NCBI GenBank assembly: GCA_024690605.1
Contig: JAILOV010000063.1
Coordinates: 15,790-79,789 of the forward strand
Direction of reading: 5' to 3'
Length of the DNA stretch: 64,000 bases
Origin: Lachnospiraceae bacterium
GTDB taxonomy: Bacteria; Bacillota; Clostridia; Lachnospirales; Lachnospiraceae
This document shows positions 1 to 64,000 of the stretch, in pieces; positions within the stretch are counted from its first letter, which is position 1; each line of letters opens with the position of its first letter. The notes under the pieces were generated by a model. That model searched no databases, had not been told where the DNA came from, and was given only the letters and a program-made list of their open reading frames with translations. The position numbers were made by a program, and so were the translations under genes.

Positions 1-1
1 G

Positions 2-511
2 GATCTTGATAAAGGCACGTGTCCGGGAGATCCCGGTCAGACATTCCCCCGTGGTGTACACACTGCATGCGGACGGCTCCCCGCTGTCAGCGTCCGCATG
101 CAGAAACAGCCGCGGCTCCCGGGACAGGCCGTCCGCTCTCTCCCGCAGCAGGCGCTCCACCAGCTCCGCGATCTGCCCTTTTTCCGTGTTGCCGACAGCC
201 AGATCGACCGTGCCTTCTTCAACAAGCGCTTCCGCGCCGGTCTCGACATAGCATCCCGCCGCGACCACCACGGCCTCCGGGTTGATCTTCCGCGCGCGGC
301 GCAGCATCTGGCGGCTTTTTTTGTCAGCGATCTGCGTCACCGTGCAGGTGTTGACAACATAAACCTCCGCTTTTTGTTCAAATGTCACAATTTCATAGCC
401 CTTTTCCCGGAATTTTTGCAGCAGGATTTCCGTCTCATAGCTGTTGACCTTGCATCCGAGGTTGTGAAATGCGACTCTTTTTCTGGCTTTTTCGTCCGTA
501 TTTTTGAGCAT
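2..511 (-). CDS. mtaB: tRNA threonylcarbamoyladenosine methylthiotransferase MtaB, N-terminal part (runs off window start)
   Basis: Manual translation of the minus strand from ATG at 511: MLKNTDEKARKRVAFHNLGCKVNSYETE...VYVVNTCTVTQIADKKSRQMLRRAR...VVAAGCYV...RTRAFIK, the UPF0004 domain of methylthiotransferases. Not in the ORF track. Confidence 0.88.
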   Translation of the reverse strand, partial: MLKNTDEKARKRVAFHNLGCKVNSYETEILLQKFREKGYEIVTFEQKAEVYVVNTCTVTQIADKKSRQMLRRARKINPEAVVVAAGCYVETGAEALVEEGTVDLAVGNTEKGQIAELVERLLRERADGLSREPRLFLHADADSGEPSACSVYTTGECLTGISRTRAFIKI

Positions 512-519
512 TTTTTCCG

Positions 520-548
520 TTGACTTTTGCTATCTTACCGATTATCAT
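520..548 (+). promoter_or_regulatory. sigma-A-type promoter for the HPr-like gene
   Basis: TTGACT(520-525)-17 bp-TATCAT(543-548), followed by RBS AGGAGG and ATG at 574. Confidence 0.6.
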
Positions 549-573
549 AGGGAAGGAAAGGAGGCGAACACCT

Positions 574-804
574 ATGAAAACCGTAAAGATTTCTCTTAAT
601 TCCATCGACAAAGTAAAGAGCTTTGTCAACGACATCACGAAGTTTGACAGCGATTTTGATCTTGTTTCCGGTCGCTACGTCATCGACGCGAAGTCCATCA
701 TGGGTATCTTCTCGCTCGATCTCTCCAAGCCGATCGACCTGAACATCCATGCGGAAGATGGTGCGGACGATATCATGAAGGCGTTACAGCCTTATCTCGT
801 CTGA
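574..804 (+). CDS. HPr-family phosphocarrier-like protein (76 aa, no His15 motif)
   Basis: VIDAKSIMGIFSL = HPr Ser46 motif; RBS upstream of ATG 574. Confidence 0.8.
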   Translation: MKTVKISLNSIDKVKSFVNDITKFDSDFDLVSGRYVIDAKSIMGIFSLDLSKPIDLNIHAEDGADDIMKALQPYLV

Positions 805-860
805 GCACAGACGCAGGTCTCACCGAATGCCGGTGAGATCATCTTCCACAAGAATCTGCT

Positions 861-890
861 GACCCCGGACATGTGCCGGGGTCTTTTTTT
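861..890 (+). terminator. Rho-independent terminator
   Basis: gaccccggac-atgt-gccggggtc hairpin followed by a T run. Confidence 0.75.
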
Positions 891-896
891 GTCCGC

Positions 897-2144
897 TCAC
901 CCCTGCTCCGGTGCTTCATTGCCCCTGCAGGTCACGATTTCCTCTTCGTCGATCGCCTGACGGGTCAGCTGTGCGAGTTCCTCCTCGATGAGTCGCTCGT
1001 GGCGCATGATCACATCCAGCCTGGGATGCGTCACGGGATGCTTGGCGACAAAGATCGTGCAGCAGTCCTCATAGGGCAGGATTGAGGTCTCATAGGTGCC
1101 GATCCGCTCCGAGATCGTGATGATCTCCTGCTTGTCATGGGCGATGAGCGGCCGGTAGACGGGAAGGGAGCGCACCGCCGCATCCGTGACAGCCAGACTC
1201 TGCATCGTCTGGGAGGCGACCTGACCGATCGATTCGCCGGTGATCAGTCCGATGCAGTCGTTCTTCACAGCCAGTTCCTCGGCGATATGCATCATGCAGC
1301 GCCGCATGATGATCGTCAGCTCATCCCGCGGGCATTTCTCATAGATCGCGAGCTGGATCGCGGTGAAATTCACGACGTGCAGACGGATCGGTCCCGCAAA
1401 ACGGGCGACCAGGCATCCGAGATCGATCACCTTTTGCTTCGCGCGGTCACTGGTGTAGGGCGGCGCGTGGAAATAGACGGCCTCGAGCTCCGCCCCCCGC
1501 TTCGCGATCTGGTAGCCGGCGACCGGCGAATCGATCCCGCCGGACAACAGGAGCATGGCACGTCCCGCAGTGCCCGTGGGCAGTCCGCCGGGACCCGGGA
1601 TCTCCTCCGAAAACAGATTGACCTGTTCCCTGAGCTCCACATGGAACAGGATATCCGGTTCATGCACATCCACGCGGAGTTCCGGCAGCGCATCCAGCAG
1701 TTTCTCGCCGATCGCCGCAGCGACCTCCATGGAATCCATGGGGTAACTCTTGTCCACGCGGCGGCAGACCACCTTGAAGCTCCGTTTCGGTTCTCCTCCC
1801 CGGGCATCGCGGCGAAAGCCATAGGCCATCTCAAAATACCGGATGCACGCCTCTCCCAGCGCTTCGATATCCGGCAGTTTCCGGTCCGTGCGGGGGATCG
1901 TCACGGCAGGGCAGATGCCCAGCACACCGAAAACACGCTGCAGCGCCGCCACGGCGTCGTCAAAGGAAAAGTCCCGCGCAGCTTCCGCATAGAGACGGCC
2001 CGCGATGCAGGTCACGCGGAATTCTCCCACGGCATCCAGCGCGCGTTGCACACCGCGAACCAGTGCCTCCTCAAAGAGATGCCGGTTCTTGCCCTTGACG
2101 CCGATCTCGGCGTATTTGATGATGAATGCCTGATAATCTGCCAT
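897..2144 (-). CDS. thiI: tRNA 4-thiouridine(8) synthase ThiI
   Basis: IIKYAEIGVKGKNR N-terminus, THUMP region, PP-loop LLSGGIDSPVA, ITGESIGQVASQT, EDCC; true start ATG 2144 (MADYQAF). Confidence 0.93.
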   Translation of the reverse strand: MADYQAFIIKYAEIGVKGKNRHLFEEALVRGVQRALDAVGEFRVTCIAGRLYAEAARDFSFDDAVAALQRVFGVLGICPAVTIPRTDRKLPDIEALGEACIRYFEMAYGFRRDARGGEPKRSFKVVCRRVDKSYPMDSMEVAAAIGEKLLDALPELRVDVHEPDILFHVELREQVNLFSEEIPGPGGLPTGTAGRAMLLLSGGIDSPVAGYQIAKRGAELEAVYFHAPPYTSDRAKQKVIDLGCLVARFAGPIRLHVVNFTAIQLAIYEKCPRDELTIIMRRCMMHIAEELAVKNDCIGLITGESIGQVASQTMQSLAVTDAAVRSLPVYRPLIAHDKQEIITISERIGTYETSILPYEDCCTIFVAKHPVTHPRLDVIMRHERLIEEELAQLTRQAIDEEEIVTCRGNEAPEQG

Positions 2145-2149
2145 AACCC

Positions 2150-3358
2150 CTACCTGTATCTTCTGAGTCGGGGAACGATCTCCCCAAGTGCCGCCGCTGT
2201 TTCCCTGAGTTCCTCTTCCGTTGTGTCTCTCGAGAGGCTGAGCCGGATCGTGGAAGCGAGGCAGTCCTCCGGCAGTCCGATCGCCCGGAGCGTCGCTGTG
2301 CCGGGTGTTTTTTTCGCCGCGTGCGAGGAGCAGGCGCTTCCCGCGGACACATAGATGTGCGCGTCCTCCAGTGCGTGCAGCAGCACCTCGGCGCGCACGC
2401 CGGGCACGGACAGGCTCACGATATGCGGTGCGGCCTGCTCCCCGCGGTGCATTTCCTCCGCGGAACATCCGGCCGGCCCGTTGATCCGCACATCCGTCAT
2501 CTGCTCCGTGATCTCCCGGATAAACGCATCCCGCAGTCCGATCAGCCGTCCGGCGAACTGCCGCTGTCCGTCGATCGCCTTCTGTGCCGCCGCCGCCAGA
2601 CCGACCGCCCCCGGCACATTGTCCGTGCCGGACCGGAGACCGTTCTGCTGCCCGCCGCCGAAGAGGATCGGACGGATCTTCGTTCCCTTCTTCACATAAA
2701 GAAAACCGGTTCCCTTGGGTCCGTGAAATTTGTGACCGCTCACCGAGAGCAGATCGATCCCGCATTCCCTCACATCGACAGGCACCTTGCCATAGGCCTG
2801 CACAGCATCCGTATGAAACAGGACGGCGCGGTTCTTTGCCCGGATCGCCCGGCCGATCGCCCGCAGATCCTGGACGGCACCGATCTCGTTGTTGACCGCC
2901 ATCACGGACACCAGCACGGTATCCTCCCGCACGGCCCCTGCCGCCGCCTGCGGGTCCACAAGCCCGCGGTCATCGACCGGAAGGACCGTCACTTCGAAAC
3001 CCTCCTCGGCCAGTGCCTCCATGGTCTTTGCCACCGCCGCATGCTCGATCGCCGTGGTGACCAGATGCCTGCCCCGGCGCGCATTGGCCCGCGCGCATCC
3101 GAGGATCGCCAGATTGTCGGATTCCGTTCCGCCCGAGGTGAAGAGGATCTCCGCGGGAGAGACGCCGAGTGTTCCCGCCAGCGTCTTCTGCGCGTTTTTC
3201 ATCAGCTGCTCCGCCTCATAGCCTTTGCGGTGCATGCTCGACGGGTTGCCGAAATCAACCCGGAAGGCGGCATCCATCGCCGCGAGCACCTCATCATCGC
3301 AGCGCGTCGTCGCTGCGTTATCCAGATAGATCTCTCCTGCCTGTATCATCCTGACCAC
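2150..3358 (-). CDS. Cysteine desulfurase (IscS/NifS family)
   Basis: IYLDNAATT, GNPSS, FTSGGTESDN, SGHKFHGPKG (PLP Lys), SAGSACSS; start GTG 3358 or ATG 3349. Confidence 0.93.
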   Translation of the reverse strand: MVRMIQAGEIYLDNAATTRCDDEVLAAMDAAFRVDFGNPSSMHRKGYEAEQLMKNAQKTLAGTLGVSPAEILFTSGGTESDNLAILGCARANARRGRHLVTTAIEHAAVAKTMEALAEEGFEVTVLPVDDRGLVDPQAAAGAVREDTVLVSVMAVNNEIGAVQDLRAIGRAIRAKNRAVLFHTDAVQAYGKVPVDVRECGIDLLSVSGHKFHGPKGTGFLYVKKGTKIRPILFGGGQQNGLRSGTDNVPGAVGLAAAAQKAIDGQRQFAGRLIGLRDAFIREITEQMTDVRINGPAGCSAEEMHRGEQAAPHIVSLSVPGVRAEVLLHALEDAHIYVSAGSACSSHAAKKTPGTATLRAIGLPEDCLASTIRLSLSRDTTEEELRETAAALGEIVPRLRRYR

Positions 3359-3367
3359 TCTTCCGAT

Positions 3368-4123
3368 CTATTGATCCAATGTGAGCACCAGCCACGACAG
3401 CACGGTCATGGCCGCCGTCTCGGTCCGCAGGATCCTGCGCCCCAGTGTGATCGGCAAAAATCCCGCATCCTGTGCCTTCTGTACCTCATCCCCGGTAAAT
3501 CCGCCCTCGGGGCCGATGAGCACACACACGCGCTGGCCCGGCCGGATCCCGTTCACGATCGCTCTCGTCTCCTCCATGGAGGCGCCCTGCTCCCCGGCGA
3601 GTTCCCAGGGGATCAGCCGTACATCCGCGTCCCCGCAGGAAACAAGCGCTTCCGCAAAGGAGCACGGTGCCTGCACCCGCGGAATGACCGCCCGGTGTGA
3701 CTGCTTGGCCGCCGCCTCCGCGATCCGCTGCCATCGCTCCCGTCTGCTCTCTTTCTTTTTGTCATCCAGCCGCACGACGCTCCGCTCGCAGGCAACGGGC
3801 ACGATCTCAGCCGCTCCGAGCTCGATCGTCTTCTGTATGACGGTCTCCATTTTATCCGCCTTGGGAAGTCCCTGCAGGACCGTGATGTGGCAGGGCAGCT
3901 CGACATCGGCCTCCCTGACGCAGCGCAGCCGGCAGAGCGCCGTGTCCGCCTCGATCCTCTCGAGCACGTAACGGTATTCCGCTGTTTCGCCGGCAAAGCG
4001 CACGGACAGTTCGTCACCGGCACGCAGGCGAAGCACCTGGATCACGTGATGAAAGTTTTCCCCGCTTAACCGGAGATCGTTGTCTCCGTTCCGATCCGTC
4101 TGCTCACAAAAGATCTGAACCAT
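3368..4123 (-). CDS. rsmE: 16S rRNA m3U1498 methyltransferase RsmE
   Basis: HHVIQVLRL, IQKTIELG, AAAKQSHR, LIGPEGGF, LGRRILRTETA; start ATG 4123. Confidence 0.93.
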   Translation of the reverse strand: MVQIFCEQTDRNGDNDLRLSGENFHHVIQVLRLRAGDELSVRFAGETAEYRYVLERIEADTALCRLRCVREADVELPCHITVLQGLPKADKMETVIQKTIELGAAEIVPVACERSVVRLDDKKKESRRERWQRIAEAAAKQSHRAVIPRVQAPCSFAEALVSCGDADVRLIPWELAGEQGASMEETRAIVNGIRPGQRVCVLIGPEGGFTGDEVQKAQDAGFLPITLGRRILRTETAAMTVLSWLVLTLDQ

Positions 4124-4151
4124 GGCTGTTTCCGTCCGAACGTGCTGCCGG

Positions 4152-5186
4152 TTATGCCCGCTTCGCCAGAAGCGAGCACCATTCGCCGAGCGTCTCTTTC
4201 TTTTCGACCGCAAAGCCGGCCGCGCTTAACGCGGCGCTCACCTCATCCGCCTTTGTCTGCAGGATGCCGGAGTAGATCAGTATCCCGTCCGACGCGATAA
4301 GCTCCGGCACGACCGGCGTCAGCGGCACCAGCACATTGGGCAGGATGTTGGCAACGACGATATCGTAGCCTGTCTTCTTCGCGCAAAGGCCCAGAATCTC
4401 ACTGCGGAAGGTATCGTCACCGATCAGATCGCCCTTCAGCGCCCGCATCCGGTCCGCTCCGAATCCGTTTCGGTCCCGGTTTTCATCCGCGGCCAGGATC
4501 GCCAGCGGATCCAGATCCACGCCGACAGCCGATGCCGCGCCGAACATCAGCGCGAGAATGGAGAGCACACCGCTGCCGGTACCGACATCAAGGACCGTCG
4601 ACCCGTCACCGTTTCTCTCCGTGACCGCCCGGCGCAGCGCCTGCACGGCGAGCCTTGTCGTCTCATGCAGTCCCGTGCCGAAGGCCGCTCCCGGATCGAT
4701 ATGCAGCACATGCGCCGCCCGGTCCCGGTCCTCATCGCTCATCTCCTCCCAGGAGGGCAGGACCAGAACATCGTCTATGTAGAATTTATGGAAATACTGT
4801 TTCCAGTTATCCCGCCAGTCGATATCCTCGGTCACCGAGATCGAGATCGTCCCGTCGCCGATATCGGAAAACTGCCGCAGTTCGTCCAGCGCTTCCCGCA
4901 TCCGCGCCTTCAGTTCCTCGGGCGTGACCGTCTCCTCATCCGAGAGCTTCAAACGGTCTTCCTCGATCTCCACAAAGAAATTCAGGCAGGCCAGATCCGC
5001 CTCCCCGTTGTCATCCGCGATCGCCTGTACCGGCGCTTCATCGATGAACAGTTCCTCCAGCTCTCTGCCCGAAAGCGGCACCTTGTCCTCGATCTGTGCG
5101 CCGTAGAGGCCGATATCGGCCATGGCGCTCACAATGATATCCTCGGACGCGGCATTGGTCCGCACCCGGAAACGCATCCATTTCAT
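4152..5186 (-). CDS. prmA: Ribosomal protein L11 methyltransferase
   Basis: WRDNWKQYF, IDPGAAFGTGLHETT, VLDVGTGSGVLSI, DIVVANIL. Confidence 0.93.
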   Translation of the reverse strand: MKWMRFRVRTNAASEDIIVSAMADIGLYGAQIEDKVPLSGRELEELFIDEAPVQAIADDNGEADLACLNFFVEIEEDRLKLSDEETVTPEELKARMREALDELRQFSDIGDGTISISVTEDIDWRDNWKQYFHKFYIDDVLVLPSWEEMSDEDRDRAAHVLHIDPGAAFGTGLHETTRLAVQALRRAVTERNGDGSTVLDVGTGSGVLSILALMFGAASAVGVDLDPLAILAADENRDRNGFGADRMRALKGDLIGDDTFRSEILGLCAKKTGYDIVVANILPNVLVPLTPVVPELIASDGILIYSGILQTKADEVSAALSAAGFAVEKKETLGEWCSLLAKRA

Positions 5187-5207
5187 AACCTCTGTATCCT
5201 CATCGTC

Positions 5208-7421
5208 TCAGTTATCTTTCCGACCGCTGTCGATACCGGTTTTCCCGTTCATGATCGCCATCATCCGCTCCACATCGTAGGGATGGATGACCTCCACGCC
5301 TTCAGGAGCCTCGATCTCTCTGTCCGTGACAATGATCTGTGCCTCTTCCGCGGATTCCGCCTGTTCCGCAGCCGCCATCTCAAAGAAGGAACGCATGTTG
5401 ATGATATCGGTCAGTGAGAAATACGGCGCAAGGAATGCCGCCTGCTCTTCGCCGGCGATCGACTGCCAGCTGTCTCTGGCGATGTTCAGCCAGACCAGTT
5501 CCTCCTGATCGAGATCGATCCCGAAAAGATAGGCGAACCGGCTTTCGGTATCCACGGTGAAGGCGGAGCGAACGGTACACGGCTCATAGACCTGCCCCGA
5601 ATCCCTGACATCGCGCATCATGTAGCCTGTGCGGCAGATGCAGTCATGAAACGTCGTACCGTCGGTGAACACGTTGGCGCAAAAAACCAGATAACGCAGC
5701 TCCGGATGCTTCTTCCGGACCTTGACGGCATCGATATCAAAGTATTCCGAGCCGCCGTAGTAGCCGCTTGTCTGATCCCCGGAAAAGGTGATTGCCCCGG
5801 ACTGGTTCCTGTACATGGTCCGCCAGGAGAACTCCTCCTCCGATCCGTCCCGGTTGATGCCGATCATGGACAGATCGATGTCATTGACCTTTTCCCAGTA
5901 AATGAACGCGCGGACCTTTTTACGGGCTCTGTTATCCGATCCGCGGGCAAAGATCGATCGGATCTTTTCCCGGAGCGACGAGTCTTCATCCGCTTTGTTC
6001 CCGTCGGCAGCCGGTTTCCCCTCCGCCGGCCGTTCCCTGTCACCCGTCTCATCCTCGTCTGTTTCCGTGTTGATCGGGATGTGCGATCCCGTCGGCAGCA
6101 CACCCAGACCGCCGTGGGTCACCGTCTCCTGCAGCGGGAGCGCATAGCGCTCCATCCCCGGCTCGATATAAACCTTACCCAGTCTCCCGCGAAGAACGAT
6201 CTCCAGCTGTTCGCGGACTCTCTTCTGCAGCATCGCTGCCTGCCCCACGCTGATCCGGGATTTTCTGCCGGACACTTCCTTCGGCGTTTCGTAGTGGATC
6301 CGCAACCGGTTGAACTTTGTGAACTGAAAAGTCCTTGTCAGCTCAGGTGTCGGATAACCGTAATTCAGCATCAGCTGGATCAGCACCACGGCGTTGTCGG
6401 TGTCCGTGCAGGCAAGAGCCGCCTCCAGGTCCTCCGGAGAAGAACAGCGGCTGACGATGTAGTTCAGTCGGCGCAGGACAGCCGCGGCCCCTTTTCCCTC
6501 ACGCAGCACGCGGACAGCCTCCGCGATGTTTCCCGCTGCCATCTCCCGCTCAAAACCGGCATAAACGGAGCGGTTTTTCCTGCCCCGCATGGCAATGACA
6601 AATTCGCGCCCCCGGTCCGTTTTCGGCACATAATGGATGTGATGGAGAAGCCCGGCCCAGATCTTTTTCTTCTCACAGCAGGTGCGCAGATCACGGGAGT
6701 TCTCGATCAGACGGTCGATCAGCAGGGAGAGAAATTTCCGGTCGCTGTTTCGCAGATTCAGGCGGTTGATATGAGGCTTCTGATACTTCAGCTGGTTCAG
6801 CAGCTCCACCAGACGGATGACATCGGAGAGCGCCAGCTGATCGGCAAACCGGAGATCCCTGGTGTCGATCAGGAGCCTGACACAGGTATCCTTGGATGCG
6901 ATGGCCGTGATCTCCGGACGATAGTCATAGAAGAACCGCAGCACCAGCCGGTACTGCTGTCTGCTCAGGGGTCTGGTGGAAGCAAGGAGATCGTTTACCG
7001 ATCCCGCAAGGATCTCTCTGGCTTCCCGGTCGGTAACGACCGAAAGATCCAGCGGCTCCGTTTCTTCGTGGAAAGCCGTCCGCTCAAAGACCTCCTCAAA
7101 AAGAGAATGACCGGCCTCCGAAAAATCTCCCGCCCCATAGGTGATGGAATAATGTGCCAGCTGATCCATGAGAAGCAGAAATTCCGGCAGCTGCCGCGGA
7201 GTCTCGGGAAACCCTCGGTAAAAGGGTTCCGTGACATCTTTGCCAAGCCGTGCGGCAACCTCGTCGACGCAGCCGTCCCAGAGCAGTTCCTCGCCCTTTA
7301 CGATGTGGACATTCAGGACACTGGCGAGCGAAAACAGGGTCTCCAGCGGGAAATCCGAAGGTTTCCCGCTGCTGACCAGGATGTGCTTCTGAAAGAGATA
7401 ATCTTTGTAGAAACTATCCAT
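5208..7421 (-). CDS. Large hypothetical protein (~737 aa) with a probable C-terminal TerD-like domain
   Basis: Start ATG 7421 (MDSFYKDY). C-terminal FIYWEKVNDIDLSMIG...ITFSGDQTSGYYGGSEYFDID...YLVFCANVF resembles TerD/TerE-type folds; N-terminal PFYRGFP...DQLAHY. Family assignment is from recollection. Confidence 0.6.
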   Translation of the reverse strand: MDSFYKDYLFQKHILVSSGKPSDFPLETLFSLASVLNVHIVKGEELLWDGCVDEVAARLGKDVTEPFYRGFPETPRQLPEFLLLMDQLAHYSITYGAGDFSEAGHSLFEEVFERTAFHEETEPLDLSVVTDREAREILAGSVNDLLASTRPLSRQQYRLVLRFFYDYRPEITAIASKDTCVRLLIDTRDLRFADQLALSDVIRLVELLNQLKYQKPHINRLNLRNSDRKFLSLLIDRLIENSRDLRTCCEKKKIWAGLLHHIHYVPKTDRGREFVIAMRGRKNRSVYAGFEREMAAGNIAEAVRVLREGKGAAAVLRRLNYIVSRCSSPEDLEAALACTDTDNAVVLIQLMLNYGYPTPELTRTFQFTKFNRLRIHYETPKEVSGRKSRISVGQAAMLQKRVREQLEIVLRGRLGKVYIEPGMERYALPLQETVTHGGLGVLPTGSHIPINTETDEDETGDRERPAEGKPAADGNKADEDSSLREKIRSIFARGSDNRARKKVRAFIYWEKVNDIDLSMIGINRDGSEEEFSWRTMYRNQSGAITFSGDQTSGYYGGSEYFDIDAVKVRKKHPELRYLVFCANVFTDGTTFHDCICRTGYMMRDVRDSGQVYEPCTVRSAFTVDTESRFAYLFGIDLDQEELVWLNIARDSWQSIAGEEQAAFLAPYFSLTDIINMRSFFEMAAAEQAESAEEAQIIVTDREIEAPEGVEVIHPYDVERMMAIMNGKTGIDSGRKDN

Positions 7422-7571
7422 TGAGACCTGCTTTCTGTGCCGGCGATATCGGCAGACTGGATCCGCACGCGACCGGATGGTCCGCAGGAAACCTGCGGGT
7501 CCGACAACGTGCGACGATCGTCCCCGAGACAATAGTTTTTGAAGTAAGCCTGCCTAGCTGCCGGCACAGGT

Positions 7572-7580
7572 ATTGTAGCA
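7572..7580 (-). promoter_or_regulatory. Extended -10 promoter (TGcTACAAT) for the TerD-like gene leader
   Basis: Minus strand reads atatatgcTACAAT just downstream of the dnaJ terminator. Confidence 0.5.
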
Positions 7581-7597
7581 TATATTTCCTTACGGAT

Positions 7598-7636
7598 AAA
7601 GAAAAACAGATCGTTCAGGGAAGAACGATCTGTTTC
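7598..7636 (-). terminator. Rho-independent terminator after dnaJ
   Basis: Perfect aaacagatcgttc / gaacgatctgttt stem followed on the minus strand by TTCTTT. Confidence 0.75.
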
Positions 7637-7650
7637 CGATATCTCATCCG

Positions 7651-8859
7651 CTATCCGAAAAAGCCCTTCTTTTTCTTTTTGCTCCCGGATCCGCCCTTGC
7701 CGCCTCCGCCTGCGTTATCGGGGCCCGGTGCGCCGGGATCGCCGGCCTGTGCCGCTGCCTGCAGCGAATTGCCGGTCAGCTCGTCGAACTGCTTTAACAG
7801 ATCTTTGGCCTCCTTGGAGAGTTTCTCCGGCACCTGCACGATGAGCGTCACATAGTGATCGCCGCGCACATTGCGGTCACGCAGGGAAGGCACCCCCTTG
7901 CCGCGCAGTCTCACACGCGTGTCGGTCGGGGTTCCCGGCTTGACATCATAAGCCACCTTGCCGTCAACGGTATCGACGAGCACCGTGCCGCCGAGCGCTG
8001 CCACCGCATAGGACATCGGCACCGCCGAATAGATGTTGTAGCCGTCGCGCTGGAAGATCGGATGCTCGGAGATGATCACCTCGACCAGCAGGTCGCCGCG
8101 CGGGCCGCCGTTGATCCCGGGCTCCCCTTTTTCGCGGATGCGCACGCTCTGCCCGTTGTCGATGCCGGCAGGGATCGAGACCTGAATCTTCTTGCGGCTG
8201 GCGATATACCCCGTGCCGCGGCAGTCCGGACATTTGTCCTTGACGATCTTGCCGCTGCCGCCGCAGTCCGGACAGGTCTGCACATTGCGCACCGTTCCGA
8301 AAAACGACTGCTGGGTGAACACCACCTGTCCCTTGCCCCCGCATTTGGGGCATGTCTCCGGACTGGTCCCCGGACGGGCGCCTGTCCCCTTGCACTTGGG
8401 ACACGGATCCTTGAGCGTGAGCTCCAGTTCCTTGTCCACGCCGAACACCGCCTCCAGAAACGTGATACGGACGCTGGTGCGGATGTTCGCGCCCTTTGTC
8501 GGCGCGTTGCGGGCCGCCGAGGATCGTCTGGCACCGCCGAAGAAATCGCCGAAGATGTCCCCGAAGATGTCGCCAAAATCCGCGCCCGTGAAATCAAATC
8601 CGCCGCCGCCGAAGCCGCCCGCGCCGTCAAACGCCGCATGACCGAACTGATCATACTGCCTGCGCTTCTCCGGATCGGAGAGCACGGCATAGGCCTCGGA
8701 GGCTTCCTTGAACTTCTCTGCGGCGGAAGCATCCCCCGGATTCATGTCCGGGTGATACTTCTTGGCGAGCACGCGGTAAGCCTTCTTGATGTCGTCCTCG
8801 GACGCGCCTTTGGCGACGCCGAGGACTTCATAATAATCTCTTTTCTGCTCCTGAGCCAT
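7651..8859 (-). CDS. dnaJ: Chaperone DnaJ
   Basis: J-domain with HPD, G/F-rich region, four CxxCxGxG zinc-finger repeats. Confidence 0.97.
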
Positions 8860-8869
8860 TTATTCTTCC

Positions 8870-10765
8870 TTAGACTTCCCGATAGTCTCCGTCGACCACA
8901 TCATCGTTGCCGCTGTTGTTCGCGCCGCTGTCTCCGGCACCGGCCGCACCGCCCATATCGGGGCCCATGCCGCCCATGTTCGGACCCGCGCCCGCGGCGC
9001 CCTGCGCATTCTCATAGACCTTGGCAAACAGCGCCTGCGCGTCTGTCATGAGTTTTTCCTTCTTGGACTTGATGTCATCGATCTCCCCGTCCGTGAGCTC
9101 TCTGTCCTTGGTCTGCTCAAGCACATCCTTCAGACCCTTCAGGTCGTCCTCGACGGTCGCCTTCTGCGCCGGATCGATCTTGTCGCCGACATCGTTCAGG
9201 GCCTTCTCCGTCTGGAACACAAAGCTGTCCGCCTCGTTGCGGGCATCGATGCCCTCCTTGCGCTTCTTGTCCTGCGCCTCAAACTCGGCCGCTTCCTTGA
9301 CCGCCTTTTCGATATCCTCGTCGCTCATGTTGGAGCCCGCCGTGATCGTGATGTGCTGCTCCTTGCCGGTGCCGAGATCCTTGGCGGACACATTGACGAT
9401 ACCGTTGGCATCGATATCAAAGGTGACCTCGATCTGCGGTACGCCTCGCATGGCCGGCGGGATGCCGTCCAGACGGAACTGACCGAGGGATTTGTTGTCA
9501 CGCGCGAACTGACGCTCGCCCTGCAGGACATTGATGTCCACCGCGGTCTGGTTGTCCGCTGCCGTCGAGAACACCTGGCTCTTCTTGGTCGGGATCGTCG
9601 TGTTGCGCTCGATCAGTCTCGTCGCCACACCGCCCATGGTCTCGATCGACAGAGACAGCGGCGTCACGTCCAGAAGCAGGATGTCGCCGGCACCCGCATC
9701 GCCCGCGAGCTTGCCGCCCTGCACGGACGCGCCGATCGCGACGCACTCATCCGGGTTCAGGGTCTTGGAAGGCTCCTTGCCGGTGAGCTGCTTCACCTTG
9801 TCAACGACGCAGGGAACGCGCGTCGAACCGCCGACCAGCAGCACCTGTCCGAGATCGGAATTGGAAAGGCCCGCGTCCTTCATCGCGTTCTGCACCGGGA
9901 TCGCCGTCTTCTCGACGAGATCGCTGATCAGCTCCTCGAACTTCGCACGGGAAAGATCCATGTCAAAGTGCTTGGGGCCGTCCGCCGTCGCCGTGATGAA
10001 CGGCAGGTTGATGTTGGTGGTCGTCGTGGAGGAAAGCTCCTTCTTCGCTTTCTCCGCCGCTTCCTTTAAGCGCTGCATCGCCATCTTGTCGCCGGAGAGG
10101 TCAACGCCCTCCTTCTTCTTGAACTCCTCGACCATCCAGTTCATGACGCGATTGTCAAAGTCATCGCCGCCCAGATGCGTGTCGCCGTTGGTCGCAAGCA
10201 CCTCGATGACGCCGTCGCCGATCTCGATGATAGACACATCAAAGGTGCCGCCGCCGAGGTCATAGACCATGATCTTCTGCTCTTTTTCGTTGTCAAGGCC
10301 GTAAGCCAGCGCCGCCGCCGTGGGTTCGTTGATGATACGCTTGACCTCAAGGCCGGCGATCTTGCCGGCATCCTTGGTCGCCTGACGCTGTGCGTCGTTG
10401 AAGTAAGCGGGGACCGTGATGACCGCCTCGTTGACCTTTTCTCCGAGGTACTGCTCCGCGTCCGCCTTTAATTTCTGCAGGATCATGGCGGAGATCATCT
10501 GCGGCGAATACTTCTTGTCATCAATATTGCGGCCGCGGTCGGTGCCCATGTCACGCTTGATGGACGAGATGGTGCGGTCCGCGTTGGTGACCGCCTGTCT
10601 CTTGGCAGGCTCGCCGACCAGACGCTCACCGGTCTTGGTGAATGCTACGATGGACGGTGTGGTGCGCGCACCCTCGGCGTTCGCGATAACGGTTGGCTTG
10701 CCGCCCTCCATGACCGCCACGCAGCTGTTTGTTGTTCCCAGGTCGATACCGATGATCTTGCTCAT
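8870..10765 (-). CDS. dnaK: Chaperone DnaK
   Basis: [44 protein letters not shown]. Confidence 0.98.
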
Positions 10766-10796
10766 TGCTTTATCCTCCTCTTATGATAATTCACAA

Positions 10797-11459
10797 CTAC
10801 TCCGAGACGGCCACCATACTGTGACGTATGACCGTATCGTGATACATGTATCCCTTCTGCATCTCCTGCGCGACCGTGCCGGAAGGAAATTCCTCCGTTG
10901 CCTCCGTCTGCATGACCGCGTTGTGGAAATTCGGATCAAATTCCGTGCCGAGCGCTTCGATCGGCGTGACCCCCAGATCCTCGAGCATCTTGGACAGCTG
11001 CTTGTAGATCATCTGCATGCCCTCGGCAAATGCTTTGTTTTCCTCGTTCTCCGGCGCCGATGCCAGTCCTCTCTCAAAGTTGTCGACCACCGGCAGGAGC
11101 TTTTCGATCACATGCGCCGCGCCGGTGTCGAACATCTGTGACTTCTCCCTGTCCGTGCGCTTGCGGAAGTTCTCGAATTCGGCCATCTGCCGCATGCATT
11201 TGTCCTGCAGCTCTTTGATCTGCTCCTTCAGCGGATCGGGCTTTTCGGCTTTTTCCTTTTTCTTTCCGAACAGGGACTTTTTCCCGTTCGCGGGCGCGTC
11301 CGCCGATCCCTCCTCCGCAGGCGCTCCCTCTGTGCTTCCTTCTGCGGGAGCTTCCGCCGTCTCAGCGGCTTCACTGCTGTCCGGCGTTTCAGCCTCCGTC
11401 ACCGCGGCTTCCTCCGTCTGCTGTTCGACCGCCTTCTTTTCTTTTTCCGTCTTTGCCAT
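10797..11459 (-). CDS. grpE: Nucleotide exchange factor GrpE
   Basis: AEFENFRKR, LLPVVDNFERGL, FDPNFHNAVMQ, MQKGY; located between hrcA and dnaK. Confidence 0.96.
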   Translation of the reverse strand: MAKTEKEKKAVEQQTEEAAVTEAETPDSSEAAETAEAPAEGSTEGAPAEEGSADAPANGKKSLFGKKKEKAEKPDPLKEQIKELQDKCMRQMAEFENFRKRTDREKSQMFDTGAAHVIEKLLPVVDNFERGLASAPENEENKAFAEGMQMIYKQLSKMLEDLGVTPIEALGTEFDPNFHNAVMQTEATEEFPSGTVAQEMQKGYMYHDTVIRHSMVAVSE

Positions 11460-11478
11460 CTCCTGTCACCTCTTGTTT

Positions 11479-12507
11479 CTATTTCTTATACAGTTCATCC
11501 ATCTGCCGCATGACATTCTTCATGATCGAGACCACCCGGTCATAGTCCATGCGCTTGGGTCCGATCACGCCGATCGTGCCGCGCATCCCCTGCCCCAGAT
11601 CATAGGTCGCCGTCACCACGCTGCAATCCTGCATGGTCTCGACCGGTGCCTCACTCCCGATGTAGACCTGGATGCCTTCCGCCTGATCAGCCTGCGAGAG
11701 GGATTTGATCGCGATGCTTTCCAGCTCCGTCTTCTCCTCAAAGGTCGTGATCAGTGCCGATGCCTTGCCCTTGTCCGCCAGCTCCGGATAACGGAAGATG
11801 TTGTTCGTGCCGCTCGTGTAGATCTCCAGATTCTCGTCTCCGCGGATCGTCTCTGCCGCCGCATCGATCACCTTGGCCACGATTTCTCCGTGATCTCCCG
11901 CTTCCTTTTTCAGTGCCGCGATCATGCCGAGATTGATCTCATCCACCGAAAGACCGTTCAGTCTTGTGTTGAGCAGCATGTTGAGCTTCAGGATCGTCTC
12001 GTCGTCGGGATTCTCTTCCACGTCGATCATGCGGTTCTTGATGACGTTACCCTCCATCACGACCGTCGCCAGCAAATGCACCGCGTCCACGCGCGAGATC
12101 TGCATGAACTTGATCCGGTTGCCTTTCAGCGCGGGCGCCGAGATCATCGTCGCATAGTTGGTGTTGACCGCCAGAAGCTTTGCGACCTGCTTCAGCATCT
12201 TTTCAAGCTTCTCTTCCCGCTCCAGCAACAGTTCCTTCATCTCGTCGACTTCGCGTTCCTTGTTTCTTAACATCTCGTCGACATAGAGCCGGTAGCCGAG
12301 ATCCGAGGGGATCCGTCCGGCCGAGGTATGCGGCTGCACGATCAGTCCCATTTCTTCCAGATCCGCCATCTCGTTGCGGATCGTCGCGGAACTCAGATTG
12401 AGATCCGTATCCTTGGAGATCGTGCGGGATCCCACCGGTTCACCTGTTGCCAGATAGTTGCGCACGATCGCGTGCAGGATCTTGGTTTTCCGTTCGTCCA
12501 ACTGCAT
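11479..12507 (-). CDS. hrcA: Heat-inducible transcription repressor HrcA
   Basis: YLATGEPVGSRTI, SSATIRNEMADLEEMG, QPHTSAGRIPS, IGVIGPKRMDY. Confidence 0.97.
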   Translation of the reverse strand: MQLDERKTKILHAIVRNYLATGEPVGSRTISKDTDLNLSSATIRNEMADLEEMGLIVQPHTSAGRIPSDLGYRLYVDEMLRNKEREVDEMKELLLEREEKLEKMLKQVAKLLAVNTNYATMISAPALKGNRIKFMQISRVDAVHLLATVVMEGNVIKNRMIDVEENPDDETILKLNMLLNTRLNGLSVDEINLGMIAALKKEAGDHGEIVAKVIDAAAETIRGDENLEIYTSGTNNIFRYPELADKGKASALITTFEEKTELESIAIKSLSQADQAEGIQVYIGSEAPVETMQDCSVVTATYDLGQGMRGTIGVIGPKRMDYDRVVSIMKNVMRQMDELYKK

Positions 12508-12528
12508 ATCTTCTCTCCGGGGAGGGTG

Positions 12529-12555
12529 TTAGCACTCACCTCTTTTGAGTGCTAA
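12529..12555. promoter_or_regulatory. CIRCE operator (HrcA binding site)
   Basis: Perfect TTAGCACTC-N9-GAGTGCTAA upstream of hrcA. Confidence 0.97.
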
Positions 12556-12569
12556 CATGCACTGAACAT

Positions 12570-12598
12570 AAAATAACACGCCGCACCCCCGATGTCAA
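12570..12598 (-). promoter_or_regulatory. sigma-A promoter of the hrcA operon
   Basis: Minus strand TTGACA(12598-12593)-17 bp-TATTTT with extended TG. Confidence 0.55.
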
Positions 12599-12650
12599 CA
12601 AGGATGCGGCGCAAAAAGTATAAAATAAATATTAAGAAAACGGGAAACGA

Positions 12651-13268
12651 TCAGATATCGTAGGAACCGCTCGTGTCGCCGTTGATGACGTAGTAGACCT
12701 TGCCCTCCTCCGGCTTGACATAGAGTTCCATGTTCTTGATGTCCGACACCTTGCCGCCCAGATCATAGCGCCATACGTTCTTGGCGTTCTCCACAAGCGT
12801 CTTGTAGGGCAGGCTCTTCTCGCCGAACTGCAGGACGAAATTGACCTTTTTCACGAGGCTGATCGTGGAAGCGACCGAGCGCTTCTTTGCGGGTGCCTTC
12901 TTTGCGGAGGCCTTCTTCGCAGGAGCAGCCTTCTTAACGGAAGCCGCCTTCTTCGCGGGAGCTGCCTTCTTCACAGGGGCCGCCTTCTTCGCAGGAGCCG
13001 CCTTCTTCGCGGGGGCTGCCTTCTTTGCGGGAGCCTTCTTCGCGGGAGCCGCCTTCTTTGCGGGGGCCTTCTTCGCGGGAGCCGCCTTCTTCACAGGTGT
13101 CTCCGCCTTCTTCTCCGCGGGTGCCGCAGCAACTGCCGGAGCCGCCGAAACCGCCGGGGCAGCCGGAGCCGGCATCTTCGCCACGGGCTTCTTTGCGACC
13201 GGTTTCTTAGCAACGGGCTTCACCGGCGCTGTTTCCTTTTTGATCTCTGTCTTTTTTTCTTCCTGCAT
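12651..13268 (-). CDS. Lys/Ala/Pro-rich histone-H1-like protein with conserved C-terminal domain (DUF6465-like)
   Basis: About 13 (A)APAKK-type repeats, then LQFGEKS...AKNVW...MELYVKPEEGKVYYVING. Confidence 0.7.
   Translation of the reverse strand: MQEEKKTEIKKETAPVKPVAKKPVAKKPVAKMPAPAAPAVSAAPAVAAAPAEKKAETPVKKAAPAKKAPAKKAAPAKKAPAKKAAPAKKAAPAKKAAPVKKAAPAKKAASVKKAAPAKKASAKKAPAKKRSVASTISLVKKVNFVLQFGEKSLPYKTLVENAKNVWRYDLGGKVSDIKNMELYVKPEEGKVYYVINGDTSGSYDI
12880..13100. repeat. Coding tandem repeat of 15/18-bp units (gccttcttcgcggga-like)
   Basis: Visible repeated gccttcttcgc(g/a)gga(gcc) units encoding PAKKA / PAKKAA. Confidence 0.85.
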
Positions 13269-13405
13269 TTCTGTTTCCTCCCCGATCTCTGATCGGCCAT
13301 CCCCGTAGATACAAAAATATCTACATCAACAAAAAATGTTTCTGCACTTACCATACCGCACATTTTCGCGGTTGTCAAACACTTCTACAAAAAATAAGCC
13401 CGATT

Positions 13406-14269
13406 TTACGCGCCGATCAGGGCTCGGATCCCGAAAACGACCAGCACCACAACGCCCAGCACGATGCGGTACCATCCGAAGATGCGGAAATCATGCCTTC
13501 GGATGTAGTCCATCAGAAAACGGATCACGGCGATCGACACGGCAAACGCGATGATCATGCCGACCGCGAGGAGGCTCAGCTCCGCTCCGGTAAAGCGCAT
13601 GCCGTCATGAAGAAACTTCACGATCTTTAACAGACTTGCGCCGAACATCACGGGAACCGCGAGGAAAAAAGTAAATTCCGCCGCGACCGAACGCTTCACG
13701 CCGATGAGCAGCGCGCCCAGGATCGTCGCACCCGAACGCGATGTCCCGGGAAAAACCGCCGCGAGCACCTGAAAGCCGCCGATGATCAACGCCGTTTTCA
13801 GATCGATCTCCTCCAGTTCGTAGATCTTCGGTTTCTTTCCCGCGTTGTTCTTTTCTACGAGCAGGAAGCCGACACCGAAAACGATCAGCGCGATCGCCAC
13901 CGGCACCGCGTGATAGAACAGCGCGTCAAACACATCGTCAAAGAGCAGACCGATCACCGCGGCCGGTACGCAGGCAATGAGGATCAGCACCCAAAGGCCC
14001 ACGATCTCCGGCCGGATCCCGATGCTGCTCTTTTTCCTTTTCCGGTTCCGCCGGATGGTAAACGGCCAGAGACGGTCAAAATAGATCACGATCACCGCCA
14101 TGACGGCGCCGAGCTGGATCACCACGAGGAACACATCCCAGAAGGCCTCGGAAACCTCCATCTTCAGAAACTCGTTCAGCAGGATCATGTGGCCCGTCGA
14201 ACTGATCGGCAGCCACTCCGTGATCCCCTCTACAATGCCGTAGATGATCGCCTTCAGTACATTCAGCAT
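13406..14269 (-). CDS. uppP: Undecaprenyl-diphosphatase UppP/BacA
   Basis: GIVEGITEWLPISSTGH, IQLGA, PGTSRSGATI; multiple hydrophobic segments. Confidence 0.95.
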   Translation of the reverse strand: MLNVLKAIIYGIVEGITEWLPISSTGHMILLNEFLKMEVSEAFWDVFLVVIQLGAVMAVIVIYFDRLWPFTIRRNRKRKKSSIGIRPEIVGLWVLILIACVPAAVIGLLFDDVFDALFYHAVPVAIALIVFGVGFLLVEKNNAGKKPKIYELEEIDLKTALIIGGFQVLAAVFPGTSRSGATILGALLIGVKRSVAAEFTFFLAVPVMFGASLLKIVKFLHDGMRFTGAELSLLAVGMIIAFAVSIAVIRFLMDYIRRHDFRIFGWYRIVLGVVVLVVFGIRALIGA

Positions 14270-15456
14270 GTTCCGTATTCCTCCCTGGTGAATCTCTCCA
14301 GCGCATCAAGCGAACGACGCACCTTGTCCGTATCGATACAGTAGGCCATGCGGAAGAATCCGGGCGCGCCGAAACCGTCGGCGGGCACCAGGATCAGGTC
14401 ATATTTCTTTGCCTTCTCACAGAAGGCGATCGAATCCTCCTCCATGGCTTTCGGCAGGATATAAAAGGTTCCGCCGGGTTTCACCACGGAATAGCCCAGA
14501 GAGACCAGCTTATCATACAGAAGATTCCGGTTCGTCTCATAGACGGAAAGATCACTGGTCAGATCGCAGGTGTGGCCGACCGCGATCTGGATGATCGACG
14601 GCGGGCAGTTGTGTCCCAGCCCGCGCGAGATCTGTCCGCACATCGGCACGATCCTCTCCGCTTTTTCGCAGGCGGGGTTCACCGCCACGTAGCCGATACG
14701 CTCACCCGGCAGGGAAAGCGCCTTGGAAAACGAGTAGCACGAAAGGGTGTGATCGTAGAATTTTGATACATAGGGAGCCTCTTTCCCGTCAAACACGATC
14801 TCCCGGTAAGGTTCATCGGAGAGGAGAAAGATCGTGCGGCCAAAGCGTTTCGACGCATCGGTGAGCATCGCGGCAAGCCTTGTGAGGGTCTCCTCGGAGT
14901 AGACAACACCCGAGGGATTGTTCGGCGTGTTGATGAGCACCGCCGCTACCGTATCATCCAGCATGGACGCAAACGCGTCAAAATTGATCTGGAACTGCTC
15001 CCGGTCGGCAGGCACCACGGAGAGCGTAAGGTCCGCGCCGGTGATGTAGGGATTGTATTCCGGAAAATACGGCGCAAAGGTGAGCACGGTGTCCCCCGGC
15101 TTTGTCACGGCGCGCACCGCATGCGCGATCGCACCCGCCGCGCCCGTCGTCGGAAAAATGTGTCCCGCCGTGTAGTTCATCCCGAAACGCCGGTTCAGGG
15201 ATTCCGCGATCAGCTGCTTGAATTCCGGATTGCCGAGTGTCGGCGAATAGCCGTGCAGCGCCATCGGATCCTCTTCCCTGAGCAGTCGCACCATCTCATC
15301 GGTAAACGCCTGCGGCGCGGGGACGGAAGGGTTGCCGAGGCTGTAGTCAAACACATTGTCGTAGCCGATCTCCTGTCCTCTTGCCGTCGCGAATTCCGAC
15401 AGCACGCGGATGATGTTCTTTGCGTTCAGCATATTCTCATAAACTTCATTGATCAT
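14263..15456 (-). CDS. PLP-dependent aminotransferase, class I/II
   Basis: SLGNP, INTPNNPSG, SDEPYREI, SFSKALSLPGERIGY. Confidence 0.9.
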   Translation of the reverse strand: MINEVYENMLNAKNIIRVLSEFATARGQEIGYDNVFDYSLGNPSVPAPQAFTDEMVRLLREEDPMALHGYSPTLGNPEFKQLIAESLNRRFGMNYTAGHIFPTTGAAGAIAHAVRAVTKPGDTVLTFAPYFPEYNPYITGADLTLSVVPADREQFQINFDAFASMLDDTVAAVLINTPNNPSGVVYSEETLTRLAAMLTDASKRFGRTIFLLSDEPYREIVFDGKEAPYVSKFYDHTLSCYSFSKALSLPGERIGYVAVNPACEKAERIVPMCGQISRGLGHNCPPSIIQIAVGHTCDLTSDLSVYETNRNLLYDKLVSLGYSVVKPGGTFYILPKAMEEDSIAFCEKAKKYDLILVPADGFGAPGFFRMAYCIDTDKVRRSLDALERFTREEYGTC

Positions 15457-18400
15457 GATCTCCTCCGTCTTCTCCGCCGTCTCTTTTCAGCAGATAGTGT
15501 TCCATTGTCGCGATCATCTCCTCCGCCCGGCAAAGCAGCTGTTTCTCCCGCTCCTTCTCCCCGCTCTGCGCCTGAAAGCGAAGCACAAATTCCGGCACGC
15601 CGGTCGCATAGAAGCTCACGGTCTTCTGACAGGCATTGAGAAAAGGTGTCACGCCCTCCACGCGGATCCGCGCGTCCCGCTGCATCTTCACTGAGATCTG
15701 ACCCGCGCGTCCGGTCATCTGCGTGATGTAGAGTCTGTGCGCCCGCGCGCGCAGGACGCTCACCCGCAGCAGGTTGTCGACGCTCTCCGGCGGTTCGCCG
15801 AAACGATCGATCAGTTCCTCCCGCATATCCTCACGCTCCGCGTCCGTCTCGATCCCGGCGATCCGTTTGTAGATCTCCAGCTTCTGTTCCTCATTCCTGA
15901 TGTATTCGGCAGGGATGAAGGCATCCGTCGTGAGATCGATGAGCGTTGTGAACGATGACAGCCGGTCGTCCTCCGCTTCGGGATCCGCCTTTTTCTCCTT
16001 TACCGCCTGCGCGAGCAGCTTGCAGTAAAGATCATAGCCGATCTCCTGGATATGTCCGCTCTGGCTTTTCCCGAGGAGATTTCCGGCACCGCGGATCTCC
16101 AGATCCCGCATGGCGATCTTGAAACCGCTCCCGAGATCCGTGAACTCACGGATCGCGAGGAGACGTTTCTCGGCGACCTCCTTGAGCATCTTGTCCCGCT
16201 GATACAGCAAAAACGCATAGGCCGTCCGGTTGGAGCGTCCCACGCGCCCGCGCAGCTGATAAAGCTGCGAGAGGCCCATCTTGTCCGCATCATGGATGAT
16301 CATCGTGTTCACGTTGGGAATGTCGAGCCCCGTTTCGATGATCGTCGTCGAGACCAGCACGTCGATCGCCCCGTCGATGAAATCATACATGATCTTCTCG
16401 AGTTCGTTTTCAGGCATCTGCCCGTGCGCGTAGGCGACGCGCGCCTGCGGCACCAGCGCCTGCAGAGAGGCTGCCACATCGGCGATGCGGTTCACCCGGT
16501 TATAAACATAATACACCTGACCGTTTCGCGCAAGTTCTCTGGCGATCGCCTCGCGGACCAGTTCCTCATGATATTCCGTAACAAAGGTCTGGATCGGCAG
16601 ACGGTCATTGGGCGCCTCCTCCAGAAGGCTCATGTCCCGGATACCGATCAGGCTCATGTGCAGCGTTCGCGGGATCGGTGTCGCGGAAAGCGTGATCACA
16701 TCGACGCTCTCCCTGAGTTTTTTGATCTTCTCCTTGTGCGCAACGCCGAAACGCTGTTCCTCATCAACGACGAGCAGTCCCAGGTTTTTGTAGTGCACAT
16801 CCTTGGACAAAAGCCGATGCGTGCCGATCACGATATCGACCGCGCCGTTCCCGATCCCCTCCACCGTCCGTTTCTGCTCGCCTGCTGTCCGGAATCTGGA
16901 GAGCAGTTCTACATGCACCGGATAGTCCTGCATGCGCCGCACAAAGGTGTTGTAGTGCTGCTGGGCAAGGATCGTCGTGGGCACGAGGACCGCCACCTGT
17001 TTCCCATCCTGCACAGCCTTGAAGGCCGCGCGGATCGCGATCTCCGTTTTGCCGAAGCCGACATCGCCGCAGATCAGGCGATCCATGATCCGCGCGGACT
17101 CCATATCTTCCTTGACGGCCGCGATCGCGTCCAGCTGATCCGCCGTTTCCTCAAACGGAAACGCATCCTCAAATTCACGCTGCCAGACCGTGTCCGGTCC
17201 GAAAGAAAACCCTTTCGCGTTCTGCCGTTTTGCGTAGAGCTCGACCAGATCGGAGGCGATCGTGTCGACCGCACTCTTCACTTTGGCCTTGGTATGCTGC
17301 CATTCGCTGCCGCCCAGTTTGTTGAGCTTTACTCTGCGCGGTCGCCCCTCGTCATCCGCGCCGGCGGCATATTTCTGCAGCACGTCGACGCCGGTCGCGA
17401 GCACGTAGAGGATGCCCCCGTCTCCGTACTCCACCTTGATATAGTCCCGGAGCGCATGATCCGTCTCGATCTTTTCGATGCCGCGATAGATCCCGAGCCC
17501 GTGATCCTCGTGCACGACATAGTCCCCGATATGAAGGTCCGCAAAGCTCCCGATCTTCTCGCCGCGGTAATTCGATTTCTTTTTTCTCTTCCGGCGCTTC
17601 TCCGGCGTGAAGATATCGCTCTCCGAGATCAGTGAAAAGCCGGCCCCGGGAAGCGCGAATCCGTGCGCCAGCCGTCCGTAATAGAGCATCACCTCACCCG
17701 GCTGCAGAATGCGCGAGGGATCTTCGTTGTAGAATGCCGTCACATCGAATGCGCGCAGTTCTTCGACCAGGCGCTTTGCGCGCGAACGGATCCCGGAGAT
17801 GATGATGACTTTTTCCTTTTTCCGCACCCGCTCCCTTACCTCTTCCGCGAGCCTCGGAAAGCTGTTGTTGTAGGGCGCGATCCCCGCCGTCGTAATGGTG
17901 AAGCTTTCCCGGGGAAGCAGCAGGGAAAGTCCCGCGGGAAGAGGAAGAGCGGAAAGCGCGAGCACGCGTCGTGTCTCCAGCGGTCTCATTGCCTCTTCCA
18001 CGGAGAACAGAAGCTCCCCCTCTCCCGGGAGACAGAGCCCGGTCATCACCCGGTGCTCCAGGCTTTCCGAAAACTCTCTCGAGATCTCGACGGCCTGTTC
18101 GATCAGCCGCGCGGGTTCATCGATAAAGATCTCGCTCTCTCCGGGCGGAAAATAGTCGGTCAGCCGTGCGGCGTCCGGGTAGAAATACCGAAAGAACGGT
18201 TCCGCGTTGACGCTCCCAGGCGCCTCCTCCATCGCCTCAAGAAAGGCTTCCGTATCCGTTTTCAGGCGGTGCGCCTCTTTGGTCAGAAACTGTTCCCTGA
18301 GCTTCTGTTCCGTCACGGCCGCCTCCTCGCGGATCCGCTCCAGACCGCTTTTTTTGCGCACCGCATCCAGCACCATCTCCGTCGCGGGATAGACCGTCAC

Positions 18401-19051
18401 CGCCTCCATTTTATCCTGAGAACGCTGCGAGAGGATATCGAAGCACCGGATCGAGGTCACCTCGTCTCCCCAGAATTCAAAGCGCCAGGGCTCCTCCTGC
18501 GTCAGATCAAAGACATCGAGGATGTCCCCGCGCACGGCAAACTGTCCCGGCGCCTCGACAAGAGGCACACGCAGATAGCCCATGTCGACAAGGCGCGCGA
18601 TCATCTCCTCCTGCACGAGCGGTGTGCGCCTGTCAACGGCAAGTCGCATGGACCGTATCGCCTCCAGCGGGACCTGCGGTGCCAGAAGAGATGCCGCGGT
18701 CGCGACGACCGTCATCGGTCTGCCGTCAATGCGACGCCGCAGGACTCTGAGTCGCGCGGCCGCGATCTCGTTGCTGTGGATGTCCGCCTGAAAGAAGATC
18801 ACATCCTTGGACGGCCAAACCACGGTATTGCGGTCGTAAAAGGCATATTCATCGGCGATCTCCCGGCAGCGCAGCTCATTATGGGTGATGATCAGGCGAT
18901 AGCGGGCGCCGGAGGCCAGTGCGTCCGCCACAGCCCCCTTGGCAGCGTCTGACGGCCCCGACAGACCGATCAGAGAAGTGCTCTCCGACCAGGCCTCCTT
19001 CAGAGACGCAAATCCGTCCGTATCCAGAAGGGCTGCCTCAATCGCCCGCAC
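15446..19051 (-). CDS. mfd: Transcription-repair coupling factor Mfd
   Basis: [12 protein letters not shown] (RID), [38 protein letters not shown]-terminus. Confidence 0.97.
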
Positions 19052-19652
19052 GTGTTTCCTCCCCGGGCGCGCTCTCTCCGGATGCCGCTTTTCTGTTGAA
19101 CCGGTTCATTGCCGCGTCGATGCCGTCCGTGACAAAGCAGGCCGCCGCGTCGGCCGCCGCATCGATCACGCCGTCCATGACCGCCCATTCCTCTTTGCTG
19201 AAATTGCCGAGCACGTGCGGGATCAGATTGCCTCCGGCCACCGCTTCGCCGACGCCGACACGCAGACGGGGAAACGCTGTGGTCCCCAGAAGCTCGGCAA
19301 TGTTCTTTAAACCGTTATGGCCGCCGGCACTCCCGCCCTTTCTGAGACGCAGGGTCCCGGGCGGCAGATGGATGTCGTCAACGATCACCAGAAGTTCCGC
19401 CTGCGGATCGATCCGATAGTAGGAGGTGAGCGCCTGCAGGCTCTCACCGCTGGCGTTCATATAGGTCTGCGGTTTGACGAGGAGCACCTTGACACCTTCC
19501 ATCATCCCCGTTCCGGTCAGCGCTTTCCCCTCCGACTTGTTCACGCTGATCCCGTATCTTGCGGCGATCCGGTCCACACAAAGAAAACCCGTATTGTGAC
19601 GGGTTGCCAGATAACGGTTTTCCGGATTTCCCAGACCTGCGATCAGAAGCAT
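19038..19652 (-). CDS. pth: Peptidyl-tRNA hydrolase
   Basis: LIAGLGNP, TRHNTGF, KPQTYMNASG, GGSAGGHNGLKNI; start ATG 19652. Confidence 0.95.
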   Translation of the reverse strand: MLLIAGLGNPENRYLATRHNTGFLCVDRIAARYGISVNKSEGKALTGTGMMEGVKVLLVKPQTYMNASGESLQALTSYYRIDPQAELLVIVDDIHLPPGTLRLRKGGSAGGHNGLKNIAELLGTTAFPRLRVGVGEAVAGGNLIPHVLGNFSKEEWAVMDGVIDAAADAAACFVTDGIDAAMNRFNRKAASGESAPGEETRAGD

Positions 19653-19728
19653 ATTTTCCCCATGCATCCGAAACAGGAACGTGCCCGTCCGGACCCGTTC
19701 CTGTCCCTGCTTTTCACGTTGACCGGTT

Positions 19729-20022
19729 CTATTCGATCACGTCGGTCTCTGCATCCTCAGGCATGTTCCTGAGCGCTTCTTCGTAGCTCTCCAGGATGCT
19801 TTTCTGCAGAAGACCCCGCATCTCCTTGTTGATCGGATGCGCCACATCGCGGTAGGTGCCGTCCGTCGACTTCTTGCTCGGCATCGCGATAAACAACCCG
19901 TTCTCGCCCTCGATCACTTTGATGTCGTGGACAACAAACTCGTTGTCAAAGGTCACCGAGACGACGGCGCGCATTTTCCCCTCCAGCGCGACCTTGCGTA
20001 CTCTCACATCGGTAATGTTCAT
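19729..20022 (-). CDS. spoVG: Septation regulator SpoVG
   Basis: [10 protein letters not shown]...[28 protein letters not shown]...DVAHPIN. Confidence 0.96.
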
Positions 20023-20076
20023 CTCCCCTCCTTTCCCCCAAAGGACAGCCTGTAAAGCGGAAACGCTCCGTATCGA

Positions 20077-21195
20077 CTAAAGAACAAACCTCTCGCGGTT
20101 TTCCACCACGATCTTCACGCCGTTCTCCCCTTTGAAATAGGAGTTGGCCTGGATCGTGCCGCGACTCTCCACAATGCAGTTTTCAATGCAGGTGTTGTCA
20201 CCCACGTAGATATCATTTAACAGGATCGAATTTCTGATGTAACAGTTGCTGCCGATAAAGGTGCCCTTGAAGATCACGGAATCCTCCACCGTCCCGTTGA
20301 TGATGCAGCCGCTGGACACCAGACTGTTCGTCACCCTGGCTCCGGGATTGTACTTGGCGGGCGGCTGATCCTCGACCTTGGTGTAGATATCCGGATACGT
20401 GCGGAAGAAAAAAGACCGGATCTCGGGCTTCAGAAAGTCCATGTTGGTCGCGTAGTAATCGTCCACCGACGCGATGTTGCTCCAGTAGTCCCGGATCTTG
20501 TATCCGTAGATCTTCTTGGTCGCGCGGTAACGGATCAGGATATCCCGCACAAAATCATAGCGTTCTTCCGCGGCGCTCTGCTCGATCAGTTCGATCAGCA
20601 GGCGTCTGCGGATCACATAGATTCCGCAGGAGATCGTGTGCGAATGCGCCACGATCGGTTTTTCCTCGAATTCTTCTACACGGCTCTCCTCATTCATGCG
20701 CAGGGTGCCGAATCGCTCGGCCGCCTTCTCGCTGGGAACATCCTTGCAGACGATCGTGATGTCCGCGTTCTTTTCGATGTGATAATCGAGCACGCGGTTG
20801 AAATCCAGTTTGTAGACACAGTCGCCGGAGGTGATGACGACATAGGGCTCGTGGCATTCCTTGAGAAACCGCAGATTCTGCGCGATCGCATCCGCCGTGC
20901 CGCGGTACCAGAAACCGTTTTCCGCCGTGATGGCCGGCGTAAAGGTGAACAGCCCGCCCTGTTTGCGCCCGAAATCCCACCACTTGGAACTGGAAAGATG
21001 CTCGTTGAGACTGCCGGCATGATACTGCGTGAACACGGCGACCGTCTGGATGTGGGAATTCGACATGCTGCTGAGTGCAAAGTCGATCGAACGGTAAAAG
21101 CCCGCGATCGGCATGGCGCAGATCGCGCGTTTTTTTGAAAGCTCCTGCATTCTGCTGCTACCGCCGCCGGCCAGCACGATCCCGATTGCTCTCAT
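20077..21195 (-). CDS. glgD: Glucose-1-phosphate adenylyltransferase subunit GlgD
   Basis: [33 protein letters not shown]; coupled to glgC (ATGA overlap). Confidence 0.9.
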
Positions 21196-22466
21196 GATTC
21201 CGCCGCTTCCCTGTTCAGTGTCCGGCCGCTCGCAAGTTCCCCGTCCGGATAATCCGCCGCTGTAGTCTTCCCGAAGATCATCACGTTTTTGCCGATCGAG
21301 ACCCGGTCGGGAATGACCGTTTCCTCGCCGATCGTGCACAGGCCGTCCCGGTAGATATGCGGGTCGGTTTCATTCTCTCTTTCCTCGAACACGCCCATGC
21401 GGACATGGTTGCCGATCCGTGCGGCCTCCGCCGCGATCACTCTGTCCAGAGAACAGCCGTCGCCGACGGAACAGTCGTTCATCAGGATCGAATTCCTGAC
21501 CACACTCCCCTCGCCGATGTGCACCCCGCAGCCGATGACCGAACCCTCCACCTCGCCGAGGATCTCCGCACCCTCGCCGACGATCGACCGCTCAATGCGC
21601 GCGTTTCTGCCGAAATACTGCGGCGGCTGCGGCAGGCTCTTCGTGTAGATCTTCCAGTATTCCTCGTAGAGATTGAATTCCGGCACGATGTCGATCAACT
21701 CCATATTGGCCTCCCAATAAGAGGTCAGCGTGCCGACATCCTTCCAGTAGCCGTCAAACTGCCAGGCATAGAGAGAACTGCCCCGATCCTTGCACCACGG
21801 GATCACGTGCTTGCCGAAATCCAGCCCGGACTGATCGGCGTTTTCCGTCAGTGCGCTTTTCAGCGTCTCCCAGGAAAAGATGTAGATCCCCATGGAAGCC
21901 AGATTGCTCCGGGGATGCTCGGGTTTTTCCTCAAAATCCACGATCCTGCGGTCCTCGTCGGTGATCATGATCCCGAAACGGCGGGCCTCCTCCTCGGGCA
22001 CCGGCATGACGGCGATCGTGACATCGGCGCCGTTCTTTTTGTGAAAGGAGAGCATCTGCTCATAATCCATCTTGTAGATGTGATCTCCCGATAGGATCAG
22101 CACATAATCCGGATGGTAGCTCTCCATATATTCCATATTCTGGTAGATCGCATTGGCCGTGCCCGTATACCACTCCGTTCCCATCATCTTCTCATAGGGA
22201 GGGAGGACGGAGACACCGCCGATATTGCGATCCAGATCCCAGGGAATGCCGATCCCGATATGCGCGTTGAGACGCAACGGCTGATACTGTGTAAGCACGC
22301 CCACGGTATCGATGCCGGAATTGATGCAGTTACTCAGAGGAAAATCGATGATCCTGTATTTTCCCCCAAAAGAAACCGCCGGTTTTGCCATTCTCGCCGT
22401 CAGCACCCCCAGACGGCTTCCCTGGCCGCCCGCAAGGAGCATCGCGATCATCTCTTTCTTTATCAC
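21192..22466 (-). CDS. glgC: Glucose-1-phosphate adenylyltransferase GlgC
   Basis: [44 protein letters not shown]. Confidence 0.96.
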
Positions 22467-22615
22467 GTCACTGCCTCAAAGAGTCTGCCGCACGGATCAG
22501 CGGCAAAAGATCTGTTTGTATTTTACCATAATCCCGCGATCTTTGGAAGAGGATCACACGCATTTCTTTTCGCGCCTTTTCGTTATATAATAGCATTATG
22601 ACAGGAGGAAGACCT

Positions 22616-24031
22616 ATGTATCTCATCGATTTCAAAAACCCCGTTCACGTCCATTTCATCGGCATCGGCGGCATTTCCATGAGCGGCCTGGCAGAGATTC
22701 TGAAACATGCAGGCTTCTCCGTGACCGGCTCCGACAGGGACAGCAGCCCGCTGACGGAAAAACTTTCGTCGGAGGGGATCGCAGTGGCCGTTCCCCAGAG
22801 CGCGGAGAACATCGCACGGTTTTCCCCCATCGATCTGATCGTCTACACGGCGGCCGTCCACCCGGACAATCCGGAATTCGCCGAAGGTGCCCGGCGGGAG
22901 ATCCCGATGATCACCCGTGCGGAACTTCTTGGACAGATCATGAAACAGTATGAAGATTCCGTGGCCGTTGCCGGCACACACGGCAAGACCACCACGACTT
23001 CCATGCTCTCACAGATCCTCGTGGAAGCGGACAGGGATCCCACGCTCTCCATCGGGGCCATGTTCCCGGCGATCGGTGGCAACCTGCGCATCGGCTCCTC
23101 CGGCACTTTTGTCGCGGAGGCCTGCGAATACACCAACAGCTTCCTGAGCCTTTATCCGAAGATCAGCATCATCCTGGATATCGAGGAGGATCATCTGGAC
23201 TTCTTCAAGGATCTTGCGGACATCCGGACCTCCTTCCGCAGATTCGCCTCACAGACGGCCCCCGACGGCGCCGTCGTGATCGGTTCCGACATCGAGGATC
23301 TTCCCGGGATCACGGCCGGTCTCCCGTGTTCCCGCGTGATCACCTTCGGTCTTGAGGAGACCGCGGATGTCCGGGCAACGAACATCCGCCACGACCGGCT
23401 CACGACCACCTTTACCGTACATCTGTCCGACAGCGCGCTTCCCGCGGGAAGCACCGCCGCGCGTGATTTTCCCGTGACGCTCCACGTACCCGGTGATCAC
23501 AATGTAAAGAACGCGCTGGCCGCGATCGCCGCCGCGCTTCTTCTGGGTCTGGACGACCGCGCCTGCGCGCGCGCCCTCGAGCGGTTTGCCGGCGCAGCGC
23601 GACGTTTTGAGCGTCTCGGTGTTGTGAACGGCGTCACGATCATCGATGATTACGCGCATCATCCGACGGAGATCCGCATGACCCTTGCGGCCGCGCGGGA
23701 TCTGGGATTCAAAAGGATCTGGTGCGCGTTCCAGCCGCACACCTATACGCGCACAAAGGCGCTGTTTTCGGACTTTGCCGAGGCACTGACGGGAGCGGAC
23801 CGCGTCGTTCTCGCGGACATCTATGCAGCGCGCGAGACGGACGATCTGGGGATCTCCTCCCGCGATCTGCAGGAAAAAATACGGAATCTCGGACACTCCT
23901 GTGACTATTTTCCGTCATTTTCAGAGATCCGGCAATTTCTTTCCGAAAATTGTGAAGAGGGAGATCTGTTGATATTTATGGGTGCCGGCGAGATTGATAA
24001 AATCGGCTTCTCTCTCCTCTCCGGCGAATGA
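22616..24031 (+). CDS. murC: UDP-N-acetylmuramate--L-alanine ligase
   Basis: HFIGIGGISMSGLA, VAGTHGKTTTTSM, EACEY, DDYAHHPTE, FQPHTYTRT; RBS AGGAGG before ATG 22616. Confidence 0.96.
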   Translation: MYLIDFKNPVHVHFIGIGGISMSGLAEILKHAGFSVTGSDRDSSPLTEKLSSEGIAVAVPQSAENIARFSPIDLIVYTAAVHPDNPEFAEGARREIPMITRAELLGQIMKQYEDSVAVAGTHGKTTTTSMLSQILVEADRDPTLSIGAMFPAIGGNLRIGSSGTFVAEACEYTNSFLSLYPKISIILDIEEDHLDFFKDLADIRTSFRRFASQTAPDGAVVIGSDIEDLPGITAGLPCSRVITFGLEETADVRATNIRHDRLTTTFTVHLSDSALPAGSTAARDFPVTLHVPGDHNVKNALAAIAAALLLGLDDRACARALERFAGAARRFERLGVVNGVTIIDDYAHHPTEIRMTLAAARDLGFKRIWCAFQPHTYTRTKALFSDFAEALTGADRVVLADIYAARETDDLGISSRDLQEKIRNLGHSCDYFPSFSEIRQFLSENCEEGDLLIFMGAGEIDKIGFSLLSGE

Positions 24032-24297
24032 TTTCCACTTTTTCCCCAATGGGATGCCCGACGGCTTTGTGATTTATTTGTGGGTAACATAGAACGGAAA
24101 AACGGCGGTCAGAGAGATCCATCCACGATATCCACACTCTCCACAGCCACCCCGAAACCCGCGTCATTACTGGGCTTGTGGCATTTTTCATCTACCATTT
24201 TGCAAAGTGCTGTGATATAATCTCCGCAACGAGGCGACAGAACCTCTAACCGTTTACGGATGCGGCAGAGCGCTTTGTTTTGGGGAGAATTCGGATT

Positions 24298-25350
24298 ATG
24301 ATGGGACGTGTTTCGATCAACAGAGAACAGCCTGCAGACGCGCACAGCACTGCGGTTTCCAATATTTTCATCGACAACTACATGACCGAGGCCAATGACG
24401 CGCAGCTCAAGATCTATCTGTGGCTTCTGCGCATGATGCGCGCGGGTCTTCCGACCAGCTTAAGCGATCTGGCCGAACGCTTCAACCTCACGGAAAAGGA
24501 TGTGACGCGCGCACTCAAATTCTGGGAAAAGCGCGGCATCATCACCATGGAATATGATCAGGACAAAAAACTCTCCGGCATCCATCTGGAGGAGCTGTCG
24601 CAGGACGGATCGGAGACCGACCGCGAGACCGCGACCGCGCCGGTGCCGGAAAAACCGGCAAAGAAACCGGCAATGCCGCGTCAGACAGTTACGGAGCCCG
24701 TCGAGAGCACCGACTGCTCGCAACTTCTGTTCATCGCGGAGCAGTATCTCGGACGTCCCTTAAGCGTCGCGGACACGCGTTCTCTGCTGTATATCCGGGA
24801 TTCTCTTCATTTCTCCGACGCACTCCTGGATTATCTGATGCAGTACTGTGTCGAACGCGGCAAAAAGGATTTCCGCTATATGGAGCGCGTGGCGATCCGC
24901 TGGCAGGAAAGCGGCTATGAAACGCCCGAACAGGCCAAGCGCGGAAGCTTCAAATACGACAGGAAGCTCTATGAGGTCATGGATCTTTTGGGCATGAACA
25001 ATCTTCCGACCGCTACGGAGGCCGCCTTTATCGAACGCTGGATCTCGACCTACCACCTTCCCATGGAGGTGATCCGCGAAGCATGCGCGCGCACGGTTCT
25101 CGCCACGCAGAAGAGGCGCCTGGAATATGCGGACAGGATCCTGGAAAGCTGGCACGCCTCCGGCGTTTCCAAAAAGAGCGACATCCGGCAGCTGGATGAA
25201 GCGCACCGGGAGAGCAAAAAAACGGCCGCGACCGCAAAAAGCGCGCAATCCGGCACCGGGACGCCGAGACAGAGCACGCGCACAAGCAGATTCCCGCAGC
25301 GCGACGACTACGACATGGCCCTGATCGAGCAGGTGCTGGTACAGAACTGA
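24298..25350 (+). CDS. DnaD/DnaB_2 domain replication-initiation protein
   Basis: SNIFIDNYMTEANDAQLKIYLWLL, two DnaD-like repeats (YMERVAIRW; YADRILESW). Confidence 0.85.
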   Translation: MMGRVSINREQPADAHSTAVSNIFIDNYMTEANDAQLKIYLWLLRMMRAGLPTSLSDLAERFNLTEKDVTRALKFWEKRGIITMEYDQDKKLSGIHLEELSQDGSETDRETATAPVPEKPAKKPAMPRQTVTEPVESTDCSQLLFIAEQYLGRPLSVADTRSLLYIRDSLHFSDALLDYLMQYCVERGKKDFRYMERVAIRWQESGYETPEQAKRGSFKYDRKLYEVMDLLGMNNLPTATEAAFIERWISTYHLPMEVIREACARTVLATQKRRLEYADRILESWHASGVSKKSDIRQLDEAHRESKKTAATAKSAQSGTGTPRQSTRTSRFPQRDDYDMALIEQVLVQN

Positions 25351-25359
25351 GGAGACGGT

Positions 25360-26322
25360 TTGGCATTATCAAACGAACAATACGATCAGATCATGCGCGG
25401 CTATGAGCTGAGACGCAGAAATGCGCGTGCGGAGCGCGATCGCAGATACCGGGAGATCCTGCAGCGGATCCCGGCTTATCAGGAACTCGACGGAGATAAC
25501 GCGTCGACGATCTCTTCCTTTATCACGGATCTGAAAAATGACACAGCCGATGCCGCCCGCACCAGAGACGCGCTTGCCGAAGCGGGCAAAAGACGTCGCG
25601 CACTGCTCTCACAGGCCGGTTTTCCCGCCGACTATCTGGATTCCGTCTACACATGCGCAGAGTGCCGCGATACCGGTTTTATCAATGGTGTGAAGTGCCG
25701 CTGTTTCGTCAGGCAGGAGATCGATCTGCTCTATTCGCGTTCTCATCTGGAGGCTCTCTCGGACAAGATGGATTTTTCCATGCTGCGCGAGGATCTCTAC
25801 AACGGCAATGACGAGGCTCTCACCCATTTCCGCGGAGCCCGCGACGCCGCGCTCTCCTTTACGGAGCGTTTTCCCGCCTGTGACAAGGATCTGCTGTTCA
25901 TGGGCAATGTCGGAACGGGGAAGACCACACTCTCCGTCTGTATCGCCAAGGAACTCCTGAAAAAGGGATATTCCGTCATCTACTTCAGCGCCGTTTCCCT
26001 GTTTGATCAGCTGGCAGCGGCGCATTTTTCCAAAGACCGGTCGGAAGCCGACAGCGAGCCTCTCCGGGATCTGTATTCCTGTGACCTGCTGATCATCGAC
26101 GATCTGGGCTCGGAGCTCACCAATTCCTTTATCGAAGAGGAATTGTTTGTTCTGCTCAACGAACGGCAGATCCGCGACAAACGGATCATCATCTCCACGA
26201 ACGCTTCCGTAGATAATCTCAGGAGCACCTACCGGGACCGCATTTTTTCCCGCATCATCAGCGGGTTTTCCATACTGAAACTGACCGGAACGGACATCCG
26301 TTTCCGAAAAGCCGTCATGTAG
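25360..26322 (+). CDS. DnaC/DnaI-like AAA+ helicase loader (IstB-like ATPase family)
   Basis: Zn motif C-AEC-DTGF...KCRC, Walker A GNVGTGKT, Walker B LLIIDDLG, IISTN, RIFSRI. Confidence 0.85.
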   Translation: MALSNEQYDQIMRGYELRRRNARAERDRRYREILQRIPAYQELDGDNASTISSFITDLKNDTADAARTRDALAEAGKRRRALLSQAGFPADYLDSVYTCAECRDTGFINGVKCRCFVRQEIDLLYSRSHLEALSDKMDFSMLREDLYNGNDEALTHFRGARDAALSFTERFPACDKDLLFMGNVGTGKTTLSVCIAKELLKKGYSVIYFSAVSLFDQLAAAHFSKDRSEADSEPLRDLYSCDLLIIDDLGSELTNSFIEEELFVLLNERQIRDKRIIISTNASVDNLRSTYRDRIFSRIISGFSILKLTGTDIRFRKAVM

Positions 26323-26338
26323 AATCAAAGGAGGGATC

Positions 26339-27529
26339 ATGCCAAAGAACAGAGAGGAAAAGCGCAATCTGGAGACCATTCCCGTCGGATCGCTCGGGCT
26401 CATTGCCCTGAACGGATGCCAGACGCTCGGGGAGCGGGTCGACAAATATCTCGTCAGATGGCGTGCGGAACGAGAGAATGAGCACAAAGGAAGCCTTGCC
26501 TTCACAGGCTATGAGCGACCGTCCTATCTGCTCTCCGCGGAAACGCCCCGGTTCGGCACCGGTGAAGCCAAGGGCGTCATCAATCAATCCGTCCGCGGAG
26601 ACGACCTTTATCTGCTCGTCGATGTGACCAACTACAGTCTGACCTACAAGCTCTTCGGCATGGAAAATCACATGTCACCCGATGATCACTATCAGGATCT
26701 CAAACGCATCATCGCCGCCGTCGGCGGCAAGGCGCGCAGGATCACTGTGATCATGCCCTTCCTCTACGAGAGCAGACAGCACAAGCGCACCTCACGGGAA
26801 TCGCTCGACTGTGCGATCGCACTGCAGGAACTGGTCAAGATGGGCGTCGACAATATCATCACCTTTGAAGCCCACGATCCGCGCGTCCAGAACGCGATCC
26901 CGCTGCACGGTTTTGAGACGGTGCGCACCTCCTATCAGTTCATCAAAGGTCTCCTGCTCAATGTGCAGGGGCTGAAGATCGACGCCGAGCACATGATGGT
27001 GATCAGTCCCGATGAAGGCGGCATGAACCGCGCCGTCTATCTTGGCAGTGTTCTGGGCCTCGATGTCGGCATGTTCTACAAACGGCGTGACTACACGCAG
27101 ATCATCGACGGCCGGAATCCGATCCTCGCACATGAATTCCTGGGAGCCTCCGTGGAAGGCAAAGACGTCATCATCATCGATGACATGATCTCGTCCGGAG
27201 AAAGCATTCTGGAAGTGGCCAGTGCACTGAAGGCCAGAAAAGCGGCGCACATCTTTGTCTTCTCGACCTTCGGCCTCTTTACCGCTGGTCTTGCGCCCTT
27301 TGACAAAGCATATGCGGACGGTCTGATCGACAGGATCCTCACAACGAACCTGATCTATCAGTCCCCCGAGCTTCTCGCCAGAGACTGGTACATCAGCTGC
27401 GACATGAGCAAGTATATCGCCTACATCATCGACACCTTAAACCACGATGCTTCGATCAGCGATCTGCTCAATCCCGTGGAGCGCATCACCAGTTTTGTTG
27501 CCCGCTACAGTGCCGGGGAGTTCACATAA
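26339..27529 (+). CDS. prs: Ribose-phosphate pyrophosphokinase (long clostridial type)
   Basis: RFGTGEAKG, MPFLYESRQ, ISPDEGG, KDVIIIDDMISSG. Confidence 0.92.
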   Translation: MPKNREEKRNLETIPVGSLGLIALNGCQTLGERVDKYLVRWRAERENEHKGSLAFTGYERPSYLLSAETPRFGTGEAKGVINQSVRGDDLYLLVDVTNYSLTYKLFGMENHMSPDDHYQDLKRIIAAVGGKARRITVIMPFLYESRQHKRTSRESLDCAIALQELVKMGVDNIITFEAHDPRVQNAIPLHGFETVRTSYQFIKGLLLNVQGLKIDAEHMMVISPDEGGMNRAVYLGSVLGLDVGMFYKRRDYTQIIDGRNPILAHEFLGASVEGKDVIIIDDMISSGESILEVASALKARKAAHIFVFSTFGLFTAGLAPFDKAYADGLIDRILTTNLIYQSPELLARDWYISCDMSKYIAYIIDTLNHDASISDLLNPVERITSFVARYSAGEFT

Positions 27530-30078
27530 TAAGTCAAAAACCGGTTTCCGTTTTCCTTGAACAGCCGGATTCCCTGCGAGCGCGTGATCTTATACACGCG
27601 CTCGTCCGCGTTTTTCAGCGGATCGACGATCACCAGCTCCGATTCGTTGAAACCGATCAGCAGAAGTGCACCGCCGTCCCGCATGGACACGAGCACCGGA
27701 ATGTCCTGATCGACATAGTAGAGCATCGACGTCATCTCACAGCCTGTCAGCGAAAGCGATCTGCAGTCCGCAAGGCACCGGTCGAGCACCTCGGAAAGAG
27801 AAGCGCCCTCTGCGAGCATTCCCCTGATATCCCTGCTGCTGCCCCGATGCTCCGTCATCAGTCTGAGGCAGAATTCCGCAGCATTGTCCTCGTCCGGCAC
27901 CTGTGTTTTCGCGGCATTTGTGATCGCCATGATCTGGTTTTTGGACTGCAGTCCCCGCCGTTCCCACACATAGCGGTCATTCCTGTCCACCACCACGGCA
28001 CTCATCCCGTCCGCCAGCGTGACCGCCGCAGCTTCCTCGGCACAGATCGCCGCCACACTGCCATCGCGCGCATAAACATAGAAGCCCTGGTTGTTTCCCG
28101 CGCCTTTATAGATCGGCACATCGGTCGATTCCTCATCCAGCACAAGGCCGGGACGGATCGCCTTGACTGTGCGTCCGTCCACCTCCTGCCTGAGATCGAT
28201 CGCGATGATCTTTTCCCAGGTCTGTGTGACAACGGCAAGCACGCGGTTGATTCTGCTCTTGGCCTCCAGCGTGTTGATGATCTGGTCATCCTCCGTATCT
28301 TCGTAATATCCGGTATCCTCATTGAGGCGCACCCGGTGCAGACGGATCTGATTACCGGATACCTCGGCATCCACAACGAAATTTCCCGGGCTCACATAAT
28401 TCTCCAGGATATTCCCCTGCACATCGCGGATCCGCACCGTCTCCATGGCATAGATATCCCCTCCCGCCGGATCTCTGCGCACATCCTCATCGCGCACCAC
28501 GCCGTATACCAGATCCTCCTGCATGAATCCGAGCGGCATCACCCGGGTGCCCGGCTCCGCCTTCACCTCGTCATTCTCACCGGTATGGAACTGCGTCACC
28601 GTGATGCGGTCTCCCAGCACGCCGTCCGCCCGCGCAAACAGCGCGCCGGATGCCGAGCGGAAATACGGCGTCTGCGCAGCGCCGCGGATCACCGTCTGCA
28701 CCGCGTCGCGCGCAGGATCGATCATCACAACATCATCCCCGAGCATCAGATACAGCTCATCCCCGCCGCCGATGTGGGACATCCGGCGCACATCGGCGCG
28801 CAGGATCTCGGGTGAGACATCGACCGGCAGAAAGGTCAGCTCCTGCAGCTGCCGGATGCTCCGGTCATAGCGGTAGAGCGCGGCGCCCACCCGCCCCTCA
28901 TGTTCTCCGCGGTTCATGTAGCCGGCCACCAGAAAACTCACGTTACCGCCGGCATCCACCTGCAGGATATGGATATCATGTCCCTGCCAGGTGCAGCGCT
29001 CATCACCGTTTTCGCTGTCGGAAAAGGAGAAAAGGATCCCCATTTCTCCCGATTCCTTATCAAAGGAAAACAGTCTGCCGCCGGCGACAAAGGCGACCGT
29101 GTTACCGTCTTCGTTTTCCGCGAGCGGGATCTCCTCCGGACCGATCCCCAGATAGATCCTGTCCGAGCCGAAATCCGCGGCGGCTCCCTCAAAACGGTAG
29201 CGCACCTCCCGGTCATAGCCGAGCAGGTACATCCGCTGCTCTCCGCGTCGCAGACGGAAACATTCCGTCACATCGCAGGCGCGGTTTTCTCCGTCTTCCC
29301 CGCCGAACACCATGCTGCCCGTGAGCACAAGCGACACCACATCACCCCGGATCTCGGTGATCTGCGCCGCAGGCACATCATGCGTCAGGATCATCAGATC
29401 TCCCCAGGAGATCTGCGCATAGCTGGAATGGATATCGACGTGGGCAAAGGTACTGTTGTCGCCCGAGCGATCGGGTTCGATATAGGGAATGATCTCTTCC
29501 TTGTGTGATTTGTCCAGCGTGTTCTCATGGAAGCGTCTGGCAAAGGCCAGCGAATCGGAGACCGCTGCCGCCTCCCTGTCGGAGACATAGACGATCCGGG
29601 TGTAATAGGAAACGGTCCGCCCCACAATGTCAGCACGCAGGATCAGCATATATTCCTCACCGGGCGTCAGCAGATCCTTCAGTGTCAGATCGGCGACGAT
29701 ATCTCCGTATTCCGTCTCCCGTCTCTCCGTGACGGCCGTCTGCTCTACCAGGTTCTCCCCCGCGATGTCCCGGACCTCAAAAAGAAGTCCGTCCAGCGGC
29801 TCTCCGTAGGTGGCGATCCGGATCGAAACACGCCGTTCGGAAGCGACCGGAATGATCCCGCCGCGCATGGAGGGCACGGACATATCATCCAGATAACCGC
29901 GAAGCGTCGCCGCCTCCTCTGCCGTGTCAGGCAGGAGCACGCGGACAAGCGGCAGCGTTGCGCTGCCCATGACCGATGTCTGATCCGTGTTCTCCTGTTC
30001 GGAAAACCGCAGGAACACCGCCAGCGCGAGAAAAAAGACGGCCAGAAGATATAGAATTTTGAAAATCTGTCTCCGCAT
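27505..30078 (-). CDS. Large membrane-anchored/secreted hypothetical protein (857 aa)
   Basis: N-terminal hydrophobic anchor ILYLLAVFFLALAVFL; long ORF with host-like codon use; C-terminus loosely C39-peptidase-like. Confidence 0.7.
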   Translation of the reverse strand: MRRQIFKILYLLAVFFLALAVFLRFSEQENTDQTSVMGSATLPLVRVLLPDTAEEAATLRGYLDDMSVPSMRGGIIPVASERRVSIRIATYGEPLDGLLFEVRDIAGENLVEQTAVTERRETEYGDIVADLTLKDLLTPGEEYMLILRADIVGRTVSYYTRIVYVSDREAAAVSDSLAFARRFHENTLDKSHKEEIIPYIEPDRSGDNSTFAHVDIHSSYAQISWGDLMILTHDVPAAQITEIRGDVVSLVLTGSMVFGGEDGENRACDVTECFRLRRGEQRMYLLGYDREVRYRFEGAAADFGSDRIYLGIGPEEIPLAENEDGNTVAFVAGGRLFSFDKESGEMGILFSFSDSENGDERCTWQGHDIHILQVDAGGNVSFLVAGYMNRGEHEGRVGAALYRYDRSIRQLQELTFLPVDVSPEILRADVRRMSHIGGGDELYLMLGDDVVMIDPARDAVQTVIRGAAQTPYFRSASGALFARADGVLGDRITVTQFHTGENDEVKAEPGTRVMPLGFMQEDLVYGVVRDEDVRRDPAGGDIYAMETVRIRDVQGNILENYVSPGNFVVDAEVSGNQIRLHRVRLNEDTGYYEDTEDDQIINTLEAKSRINRVLAVVTQTWEKIIAIDLRQEVDGRTVKAIRPGLVLDEESTDVPIYKGAGNNQGFYVYARDGSVAAICAEEAAAVTLADGMSAVVVDRNDRYVWERRGLQSKNQIMAITNAAKTQVPDEDNAAEFCLRLMTEHRGSSRDIRGMLAEGASLSEVLDRCLADCRSLSLTGCEMTSMLYYVDQDIPVLVSMRDGGALLLIGFNESELVIVDPLKNADERVYKITRSQGIRLFKENGNRFLTYYVNSPAL

Positions 30079-30144
30079 AATGAAGAATATGATATAATAA
30101 AAACACTTGAAGTCCGATCACCTGACATCTATCGGGGAGGGCAG

Positions 30145-30624
30145 ATGACACAACCGATTCTTTACCGAAAGCGCATCATTCCTGACGAATGCGTCCTTTT
30201 AAAGGATGATCAGATCCTCTTTCATGACGACACGGTCATCGTGACCGGCTGGAAAGCACTTCATCCCAAACCCGACCTGTCCTGCGGCTTCTCCTGCTAC
30301 TATCTTCACGAGGGCTGCAAGATCAGCAAGTTCTGCCGGGAGGATCACTCCCTCATCTACTGGTACTGCGATATCGTCGACTATGGTCCGGGCGTCCGGG
30401 ACGGTGAGCTTGTCGTCACGGATCTTCTGGCCGATGTGATCGTCCGCCCCGACGGTACGCTGCGTGTCGTCGACCTTGACGAACTTGCCGATGCCTTTGA
30501 CCGCGGTCTCATCGACAGGAAACAGCTCACAACCAGCCTCAACAGTCTGAGCAGACTGCTGGACAGGATCTACGCGGACGGTATCGAGGCGCTCGCCGCA
30601 CCCATCGCACGCATCGCCGGATAG
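30145..30624 (+). CDS. DUF402 family protein
   Basis: YWYCDIV...DLLADVIVRPDG...VVDLDELADA pattern. Confidence 0.75.
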   Translation: MTQPILYRKRIIPDECVLLKDDQILFHDDTVIVTGWKALHPKPDLSCGFSCYYLHEGCKISKFCREDHSLIYWYCDIVDYGPGVRDGELVVTDLLADVIVRPDGTLRVVDLDELADAFDRGLIDRKQLTTSLNSLSRLLDRIYADGIEALAAPIARIAG

Positions 30625-30630
30625 ACTCTC

Positions 30631-31806
30631 CTAATAAAACACATGTCCGCCGATACGGATCCCGGAAAGTCCCGGGACCGGTGTGCGGAAATAGACACAG
30701 TTGCCGACATTGGTGTAGCCGCTCATCGCCTCATCAGCAGCGCGGTAACAATCCGCGTTGGCTCTGTTCTCCGCAAGAGCAAGGGCCAGTCTCCCCGTGG
30801 CCACCGGTTCAAACTGATGTGCCTGATAGATCACCCCCACCACCGTATCGGGATACACGCCGGAGCGCACGCGATTGATGACCACGGCACCGACCGCCAG
30901 TTTTCCGTCATAGGGCTCCGCGCCGGCCTCACAGAAGATGATGTTGGCAAGCAGACTGCGGTCTCCGTCGGCGAAGTGCACATCGGAGATATTGCGCCAG
31001 GTGCTGCGTCTGGCCAGCTCCGAAAGCCGGATCTCCTCGGCGAGCTTCTCTTCCAGCGCTTTGATGTCCGCTTCCTCCTGGCGGATGCGCTCCGAGATCT
31101 GATCCGCGATCTCCTCGGCGGAAGCGATCTGTCCCTCATAGTCGCGGATCGATCCCGAGGTCTGGCTGACCAGTCCGGAGACGCGATCCTGCTCGGCCTC
31201 CTGTCTTCCTCGATACTCGGTCAGCAGCTCCATGTCCTTTTCCAGCTGGACCTTTTTCGCCTCGATCTTCTCTCCGTTGTCGATATACATGTCGAGCATC
31301 CGCCGGTCATAGGCGGAGAGCTGCTCCACGTAGTGGTTCTGGTTCAGAAAATCGGCAAAGCTTCTGGACCCGAACAGCATGTCCATCATGAGAAATCCCT
31401 GCTTCTCATAGATGAACTGCACGCGTTTCTTCATCGCCGCGTACTGCGCTTCCTGCACGCGGATCGCTTCGGCCAGTTCCCCTTCCGTCGTGTTGATCTC
31501 GCGCTCTTTGCTGTCGATCTGTCCCTCGATCTCTTCCAGCGTCTCGCCCACTTCGGTCAGCTGCATGTTCAGATTGGAGAGCTGCCCGACAAGCGAATCC
31601 TTTTCCGCCTTCATCCCGTTGATGCTCGTCTCCTGTGTCGACAGCTCATCTTTGGTCTGTTCGTGCTTATTGCGTGCGTTCTCCAGCGCCTGTCTCGTCT
31701 CCTGCGTCGCATGCGTCGGCACGCCGAGCGTGATAAACAAGAGCACGCCGCACAAAAGACAACCGCCGGCCCGGCGGCCTCCGATTGTCCGAAGCAAAGG
31801 TCTCAC
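30631..31806 (-). CDS. Cell wall hydrolase: N-terminal coiled coil plus SleB/Hydrolase_2 domain
   Basis: Signal/TM segment, long heptad region, LLANIIFCEAGAEPYDGKLAVGAVVINRV, VIYQAHQFEP, IGGHVF. Confidence 0.85.
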   Translation of the reverse strand: MRPLLRTIGGRRAGGCLLCGVLLFITLGVPTHATQETRQALENARNKHEQTKDELSTQETSINGMKAEKDSLVGQLSNLNMQLTEVGETLEEIEGQIDSKEREINTTEGELAEAIRVQEAQYAAMKKRVQFIYEKQGFLMMDMLFGSRSFADFLNQNHYVEQLSAYDRRMLDMYIDNGEKIEAKKVQLEKDMELLTEYRGRQEAEQDRVSGLVSQTSGSIRDYEGQIASAEEIADQISERIRQEEADIKALEEKLAEEIRLSELARRSTWRNISDVHFADGDRSLLANIIFCEAGAEPYDGKLAVGAVVINRVRSGVYPDTVVGVIYQAHQFEPVATGRLALALAENRANADCYRAADEAMSGYTNVGNCVYFRTPVPGLSGIRIGGHVFY

Positions 31807-32285
31807 AGCCGGATCCGCAGCTCTCTTCCCGTTTTTTCATACTGATAGTAACGGATCCCGGCGGCGTCAAACATGCGCTTCGAAGCTTTGGTCGCCGGCG
31901 TCGCGGCATATTTGTCACTGTCATAGACCACCGTGCGGATGCCGGCCTGTATGATCGCCTTGGCGCATTCATTGCAGGGAAACAGCGACACATAGAGTTT
32001 GGCGCCCTCCAGGCTCCCTCCGCGGTAGTTGAGGATCGCGTTCAGCTCACTGTGGACGACAAACGGATATTTGGTGGCAAGCATATCGTTGCCTTCCCTG
32101 TCCCACGGAAAATCATTGTCATCGCAGCCGGACGGAAATCCGTTATAACCCATGGACAGGATCTTGTTATCCTCACTCACGATGCAACAGCCGACCTGCG
32201 TGTTCGGATCCTTGGAACGATAACCGGAAAGAACCGCGATCCCCATAAAGTATTCATCCCAGGAAATGTAATCTTCTCTTTTCAC
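31803..32285 (-). CDS. dCMP deaminase family protein
   Basis: RSKDPNTQVG, HSELNAILN, SLFPCNECAKAIIQ. Confidence 0.92.
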   Translation of the reverse strand: MKREDYISWDEYFMGIAVLSGYRSKDPNTQVGCCIVSEDNKILSMGYNGFPSGCDDNDFPWDREGNDMLATKYPFVVHSELNAILNYRGGSLEGAKLYVSLFPCNECAKAIIQAGIRTVVYDSDKYAATPATKASKRMFDAAGIRYYQYEKTGRELRIRL

Positions 32286-32728
32286 GCCCGCCCCTCCAGC
32301 TCACTGATCTTGCCGACGCGCCGCACATGCTTTTCCTCACCGGAAAACGGCGTGTCGAGGAAGACATCCACGATCTCGCAGGCAAGGAGCGGACCGGTGA
32401 AACCGCCCCCCAGCGCCATGACATTGGCGTCATTGTGTTCTCTGGTGAGCCTTGCGGAGGTCGTCTCATGGAGCAGCGCACACCGGACGCCGGGAATCTT
32501 GTTGGCCACGATCGAAATGCCGATGCCCGTAGTGCACACCACGATCCCCCGCTCGCAGGTGTGATCCGCCACCGCTCTAGCCGCCTGCACACCGAAATCC
32601 GGATAGTCGCAGGACTTTTTGTCAAAGGTCCCGAAATCCTGCACCTCGTCGCCCCGCTCCTTCAGATGAGCGGCGATCGCCTCCTTGAGATCAAAACCTC
32701 CGTGATCGCTGGCCAACGCAATTCTCAT
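32282..32728 (-). CDS. rpiB: Ribose-5-phosphate isomerase B
   Basis: IALASDHGGFDLK, CDYPD, CTTGIG, REHNDANV. Confidence 0.95.
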   Translation of the reverse strand: MRIALASDHGGFDLKEAIAAHLKERGDEVQDFGTFDKKSCDYPDFGVQAARAVADHTCERGIVVCTTGIGISIVANKIPGVRCALLHETTSARLTREHNDANVMALGGGFTGPLLACEIVDVFLDTPFSGEEKHVRRVGKISELEGRA

Positions 32729-32749
32729 GCTCCCCTCCTTTTAAGATCC

Positions 32750-33853
32750 TCAATCCTCATCCTGTATGCGGACGATCCGGTGTCCGCACGCCTTCTCCAG
32801 CCGGTTGTTGATCGCCCGATAGAGGCCGCCCTCACCGAAACGTTCCGACCAGATCTCCTCCATGTTCTCCGCATCGCACTGCCTGAGCACATCAAACAGC
32901 ACCCTTGCCACGGATGCGGGATCCTCCCTGCTGCCGACGATATGAAGACGGATCCGCGGATCATAGGATGCCGCCGTTTCTTCACTCACCAGAGCGGCGA
33001 CCCTTCGCCCCTCCGCGAGCTGTTTTTCCGCTTCCGCGTTGATGTAGCGCACGACAGCGGCGGCTTCGCCCTCGACCATCGTCATGTGTCCCTTCGGTGC
33101 ATAATGCCGGTATCGCATCCCCGGTGCTTTTGGCCTGAGTCCCGCATGCTGCGCATCTTTTTCCGGTGGTTCCGCCGCGTCCGCGAGGATCGCGGGATCC
33201 GTCCGGACCTCTCCCAGCACACCGGCGAGCATTTCCTCCGTGACATAACCCGGTCGCAGGATCATCGGCCGCTCTCCGGTGAGATCGATGATGCTCGATT
33301 CCACGCCGATCCCCACTTCACCGCCGTCAATGATCATATTGACCCGACCGGTCAAATCCTCGATACAGTGAGACGCTTTCGTCGGAGACGGTCTCCCGGA
33401 GACATTGGCACTCGGCGCTGCCACAAAACCGCCGGCCGCCAGGATCAGCGCCTGCGCGACCGGATGCGACGGAAAACGCACCGCCACCGTGTCCAGACCG
33501 CCTGTTGTAGCCGCCGGCACGTCGGGCTGTTTCTTCAGGATCATGGTGAGCGGTCCCGGCCAGAAATGCTCCGCCAACACCTGTGCTGCCGGCGGGATCT
33601 GTGAAGCGACCAGATCCAGGTCCTCCATGCGGGCGATATGCACGATCAGGGGATTGTCCGAGGGACGTCCCTTTGCCGCGTAGATCCTGGCGGATGCTTC
33701 CGCGTCAAACGCATTTCCGCCCAGGCCATAGACGGTCTCCGTCGGAAAGGCGACCAGTCCGCCGTGTCTGAGAACAGCGCCGGCCCGCTCGATCACGGAG
33801 CGCGCTGCATCATCGGACAGATGCGACGGATCGATTTTGACTACTTCGGTCAT
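32750..33853 (-). CDS. sua5: L-threonylcarbamoyladenylate synthase (Sua5/YwlC)
   Basis: VAFPTETVYGLG, AKGRPSDNPLIVH, APSANVSGRPSPT, PGMRYRHYAP. Confidence 0.95.
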   Translation of the reverse strand: MTEVVKIDPSHLSDDAARSVIERAGAVLRHGGLVAFPTETVYGLGGNAFDAEASARIYAAKGRPSDNPLIVHIARMEDLDLVASQIPPAAQVLAEHFWPGPLTMILKKQPDVPAATTGGLDTVAVRFPSHPVAQALILAAGGFVAAPSANVSGRPSPTKASHCIEDLTGRVNMIIDGGEVGIGVESSIIDLTGERPMILRPGYVTEEMLAGVLGEVRTDPAILADAAEPPEKDAQHAGLRPKAPGMRYRHYAPKGHMTMVEGEAAAVVRYINAEAEKQLAEGRRVAALVSEETAASYDPRIRLHIVGSREDPASVARVLFDVLRQCDAENMEEIWSERFGEGGLYRAINNRLEKACGHRIVRIQDED

Positions 33854-35580
33854 TAACTGTTCAGCGCCTTGGAGATCACATCCCAGATATCCGGCGTCTC
33901 GAAACCGAGCTGCCAGGCCGCGACACCGGCCACATGATAGGTGCGCATGACGTTGATCTTGGTCCGGATGGATTCCGCGTCCTCAACCCAGACCTGGCGC
34001 AGCGTCCCGTCACTGTCCGTGATCTCTCCGTAATTCTGACAGGTCTCATCGTCCCAGGCAAGGGTCACGTCGCGCTGCGTGACCCAGTCTCCGACCGCGG
34101 ACATCGTCAGCGCGTCCGAATCGACCTCTCCGTTTTTGCTCGCCCAAACACGCGTATAGAACGGGATCCCGCCGATGATCTTCTCCCCCGGAACCTCGGC
34201 CGCCGTGCGCCGGATGCCGTCCTCCACAAAGCCGATCGAAGCGACACTTCCGGCCTCATCGCTGCCCCGGTAGTGCTCGTCATAGGCCATCACGACCACA
34301 TAGTCGGCGACGACGCCCTGTTCCGCGCGGTCATAGTAGTCATTGAGACTGCCCATCGGCACATAGTTATCGACAGAAAGAACGATTCCCTTTTCCCTGC
34401 AGGGGATGGAGAGTTCCCGGATCCACTGGATAAAATCCTCGCCCGAGGAGGAAGGGACCTGCTCAAAATCGACATTGATGCCGTCCAGTCCCACCGACGC
34501 CGCCTCTTCCATCAGCGCGTCGGTCAGTTTCTTTCTGGATGACGCACGGGAGAGTGTCGAAGCCGTGTCGGCGCCTTCATTGTTGAAATTGTCCACCACC
34601 CCCCAGACTTCGAGTCCCTTTTCATGCGCCTTTTTCACATAGGATGCGGAAGCGAAGCTTTCGATCCCACCCGCACCGTCGCTGAGAGCAAACCAGGTGG
34701 GCGCGATCGTGTTGAGTCCGTCCGTCTCCCCGGCATTGGTCGCCGCGACAAGCGCGTCCATCGTGTCGTTGCCGGCGGCGCTGTATACGGCATGCCAGGC
34801 CATATCGATCTGATAGGGCTTCTGAATGGAGGTGTAGGTCATCTCTCTGGATTCCGGGGCGATCGCTTCGAGCTTCATCGTCTCGGAGAGACGTTTGTTC
34901 TCCACATAGCCGATGAAGGCGTCATCCGAACGAACTTTGGTCCAGTTCTCCATCTTTTCCAGCACGACCACCTTGTCGCCCTTTTTCAGATCCCGCAGGA
35001 TCTCACTCTTCACACCGCCGAGAATGCGCAGCTCCGTATTCTTCGTGACCGTTGCCTGATCAAATGAACTCCAGGCCGTCGACATGCGGATGCGGGCGGG
35101 CTCGGAGCCTCCGCCGTACAGATCCCAGGTGAAATCGGCAAACCGCTCCACATAGTCCAGAAGGATCCAGAGATCCTCCCCTCTGACCAGCGCGATCGGA
35201 TGCTCCATCGAACCGCTGTCGCCGTCTGTGGAGCTCCAGCTGCTGCTGCCGATCTCTGCCCTGATCACGTCCGTCGGCGTGGTGTAGAGCAGTTCATTGT
35301 CCGCTTTTCCGAAATAAAACCTGCCGGTCAGCAGGGTGTCCACATCCTCCGCGGCAAGATAGCAGCCGCCGTCGATCAGTGCGGCCTTCACATCGATCCA
35401 TTCGTCATTTAACAGGATGGCGGCCTCGTCAGCGCCGGACACGCCGAAATATTCCTTAAGGTCCGCCCGTTCCTTACTGTAGGAGTATCTTTCAAAGGTT
35501 TTTCCGCCCAGATAGATCCCGCCGATCAAAAGGATCAGGACGACCGCCACGATCACGGGAATGATCTTCTTCATCCGCAT
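33853..35580 (-). CDS. GH18 family hydrolase with SH3 domain (SleL/YaaH-like)
   Basis: N-terminal TM, SH3-like segment (NWTKVRSDDAFIGYV), LDGINVDFE, VMAYDEH, GVAAWQLG. Confidence 0.85.
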   Translation of the reverse strand: MRMKKIIPVIVAVVLILLIGGIYLGGKTFERYSYSKERADLKEYFGVSGADEAAILLNDEWIDVKAALIDGGCYLAAEDVDTLLTGRFYFGKADNELLYTTPTDVIRAEIGSSSWSSTDGDSGSMEHPIALVRGEDLWILLDYVERFADFTWDLYGGGSEPARIRMSTAWSSFDQATVTKNTELRILGGVKSEILRDLKKGDKVVVLEKMENWTKVRSDDAFIGYVENKRLSETMKLEAIAPESREMTYTSIQKPYQIDMAWHAVYSAAGNDTMDALVAATNAGETDGLNTIAPTWFALSDGAGGIESFASASYVKKAHEKGLEVWGVVDNFNNEGADTASTLSRASSRKKLTDALMEEAASVGLDGINVDFEQVPSSSGEDFIQWIRELSIPCREKGIVLSVDNYVPMGSLNDYYDRAEQGVVADYVVVMAYDEHYRGSDEAGSVASIGFVEDGIRRTAAEVPGEKIIGGIPFYTRVWASKNGEVDSDALTMSAVGDWVTQRDVTLAWDDETCQNYGEITDSDGTLRQVWVEDAESIRTKINVMRTYHVAGVAAWQLGFETPDIWDVISKALNS

Positions 35581-35640
35581 GCTCCTTTCCAATGTCCATC
35601 ATTATAACATAATTCCCCGATTATTTCATGCAAACGCAAA

Positions 35641-35665
35641 CAGGCGGCCCTGTGAAAGCCGCCTG
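35641..35665 (-). terminator. Orphan Rho-independent terminator
   Basis: caggcggc-N9-gccgcctg perfect 8-bp stem followed on the minus strand by TTTGCGTTTG. Confidence 0.55.
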
Positions 35666-35935
35666 CCGCTTTTTGATCCGGTGGTCGTGCTGTCTTCGGC
35701 GCCGATGGGTTCCGCACCTGAGACTCGTGACTGATCCTGACACGCACACAAAGCCAGCCAAAAGCGGTTCCTTTCCGTGAAAACACCCGAGGCTTTATGC
35801 AGTGACACACCTGATCCTGTGAAATAACTCCGGCCGCATCAGGCGCCATGGCGCCATGGTTTACATGATCATCTGAATACGGATAGTTTCATATTGGTTT
35901 GGGGATTTAGGTTACGCGTATCGCGTAAGAAAGGA

Positions 35936-35965
35936 TTGACAGAACTGTCAGATCCCTGTTATCAT
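35936..35965 (+). promoter_or_regulatory. sigma-A-like promoter overlapped by a palindrome
   Basis: TTGACA(35936)-18 bp-TATCAT with TG extension; tgacag-aa-ctgtca inverted repeat over the -35. Confidence 0.45.
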
Positions 35966-36024
35966 CTTCGGCTGCGGTCACCCCCTTTCGGATGCCGGAT
36001 CGCCGGAGATATTTCACGCTCCCT

Positions 36025-36053
36025 TTATAGCACACGCCCCTGCGGGGAGCAAG
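36025..36053 (-). promoter_or_regulatory. sigma-A-like promoter facing the non-coding intergenic region
   Basis: Minus strand TTGCTC-17 bp-TATAAA with TG extension. Confidence 0.45.
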
Positions 36054-36117
36054 AAAAAACGGCAGATTTCCGAAAATATGGCAGATTGCACAAAAGCCTG
36101 CTCCGATTTCAGGTATA

Positions 36118-36146
36118 TTGACATTACCGACGACATCGGATAGTAT
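36118..36146 (+). promoter_or_regulatory. sigma-A promoter of mecA
   Basis: TTGACA-17 bp-TAGTAT. Confidence 0.65.
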
Positions 36147-36188
36147 CAAATTGCACAAAAAAACCCCGAAAAACGGAGTGCATTTTCT

Positions 36189-36989
36189 ATGAAGATCGAA
36201 AGACTGAATGATCGCCAGATCCGTTGTACCCTCACGCGCGAGGATCTCTCGCAGCGAGGGCTGCGGCTGAGCGAATTCGCATACGGAACAAAAAAAGCGC
36301 GCTCCCTGTTCCAGGACATGATGGAGCAGGCGCGGTTTGAGGTCGGTTTCGAAGCGGAGGACTATCCGCTGATGATCGAGGCCGTTCCGATGGGTGCGGA
36401 ATGCCTCGTGCTCATCGTCACGCAGGTGGATGACCCGGAAGAACTCGACACGCGCTTTTCCGTCTTCGGTCCGTCCGTCGACGAAGCCGATGAAGATGAC
36501 GGATCCTATGAGTATGAGGATCGTGACCCCGAGGAGGAGAACGGTTTTTATCGCATGCTGCAGGGACTGCAGGAAGGCCCGGATTTCTCCGGCATCCCCG
36601 AGCAGTTCGCCGCGCGCCTCAATCCCGGCGGCATCCGTCAGGCGTCTGCCAGACAGCACCTGCCGAAACCCGTTGAAGAAAAAGCAAAGCCCGTGGTGCG
36701 CATCTACTCCTTTTCATCTCTCCATGAGGTGCAGCACGCCGCAGCCGCGGTCTCGGGAAATCTCCTGAACATCAGAAACACGCTCTACCGCGACGGAGAT
36801 CGGCATTTCTATCTGTGCCTGCATCAGAAGAAGACAAAGAAAAAGGATCACTCCTTCCTCTCTCTGTGCGCGCTCCTTGCGGAGTACGGTGCGGCGGCCG
36901 CCACCGGCTTCCTCTCCGAGGAATTTCTGAAGGAGCACTGCGAGGTGGTCATCCGCGACCAGGCTCTGCAGAAGCTGGCTCTTCTCTGA
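36189..36989 (+). CDS. mecA: ClpC adaptor protein MecA
   Basis: MKIERLNDRQIRCTLTREDL, LFQDMMEQA...GFEAEDYPLMIEAVP; C-terminal YSFSSL...LAEYG. Confidence 0.88.
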   Translation: MKIERLNDRQIRCTLTREDLSQRGLRLSEFAYGTKKARSLFQDMMEQARFEVGFEAEDYPLMIEAVPMGAECLVLIVTQVDDPEELDTRFSVFGPSVDEADEDDGSYEYEDRDPEEENGFYRMLQGLQEGPDFSGIPEQFAARLNPGGIRQASARQHLPKPVEEKAKPVVRIYSFSSLHEVQHAAAAVSGNLLNIRNTLYRDGDRHFYLCLHQKKTKKKDHSFLSLCALLAEYGAAAATGFLSEEFLKEHCEVVIRDQALQKLALL

Positions 36990-37018
36990 ACTGCCACCCT
37001 TTTCCGTTCCGAAACGAT

Positions 37019-37057
37019 AAAGAAAGGACTGCCGGTATCCGGCAGTCCTTTCTTTTG
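37019..37057. terminator. Bidirectional terminator between mecA and PFOR
   Basis: aaagaaaggactgccgg-ta-tccggcagtcctttctttt. Confidence 0.85.
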
Positions 37058-37070
37058 CTGTTCTTAAGCC

Positions 37071-40000
37071 TTACTTCTGGCTGTCGTCGTAGAGATCGAC
37101 CAGCTTCTGCAGGTAGGCAAGTCTCGCCTTGGCGTTCTCCGCGGATGCCGCATAGAGCTTCTCGGCATTTGCCGGATTGGCCTTGCGCAGGGACAGATAG
37201 CGCACCTCGCCGTCCAGGAAGTCCTGATAATCTCCGGTAGGCATCTTGGAATCGAGGGTGAACTTCTTCTCCGCTGCCGGATTGTAGCGGAACATGTGCC
37301 AGTAGCCGGCTTCCACCGCACGCTTCTCCTCGGTCTGGACCTTGGCCATGCCGCCCTTGATCTTGAGACCGTGGTTGATGCAGGGCGCGTAAGCGATGAT
37401 CAGGGACGGTCCCGGATACGCTTCCGCCTCGGCGATCGCCTTGAGGGTCTGGTTCATGTCCGCACCCATGGAGATCTGTGCCACATAGACATAGCCATAG
37501 CTCATCGCGATGGAGGCAAGATCCTTCTGCTTGATCTGCTTGCCGCCTGCGGCGAACTGTGCCACCGCACCGATCGGGGTTGCCTTGCTGGACTGACCGC
37601 CGGTATTGGAATAGACCTCGGTGTTCACGACGAGGACATTGATGTCCTTGCCGGATGCGAGCACGTGATCGAGACCGCCGAAGCCGATATCAAAGGCCCA
37701 GCCGTCACCGCCGAGGATCCACTGGCTCTTCTTCGCCGCGAAATCCGCATTCTTCTTGATGAATTTCGCCGCATCGGAACTGTCGCCGTCGATCGCCTTT
37801 AAGAGCGCGTCGGTGGCAGCGCCGTTCGCCGCACCGTCCGCAAAGGTGTCCAGATACTTCTGTGCGGCAGCCTTGGCATCGCCGGAGCCGTCCGAAACGA
37901 TCTTCTCGACCTGCTCCTTGATCTCGTCACGCAGCGCGTTCTGTGCGAGCACCATACCGAAACCGAACTCGGCGTTGTCCTCGAACAGGGAGTTGTCCCA
38001 TGCCGGGCCCTTGCCCTCTTCGTTGACCGTGTAAGGGGTGGACGGTGAGCTGTTGCCCCAGATGGAGGTGCAGCCCGTCGCGTTCGCGATGTACATCCTG
38101 TCGCCGAAGAGCTGGGTGACAAGCTTGACATAAGGGGTCTCGCCGCAGCCCGCGCAGGCGCCGGAGAACTCTAAGAGCGGCTTCTTGAACTGCGCACCCT
38201 TGATCGTGGTCTCCTTGAACTTCTCGACGACCTCGGTCTTGGTGGGCAGCTTCACCGCATAATCGAAGAAGGCCTGCTGATATTCATTGGCCGCAAGTGC
38301 GCCCATGACGAGGGTCGAAGGCTTCTCTTCCTTCTTCTCGGCCATGGTGTTTGCCATACAGACATTGGCGCAGGATCCGCAGCCCGTGCAGTCGAGGGCG
38401 GACACGACGATGGAGAACTTGTAGCCGGGCATTCCGGTCATATCCTTCACCGGCATATCCTTGGGTGCCTTCGCAGCCTCTTCCTCGGTCATCGCGACCG
38501 GACGTATCGCAGCGTGCGGGCAGACCAGCGCGCAGACATTACACTGGATACATTTCTCGGGATCCCACTTCGGGACATTGACCGCGATGCCGCGCTTCTC
38601 ATAAGCGGCTGCGCCCGAAGGCGTGGAGCCGTCCACATAGGGCAGCACATCGGAAACCTTGAGGGTGTTGCCTTCCTGGGCGCTGACCTTGGTCTGGATG
38701 TTGTTGACGAAATCCAGAACATCCTTGCGGCCTTCGGTCGCCTTCTTGAAGTCAAGGCCTTCATCCTTGGCATCCTTCCAGGACGCCGGGATCTCAACCT
38801 TGATCAGGTTCTTCGGATCCGCACCGGCATCGATGGCGGCCCAGTTCTTCTCGACAACATCCTGACCCTTGTTGCCATAGGTCTTCTGTGCCGCTTCCTT
38901 CATGAACTTGATCGCGTCCGCTTCCGGAATGATCTTCGTGATATTGAAGAAGGCGGACTGCAGGATCGTGTTGATCCTGGTCGGGCCCATGCCGACCTCG
39001 ACACCGATCTTCGAACCGTTCATGATATAGAAATTGATCTTGTGATCATACATGAACTTCTTGACCTGTCCCGGGATCTCCGCATCGAGCTGATCCACGG
39101 ACCACGGGCAGTTGAGCAGGAAGGAGCCGCCGTCCACGAGCTCCTGCACCATGTTGAACTTGCGCATGTAACTCGGATTGTGGCAGGCCACGAAGTCCGC
39201 CTTGTGAATGAGATAGGTGGACTTGATCGGCTTCTTGCCGAAGCGCAGGTGAGACATCGTGACACCGCCGGACTTCTTGGAGTCATAGTCGAAATATGCC
39301 TGTGCGTACATGTCGGTGTTGTCGCCGATGATCTTGATGGAGTTCTTGTTCGCGCCGACGGTACCGTCCGCACCGAGACCCCAGAACTTGCAGTTCGTCG
39401 TGCCTTCCGGTGTCGTGATAAGGGGAGCGCCCGCATCCAGCGACAGGTTCGTCACGTCGTCCGTGATACCGATGGTGAACACTTCCTTATCGGTGTTGTT
39501 GAACACCGCCACGATCTGCTCGGGCGTCGTGTCCTTGGAACCGAGGCCGTAACGGCCGCAGTAGACCGGCACCTGCTCGAACTTCGTGCCCTTGATGGCA
39601 GCGATGACATCGAGCGCGAGAGGCTCACGAAGGGAACCGGGCTCCTTGGTGCGATCGAGCACCTCGATGCGCTTGACGGTATCCGGGATCGCCTCGACCA
39701 GTGCCTTCGCGGAGAAGGGACGGAACAGGCGGACCTTGATGACGCCGACCTTTTCACCCTTGGCGACGAGATAATCGATCGTCTCCTCGATCGTGTCACA
39801 GACGGAACCCATCGCAACGATCACGGATTCCGCGTCTTTGGCACCGTAATAGTTGAAAAGCTTATAATCCGTGCCGATCTTGGCATTGACCTTGTCCATG
39901 TACTTCTGGACGATCGCCGGCATGTCATCGTAGCCGGTGTTGCAGGCCTCACGGGACTGGAAGAAGATGTCCGGATTCTGTGCGGAACCCATCTGGCGGG

Positions 40001-40643
40001 GATGATTCGGGTTCAGGGCATTGGCCTTGAACGCGTCGATCGCCTCGTGGTTCACCATCTCGTCGAGATCCTTGTAATCCTCATCCCAGACCTCGATCTT
40101 CTGGATCTCATGGGAGGTGCGGAAGCCGTCGAAGAAGTTGATGAAGGGAAGCTTCCCCTCAAGTGCCGCCATGTAAGCGACAGGTGTGAGATCCATGACC
40201 TCCTGAACACTCGAATCGCAGAGCATTGCGACACCGGTCTGACGGCAGGCGTAAACATCGGAGTGATCACCGAAAATGTTCAGTGCATGGCTTGCCACGC
40301 AGCGTGCAGATACGTTGAAAACACCGGGGAGCCGCTCACCTGCGACCTTGTACAGATCGGGGATCATGAGCAGCAGGCCCTGCGATGCGGTATAGGTGCT
40401 GGTCAGCGCACCGGCTACCAGAGAGCCGTGCACGGCACCGGCAGCGCCCGCCTCGGACTGCATCTCCGTGATCTGTACCGTCCTTCCGAAGAGGTTCTTC
40501 TTTCCCTTCGTCGCCCACTCGTCGACATGCTCCGGCATGACGGACGAGGGTGTGATCGGATACATGGCAGCGACTTCCGTAAACGCATAAGAAGCGTATG
40601 CGGCAGCTTCGTTGCCGTCCATGGTTTTCATTTTCCTTGCCAT
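37071..40643 (-). CDS. nifJ: Pyruvate:ferredoxin (flavodoxin) oxidoreductase
   Basis: MDGNEAAA, YPITPSS, QSEAGAAG, WGLGADGT, two CxxCxxC ferredoxin motifs, FSGACAGCGE, GGDGWAFDIG. Confidence 0.97.
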   Translation of the reverse strand: MARKMKTMDGNEAAAYASYAFTEVAAMYPITPSSVMPEHVDEWATKGKKNLFGRTVQITEMQSEAGAAGAVHGSLVAGALTSTYTASQGLLLMIPDLYKVAGERLPGVFNVSARCVASHALNIFGDHSDVYACRQTGVAMLCDSSVQEVMDLTPVAYMAALEGKLPFINFFDGFRTSHEIQKIEVWDEDYKDLDEMVNHEAIDAFKANALNPNHPRQMGSAQNPDIFFQSREACNTGYDDMPAIVQKYMDKVNAKIGTDYKLFNYYGAKDAESVIVAMGSVCDTIEETIDYLVAKGEKVGVIKVRLFRPFSAKALVEAIPDTVKRIEVLDRTKEPGSLREPLALDVIAAIKGTKFEQVPVYCGRYGLGSKDTTPEQIVAVFNNTDKEVFTIGITDDVTNLSLDAGAPLITTPEGTTNCKFWGLGADGTVGANKNSIKIIGDNTDMYAQAYFDYDSKKSGGVTMSHLRFGKKPIKSTYLIHKADFVACHNPSYMRKFNMVQELVDGGSFLLNCPWSVDQLDAEIPGQVKKFMYDHKINFYIMNGSKIGVEVGMGPTRINTILQSAFFNITKIIPEADAIKFMKEAAQKTYGNKGQDVVEKNWAAIDAGADPKNLIKVEIPASWKDAKDEGLDFKKATEGRKDVLDFVNNIQTKVSAQEGNTLKVSDVLPYVDGSTPSGAAAYEKRGIAVNVPKWDPEKCIQCNVCALVCPHAAIRPVAMTEEEAAKAPKDMPVKDMTGMPGYKFSIVVSALDCTGCGSCANVCMANTMAEKKEEKPSTLVMGALAANEYQQAFFDYAVKLPTKTEVVEKFKETTIKGAQFKKPLLEFSGACAGCGETPYVKLVTQLFGDRMYIANATGCTSIWGNSSPSTPYTVNEEGKGPAWDNSLFEDNAEFGFGMVLAQNALRDEIKEQVEKIVSDGSGDAKAAAQKYLDTFADGAANGAATDALLKAIDGDSSDAAKFIKKNADFAAKKSQWILGGDGWAFDIGFGGLDHVLASGKDINVLVVNTEVYSNTGGQSSKATPIGAVAQFAAGGKQIKQKDLASIAMSYGYVYVAQISMGADMNQTLKAIAEAEAYPGPSLIIAYAPCINHGLKIKGGMAKVQTEEKRAVEAGYWHMFRYNPAAEKKFTLDSKMPTGDYQDFLDGEVRYLSLRKANPANAEKLYAASAENAKARLAYLQKLVDLYDDSQK

Positions 40644-40723
40644 ATTCGGTTTCCTCCTACCCTTGAATTTTGTTTGCCTGACGCCGCCCGCGGAGCGCGC
40701 GGCGCAGAATGATGCCAACTACC

Positions 40724-40752
40724 ATCCTATCATCCGGCGTCCGAACTGTCAA
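40724..40752 (-). promoter_or_regulatory. sigma-A promoter of PFOR
   Basis: Minus strand TTGACA-17 bp-TAGGAT. Confidence 0.55.
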
Positions 40753-40872
40753 CGGCGCAAAACTTTATATATCGCGTGTTTTCTTACTGTTTCCATCCTT
40801 TGCGATCCGGTCCTCCGGGATCCTGCGACCTGTGTTTTCGCTGTTAGCGGGCGCTAAATTTCTTTCATCCAC

Positions 40873-40901
40873 TTGCATTGTCCACCGTGATGCTTTATGA
40901 T
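40873..40901 (+). promoter_or_regulatory. sigma-A promoter of ferredoxin
   Basis: TTGCAT-17 bp-TATGAT. Confidence 0.55.
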
Positions 40902-40943
40902 GACCATGATACTGATCGTCAGATCACAGGAAGGAGACTTATT

Positions 40944-41114
40944 ATGGCATACGTAATCAACGACACCTGCATCAGCTGCGGCTCCTGTGCCGCTCAGTGC
41001 CCGGTCAGCGCGATCTCTCAGGGCGATTCCCAGTACAATATCGACGCGGACACCTGCATCGACTGCGGTTCCTGCGCCGCCCAGTGCCCGGTCAGCGCGA
41101 TCAGCCAGGGCTGA
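40944..41114 (+). CDS. 2[4Fe-4S] clostridial-type ferredoxin (56 aa)
   Basis: MAYVINDTCISCGSCAAQCP...CIDCGSCAAQCP; RBS AAGGAG. Confidence 0.95.
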   Translation: MAYVINDTCISCGSCAAQCPVSAISQGDSQYNIDADTCIDCGSCAAQCPVSAISQG

Positions 41115-41127
41115 GCTGAAAACGGCA

Positions 41128-41160
41128 AAGAAAAAGCGTCCCGAACGGGACGCTTTTTTC
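41128..41160. terminator. Bidirectional terminator between ferredoxin and dnaB
   Basis: aaaaagcgtccc-gaac-gggacgcttttt. Confidence 0.85.
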
Positions 41161-41183
41161 ATGCACTTTTTTCTGTGGTTCTT

Positions 41184-42524
41184 TCATTTCGCCAGGGATT
41201 CAAACCGCGTGAACTGCGGCTGCCACACCAGTTCCACCGTGGCGAGCGGGCCGTTTCTCTGCTTGGCGATGATGATATCCGCCAGATTCTTGCGCTCGGT
41301 ATCTTTTTTGTAGTAGTCCTCCCGATAGATGAACATGACCACATCGGCATCCTGTTCGATGGCACCCGATTCACGAAGATCCGAGAGCAGAGGGCGCTTG
41401 TCCGGACGCTGCTCCACGGCACGGGAGAGCTGTGAGAGCGCGATCACCGGGATATTGAGCTCGCGTGCCAGTGCTTTTAACGATCGTGAGATCTCGGAGA
41501 TCTCCTGCTGCCTGGATTCGGAAGACCGGCCGCCGGAGCCGCTCATCAGCTGCAGGTAGTCGATGAACACGGCGCTGATGTTCTTCTCCGCCTTGTATCG
41601 GCGGCAGCGCGAGCGCAGCTCATTCACCGAAATACCGGCCGTATCGTCAATGATCAGATCCGTCCGTCCGAAGACATCGGCACTCTGGATCAGCTCCGAC
41701 CAGTCGTTTTCGGAGAGGTCGCCGGTCCGGATGTTGTGCGAATCCACGCGGGAATGCATGGACAGCATACGGTTGATCAGCTGGATCCGGGACATTTCCA
41801 GCGAGAACAGCGCGACCGCCTGATGTCCGCGGACCAGCATGTTCTGTGCGATATTCAGTGCGAACGCCGTCTTGCCCATGGAGGGACGGGCCGCGATGAG
41901 GATCAGATCCGACGGCTGAAAACCCGAGGTGTAGTAGTCCAGGTCCTGAAAATGCGTCGCCACGCCGGTGACGTTGCCGTGGACTCTGCTCGCCGCCTCG
42001 ATCCTTGCGAGTGCCTCGGCGATCGTCCGGCGGATCGGTTCATAATCCCCCGCGTTCTTCTTCTGGGTGATCGCAAAGACCTTGCTCTCGGCCTCGTCCA
42101 GGATCTCCTGCGTGTTGCCGCCGGTGTAGCACCGGTTCTCGATCTCTCTGGTCGTGCGGATCATGCGGCGAAGCGTCGCACGCTCCGCGATGATCGTCGC
42201 GTAATCACCGGCATTGGCCACCACCGGAGCCCCGTTGATGAGCGACGCGATATAGGAGAGATCGGACACCTGCGGCGGCGCGTTGTTCTCTCTGAGACGC
42301 TCCTGCAGGGTGACCTCGTCGATCGCCCTGCGCTCATTGAACAGGGAGACGATCGAATCAAACATGAGCCCCAGCTGCCGGTCATAGAAATCCTCACCGG
42401 TGATGAGACTCGCCGCCTTATCGATCGCTTCCGGATCCACCAGCATCGCGCCGATCACGGACTGCTCCGCTTCGAGCGAATGCGGCATCGCGCGCGTTAT
42501 ATTACTCCCGTTTTCCTCGGGCAT
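41184..42524 (-). CDS. dnaB: Replicative DNA helicase (DnaB family; DnaC in Bacillus naming)
   Basis: PHSLEAEQSVIGAML, AARPSMGKTAFAL, FSLEM, IDYLQLM, DLRESGAIEQDAD. Confidence 0.97.
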   Translation of the reverse strand: MPEENGSNITRAMPHSLEAEQSVIGAMLVDPEAIDKAASLITGEDFYDRQLGLMFDSIVSLFNERRAIDEVTLQERLRENNAPPQVSDLSYIASLINGAPVVANAGDYATIIAERATLRRMIRTTREIENRCYTGGNTQEILDEAESKVFAITQKKNAGDYEPIRRTIAEALARIEAASRVHGNVTGVATHFQDLDYYTSGFQPSDLILIAARPSMGKTAFALNIAQNMLVRGHQAVALFSLEMSRIQLINRMLSMHSRVDSHNIRTGDLSENDWSELIQSADVFGRTDLIIDDTAGISVNELRSRCRRYKAEKNISAVFIDYLQLMSGSGGRSSESRQQEISEISRSLKALARELNIPVIALSQLSRAVEQRPDKRPLLSDLRESGAIEQDADVVMFIYREDYYKKDTERKNLADIIIAKQRNGPLATVELVWQPQFTRFESLAK

Positions 42525-42577
42525 TCCGCTTCTCCTCTGTCCGGCCTGCGAAACGACCGGTCCTCACACTGCCGTTC

Positions 42578-43027
42578 TCAGTCCTTTTGCACCACCATGA
42601 CGGTCAGCGTCGCCGTCACCTCGGGATGCAGCTTCACCGGCAGCTTCACCGTGCCGAACGCCTTGATCGGTTCGTCAAGCACGATCTTCTTCTTGTCGAT
42701 ATCAAGATCGTGCTGTTTCTTTGCAGCGGCTGCGATCTCCTTGGTCGAAACGGCGCCGAAGACCTTGCCGCTCGTGCCGCCCTTCATGCCGATCTCCACG
42801 GTCACGGCTCCGATCTGTTCCGCCATGGCTCTGGCGTCCTCCAGACGCACCGCGGCCAGCTTGTCCTCGCGTCTCTTCTGATTCTTCCACTCGTTCATGT
42901 TCTTTTCGTTGGCGGGGACACCCAGCTTCTGCGGGATCACATAGTTCTTGGCATAGCCGTCACTCACCTCAACGATCTCGCCGCGTTTGCCAAGCTTCTT
43001 CACGTCCTCGGACAGAATGATCTTCAT
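42578..43027 (-). CDS. rplI: 50S ribosomal protein L9
   Basis: MKIILSEDVKKLGKRGEIVEVSDGYAKNY, GKVFGAVST. Confidence 0.96.
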   Translation of the reverse strand: MKIILSEDVKKLGKRGEIVEVSDGYAKNYVIPQKLGVPANEKNMNEWKNQKRREDKLAAVRLEDARAMAEQIGAVTVEIGMKGGTSGKVFGAVSTKEIAAAAKKQHDLDIDKKKIVLDEPIKAFGTVKLPVKLHPEVTATLTVMVVQKD

Positions 43028-45087
43028 AGCGTTCCCTCCTCTATGCTCTTGTCGAGCGCATCCCGCAGGATCCCCACCGCCTCTGTCGCGGAGACCCCCT
43101 CCATCTGGCAGCCCGCCTCGTTCATGTGGCCGCCGCCGCCAAACTGCTCCATGATGACCTGCACATTGACTTCATCGATCGAACGGGCACTGACATAGAT
43201 CTTGCCCTGCCAGGGCGTGCACACGAAGCTCGCGCGGATCCCCCGGATGTTGAGCAGCTCATTGGCCGCCTGCGCACCGATGATCGTCGGACTTTCCACC
43301 TCGCCGTCCGGATCGCAGATCGAGATCGCGAAGCTTCCGCGATAGATCTCCGCCTGCGACACGGCGTCCGCGCGTGCCTTGTATTCCAGCGCGTCCTCAC
43401 GGAACAGCTTCTTGACCCGCGTCACATCCGCGCCGTTCCTGCGCAGGAATGCCGCCGCCTCAAAGGTGCGCACGCCGGTCTTTGAAGAAAAGTTGTTGGT
43501 GTCGATCATGATGCCCGCATACATGCTGTCCGCCTCCTCGGCGTGAATGCGCACATCCCCTTCGATATACTGCAGCAGCTCCGAGACCATCTCGCAGGCA
43601 GACGAAGCGTAGGGCTCCACATAGGAGAGCGTCGCGTTCTCGATGACCTCCGTTCCCTGCCTGTGATGATCGAAGACCACGATGTACTTGCAGAGACGCA
43701 GAAGTTCCGGGCACTCCGTGATGCTCGGCTTGTTGACATCAACGACCACCAGCACCGTCTCCGGGCCCACCGCGTCGATCGCCCGCGCGCTGTCCACGAT
43801 CATGTCGCTCTCATAGTCCGGATTGTCCCGGAAGAGTTCAAACAGCGGGCGAATGGAACTGGTCATCTCATTGACGACGATCTGCGCCTGATGATCGAGC
43901 GACCGTGCGATCCGGTAAATGCCGACCGCGGATCCGAAGCTGTCCGCGTCACCCTGGCGGTGACCCATGACAAGCACGTTGTCCTTGCCGGCAATGATCT
44001 CCTCGAGCGCGTGCGCCTTGACGCGGGCCTTGACCCGGGTGTTCTTCTCGACCTGCTGGCTCTTGCCGCCGTAGTAGTAGGTCGCATCCGAAGTCCTGAC
44101 GACCGCCTGATCACCGCCGCGTCCGAGTGCCAGATCGATCGCGCTGCGCGCGAATTCATAGTTCTGCGCATAGGAGAGACCGTCAAGCCCCATGCCGACA
44201 GAAAGTGTGACCGCCATCTCGTTGCCGATGTTGACCGTCTTGACATCCTCCAGGATCTCAAAGCGCGAATCGCAGAGCGCCACGCAGGAGCGTTTGGGCA
44301 TCACGAGAAAATACTTGTCCTTTTCGATCTTCTTGGCGATGCCGCCGGCGGAGGCGACATATTTGTTGACCTTTCGATCGATCAGTGCGATCAGGAGCGA
44401 ACGGCGCACTTCCTCGACGCTCTCGAGCGCCTCATCGTAGTTATCCAGGTAGATCAGACCGGCCGCCAGACTCTGGTCGTCGATCTCCTGCAGCGCAAGC
44501 TTCAGCGCCGTCTCGTCAAAGAGATAAACCGCGATCAGTCCGCCTTCATAGCCGTTCTCATCGATGATATCGCTGTTGCGTGCCATCTCGGAGAGATCGA
44601 TCCGTTTCATCTGGAGGGAGAAGCTCTGCTCGCCGTATTCGACGTTCATCTGCACCTCATCCAGTTCGTCGCCCGCTACCGGGAGTTTGTCCGCCGTCAC
44701 GGACGGAAAGAGCGAGGTGATGGATTTGCTGAAGCCCGCATCCTTGTGGACCGTGCGCTCAAAAGCAAGATTGGTCCAGACGATGCGCCCGGTCTCATCC
44801 AGCAGTGCGCTCGGCAGATCCAGCTGCCGGAGTAACGTCTTCTGGATCTGTCCGTATTCCGTCGCAAAGCTGATCAGCTCGTTCATGATGATCGCGCGGG
44901 AATTGAAATAAAGCAGGAAGAGCACCAGGAAATAAACGGCCGCGAAAGCGGTCAGCACCAGTCCCGCTTCCCGGCTGAAGGTATAGATGAGCACATTGAC
45001 GGCGATCATCGCGATCCCCAGCCAGAAGGAAGCCAGCAGAAAACTGTGTACTTTTCCTTTCAGTCTGATACGTCTGTTCTTTGCCAT
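43024..45087 (-). CDS. gdpP: c-di-AMP phosphodiesterase GdpP (TM-PAS-degenerate GGDEF-DHH/DHHA1)
   Basis: Two N-terminal TMs, ALGRGGDQAVV, MGHRQGDADSFGS, FDHHR, GGGGH. Confidence 0.92.
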   Translation of the reverse strand: MAKNRRIRLKGKVHSFLLASFWLGIAMIAVNVLIYTFSREAGLVLTAFAAVYFLVLFLLYFNSRAIIMNELISFATEYGQIQKTLLRQLDLPSALLDETGRIVWTNLAFERTVHKDAGFSKSITSLFPSVTADKLPVAGDELDEVQMNVEYGEQSFSLQMKRIDLSEMARNSDIIDENGYEGGLIAVYLFDETALKLALQEIDDQSLAAGLIYLDNYDEALESVEEVRRSLLIALIDRKVNKYVASAGGIAKKIEKDKYFLVMPKRSCVALCDSRFEILEDVKTVNIGNEMAVTLSVGMGLDGLSYAQNYEFARSAIDLALGRGGDQAVVRTSDATYYYGGKSQQVEKNTRVKARVKAHALEEIIAGKDNVLVMGHRQGDADSFGSAVGIYRIARSLDHQAQIVVNEMTSSIRPLFELFRDNPDYESDMIVDSARAIDAVGPETVLVVVDVNKPSITECPELLRLCKYIVVFDHHRQGTEVIENATLSYVEPYASSACEMVSELLQYIEGDVRIHAEEADSMYAGIMIDTNNFSSKTGVRTFEAAAFLRRNGADVTRVKKLFREDALEYKARADAVSQAEIYRGSFAISICDPDGEVESPTIIGAQAANELLNIRGIRASFVCTPWQGKIYVSARSIDEVNVQVIMEQFGGGGHMNEAGCQMEGVSATEAVGILRDALDKSIEEGTL

Positions 45088-45182
45088 GCGGCACCTCTCC
45101 TCATAAGGGAACTTGACAGCCTATCATAGCACATTTCCGTCCATTTGGCAAAACGCCGTGCACGGCTCTGCCTGTGCGAAAA

Positions 45183-45212
45183 ACAAGGCTGCCGCTTTCC
45201 GCGGCAGCCTTT
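45183..45212 (-). terminator. Terminator after rpsR
   Basis: aaggctgccgc-tttcc-gcggcagcctt followed on the minus strand by GTTTTT. Confidence 0.7.
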
Positions 45213-45246
45213 CCGTGTTTCGATCCACAATCGGTCTTCTGCGGCC

Positions 45247-45513
45247 TCAGTCCTCGACATAGGCCATCAGAGCAAGATGTCTGGCGCGCTTGATCGCGAC
45301 CGTCAACTCTCTCTGATGCTTCGCGCAGTTGCCGGTGATCCGGCGCGGCAGGATCTTGCCGCTCTCGGACACGAACTTCTTGAGTTTCGCGGTATCCTTG
45401 TAGTCGATACCCGCTTCCTTGCCGCAGAACGCACAGACCTTTTTCCTCCTGTGCATGCCGCCGCCCGGTCTTCTTCTCGGGGCATCGCCCCTGTCACTCT
45501 TGCCAAATGCCAT
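45247..45513 (-). CDS. rpsR: 30S ribosomal protein S18 (Zn-binding type)
   Basis: [31 protein letters not shown]. Confidence 0.97.
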
Positions 45514-45558
45514 TGTTCCATCCTCCCATCGTCAGGATCAGTCAAGATTGTTGATCAG

Positions 45559-46023
45559 TTAGTTAAAAGGCAGCTCCTCGTCGATCCCGTCCGGGATGTT
45601 CATGAAGCCGTCCCCCGCAGCTGCCGGAGCTTCCGGTGCGGGTGCGCCGCCGCCGAAGGACGGACCGCCAAAGGAGGCTCCGCCGCCGTTTGCGTTCTTG
45701 GATTCCGCAAACTCCTGCTCCTCAATGACCACGTCGGTCGTGAAGACCTTCTGGCCATCCTTGTTGACATAGCTGCCGGTCTGGATCCGACCCGTCACCG
45801 CGATCTTCGTCCCCTTGTGAAGATATTTCTCAGCAAACTCCGCCGCCTTGCCGAACGCAACGCAGCCGATGAAATCAGCTGTCTGCGCATCGGGATTGTC
45901 GCGCCTGACGAAACGCCTGTCAACCGCAAGCGTGTAGCGCGCGACCGCGCTGGAATTCTCACCCTGGGAGTAACGAATATCGGGGTCTCTGGTCAGACGA
46001 CCCATAAGAATAACTTTGTTCAT
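45559..46023 (-). CDS. ssb: Single-stranded DNA-binding protein
   Basis: MNKVILMGRLTRDP, TGRIQTGSY, C-terminal DEELPFN. Confidence 0.97.
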   Translation of the reverse strand: MNKVILMGRLTRDPDIRYSQGENSSAVARYTLAVDRRFVRRDNPDAQTADFIGCVAFGKAAEFAEKYLHKGTKIAVTGRIQTGSYVNKDGQKVFTTDVVIEEQEFAESKNANGGGASFGGPSFGGGAPAPEAPAAAGDGFMNIPDGIDEELPFN

Positions 46024-46044
46024 AAATGCTGCATCCTTTCCGTG

Positions 46045-46335
46045 TTATGCGGCCTCGTTGCGGACACACAGATACCGGATGACATTGTCGGCGATGCGCA
46101 TGCGCTTCTCGATCTCGGCGGGCGCGGTGGGTTCCGCATCAAAGCGGATAAAGACGTAGAAGCCTTCCGTCATCTTGTCGATCTCATAGGCAAGCTTCTT
46201 CTTCCCCCAGTCGTCCACTTCCGTGATCTGACCGCCGAACCGTTCGATGAGCGCCTTGGCCTTGTCGACAACGGCGTTCTTTGCCTCGTCATCGAGCTTG
46301 GCGTTCACAACGACTGCCAGTTCGTACTTGTTCAT
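46045..46335 (-). CDS. rpsF: 30S ribosomal protein S6
   Basis: MNKYELAVVV, WGKKKLAYEIDK, EGFYV, DNVIRYL. Confidence 0.96.
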   Translation of the reverse strand: MNKYELAVVVNAKLDDEAKNAVVDKAKALIERFGGQITEVDDWGKKKLAYEIDKMTEGFYVFIRFDAEPTAPAEIEKRMRIADNVIRYLCVRNEAA

Positions 46336-46344
46336 GTTCCTTGT

Positions 46345-46391
46345 TACCTCCTTTTGGTCTTTGGCCCCCGTGGGATGCGGGAGCAAGGATC
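46345..46391 (-). ncRNA. rpsF leader (S6:S18 autoregulatory cis-element)
   Basis: Minus strand TCCTTGC-TCC...GGG-GGCC-aaa-GACCAAAAGGAGG matches my recollection of the Firmicutes rpsF leader that sequesters the SD. Confidence 0.65.
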
Positions 46392-46412
46392 GAATGTTTT
46401 CACGGAACTTGA

Positions 46413-46441
46413 ATTATAGCATGCCTGCGACTGCTATGCAA
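46413..46441 (-). promoter_or_regulatory. sigma-A promoter of rpsF-ssb-rpsR
   Basis: TTGCAT-17 bp-TATAAT with TG extension. Confidence 0.7.
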
Positions 46442-46469
46442 GGGCTTTATTCAATAGCAGTTGTTATTT

Positions 46470-47201
46470 TCACAGACGGTCCAGCACCTCACCGATGGGC
46501 GCCTGGATGACGATCCGTGCCTGCGCGTCGCGTGTGGTCGCCTGCTTGTTGATGAGCACCAGTTTGTCCCCGCGATAGTAGTCGATGAGCCCGGCGGCCG
46601 GATAGACGGCAAGGGAGGTGCCGCCGATGATCAGCATGTCCGCGTGGGAGATGAAGTATACCGACTTCTCGATCGTGCTCTGATCGAGTCCTTCTTCGTA
46701 GAGCACCACATCGGGCTTGATCGTGCCGCCGCAGTCGCATTTCGGCACGCCGTCCGCCTGCAACACGACCTCGAAGCCGTCATAGCGCTTCCCGCACTTC
46801 TCGCAGTAGTTGCGCAACACGCTTCCGTGGAGCTCCAGCACATTTTTGCTGCCGGCCTTCTGATGCAGTCCGTCAATGTTCTGCGTGACGACCGCCTTGA
46901 GCTTGCCCTCCTGTTCCCACTGCGCGAGCTTCCGGTGTGCCTTGTTCGGCTGGATATCGGGGGCCAGGAGCTTGTCCCGGTAGAATTCGAAGAATTCCTC
47001 CGTATGCGTCCGGTAAAAGGTGTGTGAGAGCATCGTTTCCGGCGGATACTTGTACTTCTGATGATAAAGACCGTCCTCACTGCGGAAATCGGGAATACCG
47101 GATTCCGTTGACACGCCCGCACCGCCGAAGAAGACGATGTTGTCACTCTCATCGGTGAGTTTTTTCAGCTCCGCGATCTGTTCCAGGATCTTCTCATCCA
47201 T
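46470..47201 (-). CDS. cobB: NAD-dependent protein deacylase (sirtuin)
   Basis: GGAGVSTESGIPDFRS, TQNIDGLH, ELHGS, CxxC...CxC, IGGTSL. Confidence 0.93.
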   Translation of the reverse strand: MDEKILEQIAELKKLTDESDNIVFFGGAGVSTESGIPDFRSEDGLYHQKYKYPPETMLSHTFYRTHTEEFFEFYRDKLLAPDIQPNKAHRKLAQWEQEGKLKAVVTQNIDGLHQKAGSKNVLELHGSVLRNYCEKCGKRYDGFEVVLQADGVPKCDCGGTIKPDVVLYEEGLDQSTIEKSVYFISHADMLIIGGTSLAVYPAAGLIDYYRGDKLVLINKQATTRDAQARIVIQAPIGEVLDRL

Positions 47202-47239
47202 TTTCGTGCCCTCCCTGCGATGTGCTATCCGACGAAGGT

Positions 47240-47662
47240 TCAGCCCAGTTCCTCCTGGGTGTAGATGTGCACCTCCTGCGTACCGATGACGTCGATCGTC
47301 TTCTCCAGATCCGAGGTCTTCAACGCCAGCGATGCGCCCTCCGCACCGACCGAAAGCGTGTACATGTACTCGATATTGATGCCCGCCTCCGTCACCGCGC
47401 CGAGGATCGCCGAGAGACTCCCCACCGTATGGGAGATGCGCACAGCGATGATGTCGCCGATCTGTGCGGTAAACTTATTCTCCTTGAGCACCTCTCTGGC
47501 CGCGGACGGATCGCTGACGATCAGCCGGAGAAGACCGAAATCACTGGTGTCCGCGAGACTTAAGGATATGATGTTGATGCCGTTTTCTTTGAGGATCTTT
47601 AACGCCTCCTCCAGACGTCCCTCGCGGTTTTCAAGAAATATGGAAAGCTGCTTCACAAACAT
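47240..47662 (-). CDS. Tandem ACT-domain protein (PaaK-associated)
   Basis: KQLSIFLENREGRL, SLADTSDFGLLRLIV, GINIEYMY. Confidence 0.88.
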   Translation of the reverse strand: MFVKQLSIFLENREGRLEEALKILKENGINIISLSLADTSDFGLLRLIVSDPSAAREVLKENKFTAQIGDIIAVRISHTVGSLSAILGAVTEAGINIEYMYTLSVGAEGASLALKTSDLEKTIDVIGTQEVHIYTQEELG

Positions 47663-47711
47663 GGCACATTCCCCTTTCAATAACATGTGATATTTGATGA
47701 TTGCCGGATCG

Positions 47712-49016
47712 TTATCCCTCGTAGAGCTTACGTTTGTCGACCACGTGCTTCGTCTTGCCCTGGCTGTGCTCAAGCGTGTCGGGCTCCACGAGCTTGACCC
47801 GCGCGTTCAGGCCGATCGCCGTTTTCAGAACGGCACGCACTTTGGAAGACAGCTCCTCCAGACCGCGGATCTCGTCGGAGAAGAAACGCTCCTCCACCTC
47901 GATCTGCACCTCCAGCGTGTCCTGATTGTCCACACGGTCAACGATCATCAGATAGTGCGGCGTCGTGCCGTCGATCGTCAGAAGCGCCGCCTCCACCTGC
48001 GTCGGGAACACGTTGACCCCCTTGATGATCAGCATGTCGTCCGTGCGGCCCTTGAAGCGCTGGATGCGGGCCATGGTCCGACCGCAGGCACATTTCTCAT
48101 ATTTCAGGCTTGTCAGATCTCTGGTCCGGTAACGGACGAGCGGCAGTCCCTCCTTGGTGAGCGTGGTGATGACCAGCTCGCCGGTCTCTCCCTCCGGCAC
48201 ATGCTTCCCGGTCGCGGGATCGATGATCTCCGGCAGGAAATGATCCTCCCAGATATGCAGGCCCGTATGGTACTCGCAGTCCGTCGCGACACCGGGTCCC
48301 ATCATCTCGGTCAGTCCGTAGATGTCATAGGCTTTGATATGCAATCTTTCCTCGATCTGCGCGCGCATCTCGTCGGTCCAGGGCTCCGCGCCGCAGATGC
48401 AGCATTTCAGATTGATCTGATCGACCCTGTTCTCCTTTTCCAGCGTCTCCGCGATGTGCAGGAGATAACTCGGCGTGCACGCAATCACCGTCGCCTGGAA
48501 GTCGATCAGCATCGTGATCAGTTTCTGCGTGTTGCCGGTCGAGACCGGGATGACCATTGCGCCGATCTTCTCCGCGCCGTAGTGTGCGCCGAGGCCGCCG
48601 GTAAAAAGTCCGTAGCCGTAGCTGACAAGCACCGTGTCCTCTCTCGTGACGCCGGCCATCGCCATGCAGCGGGCCACACCCTCCGCCCAGATGTCAATGT
48701 CACGCCGCGTGTAGGCGCCGATCTTGGGCTTTCCTGTCGTGCCGCTCGTCGCGTGGATCCTGACGATCTCCGAGCGCGGAACAGCCAGAAGTCCCAGCGG
48801 ATAGGCCTTATTCAGGTCCTCGTTCGTCATGAACGGAAGCTTCTCGATGTCCTCAACACCATTGATGTCCATGGGCTCCAGGCCGGCTTCCTGCATTTTT
48901 CTGCGGTAGTACTCCACGTTGTGGTAGACGCGGTCTACCAGTTTTTTGAGCCGTGCGCTCTGCAGTGCCTCGATATCGGCGCGCGGCATACATTCTTTGG
49001 CTTCATTCCATATCAT
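47712..49016 (-). CDS. paaK: Phenylacetate-CoA ligase family
   Basis: HATSGTTGKP, YGYGLFTGGLG, YGLTE, YRTRD, GRTDDMLIIKGVNVFP. Confidence 0.92.
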   Translation of the reverse strand: MIWNEAKECMPRADIEALQSARLKKLVDRVYHNVEYYRRKMQEAGLEPMDINGVEDIEKLPFMTNEDLNKAYPLGLLAVPRSEIVRIHATSGTTGKPKIGAYTRRDIDIWAEGVARCMAMAGVTREDTVLVSYGYGLFTGGLGAHYGAEKIGAMVIPVSTGNTQKLITMLIDFQATVIACTPSYLLHIAETLEKENRVDQINLKCCICGAEPWTDEMRAQIEERLHIKAYDIYGLTEMMGPGVATDCEYHTGLHIWEDHFLPEIIDPATGKHVPEGETGELVITTLTKEGLPLVRYRTRDLTSLKYEKCACGRTMARIQRFKGRTDDMLIIKGVNVFPTQVEAALLTIDGTTPHYLMIVDRVDNQDTLEVQIEVEERFFSDEIRGLEELSSKVRAVLKTAIGLNARVKLVEPDTLEHSQGKTKHVVDKRKLYEG

Positions 49017-49057
49017 CGTTTCGGTCCCCTTTCCGCCCGTCCCCCCGGGCTTCGTTT

Positions 49058-49630
49058 CTACTCGTTTTCATAACCCAGAAGGAACGCCTTCTGGTTGATC
49101 TCTACGGTTTTGGGCGGCACCTTTTTCGCGATCGTCGAGAGCCACGCCTCTTTGGGAAAATCCATGTGTCTGGCGGCAAGCCCCAGCACGACATTGTTGA
49201 ACACGCGCGGATTGCCGAGCTTTTTGGCCTCTCCCATGGCATCCACCGCGTAGATCCTGTGCTTTTCGGCAAGTTTTTCCAGGATCCCTTCCGGGTAGAC
49301 TGCCGCGCCGGACACCACCGGCATCGGATCGATCCTCGCGTCATTGACGACGATCACACCGTCCTCCTTGAGGAAATGTGCATACCGGAGAGCCTCCAGG
49401 CGCTCAAAGGCGATCAGCACATCCGCCTGCCCCTCCTCAACGATCGGCTCCGCCACCCTGTCTCCGTAACGGACAAAGGTCACGACCGATCCGCCGCGCT
49501 GTGCCATGCCGTGCACCTCGGACAGTTTGACATCAAAGCCCGCCTCCGTCATGATCCCGCCGAGGATGCGGCTGGTCAGCAGGGTTCCCTGACCGCCGAC
49601 ACCGACGATCATGATATTCTTCGTCTCCAT
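49058..49630 (-). CDS. iorB: Indolepyruvate:ferredoxin oxidoreductase beta subunit
   Basis: IVGVGGQGTLL, SEVHGMAQRGGSV. Confidence 0.92.
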   Translation of the reverse strand: METKNIMIVGVGGQGTLLTSRILGGIMTEAGFDVKLSEVHGMAQRGGSVVTFVRYGDRVAEPIVEEGQADVLIAFERLEALRYAHFLKEDGVIVVNDARIDPMPVVSGAAVYPEGILEKLAEKHRIYAVDAMGEAKKLGNPRVFNNVVLGLAARHMDFPKEAWLSTIAKKVPPKTVEINQKAFLLGYENE

Positions 49631-51378
49631 CACTTTGCCACCTCATATTTCTCGAGCGCGCCGAATTTGCACTGCTGCTCGCACAGTCCGCACCCGTTAC
49701 ACATCGTCTCGTCCACATGCACCGTCCCGTCGGCATTCTTTGTGATCGCAGGGCATCCCGGCTGCAGACACATCCCGCACTTCTTGCATTTCTCGGGGAT
49801 CTCCCGCACCCGGTACGGGAAGGTCTGTCCCTTGAGCAGCGCGCACGGAGCACAGACAATGATCACCGAAAGCGCATCCCTCGCGGTCTCCTCTCTGACG
49901 ACACGCTCCAGTTCCGCGGTATCGAAAGCACTGACCTCCACGACATGCTCGATGTTCATGGCCTTGCAGATCTTGTAGATCGAGATCGCCGGAACTTCTT
50001 CCCCTTTCAGGGTCCTGCCGGTCGCCGCGTGATCCTGGTGCCCGGTCATGCCGGTCGTCGAGTTGTCGAGGATCAGCACGGTTCCCGTGCCGCGGTTGTA
50101 GGACATGTTCTCCAGCGAATTGATGCCCGTGTGCATAAAGGTCGAATCGCCGATGACCGCCACCCAGTTTTTGATATAGGCACTGCCGCGCGCCTTCTCC
50201 ATGCCATGCAGCGTCGAGATCGAGGATCCCATGCAGACGGTCGTGTCGATGACGGAGAGCGGCGCCACCGCGCCGAGCGTGTAGCAGCCGATATCGCCCG
50301 CCGCGTGGAGTTTCAGTTTCTTCAATACGGAGAATGTCGCGCGGTGCGGGCAGCCGGGGCACAGGATCGGCGGTCGCGCGGGAACATCCGCCGCAGGGTC
50401 GATCGCGGGCTTTTTGTTCAGCACCCGCTCCCGCAGCATGTTCGCACTGTACTCTCCCTGCACGGTAAACACATCCTTGCCGTGGCAGTTGATCCCCCAT
50501 GCGCGCACCTGGCGCTCGATCACCGGCTCCAGTTCCTCAAAGATGTAGAGTGTGTCCACCCGGGACGCAAAATCCCTGATCAGTTCCTCGGGCAGCGGAT
50601 TGACCAGACCGAGTTTTAACACGCAGGCATCCGGACACGCCTCTTTGACATAGGTGTACTCGATGCCCTGCGTGATGAAGCCGATGCTCGTGTCGCTTCC
50701 CATCTCAACGCGGTTGAGCGCGCATTTGCTGCCGTAGGCGGACAGATCGTTCATCCGCTTCTCGACGACCACGTGGCGGCCCTTCGCCATCCCCGGCATC
50801 ATGACGCGCTTTCTGATGTCCTTTTCATATTCCCTGACCGGCGGTTCGACGCGGTCCTCGAGTGTCACCATCCCCTGGGAATGCGCGAGTCTCGTCGTCG
50901 TGCGCACGATGACCGGCGTGTCAAACTCCTCGGACAGCGCGAAGGCCGCCTTGACAAAGTCCTTGGCCTCCTGGGAATCCGACGGTTCGATCACCGGCAC
51001 GAGCGCCGCCAGCGCCACCGCCCGGGTGTCCTGTTCATTCTGCGAGCTGTAAAGCCCCGGATCATCCGCGGCGATCATCACCAGCCCCCCGTCCGCGCCG
51101 ATATAGGAAACGGAATAGAGCGGATCCGCCGCGACATTGACACCCACGTGTTTCATGCTCGCCATGGCGCGGACACCCGCGAACGACGCCCCGATTGCCA
51201 CCTCCATCGCCACCTTTTCATTCGGTGCCCACTCCGCGTAGATCTCGGGATACTTCACGATATTCTCGCTGATCTCCGTGGAAGGTGTCCCCGGATAAGC
51301 GGCACTCACCTTGACCCCTGCCTCCCAGGCACCGCGGGCGATCGCCTCGTTGCCCAGCATCAACTGTTTCTCAGCCAT
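49630..51378 (-). CDS. iorA: Indolepyruvate:ferredoxin oxidoreductase alpha subunit
   Basis: LGNEAIARG, YPGTPSTE, RPPILCPGCPHR, GDIGCY, IGDSTF, C-terminal ferredoxin motifs. Confidence 0.94.
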   Translation of the reverse strand: MAEKQLMLGNEAIARGAWEAGVKVSAAYPGTPSTEISENIVKYPEIYAEWAPNEKVAMEVAIGASFAGVRAMASMKHVGVNVAADPLYSVSYIGADGGLVMIAADDPGLYSSQNEQDTRAVALAALVPVIEPSDSQEAKDFVKAAFALSEEFDTPVIVRTTTRLAHSQGMVTLEDRVEPPVREYEKDIRKRVMMPGMAKGRHVVVEKRMNDLSAYGSKCALNRVEMGSDTSIGFITQGIEYTYVKEACPDACVLKLGLVNPLPEELIRDFASRVDTLYIFEELEPVIERQVRAWGINCHGKDVFTVQGEYSANMLRERVLNKKPAIDPAADVPARPPILCPGCPHRATFSVLKKLKLHAAGDIGCYTLGAVAPLSVIDTTVCMGSSISTLHGMEKARGSAYIKNWVAVIGDSTFMHTGINSLENMSYNRGTGTVLILDNSTTGMTGHQDHAATGRTLKGEEVPAISIYKICKAMNIEHVVEVSAFDTAELERVVREETARDALSVIIVCAPCALLKGQTFPYRVREIPEKCKKCGMCLQPGCPAITKNADGTVHVDETMCNGCGLCEQQCKFGALEKYEVAK

Positions 51379-51422
51379 TCTTCCTCCTGTCCTTCCTTTC
51401 TACGTCTCGTTGCTCACCGTCC

Positions 51423-52325
51423 TCAGCACGCCTTTTTCCGGCTCTTTCCCGCTGTCAGTTCGGTGTAGAATTCATAAGCCTCTTTGTCGGTATAACCCTC
51501 GTGCACCACCTTGCGCACGGCCTGTGCCATCTCCACGGGATGTGTCGACTGGAAGATGTTCCTGCCCATGTCGACGCCGGCGGCGCCGCCCTGAATGACG
51601 CGCCAGGCGAGCGTCAGTGCCTCCTTCTCCGGCAGTTTCTTGCCGCCCGCAATGACAAGCGGCACCGGACACGCGGCGACAACCTCTTCAAAATTGTCGC
51701 AGTAATAGGTCTTGACAATCTGGCATCCCATCTCGGCCAGGATCCTCGTGGCCAGTTTGAAGAAGCGGTCCGTCCGCTCCATTTCCTTGCCGACGGCCAC
51801 GACGCCGAGGGTCGGGATACTGTACCGGATCCCGGCGTTGATCACCTGAGAGAGATTCTCCAGGCTCGAGAGCTGTCCGTCCGCGCCGATAAAGGTCTGC
51901 ACCGCCATGCAGTCGGCATTCATGCGGATCGCGTCCTCAATGTTCACCGCGACGGTCTCATGGGAGAGATCGTCATTGAGCATGGAGGAACCGGAGGTCA
52001 CCCGGAGCGCCACCCCGCAGGAGGTGCTCGCCGGGACGCAGGTCCTGAGCGCTCCTCTGGTCGCCATCAGCACGTCAACATAGGGCATCAGCGGCGGGAT
52101 CACCAGATCCAGACGCTCCAGCCCCGAAGTGGAGCCCATGAAATAGCCGTGATCAAAAGCGAACATGACGGTCTTCCCGGTCTTCGGATCGAAGATGCGG
52201 GACAGATGCTTCTTCATGCCCCAGTCCAGACCGTTCGCACCCTTCACATGGAAATCCCCCATGTTGGCAAACGCTTCCTTTACATGATAGTCCTTGGCAA
52301 CCTTGAGACCGTCCCTGTCAGCCAT
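51423..52325 (-). CDS. lsrF: 3-hydroxy-5-phosphonooxypentane-2,4-dione thiolase LsrF (class I aldolase fold)
   Basis: LDWGMKKHLSRIFDPKTGKTVMFAFDHGYFMG, IVKTYY (catalytic Lys), IAGGKK, GVDMGRNIFQ, closely matching enteric LsrF. Confidence 0.9.
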   Translation of the reverse strand: MADRDGLKVAKDYHVKEAFANMGDFHVKGANGLDWGMKKHLSRIFDPKTGKTVMFAFDHGYFMGSTSGLERLDLVIPPLMPYVDVLMATRGALRTCVPASTSCGVALRVTSGSSMLNDDLSHETVAVNIEDAIRMNADCMAVQTFIGADGQLSSLENLSQVINAGIRYSIPTLGVVAVGKEMERTDRFFKLATRILAEMGCQIVKTYYCDNFEEVVAACPVPLVIAGGKKLPEKEALTLAWRVIQGGAAGVDMGRNIFQSTHPVEMAQAVRKVVHEGYTDKEAYEFYTELTAGKSRKKAC

Positions 52326-52396
52326 CGTCCTCCTCCTTTGCAATGTTGCTTTTTACGCACAACGCGGGTATCATTATAACACACAGGAGGTGCGTT

Positions 52397-53974
52397 TTGA
52401 ATAAGGATTATTTACTTGCCATCGACGCGGGCACCGGAAGCGTCCGCGCCGTTCTTTTCGACCGGAAAGGCACGCAGATCGGCGTCGCCCAGAGAGAATG
52501 GGAGCATCTGTCCGATCCCCGTTTCCCCGGCAGCATGAATTTTGACTGGACCACCAACTGGCCGCTCGCCTGCACCTGCATCCGTCAGGTCGTGCGGGAA
52601 GCGGGCATCTCCCCGGAGGCGATCGCCGCCGTGTCCACCACCTGCATGCGGGAGGGGATTCTGCTCTATGACCGGGACGGCAGGGAGATCTGGGGCTGTG
52701 CCAACGTGGATTCCCGCAGCACTGACGAGGTGGCACAGCTGGTCAGGACGCAGCCCGATCTGGAAAAGAAGCTCTACGCGATCTCCGGCGAGGCCTTTGC
52801 GCTGGGTGCGCTCCCCAGACTTCTCTGGGTGAAGAACAAGATGCCGGAGATCTATGAAAAGACCGCCCGCATCGGCATGTTCAATGACTGGCTGATCTAC
52901 CGGCTCACGGGCATCCTGTCCGTCGAACCGAGCAATGGCTCCACGACGGGGCTTTTCGATCTGAAAAAGCGCACCTGGGATCCCGCTGTCGCGGAAAGCG
53001 TCGGCCTGCGGACGGACATCTTCCCGCCCGTCAGCGAATGCGGCCGGAAAGCCGCGGAGATCAACGAACAGGGCGCAGCGGACACCGGGCTCGCGGTCGG
53101 AACGCCGGTCATCGTCGGCGGCGGAGATTCCCAGCTGGGCTGCGTCGGCGTGGGGGTCGTGAAACCGAATCAGGCGGCGATCTTCGGCGGCAGCTTCTGG
53201 CAGTATGAATACAACACGGACAGCGGCGATACGGATCCCGACTGCCGCGTCCGTGTCAACTGTCATGCGGTCCCGGGTGTCTGGCAATATGAAGCTCTGG
53301 CCTTCAATCCCGGTCTCGTCATGCGATGGTTCCGTGACGGCTTCTGCCAGCATGAAGCCGCGATCGCCGCACAGACCGGTGAGGACATCTACGATCTGAT
53401 GAACCGCGAAGCGGAAAAGATCCCCGCCGGCTCGAACGGCATGATGTGCACCTTTTCCGACGTGATGAACTTCACCTGCTGGAAGCACGCGTCACCGACC
53501 TTCACCAATTTCAGCATCGACCCGAAGCTGCACAACCGCTACACCTTTTACCGGGCCATCCTGGAAAACGCGGCGCTGGTCACCAGAGGCCACGTGGATC
53601 TCGTGCGGGAAGCGACCGGCAACATGCCGTCCGAAGTGGTCTTCGCCGGCGGTGCCTCCAAGAGCCCGCTGTGGTGTCAGATCCTCGCGGATGTACTGGG
53701 ACTTCCCGTCAGAGTGCCCGTTGTCAAAGAGGCGACCGCTCTCGGCGCGGCGATCATCGCGGGCGTCGGTGCGGGGATCTACCGGGACGCGCAGGACGGC
53801 GCGGAACAGTGCGTCCGCTGGGAGAAGACCTGCACGCCGGATCCCGCCGCTCATGCCGTCTACGAAGAGATGTATCCTGTCTGGCGCGAAATCTACGCCG
53901 CGCAGCTTGCGCTCTGCGACAGAGGACTCACACGGAACATGTGGATCGCACCGGGGCTGGCCCCGCTTTCATGA
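52397..53974 (+). CDS. lsrK: Autoinducer-2 (DPD) kinase LsrK, FGGY family
   Basis: TTG start after GGAGG; YLLAIDAGTGSVRAV...EWEH...PGSMNFD, STTCMREG, WGCANVDSR, EPSNGSTTG; divergent from lsrF. Confidence 0.85.
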   Translation: MNKDYLLAIDAGTGSVRAVLFDRKGTQIGVAQREWEHLSDPRFPGSMNFDWTTNWPLACTCIRQVVREAGISPEAIAAVSTTCMREGILLYDRDGREIWGCANVDSRSTDEVAQLVRTQPDLEKKLYAISGEAFALGALPRLLWVKNKMPEIYEKTARIGMFNDWLIYRLTGILSVEPSNGSTTGLFDLKKRTWDPAVAESVGLRTDIFPPVSECGRKAAEINEQGAADTGLAVGTPVIVGGGDSQLGCVGVGVVKPNQAAIFGGSFWQYEYNTDSGDTDPDCRVRVNCHAVPGVWQYEALAFNPGLVMRWFRDGFCQHEAAIAAQTGEDIYDLMNREAEKIPAGSNGMMCTFSDVMNFTCWKHASPTFTNFSIDPKLHNRYTFYRAILENAALVTRGHVDLVREATGNMPSEVVFAGGASKSPLWCQILADVLGLPVRVPVVKEATALGAAIIAGVGAGIYRDAQDGAEQCVRWEKTCTPDPAAHAVYEEMYPVWREIYAAQLALCDRGLTRNMWIAPGLAPLS

Positions 53975-53986
53975 AAGGAGACTGCC

Positions 53987-54331
53987 ATGTTTGTCGTACA
54001 TGAAGATGATTTTTCCTATCGATTCGGGGACAGCGGTCCGAAATATCTGATGAAGGGGCCGCGCATGAATTTTGCGCTCGTGCAGTTCCAGCCCGGTCAG
54101 GACTTTCCGGCACATTATCACAATATCATGGAGGAGAATTTCTACATCCTGAGCGGTGAGATCGATATCTACGTGGACGGTAAGGTCAACCACCTGAAGG
54201 AAGGTCAGATGATCCACATCGAGCCCGGTGAAGTGCATTACTGCGTCAACAACTCCGACCGGCCGATCAAAATGGTGTCAACGCTGGCGCCTTATCAGGA
54301 ATCGGACAAGGTCGAGGTGCCGAATCCGTAA
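53987..54331 (+). CDS. Cupin-domain protein (114 aa) with intact metal site
   Basis: FPAHYHNIMEENFYILSG and GQMIHIEPGEVHYCVN; RBS AAGGAG directly after the lsrK stop. Confidence 0.85.
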   Translation: MFVVHEDDFSYRFGDSGPKYLMKGPRMNFALVQFQPGQDFPAHYHNIMEENFYILSGEIDIYVDGKVNHLKEGQMIHIEPGEVHYCVNNSDRPIKMVSTLAPYQESDKVEVPNP

Positions 54332-54340
54332 CGGACGTCT

Positions 54341-55384
54341 CTACAGGGCGCCCGTGTAGAGCTGATAGGCAACGGCGCCCCAGGTCTCCCGGTTCTTTTT
54401 GAAGATCCCGGCGAACTGCCCGATGGGAACGGGATTGGCTGTCCCGATCTCGACGGTCACGGTCGGCCGCTGGAATTCCGCCGTCACAAAATCCGCGAAA
54501 CAGCCGCTGCCGCCCGATGCCTGATCCTTTCTGATCCCCTTGTATCCCGTGTAGCTGCGGATCGTGTCCATGAGCGTCTTCGAGCGGGCATGCGTCGCTT
54601 CGTTCGCCATGACATCGCTGTAGTAGATGATATTTCCCGAAGTGTGATAATTGATGTGCGCGGCAAATCCCTGTGAACGCGCGCAGGAGATGAGTGCCTG
54701 CGTTTCCGGTTCACTGGCGGGGGAGAAACCGCAGAAGAACTCGATCCACGGATCCGGGTGTTTGTATGCGCTGCCGCCGAAACCCTGGGCGAAATTCTGA
54801 TTGAGATCGACGCCGTTGCTGTTGGCCTTGAACTGCTTCAGATTCCCGCCGGTCCGCACGATGCTGTTGAGCCATTCGACGGTGTTCGGTCTGACCGCAG
54901 CCGCCGCTCCCTGCTGGGAGATCATCACACCGTCCGGATTGACCATGGGAAGGATGACAAAGCAGGTGTCCGACAGGAGCGTAGTATATGGGACATCATG
55001 GATCTGCTTCCGGTCATAGTTGCTGCAGATATACTCCACGATCTCCATGACCAGCTGGGAGGTCATGTATTCCCTGGCATGCATGGACGCCTGGATCATG
55101 ACCCTGTGCGGCGCCGCCGCGTTCCCCAGCGTCAGCTGCAGGATCTCACGGCCCTGCACGCTCTGTCCGACGCACGAGGAAGTCAGAAGACCGGGATATT
55201 TTGCGCACAGCTGCTGCACATCCTCCCGCATCTCATCGTAACTGTATTTCTGATGGTCCGTGGAGACGATATCGGCGGGGATCTCCGCCGCTGACGCGGG
55301 AACAGACAGCACAAGCCAGCCGGCAAGGATCGCGATGATCCCGGCCGTCAATCTGATCAGGGATCGGATGCTGTTTCCGGTCAT
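54341..55384 (-). CDS. Secreted M14 zinc peptidase (gamma-D-glutamyl-meso-DAP peptidase-like)
   Basis: Signal peptide, HAREY, NPDG, KANSNGVDLN, NYHT, TVEIG. Confidence 0.85.
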   Translation of the reverse strand: MTGNSIRSLIRLTAGIIAILAGWLVLSVPASAAEIPADIVSTDHQKYSYDEMREDVQQLCAKYPGLLTSSCVGQSVQGREILQLTLGNAAAPHRVMIQASMHAREYMTSQLVMEIVEYICSNYDRKQIHDVPYTTLLSDTCFVILPMVNPDGVMISQQGAAAAVRPNTVEWLNSIVRTGGNLKQFKANSNGVDLNQNFAQGFGGSAYKHPDPWIEFFCGFSPASEPETQALISCARSQGFAAHINYHTSGNIIYYSDVMANEATHARSKTLMDTIRSYTGYKGIRKDQASGGSGCFADFVTAEFQRPTVTVEIGTANPVPIGQFAGIFKKNRETWGAVAYQLYTGAL

Positions 55385-55420
55385 ACCTGCCTCCTGCTCT
55401 GCTCCGCTTCGGATCCGTCT

Positions 55421-55460
55421 AAAAATCCCGAAACCCTTGATCGCTCAAAGATTTCGGGAT
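55421..55460 (-). terminator. Terminator downstream of tRNA-Cys
   Basis: atcccgaaa...tttcgggat stem followed on the minus strand by TTTT. Confidence 0.65.
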
Positions 55461-55469
55461 CTTTCCTAC

Positions 55470-55541
55470 AGGTGCGGGACGGATTTGAACCGACGCATCA
55501 GGGAGTTGCAGTCCCACGCCTTACCACTTGGCTACCGCACC
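55470..55541 (-). tRNA. tRNA-Cys(GCA), CCA not encoded
   Basis: ggtgcgg acceptor stem, D-loop agccaagtggtaaggc, anticodon loop ctGCAac, T-loop ggttcaaatcc, U discriminator. Confidence 0.95.
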
Positions 55542-55553
55542 ATACGTCCGTGT

Positions 55554-55582
55554 ATTTTACTATAAGGGAAAAATCCTGTCAA
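55554..55582 (-). promoter_or_regulatory. sigma-A promoter of tRNA-Cys
   Basis: TTGACA-17 bp-TAAAAT. Confidence 0.75.
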
Positions 55583-55715
55583 GATTTCATTTCCGCACTG
55601 CCGCATCGGGATCCCGGCGCGGAAACATCAAAATCTGACGGAGATCCATCAAAAACCGATAAGCATACGGATGCGGCCGGGTCTATACTGTTTCTGACGG
55701 GAAAGGAGGATATTT

Positions 55716-56549
55716 ATGCGTTTAGGAACTTCATCACCGCTGCAGCACGATTCTCCCGAACAATGGGCGGCGCGGCACAAAGCGCTCGGGTGTGCGGCGG
55801 TCGTGTTCCCGGTACAGAGCGATGAACCGGAGGAGAGGATCCTTGCCTACAAAGCGGCCGCGGACCGTGCCGGACTCACTGTCGCGGAGGTCGGGATCTG
55901 GAGAAACGCACTGTCGCGGGATCCCGATGAGAGAAAACGGAACATGGATTACTGTGTGGAGCAGCTGCGACTGGCGGACTTCCTCGGTGCCGGATGCTGT
56001 GTCAACGTGGCAGGTGCCTTCGGCCCGGTGTGGGACGGTCCGTACAGAGAAAACTTCACGGCGCAGGCCAGACAGGAGACCGTCCGTATGGTGCGGGAGA
56101 TCATCGACCGGGCAGATGTGAAGCACACCTTTTTCACGCTGGAACCGATGCCGTGGATGATCCCCACGGGACCGGAGGACTATGCCCGTCTTCTCGACGA
56201 AGTGGATCGCGACCGGTTTGCCGTGCATATGGATATCATCAACATGACGAGCTCCGTCGACCGCTATTTTCACGCTGAGGAACTGATCGACGCCTGCGCG
56301 GAGCTTCTGGGAAGCAGGATCAAAAGCTGTCATATCAAGGATGTGCATCTGAACGGTGCCTACACCGCGCAGCTGGTGGAATGCGCCCCGGGTTGCGGTG
56401 AATTCCCGATCCGGCACTATGTAGAAAAAATGCACGCCGTCGATCCGGATATGCCGATGATCCTGGAGCATCTGCGGACGGACGAAGAATATCTGAAGTA
56501 TATGGCTTATCTTAAGGAGGTTCTGCATGGACTATACAAGACAGTCTGA
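55716..56549 (+). CDS. Sugar phosphate isomerase/epimerase, xylose-isomerase-like TIM barrel
   Basis: LEPM, VHMDIIN, CHIKD, ILEH metal-ligand pattern; RBS AGGAGG. Confidence 0.8.
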   Translation: MRLGTSSPLQHDSPEQWAARHKALGCAAVVFPVQSDEPEERILAYKAAADRAGLTVAEVGIWRNALSRDPDERKRNMDYCVEQLRLADFLGAGCCVNVAGAFGPVWDGPYRENFTAQARQETVRMVREIIDRADVKHTFFTLEPMPWMIPTGPEDYARLLDEVDRDRFAVHMDIINMTSSVDRYFHAEELIDACAELLGSRIKSCHIKDVHLNGAYTAQLVECAPGCGEFPIRHYVEKMHAVDPDMPMILEHLRTDEEYLKYMAYLKEVLHGLYKTV

Positions 56550-57456
56550 CGCCAATGTCATCACGCAGCGGTACATGGATTCCATCCTGTTCGAGGCGAG
56601 ATATATCGACTCCGTCAGGGCGGAGCTGACTACGGATTTTCTGGGTGAGACCTTTGACCTGCCGGTCATGATGCCGGCGTTTTCCCATCTGGGCAATTAC
56701 GCGGGGAGAGAGCGGAACGGCCTGGAGGAATATGCACTCGCGGCCGCGGAATGCGGCGTTCTTAATTTCTGCGGCATGATGGAAAATGACCAGTTTGAGA
56801 AGATCGTGAAGACCGGTGCAAAGACGGTGCGGATCGTCAAGCCCTACGCGGATCAGGGCAAGGTGCGCGATCAGATGCAGTTCGCGGAAGCCGCCGGTGC
56901 CTTTGCCGTCGGGATGGACATTGATCACATCTTCGGGGAGAAAGGTTATGACGTGGTCGTCGGGGAGGATATGGCGGCGCAGACGTCGGAGATGCTGCGT
57001 TCCTATGTGGAGCTCACGAAACTGCCCTTTGTGGTCAAGGGTGTCCTGAGTGTCTCCGATGCCGTGAAATGCGCAGATATCGGCGCAAAAGCGATCATCG
57101 TCAGTCATCATCACGGGCGGCTTCCCTATGCCGTTCCGCCGATGATGGTCCTGCCGGAGATCAAAAAAGCTCTGGCCGGAAAAGAGGTCGGGATCATTGT
57201 CGACTGCGGGATCGCGACCGGCGCGGATGTGTTCAAGGCGATCGCTCTGGGAGCCGATGCGGCCGCGGTCGGACGCGCCATGCTGCCCTCACTGGAGCAG
57301 GAGGGAACGCCGGGGGTATCGGCTTTTATCCGGGGGATCGGCGACGAGCTCCGCTTCATCATGGGATCAACGGGATACCGCCGCGTTTCCGATATCGATG
57401 CTTCGGTCCTGCATTTCCCGAACGACGAAATGCCGATCCGAAAAGGCCTGTTGTAA
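56527..57456 (+). CDS. FMN-dependent alpha-hydroxy-acid dehydrogenase family protein (short form)
   Basis: LPFVVKGVLS, IVSHHHGR, IVDCGIATGADVFKAIALGADAAAVGR. Confidence 0.78.
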   Translation: MDYTRQSDANVITQRYMDSILFEARYIDSVRAELTTDFLGETFDLPVMMPAFSHLGNYAGRERNGLEEYALAAAECGVLNFCGMMENDQFEKIVKTGAKTVRIVKPYADQGKVRDQMQFAEAAGAFAVGMDIDHIFGEKGYDVVVGEDMAAQTSEMLRSYVELTKLPFVVKGVLSVSDAVKCADIGAKAIIVSHHHGRLPYAVPPMMVLPEIKKALAGKEVGIIVDCGIATGADVFKAIALGADAAAVGRAMLPSLEQEGTPGVSAFIRGIGDELRFIMGSTGYRRVSDIDASVLHFPNDEMPIRKGLL

Positions 57457-57498
57457 AAACCGGACATTTCCTCTATGATGGATTCCGGAGGTAACAGC

Positions 57499-64000: not shown

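What the first reader, a model, noticed from the sequence alone, without database searches (positions are those of the whole stretch)
35641..36053. Promoter-to-terminator unit of ~370 nt with no convincing ORF: candidate novel ncRNA between GH18 and mecA
Seen: a minus-strand TTGCTC-17-TATAAA promoter (36053-36025) and an orphan terminator (35665-35641) bracket sequence that no upstream minus-strand gene could supply (mecA is divergent; GH18 has its own TGtTATAAT downstream of the terminator). The 3' ~150 nt is structured: closing stem gatc-ggtg-tgtc / gaca-cacc-gatc, an inner ~14-bp helix cac-gcat-aaagcc / ggcttt-gtgc-gtg, and a 9-nt direct repeat ctgatcctg (35731, 35811). It lacks tmRNA, RNase P and SRP signatures. 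Inference: an unannotated structured RNA.
Basis: partly seen in the sequence, partly recalled or inferred. Interest (0 to 1): 0.62.

Follow-up and report, generated by a model that had tools for sequence, protein, structure and literature searches.

The report
New structured RNA beside mecA
A roughly 380-base RNA with its own promoter and terminator lies in front of a cell-wall-type hydrolase gene. Its long helices co-vary across the rumen genus Butyrivibrio and related Lachnospiraceae, it matches no described RNA family, and it is most likely a regulatory leader that here has lost the small gene it precedes in other genera.

Summary
On the minus strand, an extended -10 promoter (TTGCTC-17-TGcTATAAA, 36052-36024) is followed by about 385 nt with no conserved ORF. 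An intrinsic terminator hairpin ends the unit at 35665-35641. It lies between the divergent mecA and a TM-SH3-GH18 gene that has its own TGtTATAAT promoter.

The RNA is real and conserved. All 30 Butyrivibrio loci I inspected keep a homologous element at this place. A 51-nt model finds exactly one copy, next to mecA, in 58 of 88 genus genomes. Two long-range helices, P1 and P2, close a domain of about 190 nt. They are 90.7% paired (at most 46% when partners are slid), and 11 of 16 pairs show compensatory changes.

A second module is a variable closing helix (P6) around a conserved UCAC...CUUUUGG core. In other Lachnospiraceae genera this module sits directly before the ribosome-binding site of a small uncharacterised ORF. 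That ORF is absent from this genome.

Rfam 15 gives no match for the window or for 20 relatives.

My best reading, at moderate confidence, is a new cis-acting leader-type RNA family. A stand-alone RNA is the main rival.

The parts
36024..36052 (-). Promoter of the RNA: -35 TTGCTC (36052-36047), 17-nt spacer ending in TGc (36033-36031), -10 TATAAA (36029-36024). The inferred start is near G36017.
   Evidence: Sequence. An extended -10 stands at the same distance from the GUGAG start in 27 of 30 genus loci, with near-matches in the other 3. It is conserved in G017.
36002..36017 (-). P1 5' strand GUGAAAUAUCUCCGGC. It pairs with 35834-35819.
   Evidence: Ten homologous pairs are 93.3% paired in 30 sequences, and 7 of the 10 show compensatory changes. 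The helix appears in the MFE of the window and its relatives.
35991..35995 (-). P2 5' strand GCAUC. It pairs with GAUGC at 35840-35836.
   Evidence: Observed covariation: GCAUC/GAUGC, GCGUC/GACGC, GGCGC/GCGCU, AAUCC/GGAUU, AAGUCC/GGACUU, AGCCC/GGGUU. This helix is 86% paired, and 4 of 6 pairs have changes on both sides.
35978..35989 (-). Shine-Dalgarno-like strand GAAAGGGGGUGA in the junction after P2. It is the most conserved block of the RNA and is not followed by a conserved start codon.
   Evidence: The GG.GG core is invariant in 30 sequences. Predicted duplex with the canonical 16S 3' end is -20.6 kcal/mol. No ORF is conserved.
35842..35957 (-). Interior of the 5' domain. It contains hairpin 35957-35931, hairpin UUACGCG/CGCGUAA 35928-35912, the conserved AAUCCCC (35907-35901), an A/C-rich linker, and hairpins 35894-35863 and 35855-35842.
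   Evidence: Constrained and free MFE folds. Hairpins occur at equivalent places with other sequences in relatives, and the UCCCC block is conserved.
35836..35840 (-). P2 3' strand GAUGC.
35819..35834 (-). P1 3' strand GCCGGAGUUAUUUCAC.
35741..35804 (-). 3' module. P6 is the closing helix (35800-35791 with 35755-35746, extended by CAC/GUG). It encloses the conserved core GGUGUUUUCACGGAAAGGAACC and CUUUUGG (35764-35758).
   Evidence: A P6-type helix of 6-12 contiguous pairs, with a different sequence each time, was found in all 21 sequences listed before the script stopped. Duplex energy beats shuffles at p<=0.05 in 13 of 28. The same module lies before the small ORF's ribosome-binding site in other genera.
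35728..35739 (-). Conserved joining strand CAGGAUCAGUCA. It corresponds to AACAAUCAA in low-GC Butyrivibrio.
35698..35718 (-). P9 hairpin GGUGC...GCGCC with the conserved loop GGAACCCAUCG. In low-GC relatives the loop is ACCCCG, closed by AUGG/CCAU or GAGG/CCUC.
   Evidence: It is 72.5% paired against at most 57.5% when partners are slid, and 3 of 4 pairs have changes on both sides.
35675..35694 (-). Lineage-specific 3' strand of the outer closing stem. In the fold, 35686-35675 pairs with 35816-35804. It is the first part of a ~60-nt stretch that the closest relative lacks.
   Evidence: MFE folds. This stretch is a gap in G017.
35632..35669 (-). Intrinsic terminator. The stem is 35665-35655 with 35651-41, extended by GCGG/UUGC, and the U tract UUUGCGUUU lies at 35640-35632.
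   Evidence: (-23.7 kcal/mol). Absent from G017, L006, L007 and L008. An unrelated terminator is present in L010.
35601..35629 (-). Separate promoter of the GH18-like gene: ATGAAA-17-TGtTATAAT. It is not part of the RNA but defines its downstream boundary.
   Evidence: The site (ATGACG-type -35 plus TGnTATAAT) is conserved across the genus and in other genera.

Best explanation
This is the ORF-less version of a previously undescribed leader-type RNA family of Lachnospiraceae.

Shown:
- The RNA gene has its own conserved extended -10 promoter.
- It has a 5' domain of about 190 nt, closed by two co-varying long-range helices (P1, P2). An invariant Shine-Dalgarno-like strand lies in the junction.
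- It has a second module: a closing helix of variable sequence (P6) around a conserved UCAC...CUUUUGG core, followed by a small hairpin (P9).
- It is single-copy. It always points towards, and lies directly upstream of, the TM-SH3-GH18 gene (followed by Sua5/tsaC).
- In several other genera the P6 module directly abuts the ribosome-binding site of a 65-85-aa ORF of unknown function.

Inferred:
- The RNA acts in cis.
- The 5' SD-like strand recruits a 30S subunit, or otherwise shields the 5' end, so that the long transcript is stabilised. This would resemble STAB-SD of cry3A or the hbs leader.
- The P6 module is a sensor, for a ligand or a protein, whose pyrimidine strand CUUUUGG/CCUUCC can either be held inside the fold or pair with a purine-rich SD.
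- In most Butyrivibrio species, transcription from this promoter runs on into the GH18 gene. That would produce a long-leader mRNA isoform beside the short one from the proximal promoter.
- In this genome a lineage-specific terminator ends most transcripts at about 35632. The element would then be made as a discrete RNA of about 385 nt, and only read-through would reach GH18-tsaC.
For: - P1+P2: 90.7% of cells are paired against at most 45.8% with slid partners. 11 of 16 pairs show compensatory changes, and 0 of 500 shuffles reach the observed values.
- The promoter is conserved in 30 genus loci.
- 58 of 88 genus genomes have exactly one match to a 51-nt model, each beside mecA. The divergent mecA/GH18 arrangement, with a 503-772-nt spacer, holds in 30 of 30 loci.
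- The element is single-copy in its own genome.
- The minus strand folds with z -3.67; the plus strand with z -1.16.
- The same architecture appears in other genera: a 5' closing helix of 12-19 pairs, UCCCC, CGUCA, P6 and UAUCAC...CCUUUUGG (L120, L124, L128, L136, L146).
- In L128, L151, L152 and L158 the 3' strand of P6 is followed within 5-20 nt by the SD of the small ORF.
- No intrinsic terminator is evident between the RNA and the GH18 promoter in most genus loci. Only the window and L010 have a clear one.
- The SD-like strand pairs with the canonical anti-SD at -20.6 kcal/mol and with the CUUUUGG strand at -13.4 kcal/mol.
- Ribosome binding at a strong SD is known to protect Bacillus mRNAs from RNase J1 (PMC5737220; STAB-SD is mentioned in PMC7509114).
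Against: - There is no transcript evidence.
- The GH18 gene has its own strong promoter between the RNA and its start, and this promoter is conserved family-wide. The gene therefore does not need the upstream promoter.
- The small ORF that the P6 module precedes elsewhere is absent from this genome, yet the RNA stays conserved. A pure leader of that ORF would not be expected to do so.
- No conserved terminator/antiterminator pair or SD-sequestering helix towards GH18 was found in the genus.
- This genome and L010 each have a terminator after the RNA, and the two terminators are unrelated. That looks like selection for a discrete RNA.
- The two complementary conserved strands are invariant, so their pairing cannot be tested by covariation.
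- The folds of the core (P7) and of the 5'-domain interior remain ambiguous.
Confidence: 0.42

Rival explanations
1. It is a stand-alone, trans-acting or protein-scaffolding ncRNA gene that is merely syntenic with mecA and the GH18 gene. It would be made from its own promoter and ended by the terminator here, or by processing or Rho elsewhere. It would work away from its locus, for example by titrating a protein or the ribosome through its SD-like strand, or by pairing with mRNAs through CUUUUGG/UCCCC.
For: - It has its own conserved promoter, and in this genome its own terminator.
- A separate, family-wide conserved promoter for GH18 lies downstream.
- The RNA is conserved although the small ORF is absent.
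- The co-varying architecture is large, 340-460 nt, well above the usual size of riboswitch aptamers.
- Two lineages independently gained terminators.
- In other genera the 5' domain alternates with a kinase-like plus P-loop gene pair, as if it replaced a trans-acting function.
Against: - There is no clear terminator in most genus loci.
- Co-orientation and adjacency with the small ORF/GH18 are strict in every genus seen.
- The P6 module abuts a ribosome-binding site in other genera.
- No candidate target or partner was identified.
Confidence: 0.3
2. Only the SD-like strand and the 5' helices matter. On this reading the element is a 5' mRNA stabiliser and processing platform for a long GH18-tsaC mRNA isoform, with no sensing function.
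For: - The SD-like strand is invariant, lies about 30-40 nt from the inferred 5' end, and has no start codon.
- There are precedents in Firmicutes (PMC5737220, PMC7509114; the cwlO leader is from my own knowledge).
- Read-through is expected in most species.
Against: - A stabiliser would not need about 350 nt of co-varying multi-helix structure, nor the separately conserved P6 core.
- The terminator in this genome would defeat the purpose.
Confidence: 0.12
3. The region is a decaying remnant (of the small ORF, or of the kinase/P-loop genes seen in other genera) or a chance promoter-terminator pair, and has no function as RNA. Alternatively, the functional strand is the plus strand, as a long mecA leader from the TTGACA-18-TGtTATCAT site at 35936-35965.
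For: - Other genera carry genes where the 5' domain lies here.
- There is a strong plus-strand promoter-like site inside the element.
Against: - Compensatory changes keep P1/P2 paired across 30 species.
- Promoter position and orientation are conserved.
- The plus strand does not fold better than shuffles.
- The plus-strand promoter-like site lies in a hairpin whose sequence is not conserved in relatives.
- No ORF or protein similarity is conserved on either strand.
Confidence: 0.06

Closest known systems
Riboswitch- or protein-binding-type 5' leaders of Firmicutes, for example the ydaO/c-di-AMP riboswitch upstream of cell-wall hydrolase genes, and T-box leaders
   Same: It is a conserved, co-varying structure in the same orientation directly upstream of a gene. 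In other genera the 3' module abuts a ribosome-binding site and carries an anti-SD-like pyrimidine strand. The downstream gene is a cell-envelope hydrolase type (SH3 plus GH18).
   Different: There is no sequence or structure match to any Rfam 15 family, even at E<=5-10. It is much larger (340-460 nt; over 600 nt in one genus). A separate promoter lies between it and the GH18 gene. No conserved expression platform was found in this genus, and no ligand is known.
STAB-SD / ribosome-protected 5' leaders (B. thuringiensis cry3A, B. subtilis hbs)
   Same: A near-perfect Shine-Dalgarno sequence without a start codon lies near the 5' end of a long untranslated RNA.
   Different: Here the SD-like strand is embedded in the junction of a large conserved fold. 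A complementary conserved strand lies about 220 nt downstream. Stabilisation is untested.
Large structured bacterial ncRNAs of unknown function (raiA, ROOL, GOLLD, OLE, HEARO)
   Same: It is a long, multi-helix RNA found by comparative analysis, restricted to a clade, and of unknown biochemical function.
   Different: There is no homology by Rfam. It is strictly single-copy at one chromosomal locus tied to one downstream gene, and it is not associated with phages or mobile elements.

Membership tests
Any Rfam 15 family (including ydaO-yuaA, T-box, c-di-GMP-I/II, 6S, RNase P, tmRNA, SRP, raiA, ROOL, GOLLD, OLE, HEARO) | Score at or above the family's gathering threshold with its covariance model | tested here: not met
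   The window gives only a tRNA, at 55470. At E<=10 the IGR gives only noise of 12-20 bits, from snoRNA and miRNA models. Nine genus loci and nine loci of other genera give nothing. L017 and L128 at E<=5 give only noise.
Cis-regulatory leader / riboswitch (generic kind) | Conserved structured element in the 5' region of, and co-oriented with, the regulated gene | tested here: met
   30 of 30 genus loci, and the loci of other genera. Covariation.
Cis-regulatory leader / riboswitch (generic kind) | Conserved expression platform (terminator/antiterminator or SD sequestration) coupled to the aptamer | tested here: inconclusive
   A clear terminator is present only in the window and L010, and the two are unrelated in sequence. 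In other genera the 3' strand of P6 is followed by the small ORF's SD, and the core carries CCUU(U/C). No alternative pairing could be tested by covariation.
Cis-regulatory leader / riboswitch (generic kind) | Specific ligand or protein binding that changes the fold | not testable with these tools
   This needs in-line probing or binding assays.
STAB-SD-type 5' stabiliser | Strong SD-like sequence in the 5' untranslated region with no start codon at initiation distance | tested here: met
   GAAAGGGGGUGA lies at 35989-35978, and the GG.GG core is invariant in 30 sequences. Duplex with the canonical anti-SD is -20.6 kcal/mol. There is no conserved start codon or ORF. The 16S 3' end was not found in this assembly, so the canonical sequence was used.
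STAB-SD-type 5' stabiliser | 30S binding that prolongs the half-life of the downstream RNA | not testable with these tools
   This needs toeprinting and rifampicin chase experiments.
Independent small RNA gene | Own promoter and own terminator that delimit a discrete transcript, conserved across relatives | tested here: inconclusive
   The promoter is conserved. A clear terminator is present here and in L010 only. No transcript data exist.
Small protein gene | ORF conserved in frame across relatives | tested here: not met
   The window's ORFs give only short local matches that reflect nucleotide identity. The small-ORF family of other genera is absent from the whole genome.

The most novel reading that the evidence does not exclude
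It is a new class of large two-module regulatory RNA in rumen and gut Lachnospiraceae. A ligand- or ribosome-sensing core (P6/UCAC/CUUUUGG) would control a peptidoglycan-hydrolase module. A co-varying 5' domain of about 200 nt, carrying an SD mimic, would have taken the place that a Ser/Thr-kinase-like plus P-loop gene pair occupies in other genera. In short, an RNA domain would substitute for protein regulators.
Probability: 0.15. Interest if true: 0.8.

Novelty: new variant of a known kind. Interest (0 to 1): 0.6.

Why it matters
If confirmed, this adds a well-supported, undescribed structured RNA family. It is genus-wide in Butyrivibrio and recognisable in at least five other Lachnospiraceae genera. 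These are important fibre-degrading rumen and gut bacteria for which almost no RNA biology is known.

The element is tied to a conserved envelope-hydrolase locus. It carries an unusual invariant Shine-Dalgarno mimic with a complementary partner strand. It also shows a clear evolutionary series: kinase plus P-loop plus small ORF; then RNA plus small ORF; then RNA alone. That series could show how leader RNAs arise and outlive their original cargo.

Cultured strains carry the element (B. proteoclasticus, Butyrivibrio sp. INlla14, YAB3001, CB08), so it can be tested directly.

Tried and rejected
- Rfam at gathering and permissive thresholds, on the window and on 20 relatives, gave nothing.
- blastn of the IGR against 40 relatives found only one genome. 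Homology in the rest of the genus emerged only through mecA/GH18 synteny.
- Pattern scans with CGGCRYCNGARAGGRGGTGAC were run on 185,579 species genomes and on JGI metagenomes. They returned 36 and 39 hits, of which only 5 and 3 were real. All real hits came from the same high-GC sub-clade; the rest were chance SD-like strings.
- The sequence-only model R1, run over 400 genera of the family, gave hits above noise only in the window's own genus. Eight marginal hits were not near mecA or GH18.
- A local hairpin CAUCC-GAAAGG-GGGUG, which I first took for P2, is rejected. It is not kept in low-GC species, whereas the long-range GCAUC/GAUGC helix co-varies.
- Pairing of the SD-like strand with UCCCC appears in the constrained fold. 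GGAGG variants are not compensated in relatives, so this is left open.
- An antiterminator between 35849-35835 and the terminator's 5' arm is possible in the window but absent in L010, so I do not claim it.
- A covariance model or RNAalifold consensus for P6 failed, because MAFFT cannot align the hypervariable strands. P6 therefore rests on per-sequence helices and shuffling.
- Conserved ORFs on either strand: none.
- The small ORF of other genera has no Pfam family and only hypothetical-protein relatives.
- Text search of the Breaker/Weinberg discovery papers and of the human-microbiome survey found no mention of a mecA, GH18 or Lachnospiraceae motif. Their supplementary motif lists could not be compared by sequence.
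- Earlier notes of this scan hold nothing on this stretch.

Full report
**What is at the coordinates.**
The 596-bp spacer lies between a minus-strand gene and the plus-strand mecA. The minus-strand gene (33853-35592) encodes a protein with an N-terminal membrane helix, SH3_3 and Glyco_hydro_18; the next gene downstream is Sua5/tsaC. The plus-strand gene (36189-36989) is a full-length Pfam MecA.

On the minus strand I read TTGCTC (36052-36047), a 17-nt spacer ending in TGc, and TATAAA (36029-36024). About 385 nt without a convincing ORF follow. Next comes a hairpin, CAGGCGGC...GCCGCCUG (35665-35641), with UUUGCGUUUGC after it. Finally there is the GH18 gene's own ATGAAA-17-TGtTATAAT (35629-35601).

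The minus strand of 35636-36020 folds at -144.1 kcal/mol, with z -3.67 against dinucleotide shuffles. The plus strand gives z -1.16. The stretch is single-copy in the 2.76-Mb assembly.

**Not a known family, not coding.**
Rfam 15 gives nothing at gathering thresholds for the window. At E<=10 the spacer gives only 12-20-bit noise. The same holds for 9 loci of the genus, 9 loci of other genera, and two permissive scans of relatives.

None of the window's small ORFs on either strand is conserved beyond what nucleotide identity explains.

**Homologues.**
blastn found the spacer in only one of 40 relatives, G017. There the promoter, the first ~50 nt and several later blocks are conserved, and a long-range pairing changes from GUGAAAUA/UAUUUCAC to AUGAGA/UCUCAU.

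A MecA search showed that all 88 genomes of the genus have mecA. In all 30 loci fetched, the GH18-type gene is divergent from mecA, with a spacer of 503-772 bp. By the names on its MecA relatives, the genus is Butyrivibrio. The window belongs to a high-GC sub-clade of rumen MAGs labelled Lachnospiraceae.

Five high-GC relatives share the window's sequence blocks. The low-GC majority carries a clearly homologous element. From 5' to 3' it reads: TGnTAnnAT box, UUGUGAGAUGCCUC, AUCCGGAAGGGAGGCGA, a hairpin followed by UGUCUUA, AAUCCCC, an A/C-rich linker, hairpins, GGCAUCUCA, AUACGUCAA, UUAUCAC...CCUUUUGG, AACAAUCAA, and a hairpin with the loop ACCCCG.

A 51-position sequence model of the 5' end (R1) finds exactly one match in 58 of 88 genus genomes, always beside mecA. 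The misses are the species with the most divergent MecA, and the search used the stricter filters.

Exact-pattern scans of 185,579 species genomes and of JGI metagenomes added only the same high-GC lineages.

**Structure.**
I tested two long-range helices on the purely sequence-based MAFFT alignment of the 30 RNAs (A3). In window coordinates they are P1 (36017-36002 with 35834-35819) and P2 (35995-35991 with 35840-35836).
- 90.7% of cells are standard pairs, against 25-46% when the 3' partners are slid by 1-3 columns.
- 11 of 16 pairs have changes on both sides.
- None of 500 shuffles reaches any of the five measures.

Enforcing P1+P2 in the window costs only 2.3 kcal/mol relative to the free MFE. 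The two helices close a domain of about 190 nt. Its first single strand is the invariant Shine-Dalgarno-like GAAAGGGGGUGA; in relatives it reads GGAAAGGAGGYGA.

The local hairpin I first drew around this strand is not kept in low-GC species, and I dropped it.

A helix of 6-12 contiguous pairs, different in sequence in every species, flanks the conserved UCAC...CUUUUGG core. Its energy beats shuffled flanks at p<=0.05 in 13 of 28 sequences, where about 1.4 would be expected by chance.

The terminal hairpin P9 is moderately supported. It is 72.5% paired against at most 57.5% when slid, and 3 of 4 pairs are compensatory.

However, its 3' strand, like the terminator, lies in about 60 nt that the closest relative lacks. 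It is therefore specific to this lineage.

**Terminator and read-through.**
Among the 30 genus loci, only the window and L010 have a convincing intrinsic terminator between the RNA and the GH18 promoter. Their terminators are unrelated in sequence. In most species a transcript from the RNA promoter should therefore run into the GH18 gene.

The GH18 gene also keeps its own promoter (an ATGACG-type -35 plus TGnTATAAT) throughout the genus and beyond.

**Beyond the genus.**
R1 found nothing credible in 400 other genera, but synteny did. Of 45 sampled genera of the family, 9 have the GH18-type gene within about 1.2 kb of the divergent mecA.

L120, L124, L128, L136 and L146 show the same architecture: a promoter-proximal strand pairing about 190-450 nt downstream. 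Examples are AGAUACUUCCGG/CCGGAGUAUCU in L128 and CAGGAAAGCUGC/GCAGCUUUUCUG in L124. They also have an SD-like strand, UCCCC, CGUCA, a P6-type helix and AUAUAUCAC...CCUUUUGG.

In most of these genera a 65-85-aa ORF follows P6 within 5-20 nt. Its motif is LxLNGxPxTPxxIxKAC...YMxDY..D..G.I....FD. It has no Pfam family and only hypothetical relatives. The ORF is absent from the window's genome and from the rest of the genus.

In further genera mecA and GH18 are 0.9-4.4 kb apart. There, a Ser/Thr-kinase-like gene and a ~210-aa P-loop-like gene occupy the place of the 5' domain. Even so, the P6-closed core still sits right before the small ORF's ribosome-binding site. Examples are L151 GGCCGGCAGG/CCUGCCGGUC, L152 GCCGGCAGGG/CCCUGCCGGC and L158 GGCGCU/AGCGCC.

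The 3' module is therefore the older and wider element, and it behaves like a leader of the small ORF. The 5' domain is a clade-specific addition. The window's genus keeps both modules but has lost the ORF.

**How it probably works.**
What is shown: a conserved promoter, a conserved co-varying fold, a fixed place and orientation, adjacency to a ribosome-binding site in other genera, and a terminator in this genome.

What is inferred:
- The RNA acts in cis on what lies downstream.
- The SD-like strand engages a 30S subunit and stabilises the RNA. Its predicted duplex with the canonical anti-SD is -20.6 kcal/mol. The assembly's own 16S 3' end was not found. Precedents are PMC5737220 and PMC7509114.
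- The conserved pyrimidine strand of the core (CUUUUGG/CCUUCC) switches between the fold and a purine-rich partner. That partner could be the small-ORF SD in other genera. Here it could be the internal SD-like strand (-13.4 kcal/mol) or the GH18 ribosome-binding site (-9.2 kcal/mol).

In this genome the terminator would make the RNA mostly a discrete species of about 385 nt, with read-through feeding GH18-tsaC.

I put 0.42 on this leader model. I put 0.30 on a stand-alone RNA; that reading is favoured by the separate GH18 promoter, the two independently gained terminators and survival without the ORF. I put 0.12 on a pure stabiliser and 0.06 on relic, plus-strand or chance readings.

That a real, conserved structured RNA is encoded here I hold at about 0.9.

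**Limits.**
- The fold of the 5'-domain interior and of the core (P7) is unresolved.
- P6 could not be put through the column-wise covariation tool, because its strands cannot be aligned by sequence.
- Large anonymous candidate lists, such as PMC8040213, could not be compared by sequence, so an unnamed earlier prediction of a gut relative cannot be excluded.

Noticed in passing
window 35936-35965 (+): A strong promoter-like site, TTGACA-18-TGtTATCAT (11 of 12 matches, with an extended -10), lies antisense inside the RNA gene. If active it would give mecA a ~220-nt leader overlapping the RNA's 5' part. It falls in a hairpin whose sequence is not conserved in relatives.
   Followed up: partly
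window 36085-36095 and 36150-36160 (read on the minus strand): The 11-mer TTTTGTGCAAT occurs twice in the divergent mecA/RNA promoter region. Both copies are conserved in G017 and one in L010. This is a candidate operator for a shared regulator.
   Followed up: no
L011-L034, about 20-60 nt upstream of the RNA's -10 box: Low-GC Butyrivibrio carry a near-perfect palindrome, TCTTAAGAAAT-N9/10-ATTTCTTAAGA, across the -35 region of the RNA promoter. This is a candidate repressor or activator site. It is absent from the window's high-GC sub-clade.
   Followed up: no
L120, L124, L128, L129, L136, L137, L149, L151, L152, L158 (between the RNA core and the GH18 gene): There is a conserved small protein family of 65-85 aa, with the motif LxLNGxPxTPxxIxKAC...YMxDY..D..G.I....FD. 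It has no Pfam family and only hypothetical relatives. Several copies lack an obvious ATG/GTG/TTG at the expected distance from their SD, and AUC or AUA may be the start.
   Followed up: partly
L121, L126, L127, L131, L132, L135 and L149, L151, L152, L154, L158: In other Lachnospiraceae genera the gene order is mecA, then divergently a Ser/Thr-kinase-like gene (~430 aa), a P-loop-like gene (~210 aa, with IGVxGxxxGxGxTHLSIMLA), the small ORF and GH18. This looks like a conserved envelope module of which the window keeps only GH18-tsaC.
   Followed up: partly
window 36163-36179 (-): A terminator-like hairpin, ACTCCGTTTTTCGGGGT followed by TTTTTTG, lies on the minus strand just upstream of the mecA start, inside mecA's 5' untranslated region. 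The stretch is deleted in G017.
   Followed up: no
window 35575-35600 (-) and equivalents in L006-L034, L120, L128: The short 5' untranslated region of the GH18 gene (GGAGGACGUCGGAAAGGAG here, UAGGGCGAUUGUAAAGGAGCUAGAAC in low-GC species) is almost invariant within each group. That is unusually conserved for a ~30-nt leader.
   Followed up: no

Follow-up and report, generated by a model that had tools for sequence, protein, structure and literature searches.

It has long been asked whether autoinducer-2 (AI-2) truly signals between species or is for the most part a by-product of the activated methyl cycle, and natural genomes that keep the AI-2-degrading enzymes but lack the importer provide a direct test case. 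The locus analyzed here, which lies in a 64,000-bp stretch of a rumen-type Lachnospiraceae genome (the window), poses this question in a concrete form: on what substrate do AI-2-processing enzymes act in a cell that has neither the dedicated importer nor its repressor? Both the coordinates and the gene calls bear out the proposal of the first-pass annotation that lsrF (51423-52325, minus strand) and lsrK (52397-53974, plus strand) are divergent across a spacer of exactly 71 bp. The lsrF gene starts with ATG behind the ribosome-binding site GGAGGAGG and encodes a 300-aa thiolase of 3-hydroxy-5-phosphonooxypentane-2,4-dione (P-HPD); lsrK starts with TTG after an AGGAGG sequence and encodes a 525-aa AI-2 (DPD) kinase of the FGGY family. 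A third gene (53987-54331, plus strand), placed 12 bp past lsrK in a shared operon, codes for a small metal-binding cupin of 114 aa that is a candidate P-DPD isomerase. The spacer itself (52326-52396) constitutes an unstranded divergent control region in a genome that holds no LsrR partner for it. Facing lsrF, a promoter-like site with 10/12 matches (TTCAAA-17-TG-TATAAT) runs on the minus strand from 52401 to 52373, and a weaker plus-strand candidate facing lsrK, read by eye, combines TTGCTT (52346-52351) and TATCAT (52369-52374) with the same 17-bp spacing.

The assignment of both enzymes is well founded. LsrF scores 415.5 bits against the NF006081 equivalog of NCBIfam (cut-off 297), shares 54% identity with E. 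coli LsrF across 288 aa and 88-90% with the LsrF of sister species, and keeps the Schiff-base lysine (K203 in E. coli, within QI[IV]KTYY) together with the aspartate of the AFDHG motif. LsrK reaches 756.5 bits against the NF008187 equivalog of NCBIfam (cut-off 528), covering model positions 3-521 of 521, and is 52% identical over 521 aa to its E. coli counterpart and 68-82% identical to the LsrK of 80 related loci, a majority of them with a complete lsr transporter. Downstream of lsrF, at 44 bp and on the same strand, lies iorA (49630-51378, minus strand), the product of which, the indolepyruvate:ferredoxin oxidoreductase alpha subunit, presents the Pfam domains TPP_enzyme_C, POR_N and Fer4. 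The lsrF-iorA spacer contains a ribosome-binding site and a scan of it found no terminator-like site, and the two genes are probably co-transcribed. When the window and five related loci were scanned against Rfam, only tRNAs came up, and no riboswitch or other RNA element.

The remaining components of the Lsr system were sought by tblastn across the whole assembly (2.76 Mb, 95% complete), using as queries the E. coli Lsr proteins and those of the closest full clostridial locus (L004). Neither set of queries yielded a match to LsrB or LsrD or a homolog of LsrR anywhere in the genome, LsrG gave no match even at E<=10, and the contig carrying the window has no match to the ABC ATPase. The sole LsrA-like match in the genome (35%) is part of an unrelated ABC system for sugars on another contig (C62), the binding proteins of which have YtfQ as their nearest relative, with a score under its cut-off, and do not match LsrB. 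This system was considered as a hidden Lsr transporter and rejected, since it is a sensor-linked CUT2 sugar system. Given that lsrACDB, lsrR and lsrG are absent from a 95%-complete genome, the trio is not one half of a split locus, and searching the whole genome with LsrB, LsrR, LsrA, LsrC, LsrD and LsrG of both E. coli and clostridial origin rejects the possibility of a complete lsr operon elsewhere. Lacking all these components, the locus cannot work as an AI-2-induced uptake circuit. On the other hand, luxS and pfs (mtnN) are both present, above their respective cut-offs, on contig C13, away from the trio. The first-pass annotation had reported that no ABC transporter, repressor or LsrG lies in the window and had called for a genome-wide search for lsrB, lsrR and luxS; the former holds for the contig and the whole assembly alike, and the latter finds luxS present, LsrB and LsrR absent, and no complete lsr operon.

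Comparison with full loci places this arrangement within a known system. The usual Gram-positive order, lsrF<B<D<C<A <> lsrR>lsrK>cupin, is found in about 55 of the 80 related loci, and removal of lsrB, lsrD, lsrC, lsrA and lsrR from it yields the gene order of the window. The lsrK-cupin pair and lsrF are common to both (65-90% identity); what differs is that the Gram-positive-type locus has the transporter and the repressor, whereas the window genome has neither and its 71-bp spacer joins lsrF directly to lsrK. For a locus of this type, the LsrB of Clostridium saccharobutylicum was reportedly found by Torcato et al. in 2019 to bind AI-2. Judged by its sequence, the window locus most likely descends from a Gram-positive-type lsr locus by loss of transporter and repressor, in line with its original description as a stripped-down Lsr module, and the enzyme-only locus is thus a variant of the known Lsr system. 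The divergence of kinase and thiolase genes is also shared with the enterobacterial Lsr of E. coli and Salmonella, in which lsrACDBFG is divergent from lsrRK; LsrK and LsrF are orthologous in both, with the same predicted chemistry (DPD to P-DPD to P-HPD to DHAP and acetyl-CoA), but the enterobacterial system has LsrACDB, LsrR with its operator logic and an ABM-fold LsrG, none of which occurs in the window genome. The spacer was also considered as a deletion scar, a notion rejected because it shows no recognizable similarity to the lsrB-lsrF or lsrR-lsrK spacers of L004. The other reduced loci with a divergent arrangement, two in number, have spacers of about 165 and 190 bp that are likewise unrelated to it, and the neighboring M14 peptidase, traced in 61 congeners, is poorly conserved and reveals no shared synteny at the window site.

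The distribution of the three-gene cassette, which the first-pass annotation had put forward as a check, shows that the set recurs in other genomes. Among 61 species of the genus sampled, all seven that are LsrK-positive retain lsrK and lsrF but have neither LsrB nor LsrR. The same is true of a Defluviitaleaceae MAG, and the cupin is found in all eight of these importer-less genomes. In the other seven LsrK-positive genera of the family, LsrB is always present, about 5-7 kb from lsrK. On the LsrK tree the enzyme-only state needs at least three independent reductions, while one loss within a six-species clade is not rejected (p-AU 0.60). Comparison with importer-less relatives gives dN/dS values of 0.09-0.17 for lsrK, 0.05-0.09 for lsrF and 0.04-0.11 for the cupin gene, at a dS of about 1 or more, that is, at saturation. 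As far as sequence evidence goes, the trio is a cytoplasmic catabolic branch maintained by selection. In a wider sample of Clostridia LsrK was present in 2 of 399 genomes, too few for a class-wide frequency.

The least understood member of the trio is the cupin, which scores 69 bits against Cupin_2 and is annotated everywhere only as a cupin domain-containing protein, with at least 1,337 homologs, none of them named. It directly follows lsrK in 77 of the 77 loci with a readable downstream side, at 111-118 aa and 57-90% identity. Across 63 sequences the residues H43, H45, E50 and H84 are invariant, forming the two-motif metal site (H-x-H...E and H), as are E49, R12, K19, Y20, R26, H77, N88 and K108. 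An AlphaFold2 model predicts a beta-barrel (pLDDT 94), whose closest structural matches are small monocupins (TM-scores 0.75-0.83), among them Thermococcus phosphomannose isomerases and KdgF. LsrG, meanwhile, is absent at E<=0.001 from 16 of 17 LsrK-positive Clostridia genomes, the remaining one having a single weak ABM match far from its lsr locus. Hence, the ABM-fold LsrG that the first-pass annotation had singled out is truly missing, but its absence is not peculiar to this locus: in Clostridia, Coriobacteriia, Bacillus and a Lacticaseibacillus plasmid, lsrK is as a rule paired with the cupin and LsrG is lacking. Judged by its context, the cupin most likely isomerizes P-DPD to P-HPD, the task of LsrG in E. 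coli, and its invariant metal site and basic residues and its nearest folds among sugar-phosphate isomerases are in keeping with this role. No other candidate for that step is available in any Gram-positive-type Lsr system. In a similar vein, the lsr locus on pSymB of Sinorhizobium meliloti carries its isomerase gene directly after lsrR-lsrK, in the slot equivalent to that of the window cupin; there the slot is occupied by an ABM (LsrG-type) protein, a class II aldolase stands in place of LsrF and the importer is kept. S. meliloti is not known to have luxS. On the other hand, a cupin follows lsrK in Salmonella, as in the window, alongside LsrG, whereas E. coli K-12 works on LsrG without a cupin, and the protein may therefore do something other than P-DPD isomerization. 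In the literature collection searched, no paper mentions a cupin alongside LsrG or alongside both lsrK and lsrF.

Gene linkage also bears on the substrate. The trio and luxS-pfs are found within 10 kb of each other in five sister species, and in three of them directly side by side: lsrK>cupin>rubrerythrin>lsrF>luxS>pfs in G005, cupin>lsrF><rubrerythrin luxS>pfs in G006 and lsrF><rubrerythrin luxS>pfs in G001, with 4-10 kb between trio and luxS-pfs in G003 and G004. Where the Gram-positive-type locus keeps its transporter, the trio of the sister species is joined to luxS-pfs instead. Among the 80 fetched loci, luxS or pfs occurs within 10 kb of lsrK in only three, all from importer-less species of the window genus, and never in a full locus; being confined to one clade, the linkage may reflect a single historical event. 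The presence of luxS, together with luxS-pfs beside the trio in sister species, makes the cell's own DPD at least as likely a substrate as imported AI-2. Furthermore, since the genome has no dedicated importer or LsrR and yet Pfs and LuxS make DPD, endogenous DPD is the most likely substrate. We therefore favor, with a probability of about one half, a cytoplasmic route, kept by selection, that takes DPD to DHAP and acetyl-CoA and is probably fed by the cell's own LuxS. Pfs and LuxS would supply DPD inside the cell; LsrK, by orthology, would phosphorylate this linear form of AI-2 at C5; the cupin, as its genomic context suggests, would turn P-DPD into P-HPD; and LsrF, by orthology and its conserved catalytic lysine, would pass the acetyl group to CoA, releasing DHAP and acetyl-CoA. 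Transcription would proceed from the promoters in the 71-bp spacer without AI-2-dependent derepression. In this manner the trio would close the activated methyl cycle, converting SAH into adenine, homocysteine, DHAP and acetyl-CoA, which would salvage carbon, rid the cell of a reactive dicarbonyl and curb AI-2 release. More tentatively, and with the odds somewhat against the full combination, Pfs, LuxS, LsrK, the cupin and LsrF might form, in this group of rumen Lachnospiraceae, one closed cytoplasmic pathway from the SAH ribose to DHAP and acetyl-CoA that releases little or no AI-2, the cupin then representing a second, unrelated family of P-DPD isomerases. The LsrK Km for DPD, reported to be high, counts against endogenous DPD as the substrate. 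So do the placement of luxS-pfs on a different contig in this genome and an orphan gene for a DctP-type solute-binding lipoprotein that lies directly upstream of lsrK in two sister species.

That gene figures in a competing explanation, the one offered by the first-pass annotation, which we regard as doubtful but serious: the trio would consume external AI-2 taken up by a non-Lsr route, and the cell would serve as a sink for AI-2, whether to quench quorum sensing or to gain a minor nutrient. AI-2 is abundant in rumen and gut habitats, and the DctP-type gene overlaps lsrK (stop/start) in G006 and adjoins it in G003, as would fit an import-fed operon. The window genome keeps the DctP-type protein (C13:75839-76861) as well as two full TRAP systems and the CUT2 ABC system with two Peripla_BP_4 proteins, and the candidate routes are accordingly the orphan protein paired with either TRAP membrane unit, or the single CUT2 sugar ABC on C62. 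Nevertheless, TRAP binding proteins usually take carboxylates, which DPD is not, and the DctP gene has no adjoining DctQ or DctM and is missing from the G001 and G005 loci; the closeness of the C62 binding proteins to YtfQ rather than LsrB speaks against the ABC route, and no transporter gene stays next to the trio throughout the eight importer-less genomes. Uptake without Lsr does have a precedent in the PTS-dependent route of E. coli (PMC3386761), but the window genome has no clear match to PTS enzyme I. At the ancestral site on C13, the 96-bp gap between the DctP and rubrerythrin genes contains only a terminator-like hairpin and no remnants of the trio.

Two further explanations fare less well. 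FGGY kinases and DhnA/LsrF-type enzymes shift substrate easily, and with the parts that tie the system to AI-2 gone (the AI-2-specific LsrB, and LsrR), kinase, cupin and LsrF-type enzyme could now serve another small keto-sugar or dicarbonyl in an Lsr-derived pathway. We consider this improbable, given that LsrK and LsrF are 68-90% identical to copies in full lsr loci with LsrB, that the window kinase is nested among full-locus copies in the LsrK tree, that both enzymes exceed their equivalog cut-offs and that the linkage is to luxS-pfs and to no other sugar pathway. Decay offers another account, in which the trio would be a non-functional remnant of an lsr locus whose loss is pending. E. coli, Shigella, Yersinia and the B. 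cereus group are documented to have decayed or partial lsr loci, in which mostly transporter genes or the whole locus were lost or disrupted (PMC3595036, PMC3420918, PMC2561040). Like the window, these illustrate how the lsr system varies naturally as genes are lost. Yet in published cases the occurrence of lsrF and lsrG predicted that of all other lsr genes (PMC3420918), and where those loci mainly lose the transporter or disappear, the window keeps the opposite subset, enzymes only, conserved across species. Intact reading frames for all three genes in eight genomes, dN/dS values of 0.04-0.17 at saturated dS, the survival of the same three genes through at least three independent reductions and several rearrangements, and the presence of ribosome-binding sites and a strong promoter-like site make such a remnant very improbable.

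Natural genomes have thus kept the AI-2-degrading enzymes and dropped uptake and sensing, and in sister species the enzymes have been joined to luxS-pfs. If the trio does act on the cell's own DPD, some luxS-positive organisms would be poor at releasing AI-2 and DPD would be for them a metabolic intermediate and not a signal. In gut and rumen metagenomes, the presence of luxS would then not imply AI-2 output, nor would that of lsrK or lsrF imply uptake. Beyond this genus, the cupin emerges as a partner of lsrK that is very widespread yet unstudied, and its position beside lsrK is unexplained in Salmonella too. Finally, the ancestral block may have read GGDEF > HD-GYP regulator > orphan DctP-type binding protein > lsrK > cupin > lsrF > luxS-pfs, and on a bolder view the adjacency of these genes might link AI-2 turnover to c-di-GMP signaling.

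The lsr genes of the window are confined to a trio (51423-54331) in which lsrF (51423-52325, minus strand; ATG start at 52325, with GGAGGAGG ahead of it) and lsrK (52397-53974, plus strand; TTG start six bases 3' of AGGAGG) diverge over a spacer that measures exactly the 71 bp given in the first-pass annotation, and a gene for a 114-aa cupin (53987-54331, plus strand) lies 12 bp past lsrK with its own AAGGAG. A longer lsrK ORF from 52343 received no support from the family model. At the level of sequence, the orthology of both enzymes is clear: LsrF scores 415.5 bits against NCBIfam NF006081 (cut-off 297) and LsrK 756.5 bits against NF008187 (cut-off 528; end-to-end match), the identities to the E. 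coli K-12 proteins are 54% and 52%, respectively, and LsrF keeps the Schiff-base lysine (E. coli K203) and the AFDHG aspartate. A strong promoter-like site (TTCAAA-17-TG-TATAAT, minus strand, 52401 to 52373) faces lsrF, and a weaker candidate promoter, read by eye (TTGCTT-17-TATCAT), faces lsrK. Since iorA begins only 44 bp downstream of lsrF with no terminator-like site in between (49630-52325, minus strand), co-transcription of lsrF with iorAB, an aromatic 2-oxoacid:ferredoxin oxidoreductase operon, is possible, and lsrF may head an operon that continues with iorA, iorB, a phenylacetate-CoA ligase gene and an ACT-domain gene. On the other flank, an M14 carboxypeptidase gene is convergent with the cupin gene and has tRNA-Cys (GCA; 55470-55541, minus strand) just upstream; tRNA genes likewise lie a few kb or less from the lsr genes of three related loci (L003, L007 and L086). 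Next come five clustered genes on a single strand (55716-60164, plus strand) whose pathway is unclear. They encode a xylose-isomerase-like TIM barrel, an FMN-dependent alpha-hydroxy-acid dehydrogenase, an MBL-fold hydrolase, a Mem_trans transporter (auxin-efflux-carrier family) and a 2-dehydropantoate-reductase-like enzyme, and the cluster is seen beside the trio in no related locus.

The description of this locus as a stripped-down Lsr module, lacking importer, repressor and LsrG but keeping the enzymes, holds for the whole genome (2.76 Mb in 79 contigs, 95% complete). Searches by tblastn with E. coli LsrA, LsrB, LsrC, LsrD, LsrR and LsrG yielded no genomic match to LsrB, LsrD, LsrR or LsrG even with E values up to 10 admitted, protein queries from the nearest full clostridial locus (L004) likewise detected none of these four, and further independent whole-genome searches returned the same absences. 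The sole LsrA-like ATPase (35%, contig C62) is part of a sugar ABC system linked to a sensor; the two binding proteins of this system are nearest YtfQ, with scores under the YtfQ cut-off. A split locus, with a full lsr operon elsewhere, is therefore ruled out, and importer, repressor and LsrG have been lost genome-wide. The genome also contains two HPr-like genes, one of which (C30:21165-21395) adjoins the only FGGY kinase match besides lsrK (C30:18832-20148; both within C30:18832-21395).

A scan at one genome per species identified 291 relatives of the window LsrK, and the best 80 loci, spanning Lachnospiraceae, Oscillospiraceae, Clostridiaceae, Christensenellaceae, Coriobacteriia and others, were fetched. 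About 55 of these 80 present the complete order lsrF<lsrB<lsrD<lsrC<lsrA <> lsrR>lsrK>cupin, and contig ends interrupt most of the others. Without lsrB-to-lsrA and lsrR, this order is exactly the lsrF<>lsrK>cupin of the window. An old partner of lsrK that still lacks a name, the cupin directly follows it in all 77 loci, among the best 80 of 291, with a readable downstream side. No match to LsrG was found in those 77 loci (best E 0.59), and whole-genome searches of 17 LsrK-positive Clostridia gave just a single weak ABM match, 1.1 Mb from the lsr locus of its genome. Hence, the lack of LsrG reported by the first-pass annotation is genuine and genome-wide, but it is no special trait, being, together with a cupin after lsrK, the normal state for this type of locus.

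Bacillus shares lsrK-cupin and lsrF with the window but has importer and repressor (lsrBDCA <> lsrR-lsrK-cupin-lsrF), and a Lacticaseibacillus paracasei plasmid (L099, NZ_CP064315.1) carries a complete Gram-positive-type locus with rbsD 3' of the cupin gene. This 74-kb plasmid is conjugative, with IS5 and IS30 transposases adjoining the lsr locus, and is a plausible vehicle for its spread. In S. meliloti pSymB (L101, CP140937.1), lsrK is followed directly by an ABM (LsrG-type) gene instead of a cupin gene, and a 416-aa 'class II aldolase' follows lsrB in the position of lsrF. Salmonella enterica has LsrG plus a cupin directly after lsrK (L098:10571-10921, from NZ_CP051374.1; annotated 'cupin domain-containing protein') that is 46% identical to that of the window, whereas E. 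coli K-12 is without the cupin. The Lsr processing enzymes appear to have been mixed and matched between lineages. The canonical Salmonella locus also includes lsrG and lsrE, and NZ_CP051374.1 carries tpiA and pfkA, a gene content suggesting that chromosomal DNA was deposited as a plasmid.

Across 63 cupin sequences, the metal site (H43, H45, E49/E50, H84) is invariant, and R12, K19, Y20, R26, H77, N88 and K108 are also common to all, a set of residues that would fit a phosphate-bearing ligand. AlphaFold2 predicts the structure with confidence (pLDDT 94), and the solved folds nearest to the model are small monocupins, including KdgF and two Thermococcus phosphomannose isomerases (25-28% identity, TM 0.75-0.84). 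At least 1,337 homologues (E<=1e-10), among them one from Clostridium saccharobutylicum (77%), are all named 'cupin domain-containing protein' only, and no paper naming LsrG together with a cupin was found in the literature searched. The cupin is the only candidate in these systems for the conversion of P-DPD to P-HPD, and we infer that it is a P-DPD isomerase; because it coexists with LsrG in Salmonella, it may instead play a different role, for instance on DPD forms ahead of the kinase.

The enzyme-only state of the three-gene cassette, first noticed in the window, recurs in other species. LsrK is encoded by 8 of 251 genomes of the family sampled at one per genus, and the window genome is the only one without LsrB, which in the other seven lies ~5-7 kb from lsrK. 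Within the genus of the window, LsrK is present in 7 of 61 sampled species, all seven lacking LsrB and LsrR and keeping LsrF (one copy ends at a contig end), and a Defluviitaleaceae MAG (L052), likewise without LsrB and LsrR, displays the same lsrF<>lsrK>cupin order. To account for the LsrK tree, reduction must have occurred independently at least three times: in L052, in the related genome G316 and in a clade of six species to which the window belongs. The full locus L004 appears to branch inside this clade, but an alternative tree with the six species together is not rejected and scores better (p-AU 0.60).

In sister species the trio is physically linked to luxS and pfs, which lie close to it in five of the seven LsrK-positive species of the genus. 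One (G005) carries lsrK>cupin>rubrerythrin>lsrF>luxS>pfs on a single strand with gaps of 90-150 bp; another (G006) has a DctP-type binding protein gene, the stop of which overlaps the lsrK start, and, after a contig break, cupin>lsrF><rubrerythrin luxS>pfs; a third (G001) has lsrF><rubrerythrin luxS>pfs and, 7 kb off, lsrK>cupin beside GGDEF and HD-GYP genes; and in G003 and G004 the trio and luxS/pfs lie within 4-10 kb. Among the best 80 of 291 loci, luxS or pfs was detected 10 kb or less from lsrK in only three (L003, L005 and L007), all from importer-less species of this genus, and in none of the full loci. The window's own genome has the trio, in divergent form, and luxS-pfs on different contigs, the latter in a block (L096, C13:73601-80394) that reads GGDEF>HD-GYP regulator>DctP>(96 bp)<rubrerythrin luxS>pfs. 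This block contains no trio, its 96-bp gap holding only a terminator-like hairpin, and it is between the DctP gene and rubrerythrin of such a block that the trio is inserted in sister species; in the window's own genome, the trio may have moved to its present contig or been gained separately. The DctP-family lipoprotein gene on C13 is an orphan, with neither DctQ nor DctM beside it. The block could provide an alternative receptor for AI-2 or a connection to signalling by c-di-GMP.

Partial lsr loci are already known, the published cases consulted losing transporter genes or whole loci (PMC3420918, PMC2561040), and lsrF and lsrG, where they occurred, were predictive of a complete system in those data (PMC3420918). 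Here, in contrast, a subset of enzymes is kept across species and joined to luxS-pfs, and the literature searched contained no such conserved enzyme-only subset. We rate the trio as a variation on the known lsr system.

Both luxS (NF002604, 216 bits, cut-off 158) and pfs/mtnN (NF004079, 250 bits, cut-off 169) are present on C13, and the organism therefore makes DPD. With DPD as the presumed substrate and LuxS as its presumed source, we favour, at a probability of about 0.5, a function of the trio inside the cell, salvaging or detoxifying the DPD that LuxS makes. Uptake of AI-2 by another route ranks second, as a tentative reading: the strongest hint of it is the gene for an orphan DctP-type lipoprotein, which adjoins lsrK in two sister species, but this gene has no DctQ or DctM alongside, does not occur at other importer-less loci and encodes a member of a family whose proteins usually bind carboxylates, and no clear PTS enzyme I was found in the genome, the best PtsI match being weak (25% identity, 117 bits) and probably another PEP-utilising enzyme. 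A changed substrate for the trio seems unlikely, and a dead remnant more so. Between the window and importer-less relatives, dN/dS is 0.09-0.17 for lsrK, 0.05-0.09 for lsrF and 0.04-0.11 for the cupin gene, at dS of ~1 or more; the trio is under purifying selection and, given also the recurrence of the enzyme-only state, a neutral remnant is very improbable.

Other paths of decay were observed among the fetched loci: in L026 (1414-1719), lsrA and lsrK lie ~300 bp apart with no lsrR, and in L020 (6112-9078), lsrC and lsrA are undetected between lsrD and lsrR and lsrF is shortened. Finally, near-identical LsrK proteins (branch lengths 0-0.06) occur in four bins of one study (L054, L056, L058 and L066) labelled Prevotella sp. 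CAG:279, Bacteroidales, Acutalibacteraceae and Anaerovoracaceae, a likeness that reflects either very recent transfer or mis-binning.

Follow-up and report, generated by a model that had tools for sequence, protein, structure and literature searches.

No bacterial signal is shared more widely than autoinducer-2 (AI-2), and its removal by Lsr systems influences how gut communities signal. The degradation route currently accepted, through LsrK, LsrG and LsrF, comes from work on Escherichia coli and Salmonella, and the LsrG of E. coli converts P-DPD to P-HPD without a metal. The locus described here raises the question of how a Lachnospiraceae bacterium that encodes LsrK and LsrF would carry out the step assigned to LsrG, and of what part could be taken by a small cupin encoded directly after lsrK. 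The window, by which we mean the whole stretch of 64,000 nucleotides that was analysed, carries the following features:

51423–52325, minus strand: lsrF, encoding 3-hydroxy-5-phosphonooxypentane-2,4-dione thiolase (NF006081, 415.5 bits against a cut-off of 297).
52326–52396, no strand assigned: 71-bp spacer between the divergent lsrF and lsrK, with both ribosome-binding sites and one promoter-like site.
52397–53974, plus strand: lsrK, encoding autoinducer-2 kinase (NF008187, 756.5 bits against a cut-off of 528).
53975–53986, plus strand: lsrK–cupin spacer, AAGGAGACTGCC, 12 bp with the Shine-Dalgarno sequence AAGGAG.
53987–54331, plus strand: lsrK-associated monocupin of 114 amino acids with an ATG start, recognized by a Cupin_2 match, invariant ligands and the lsrK upstream.

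Likely start codons were assigned for lsrF and lsrK, each with a GGAGG-type site ahead of it. For lsrF, this is the ATG at 52325, read from the sequence, in an open frame that reaches a TTG at 52343; the product is 75% identical to the LsrF of Clostridium saccharobutylicum, and the N termini of the two proteins (MADRDGLK here, MADKEGYK in C. saccharobutylicum) align. Translation of lsrK probably starts from the TTG at 52397, 6 nt past AGGAGG, in a frame that is open back to an ATG at 52343; the NF008187 match starts at residue 21 of this ORF, and identity with the C. saccharobutylicum LsrK is 67%. An earlier note on this DNA, made from the letters alone, had placed the cupin 12 bp after lsrK, and this was borne out, with both genes on the same strand and the kinase assigned at equivalog level. 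Scanning of the lsrK–cupin junction gave no promoter-like or terminator-like site. In the divergent region, a minus-strand promoter-like site (TTCAAA-17-TATAAT with a TG extension, running from 52401 to 52373) was seen as a consensus match only. The gene downstream of the cupin, 9 bp off, is convergent and encodes an M14 peptidase.

Beyond it, 1.4 kb past the cupin, lies a co-directional cluster (55716–60164, plus strand) encoding a xylose-isomerase-like TIM barrel, an FMN-dependent alpha-hydroxy-acid dehydrogenase, an MBL-fold hydrolase, an AEC transporter and a ketopantoate-reductase-like protein. Nothing was found that ties this cluster to lsr, and its AEC transporter was rejected, on comparison, as an orthologue of the Mem_trans gene of other lsr loci described below.

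The identity of the cupin gene was established by a Pfam search of its 114-amino acid product, which matched Cupin_2 (PF07883) with an E value of 2.7e-19 and 69 bits against a cut-off of 27. Matches were to cupin families alone; the product belongs neither to LsrG (NF007791) nor to the ABM family (PF03992), and no acireductone dioxygenase (ARD) family was among the eight Pfam families matched at E ≤ 0.01. Both canonical cupin motifs are present, the first as G37-x5-H43-x-H45-x4-E50-x6-G57 (canonical G(X)5HXH(X)3-4E(X)6G) and the second as G73-x6-P80-G81-x2-H84-x3-N88 (canonical G(X)5-6PXG(X)2H(X)3N). The predicted metal ligands are H43, H45, E50 and H84, which confirmed the complete His-x-His...Glu...His site described in the earlier note; all four are invariant in an alignment of 23 family members reaching down to 32% identity, in which the 11 invariant columns are G17, Y20, G37, H43, H45, E50, G57, P80, H84, N88 and D107. 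R12 and K19 are nearly invariant and lie inside an N-terminal motif, YRFGDxGPKYL (YRFGDSGPKYL in the window), which is specific to the family and missing from solved cupins.

A chance ORF was ruled out by 1342 homologues in a large protein collection, from several phyla. The best 120 of these are 74–92% identical to the window cupin and come from Lachnospiraceae, Oscillospiraceae, Clostridium, Flexilinea and Planctomycetes. The family is small: clustering at 50% identity leaves 10 clusters when E < 1e-30 is required and 102 at E < 1e-10. The window protein is 48% identical to the Bacillus protein and 65% identical to one from a Lacticaseibacillus paracasei plasmid, in alignments that cover at least 95% of the length.

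For structural comparison, an AlphaFold2 model was used (pLDDT 97), which predicts a beta-barrel of ten strands with the jelly-roll (double-stranded beta-helix) fold of the cupins. Foldseek aligned this model to solved monocupins with TM scores of 0.82–0.84, and the nearest solved structures were an uncharacterised Klebsiella protein (3h8u), the archaeal monocupin phosphomannose isomerases of Thermococcus (PMIs; 7zvy and 7zvm), TM1459 and KdgF. A sequence search of solved structures found no member of the family, and the best match there was quercetin 2,3-dioxygenase. The Thermococcus PMIs share with the window cupin a length of about 110 amino acids, the same metal motifs and the fold (TM 0.82, 26–28% identity); they differ in genomic context, and only the barrel core, residues 31–112 of the window cupin, aligns. 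Cupin sugar-phosphate isomerases carry out an aldose-ketose-type carbonyl transposition through a metal-stabilised enediolate. KdgF (5fpz, 5fq0 and 7zyb) is likewise a monocupin of the same size (TM 0.77–0.79), which opens the ring of a small, unstable keto sugar, but it differs in identity (15–24%), in its uronate-catabolism context and in a substrate bearing a carboxylate rather than a phosphate. The window cupin is not assigned to KdgF, as the match is structural only and the context is lsr, not pectin or alginate.

The remainder of the Lsr system was then sought in the whole assembly (2.76 Mb, 57% GC, 95% complete). No match to NF007791 was found at E ≤ 1 anywhere in this 95% complete genome. 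The sole ABM-domain protein, on contig C79, was rejected as a hidden LsrG: its gene adjoins a TetR gene, has no lsr context, and the product does not match the LsrG model. In tblastn searches with eight proteins of the C. saccharobutylicum lsr locus, the matches were LsrF (75%), LsrK (67%) and the cupin (77%); LsrB and LsrR were not found with these queries, and only a distant sugar ABC transporter was seen elsewhere. The module of this organism is thus reduced to lsrF and, divergent from it, lsrK–cupin, without lsrACDB or lsrR. The same minimal layout is common to seven Lachnospiraceae loci (L018, L025, L032, L035, L038, L047 and L080). The genome also encodes PFOR and indolepyruvate:ferredoxin oxidoreductase. 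Outside the window, an ORF on contig C13 (77575–78153) carries the HTIEH and GCRTG motifs of a LuxS-like protein; it was retrieved by tblastn at E = 5e-12, with a B. subtilis LuxS sequence as the query. On this likeness, production of AI-2, besides its degradation, is probable in this organism.

To follow the cupin across species, one genome per species was scanned with a profile built from an 8-sequence alignment. At least 565 species genomes encode a relative of the cupin, and the best 80 loci were kept. Among loci with a near-full-length lsrK, 92 have the kinase gene as the immediate upstream neighbour of the cupin, on the same strand, at a distance of 11–445 bp (median 36 bp); in one further locus lsrK and the cupin are divergent, and another is cut by a contig end. 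These loci span Clostridia, Bacilli, Chloroflexi, Planctomycetes, Deinococcus and Enterobacterales, and each of the three deep lsrK clades sampled has the cupin next to lsrK. Across 28 loci, pairwise identities of the cupin track those of LsrK (r = 0.90), the pattern that a unit inherited together would give. The cupin has been inherited along with lsrK in at least six phyla, and it is beyond doubt a genuine part of AI-2 processing modules and under strong selection.

Gene order varies around this constant pair. The usual clostridial order is lsrF<lsrB<lsrD<lsrC<lsrA followed by the divergent lsrR>lsrK>cupin; in Bacilli it is lsrB<D<C<A followed by lsrR>lsrK>cupin>lsrF, so that lsrK and lsrF flank the cupin. 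In Deinococcus psychrotolerans the locus consists of MFS>lsrK>cupin alone, and no LsrF was found on the same 406-kb replicon. Once the cupin and the canonical lsr genes are set aside, no remaining ORF family is found in more than 21 of the 92 loci, and other conserved locus genes were rejected as alternative isomerases on this ground.

Several individual loci deserve a description of their own. A Mem_trans (AEC-type) membrane protein is encoded after the cupin in 21 loci (e.g. L005:7370–8380), and a 165-amino acid ureidoglycolate-lyase-like protein, also DUF4867-like, in 12 (e.g. L020:10397–10894); these two are the commonest of the additional families, and both are candidate accessory genes of clostridial lsr loci. 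The Lacticaseibacillus paracasei plasmid pMGB0747-1 (L087) carries a full cupin-containing lsr locus of the clostridial type, with rbsD after the cupin. This plasmid is conjugative and the locus lies between IS30 and IS5 elements; its presence there is direct evidence of horizontal movement of the module. On a single MAG contig, a 653-amino acid LsrK::cupin fusion with FGGY_N, FGGY_C and Cupin_2 domains is encoded directly after lsrR (L108:4015–5976), which could be an assembly error, a frameshift or a lost stop codon rather than a true fusion. In Clostridium magnum DSM 2767 (L023), fragments of lsrK, lsrB and lsrF stand beside an intact cupin, the lsrF frame having an internal TGA, and this locus appears to be decayed.

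The distribution of LsrG and LsrF was next compared with that of the cupin. LsrG reached the NF007791 cut-off in none of the 78 non-proteobacterial species genomes that carry the cupin, nor in a Bacillus chromosome record. The best matches in cupin-bearing genomes scored 67 and 59 bits against the cut-off of 135 and were rejected as LsrG, both being far below it and the 67-bit one adjoining an EamA transporter. A search blind to LsrG was considered, the named E. coli control having fallen under the cut-off, and was ruled out by a Salmonella record, which scored 192 bits as positive control. LsrF, at its curated cut-off, passes in 73 of the same 78 genomes; two more are truncated, and most of the others lie at contig ends. 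In a phylum sample of 401 genomes, LsrK exceeded its cut-off in four, each with the cupin directly after lsrK and none with LsrG within 20 kb of it. LsrK and LsrF are present and LsrG is absent in this genome, and a pathway hole of this kind, which the cupin would fill, exists in at least 75 genomes.

Of the records in a plasmid collection, 80 contain LsrK, 79 an LsrG homologue and 8 the cupin. In Rhizobiaceae and their relatives, the LsrG homologue is encoded directly after lsrK (in Ensifer, lsrR>lsrK>ABM), so that the slot after lsrK is taken by lsrG in Rhizobiaceae and by the cupin in other lineages. On Ensifer canadensis pT173c (L109:1915–3171), a 418-amino acid 'class II aldolase' is encoded after lsrB, in the usual position of lsrF, with the LsrG homologue following lsrK; the aldolase may represent a second case of non-orthologous replacement within the pathway.

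The earlier note had named mutual exclusivity of cupin and lsrG across lsrK loci as a check, and common co-occurrence of the two as grounds for refuting its idea. Exclusivity fails in its strict form: it holds for the 78 non-proteobacterial genomes, but in Enterobacterales there is co-occurrence of the refuting kind, a single locus holding both genes in Salmonella, Edwardsiella and Serratia and in 125 of the 5426 complete E. coli genomes. The order in Salmonella is lsrE<lsrG<lsrF<B<D<C<A followed by lsrR>lsrK>cupin, and the predicted catalytic residues are intact in the enterobacterial cupins that coexist with LsrG. In Klebsiella and in K-12-type loci, lsrG is present and the cupin absent. The Salmonella-type lsr locus of E. 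coli (L102–L105), which includes lsrE and lsrG besides the cupin, has IS elements, a group II intron reverse transcriptase and phage-like genes on its flanks and looks island-borne. Mean identities were compared between the two situations. In clades without LsrG, the cupin is more conserved than the kinase (79% versus 71% for LsrK; ratio 1.08–1.11), whereas in Enterobacterales with LsrG, represented by four taxa only, the relation is the opposite (76% versus 84%; ratio 0.91). This hints at relaxed constraint on the cupin where LsrG is present, in those four enterobacterial taxa.

The association of lsrK with a cupin is already published and is not new here (Quan and Bentley 2012; it also has a SEED name). 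These authors described a 'mannose-6-phosphate isomerase' gene that Salmonella, the B. cereus group and Spirochaeta smaragdinae have in common in their lsr systems, 'consistently adjacent to lsrK' and with a 'possible AI-2-P processing role' (PMC3420918). The Salmonella gene, STM4071, belongs to the LsrR regulon according to the account of Thijs 2010 given in the same paper, and in a fabR mutant of Salmonella it was induced together with all of the lsr genes (PMC4804515). Our literature search found no published reaction for the lsrK-associated cupin. STM4071 (WP_001173080) is homologous to the window cupin (46% identity over 95% of the length, E = 2e-26), and the two agree in length, in the YRFGDxGPKYL motif, in the H-x-H/E/H ligands and in their place right after lsrK. 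They differ in that the window cupin falls in a conserved clostridial-type subclade, the members of which are 75–92% identical to one another, and in that Salmonella has the transporter, the repressor and LsrG, all three of which the window module lacks. The window gene is an ordinary member of this known, uncharacterised family of lsr-associated cupins. As PMC2728841 summarises Taga 2003, lsr transcription is still raised, or de-repressed, in Salmonella lsrG mutants; on that summary, STM4071 at its native expression levels does not make up entirely for the loss of LsrG.

Taken together, the cupin is the best candidate, on comparative sequence evidence, for the missing phospho-AI-2 isomerase in many bacteria without LsrG. 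We infer its substrate, reaction and metal as follows. The cupin would be co-transcribed with lsrK, and LsrK would phosphorylate DPD to P-DPD, the 4-hydroxy-2,3-dione. P-DPD would bind a divalent metal coordinated by H43, H45, E50 and H84; a cis-enediolate would be stabilised by this metal, and the carbonyl would be transposed to give P-HPD, the 3-hydroxy-2,4-dione, which LsrF and CoA would cleave to DHAP and acetyl-CoA. The module of lsrF and lsrK–cupin would then be an intracellular unit for AI-2 catabolism or quenching, because neither LsrACDB nor LsrR is found in the genome. The place directly after lsrK and the known chemistry of cupin sugar-phosphate isomerases both fit this reading. Also in its favour are the higher conservation of the cupin than of LsrK where LsrG is lacking and the co-regulation of STM4071 with lsr in Salmonella, while the Deinococcus lsrK–cupin pair with no LsrF on its replicon tells against it. 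LsrG itself, a (4S)-4-hydroxy-5-phosphonooxypentane-2,3-dione isomerase of the ABM fold, would share with the cupin the reaction and the pathway position between LsrK and LsrF, and in Rhizobiaceae it shares the operon slot after lsrK; it differs in its unrelated fold, in having no sequence similarity to the cupin and in needing no metal. The cupin as a dedicated AI-2 (Lsr) enzyme, a metal-assisted P-DPD to P-HPD isomerase feeding LsrF, is held tentatively, with a probability that we place slightly short of even.

As for the replacement of LsrG proposed in the earlier note, one part was upheld and another was not. The absence of LsrG from all 78 genomes, the retention of LsrF in 73 of them, the standing of the cupin as the one conserved gene without an assigned role in lsr loci that have LsrK and LsrF but lack LsrG, its position between lsrK and lsrF in Bacilli, the shared slot in Rhizobiaceae and the PMI structural neighbours speak for it; coexistence with lsrG and the Salmonella lsrG phenotype speak against it, and for these last two reasons the cupin is not a clean one-for-one replacement. 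The coexistence in Enterobacterales also keeps alive two other readings, in which the cupin acts at a separate step or ahead of the kinase.

An additional step on phospho-AI-2 or an isomer of it, distinct from the LsrG reaction, appears unlikely; the four enterobacterial genera in which a cupin with an intact active site stands beside LsrG speak for it. Epimerisation or tautomer handling, control of the hydrate and keto forms, or detoxification of the reactive diketone would be examples, with isomerisation in bacteria without LsrG then proceeding spontaneously or by LsrF. Salmonella-type loci do hold a further unexplained gene, lsrE; the Deinococcus lsrK–cupin pair has no LsrF on its replicon; and the lsrG phenotype of Salmonella, as relayed in PMC2728841, is not masked by STM4071. 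Set against these points, a separate step leaves the isomerase position unfilled in at least 75 genomes that keep an equivalog-level LsrF, and it accounts neither for the sharing of the post-lsrK slot by lsrG and the cupin in different lineages nor for E. coli K-12 and Klebsiella, which have no cupin.

Action ahead of the kinase was considered in the form of a KdgF-like 'linearase', which would convert cyclic AI-2 (DHMF/THMF) to linear DPD and so feed LsrK. The linkage of the cupin is tighter to lsrK than to lsrF (92 loci, the one fusion, and the Deinococcus pair without lsrF), and this fits a step before the kinase equally well. KdgF monocupins, the substrates of which are unsaturated uronates that they linearise, rank high among the structural neighbours (TM 0.77–0.79); KdgF is structurally as close as the isomerases, and this counts against the isomerase reading. 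Such an activity would be compatible with LsrG in the same locus, and the rbsD gene after the cupin on the L. paracasei plasmid encodes a sugar ring-form enzyme. Against it, the forms of AI-2 pass into one another spontaneously, and the LsrK of E. coli is active with no helper of this kind. R12 and K19, near-invariant in the alignment, may point to an anionic and probably phosphorylated ligand, identity with KdgF is just 15–24%, and the isomerase hole in bacteria without LsrG stays unexplained, so that we regard a step before the kinase as distinctly improbable.

A non-catalytic role, whether as a ligand- or metal-binding accessory, as a regulator of LsrK or as a hitch-hiking gene, would be in keeping with the many monocupins that have no known function, but it is very unlikely given conservation that is extreme, and above that of LsrK in clades without LsrG, invariant metal ligands and co-inheritance with lsrK across at least six phyla. 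Finally, the new cleavage chemistry that the earlier note had offered as its second option, an O2-dependent, ARD/Dke1-like C–C cleavage of the P-DPD enediol or the P-HPD beta-diketone, draws on a 3-His-1-Glu site typical of cupin dioxygenases, on quercetin 2,3-dioxygenase as the top sequence match among solved structures and on the enol of P-DPD being an aci-reductone, but is scarcely credible in a family 75–90% conserved among strict gut and rumen anaerobes, with PFOR and indolepyruvate:ferredoxin oxidoreductase encoded in the window genome, ARD missing from the eight Pfam families matched at E ≤ 0.01, and LsrF, which it would make redundant, kept in 73 of 78 genomes.

If the isomerase reading is extended to the history of the pathway, the cupin rather than LsrG would be the ancestral and most widespread phospho-AI-2 isomerase, with LsrG a later proteobacterial recruit; we consider this possible and somewhat doubtful. 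In Rhizobiaceae, LsrG would have taken the post-lsrK slot; in E. coli K-12 and Klebsiella it would have ousted the cupin, and in Salmonella-type loci the two would stand side by side. The route of the textbooks, through LsrK, LsrG and LsrF, would then be a lineage-specific variant, and AI-2 catabolism in gut Clostridia and Bacilli would proceed through an uncharacterised enzyme.

In the Gram-positive, Chloroflexi and Planctomycete genomes with cupin-type lsr loci examined here, nearly all encode LsrK and LsrF, none encodes LsrG, and the cupin is present instead. Should the cupin do something other than isomerise P-DPD, it would represent an unrecognised step of the Lsr pathway, one operating in Salmonella too. 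Should it be the isomerase, the AI-2 pathway of Firmicutes would be complete, two unrelated folds in one operon slot would make a clean case of their kind, and the cupin would provide a marker gene for AI-2 catabolism in metagenomes.
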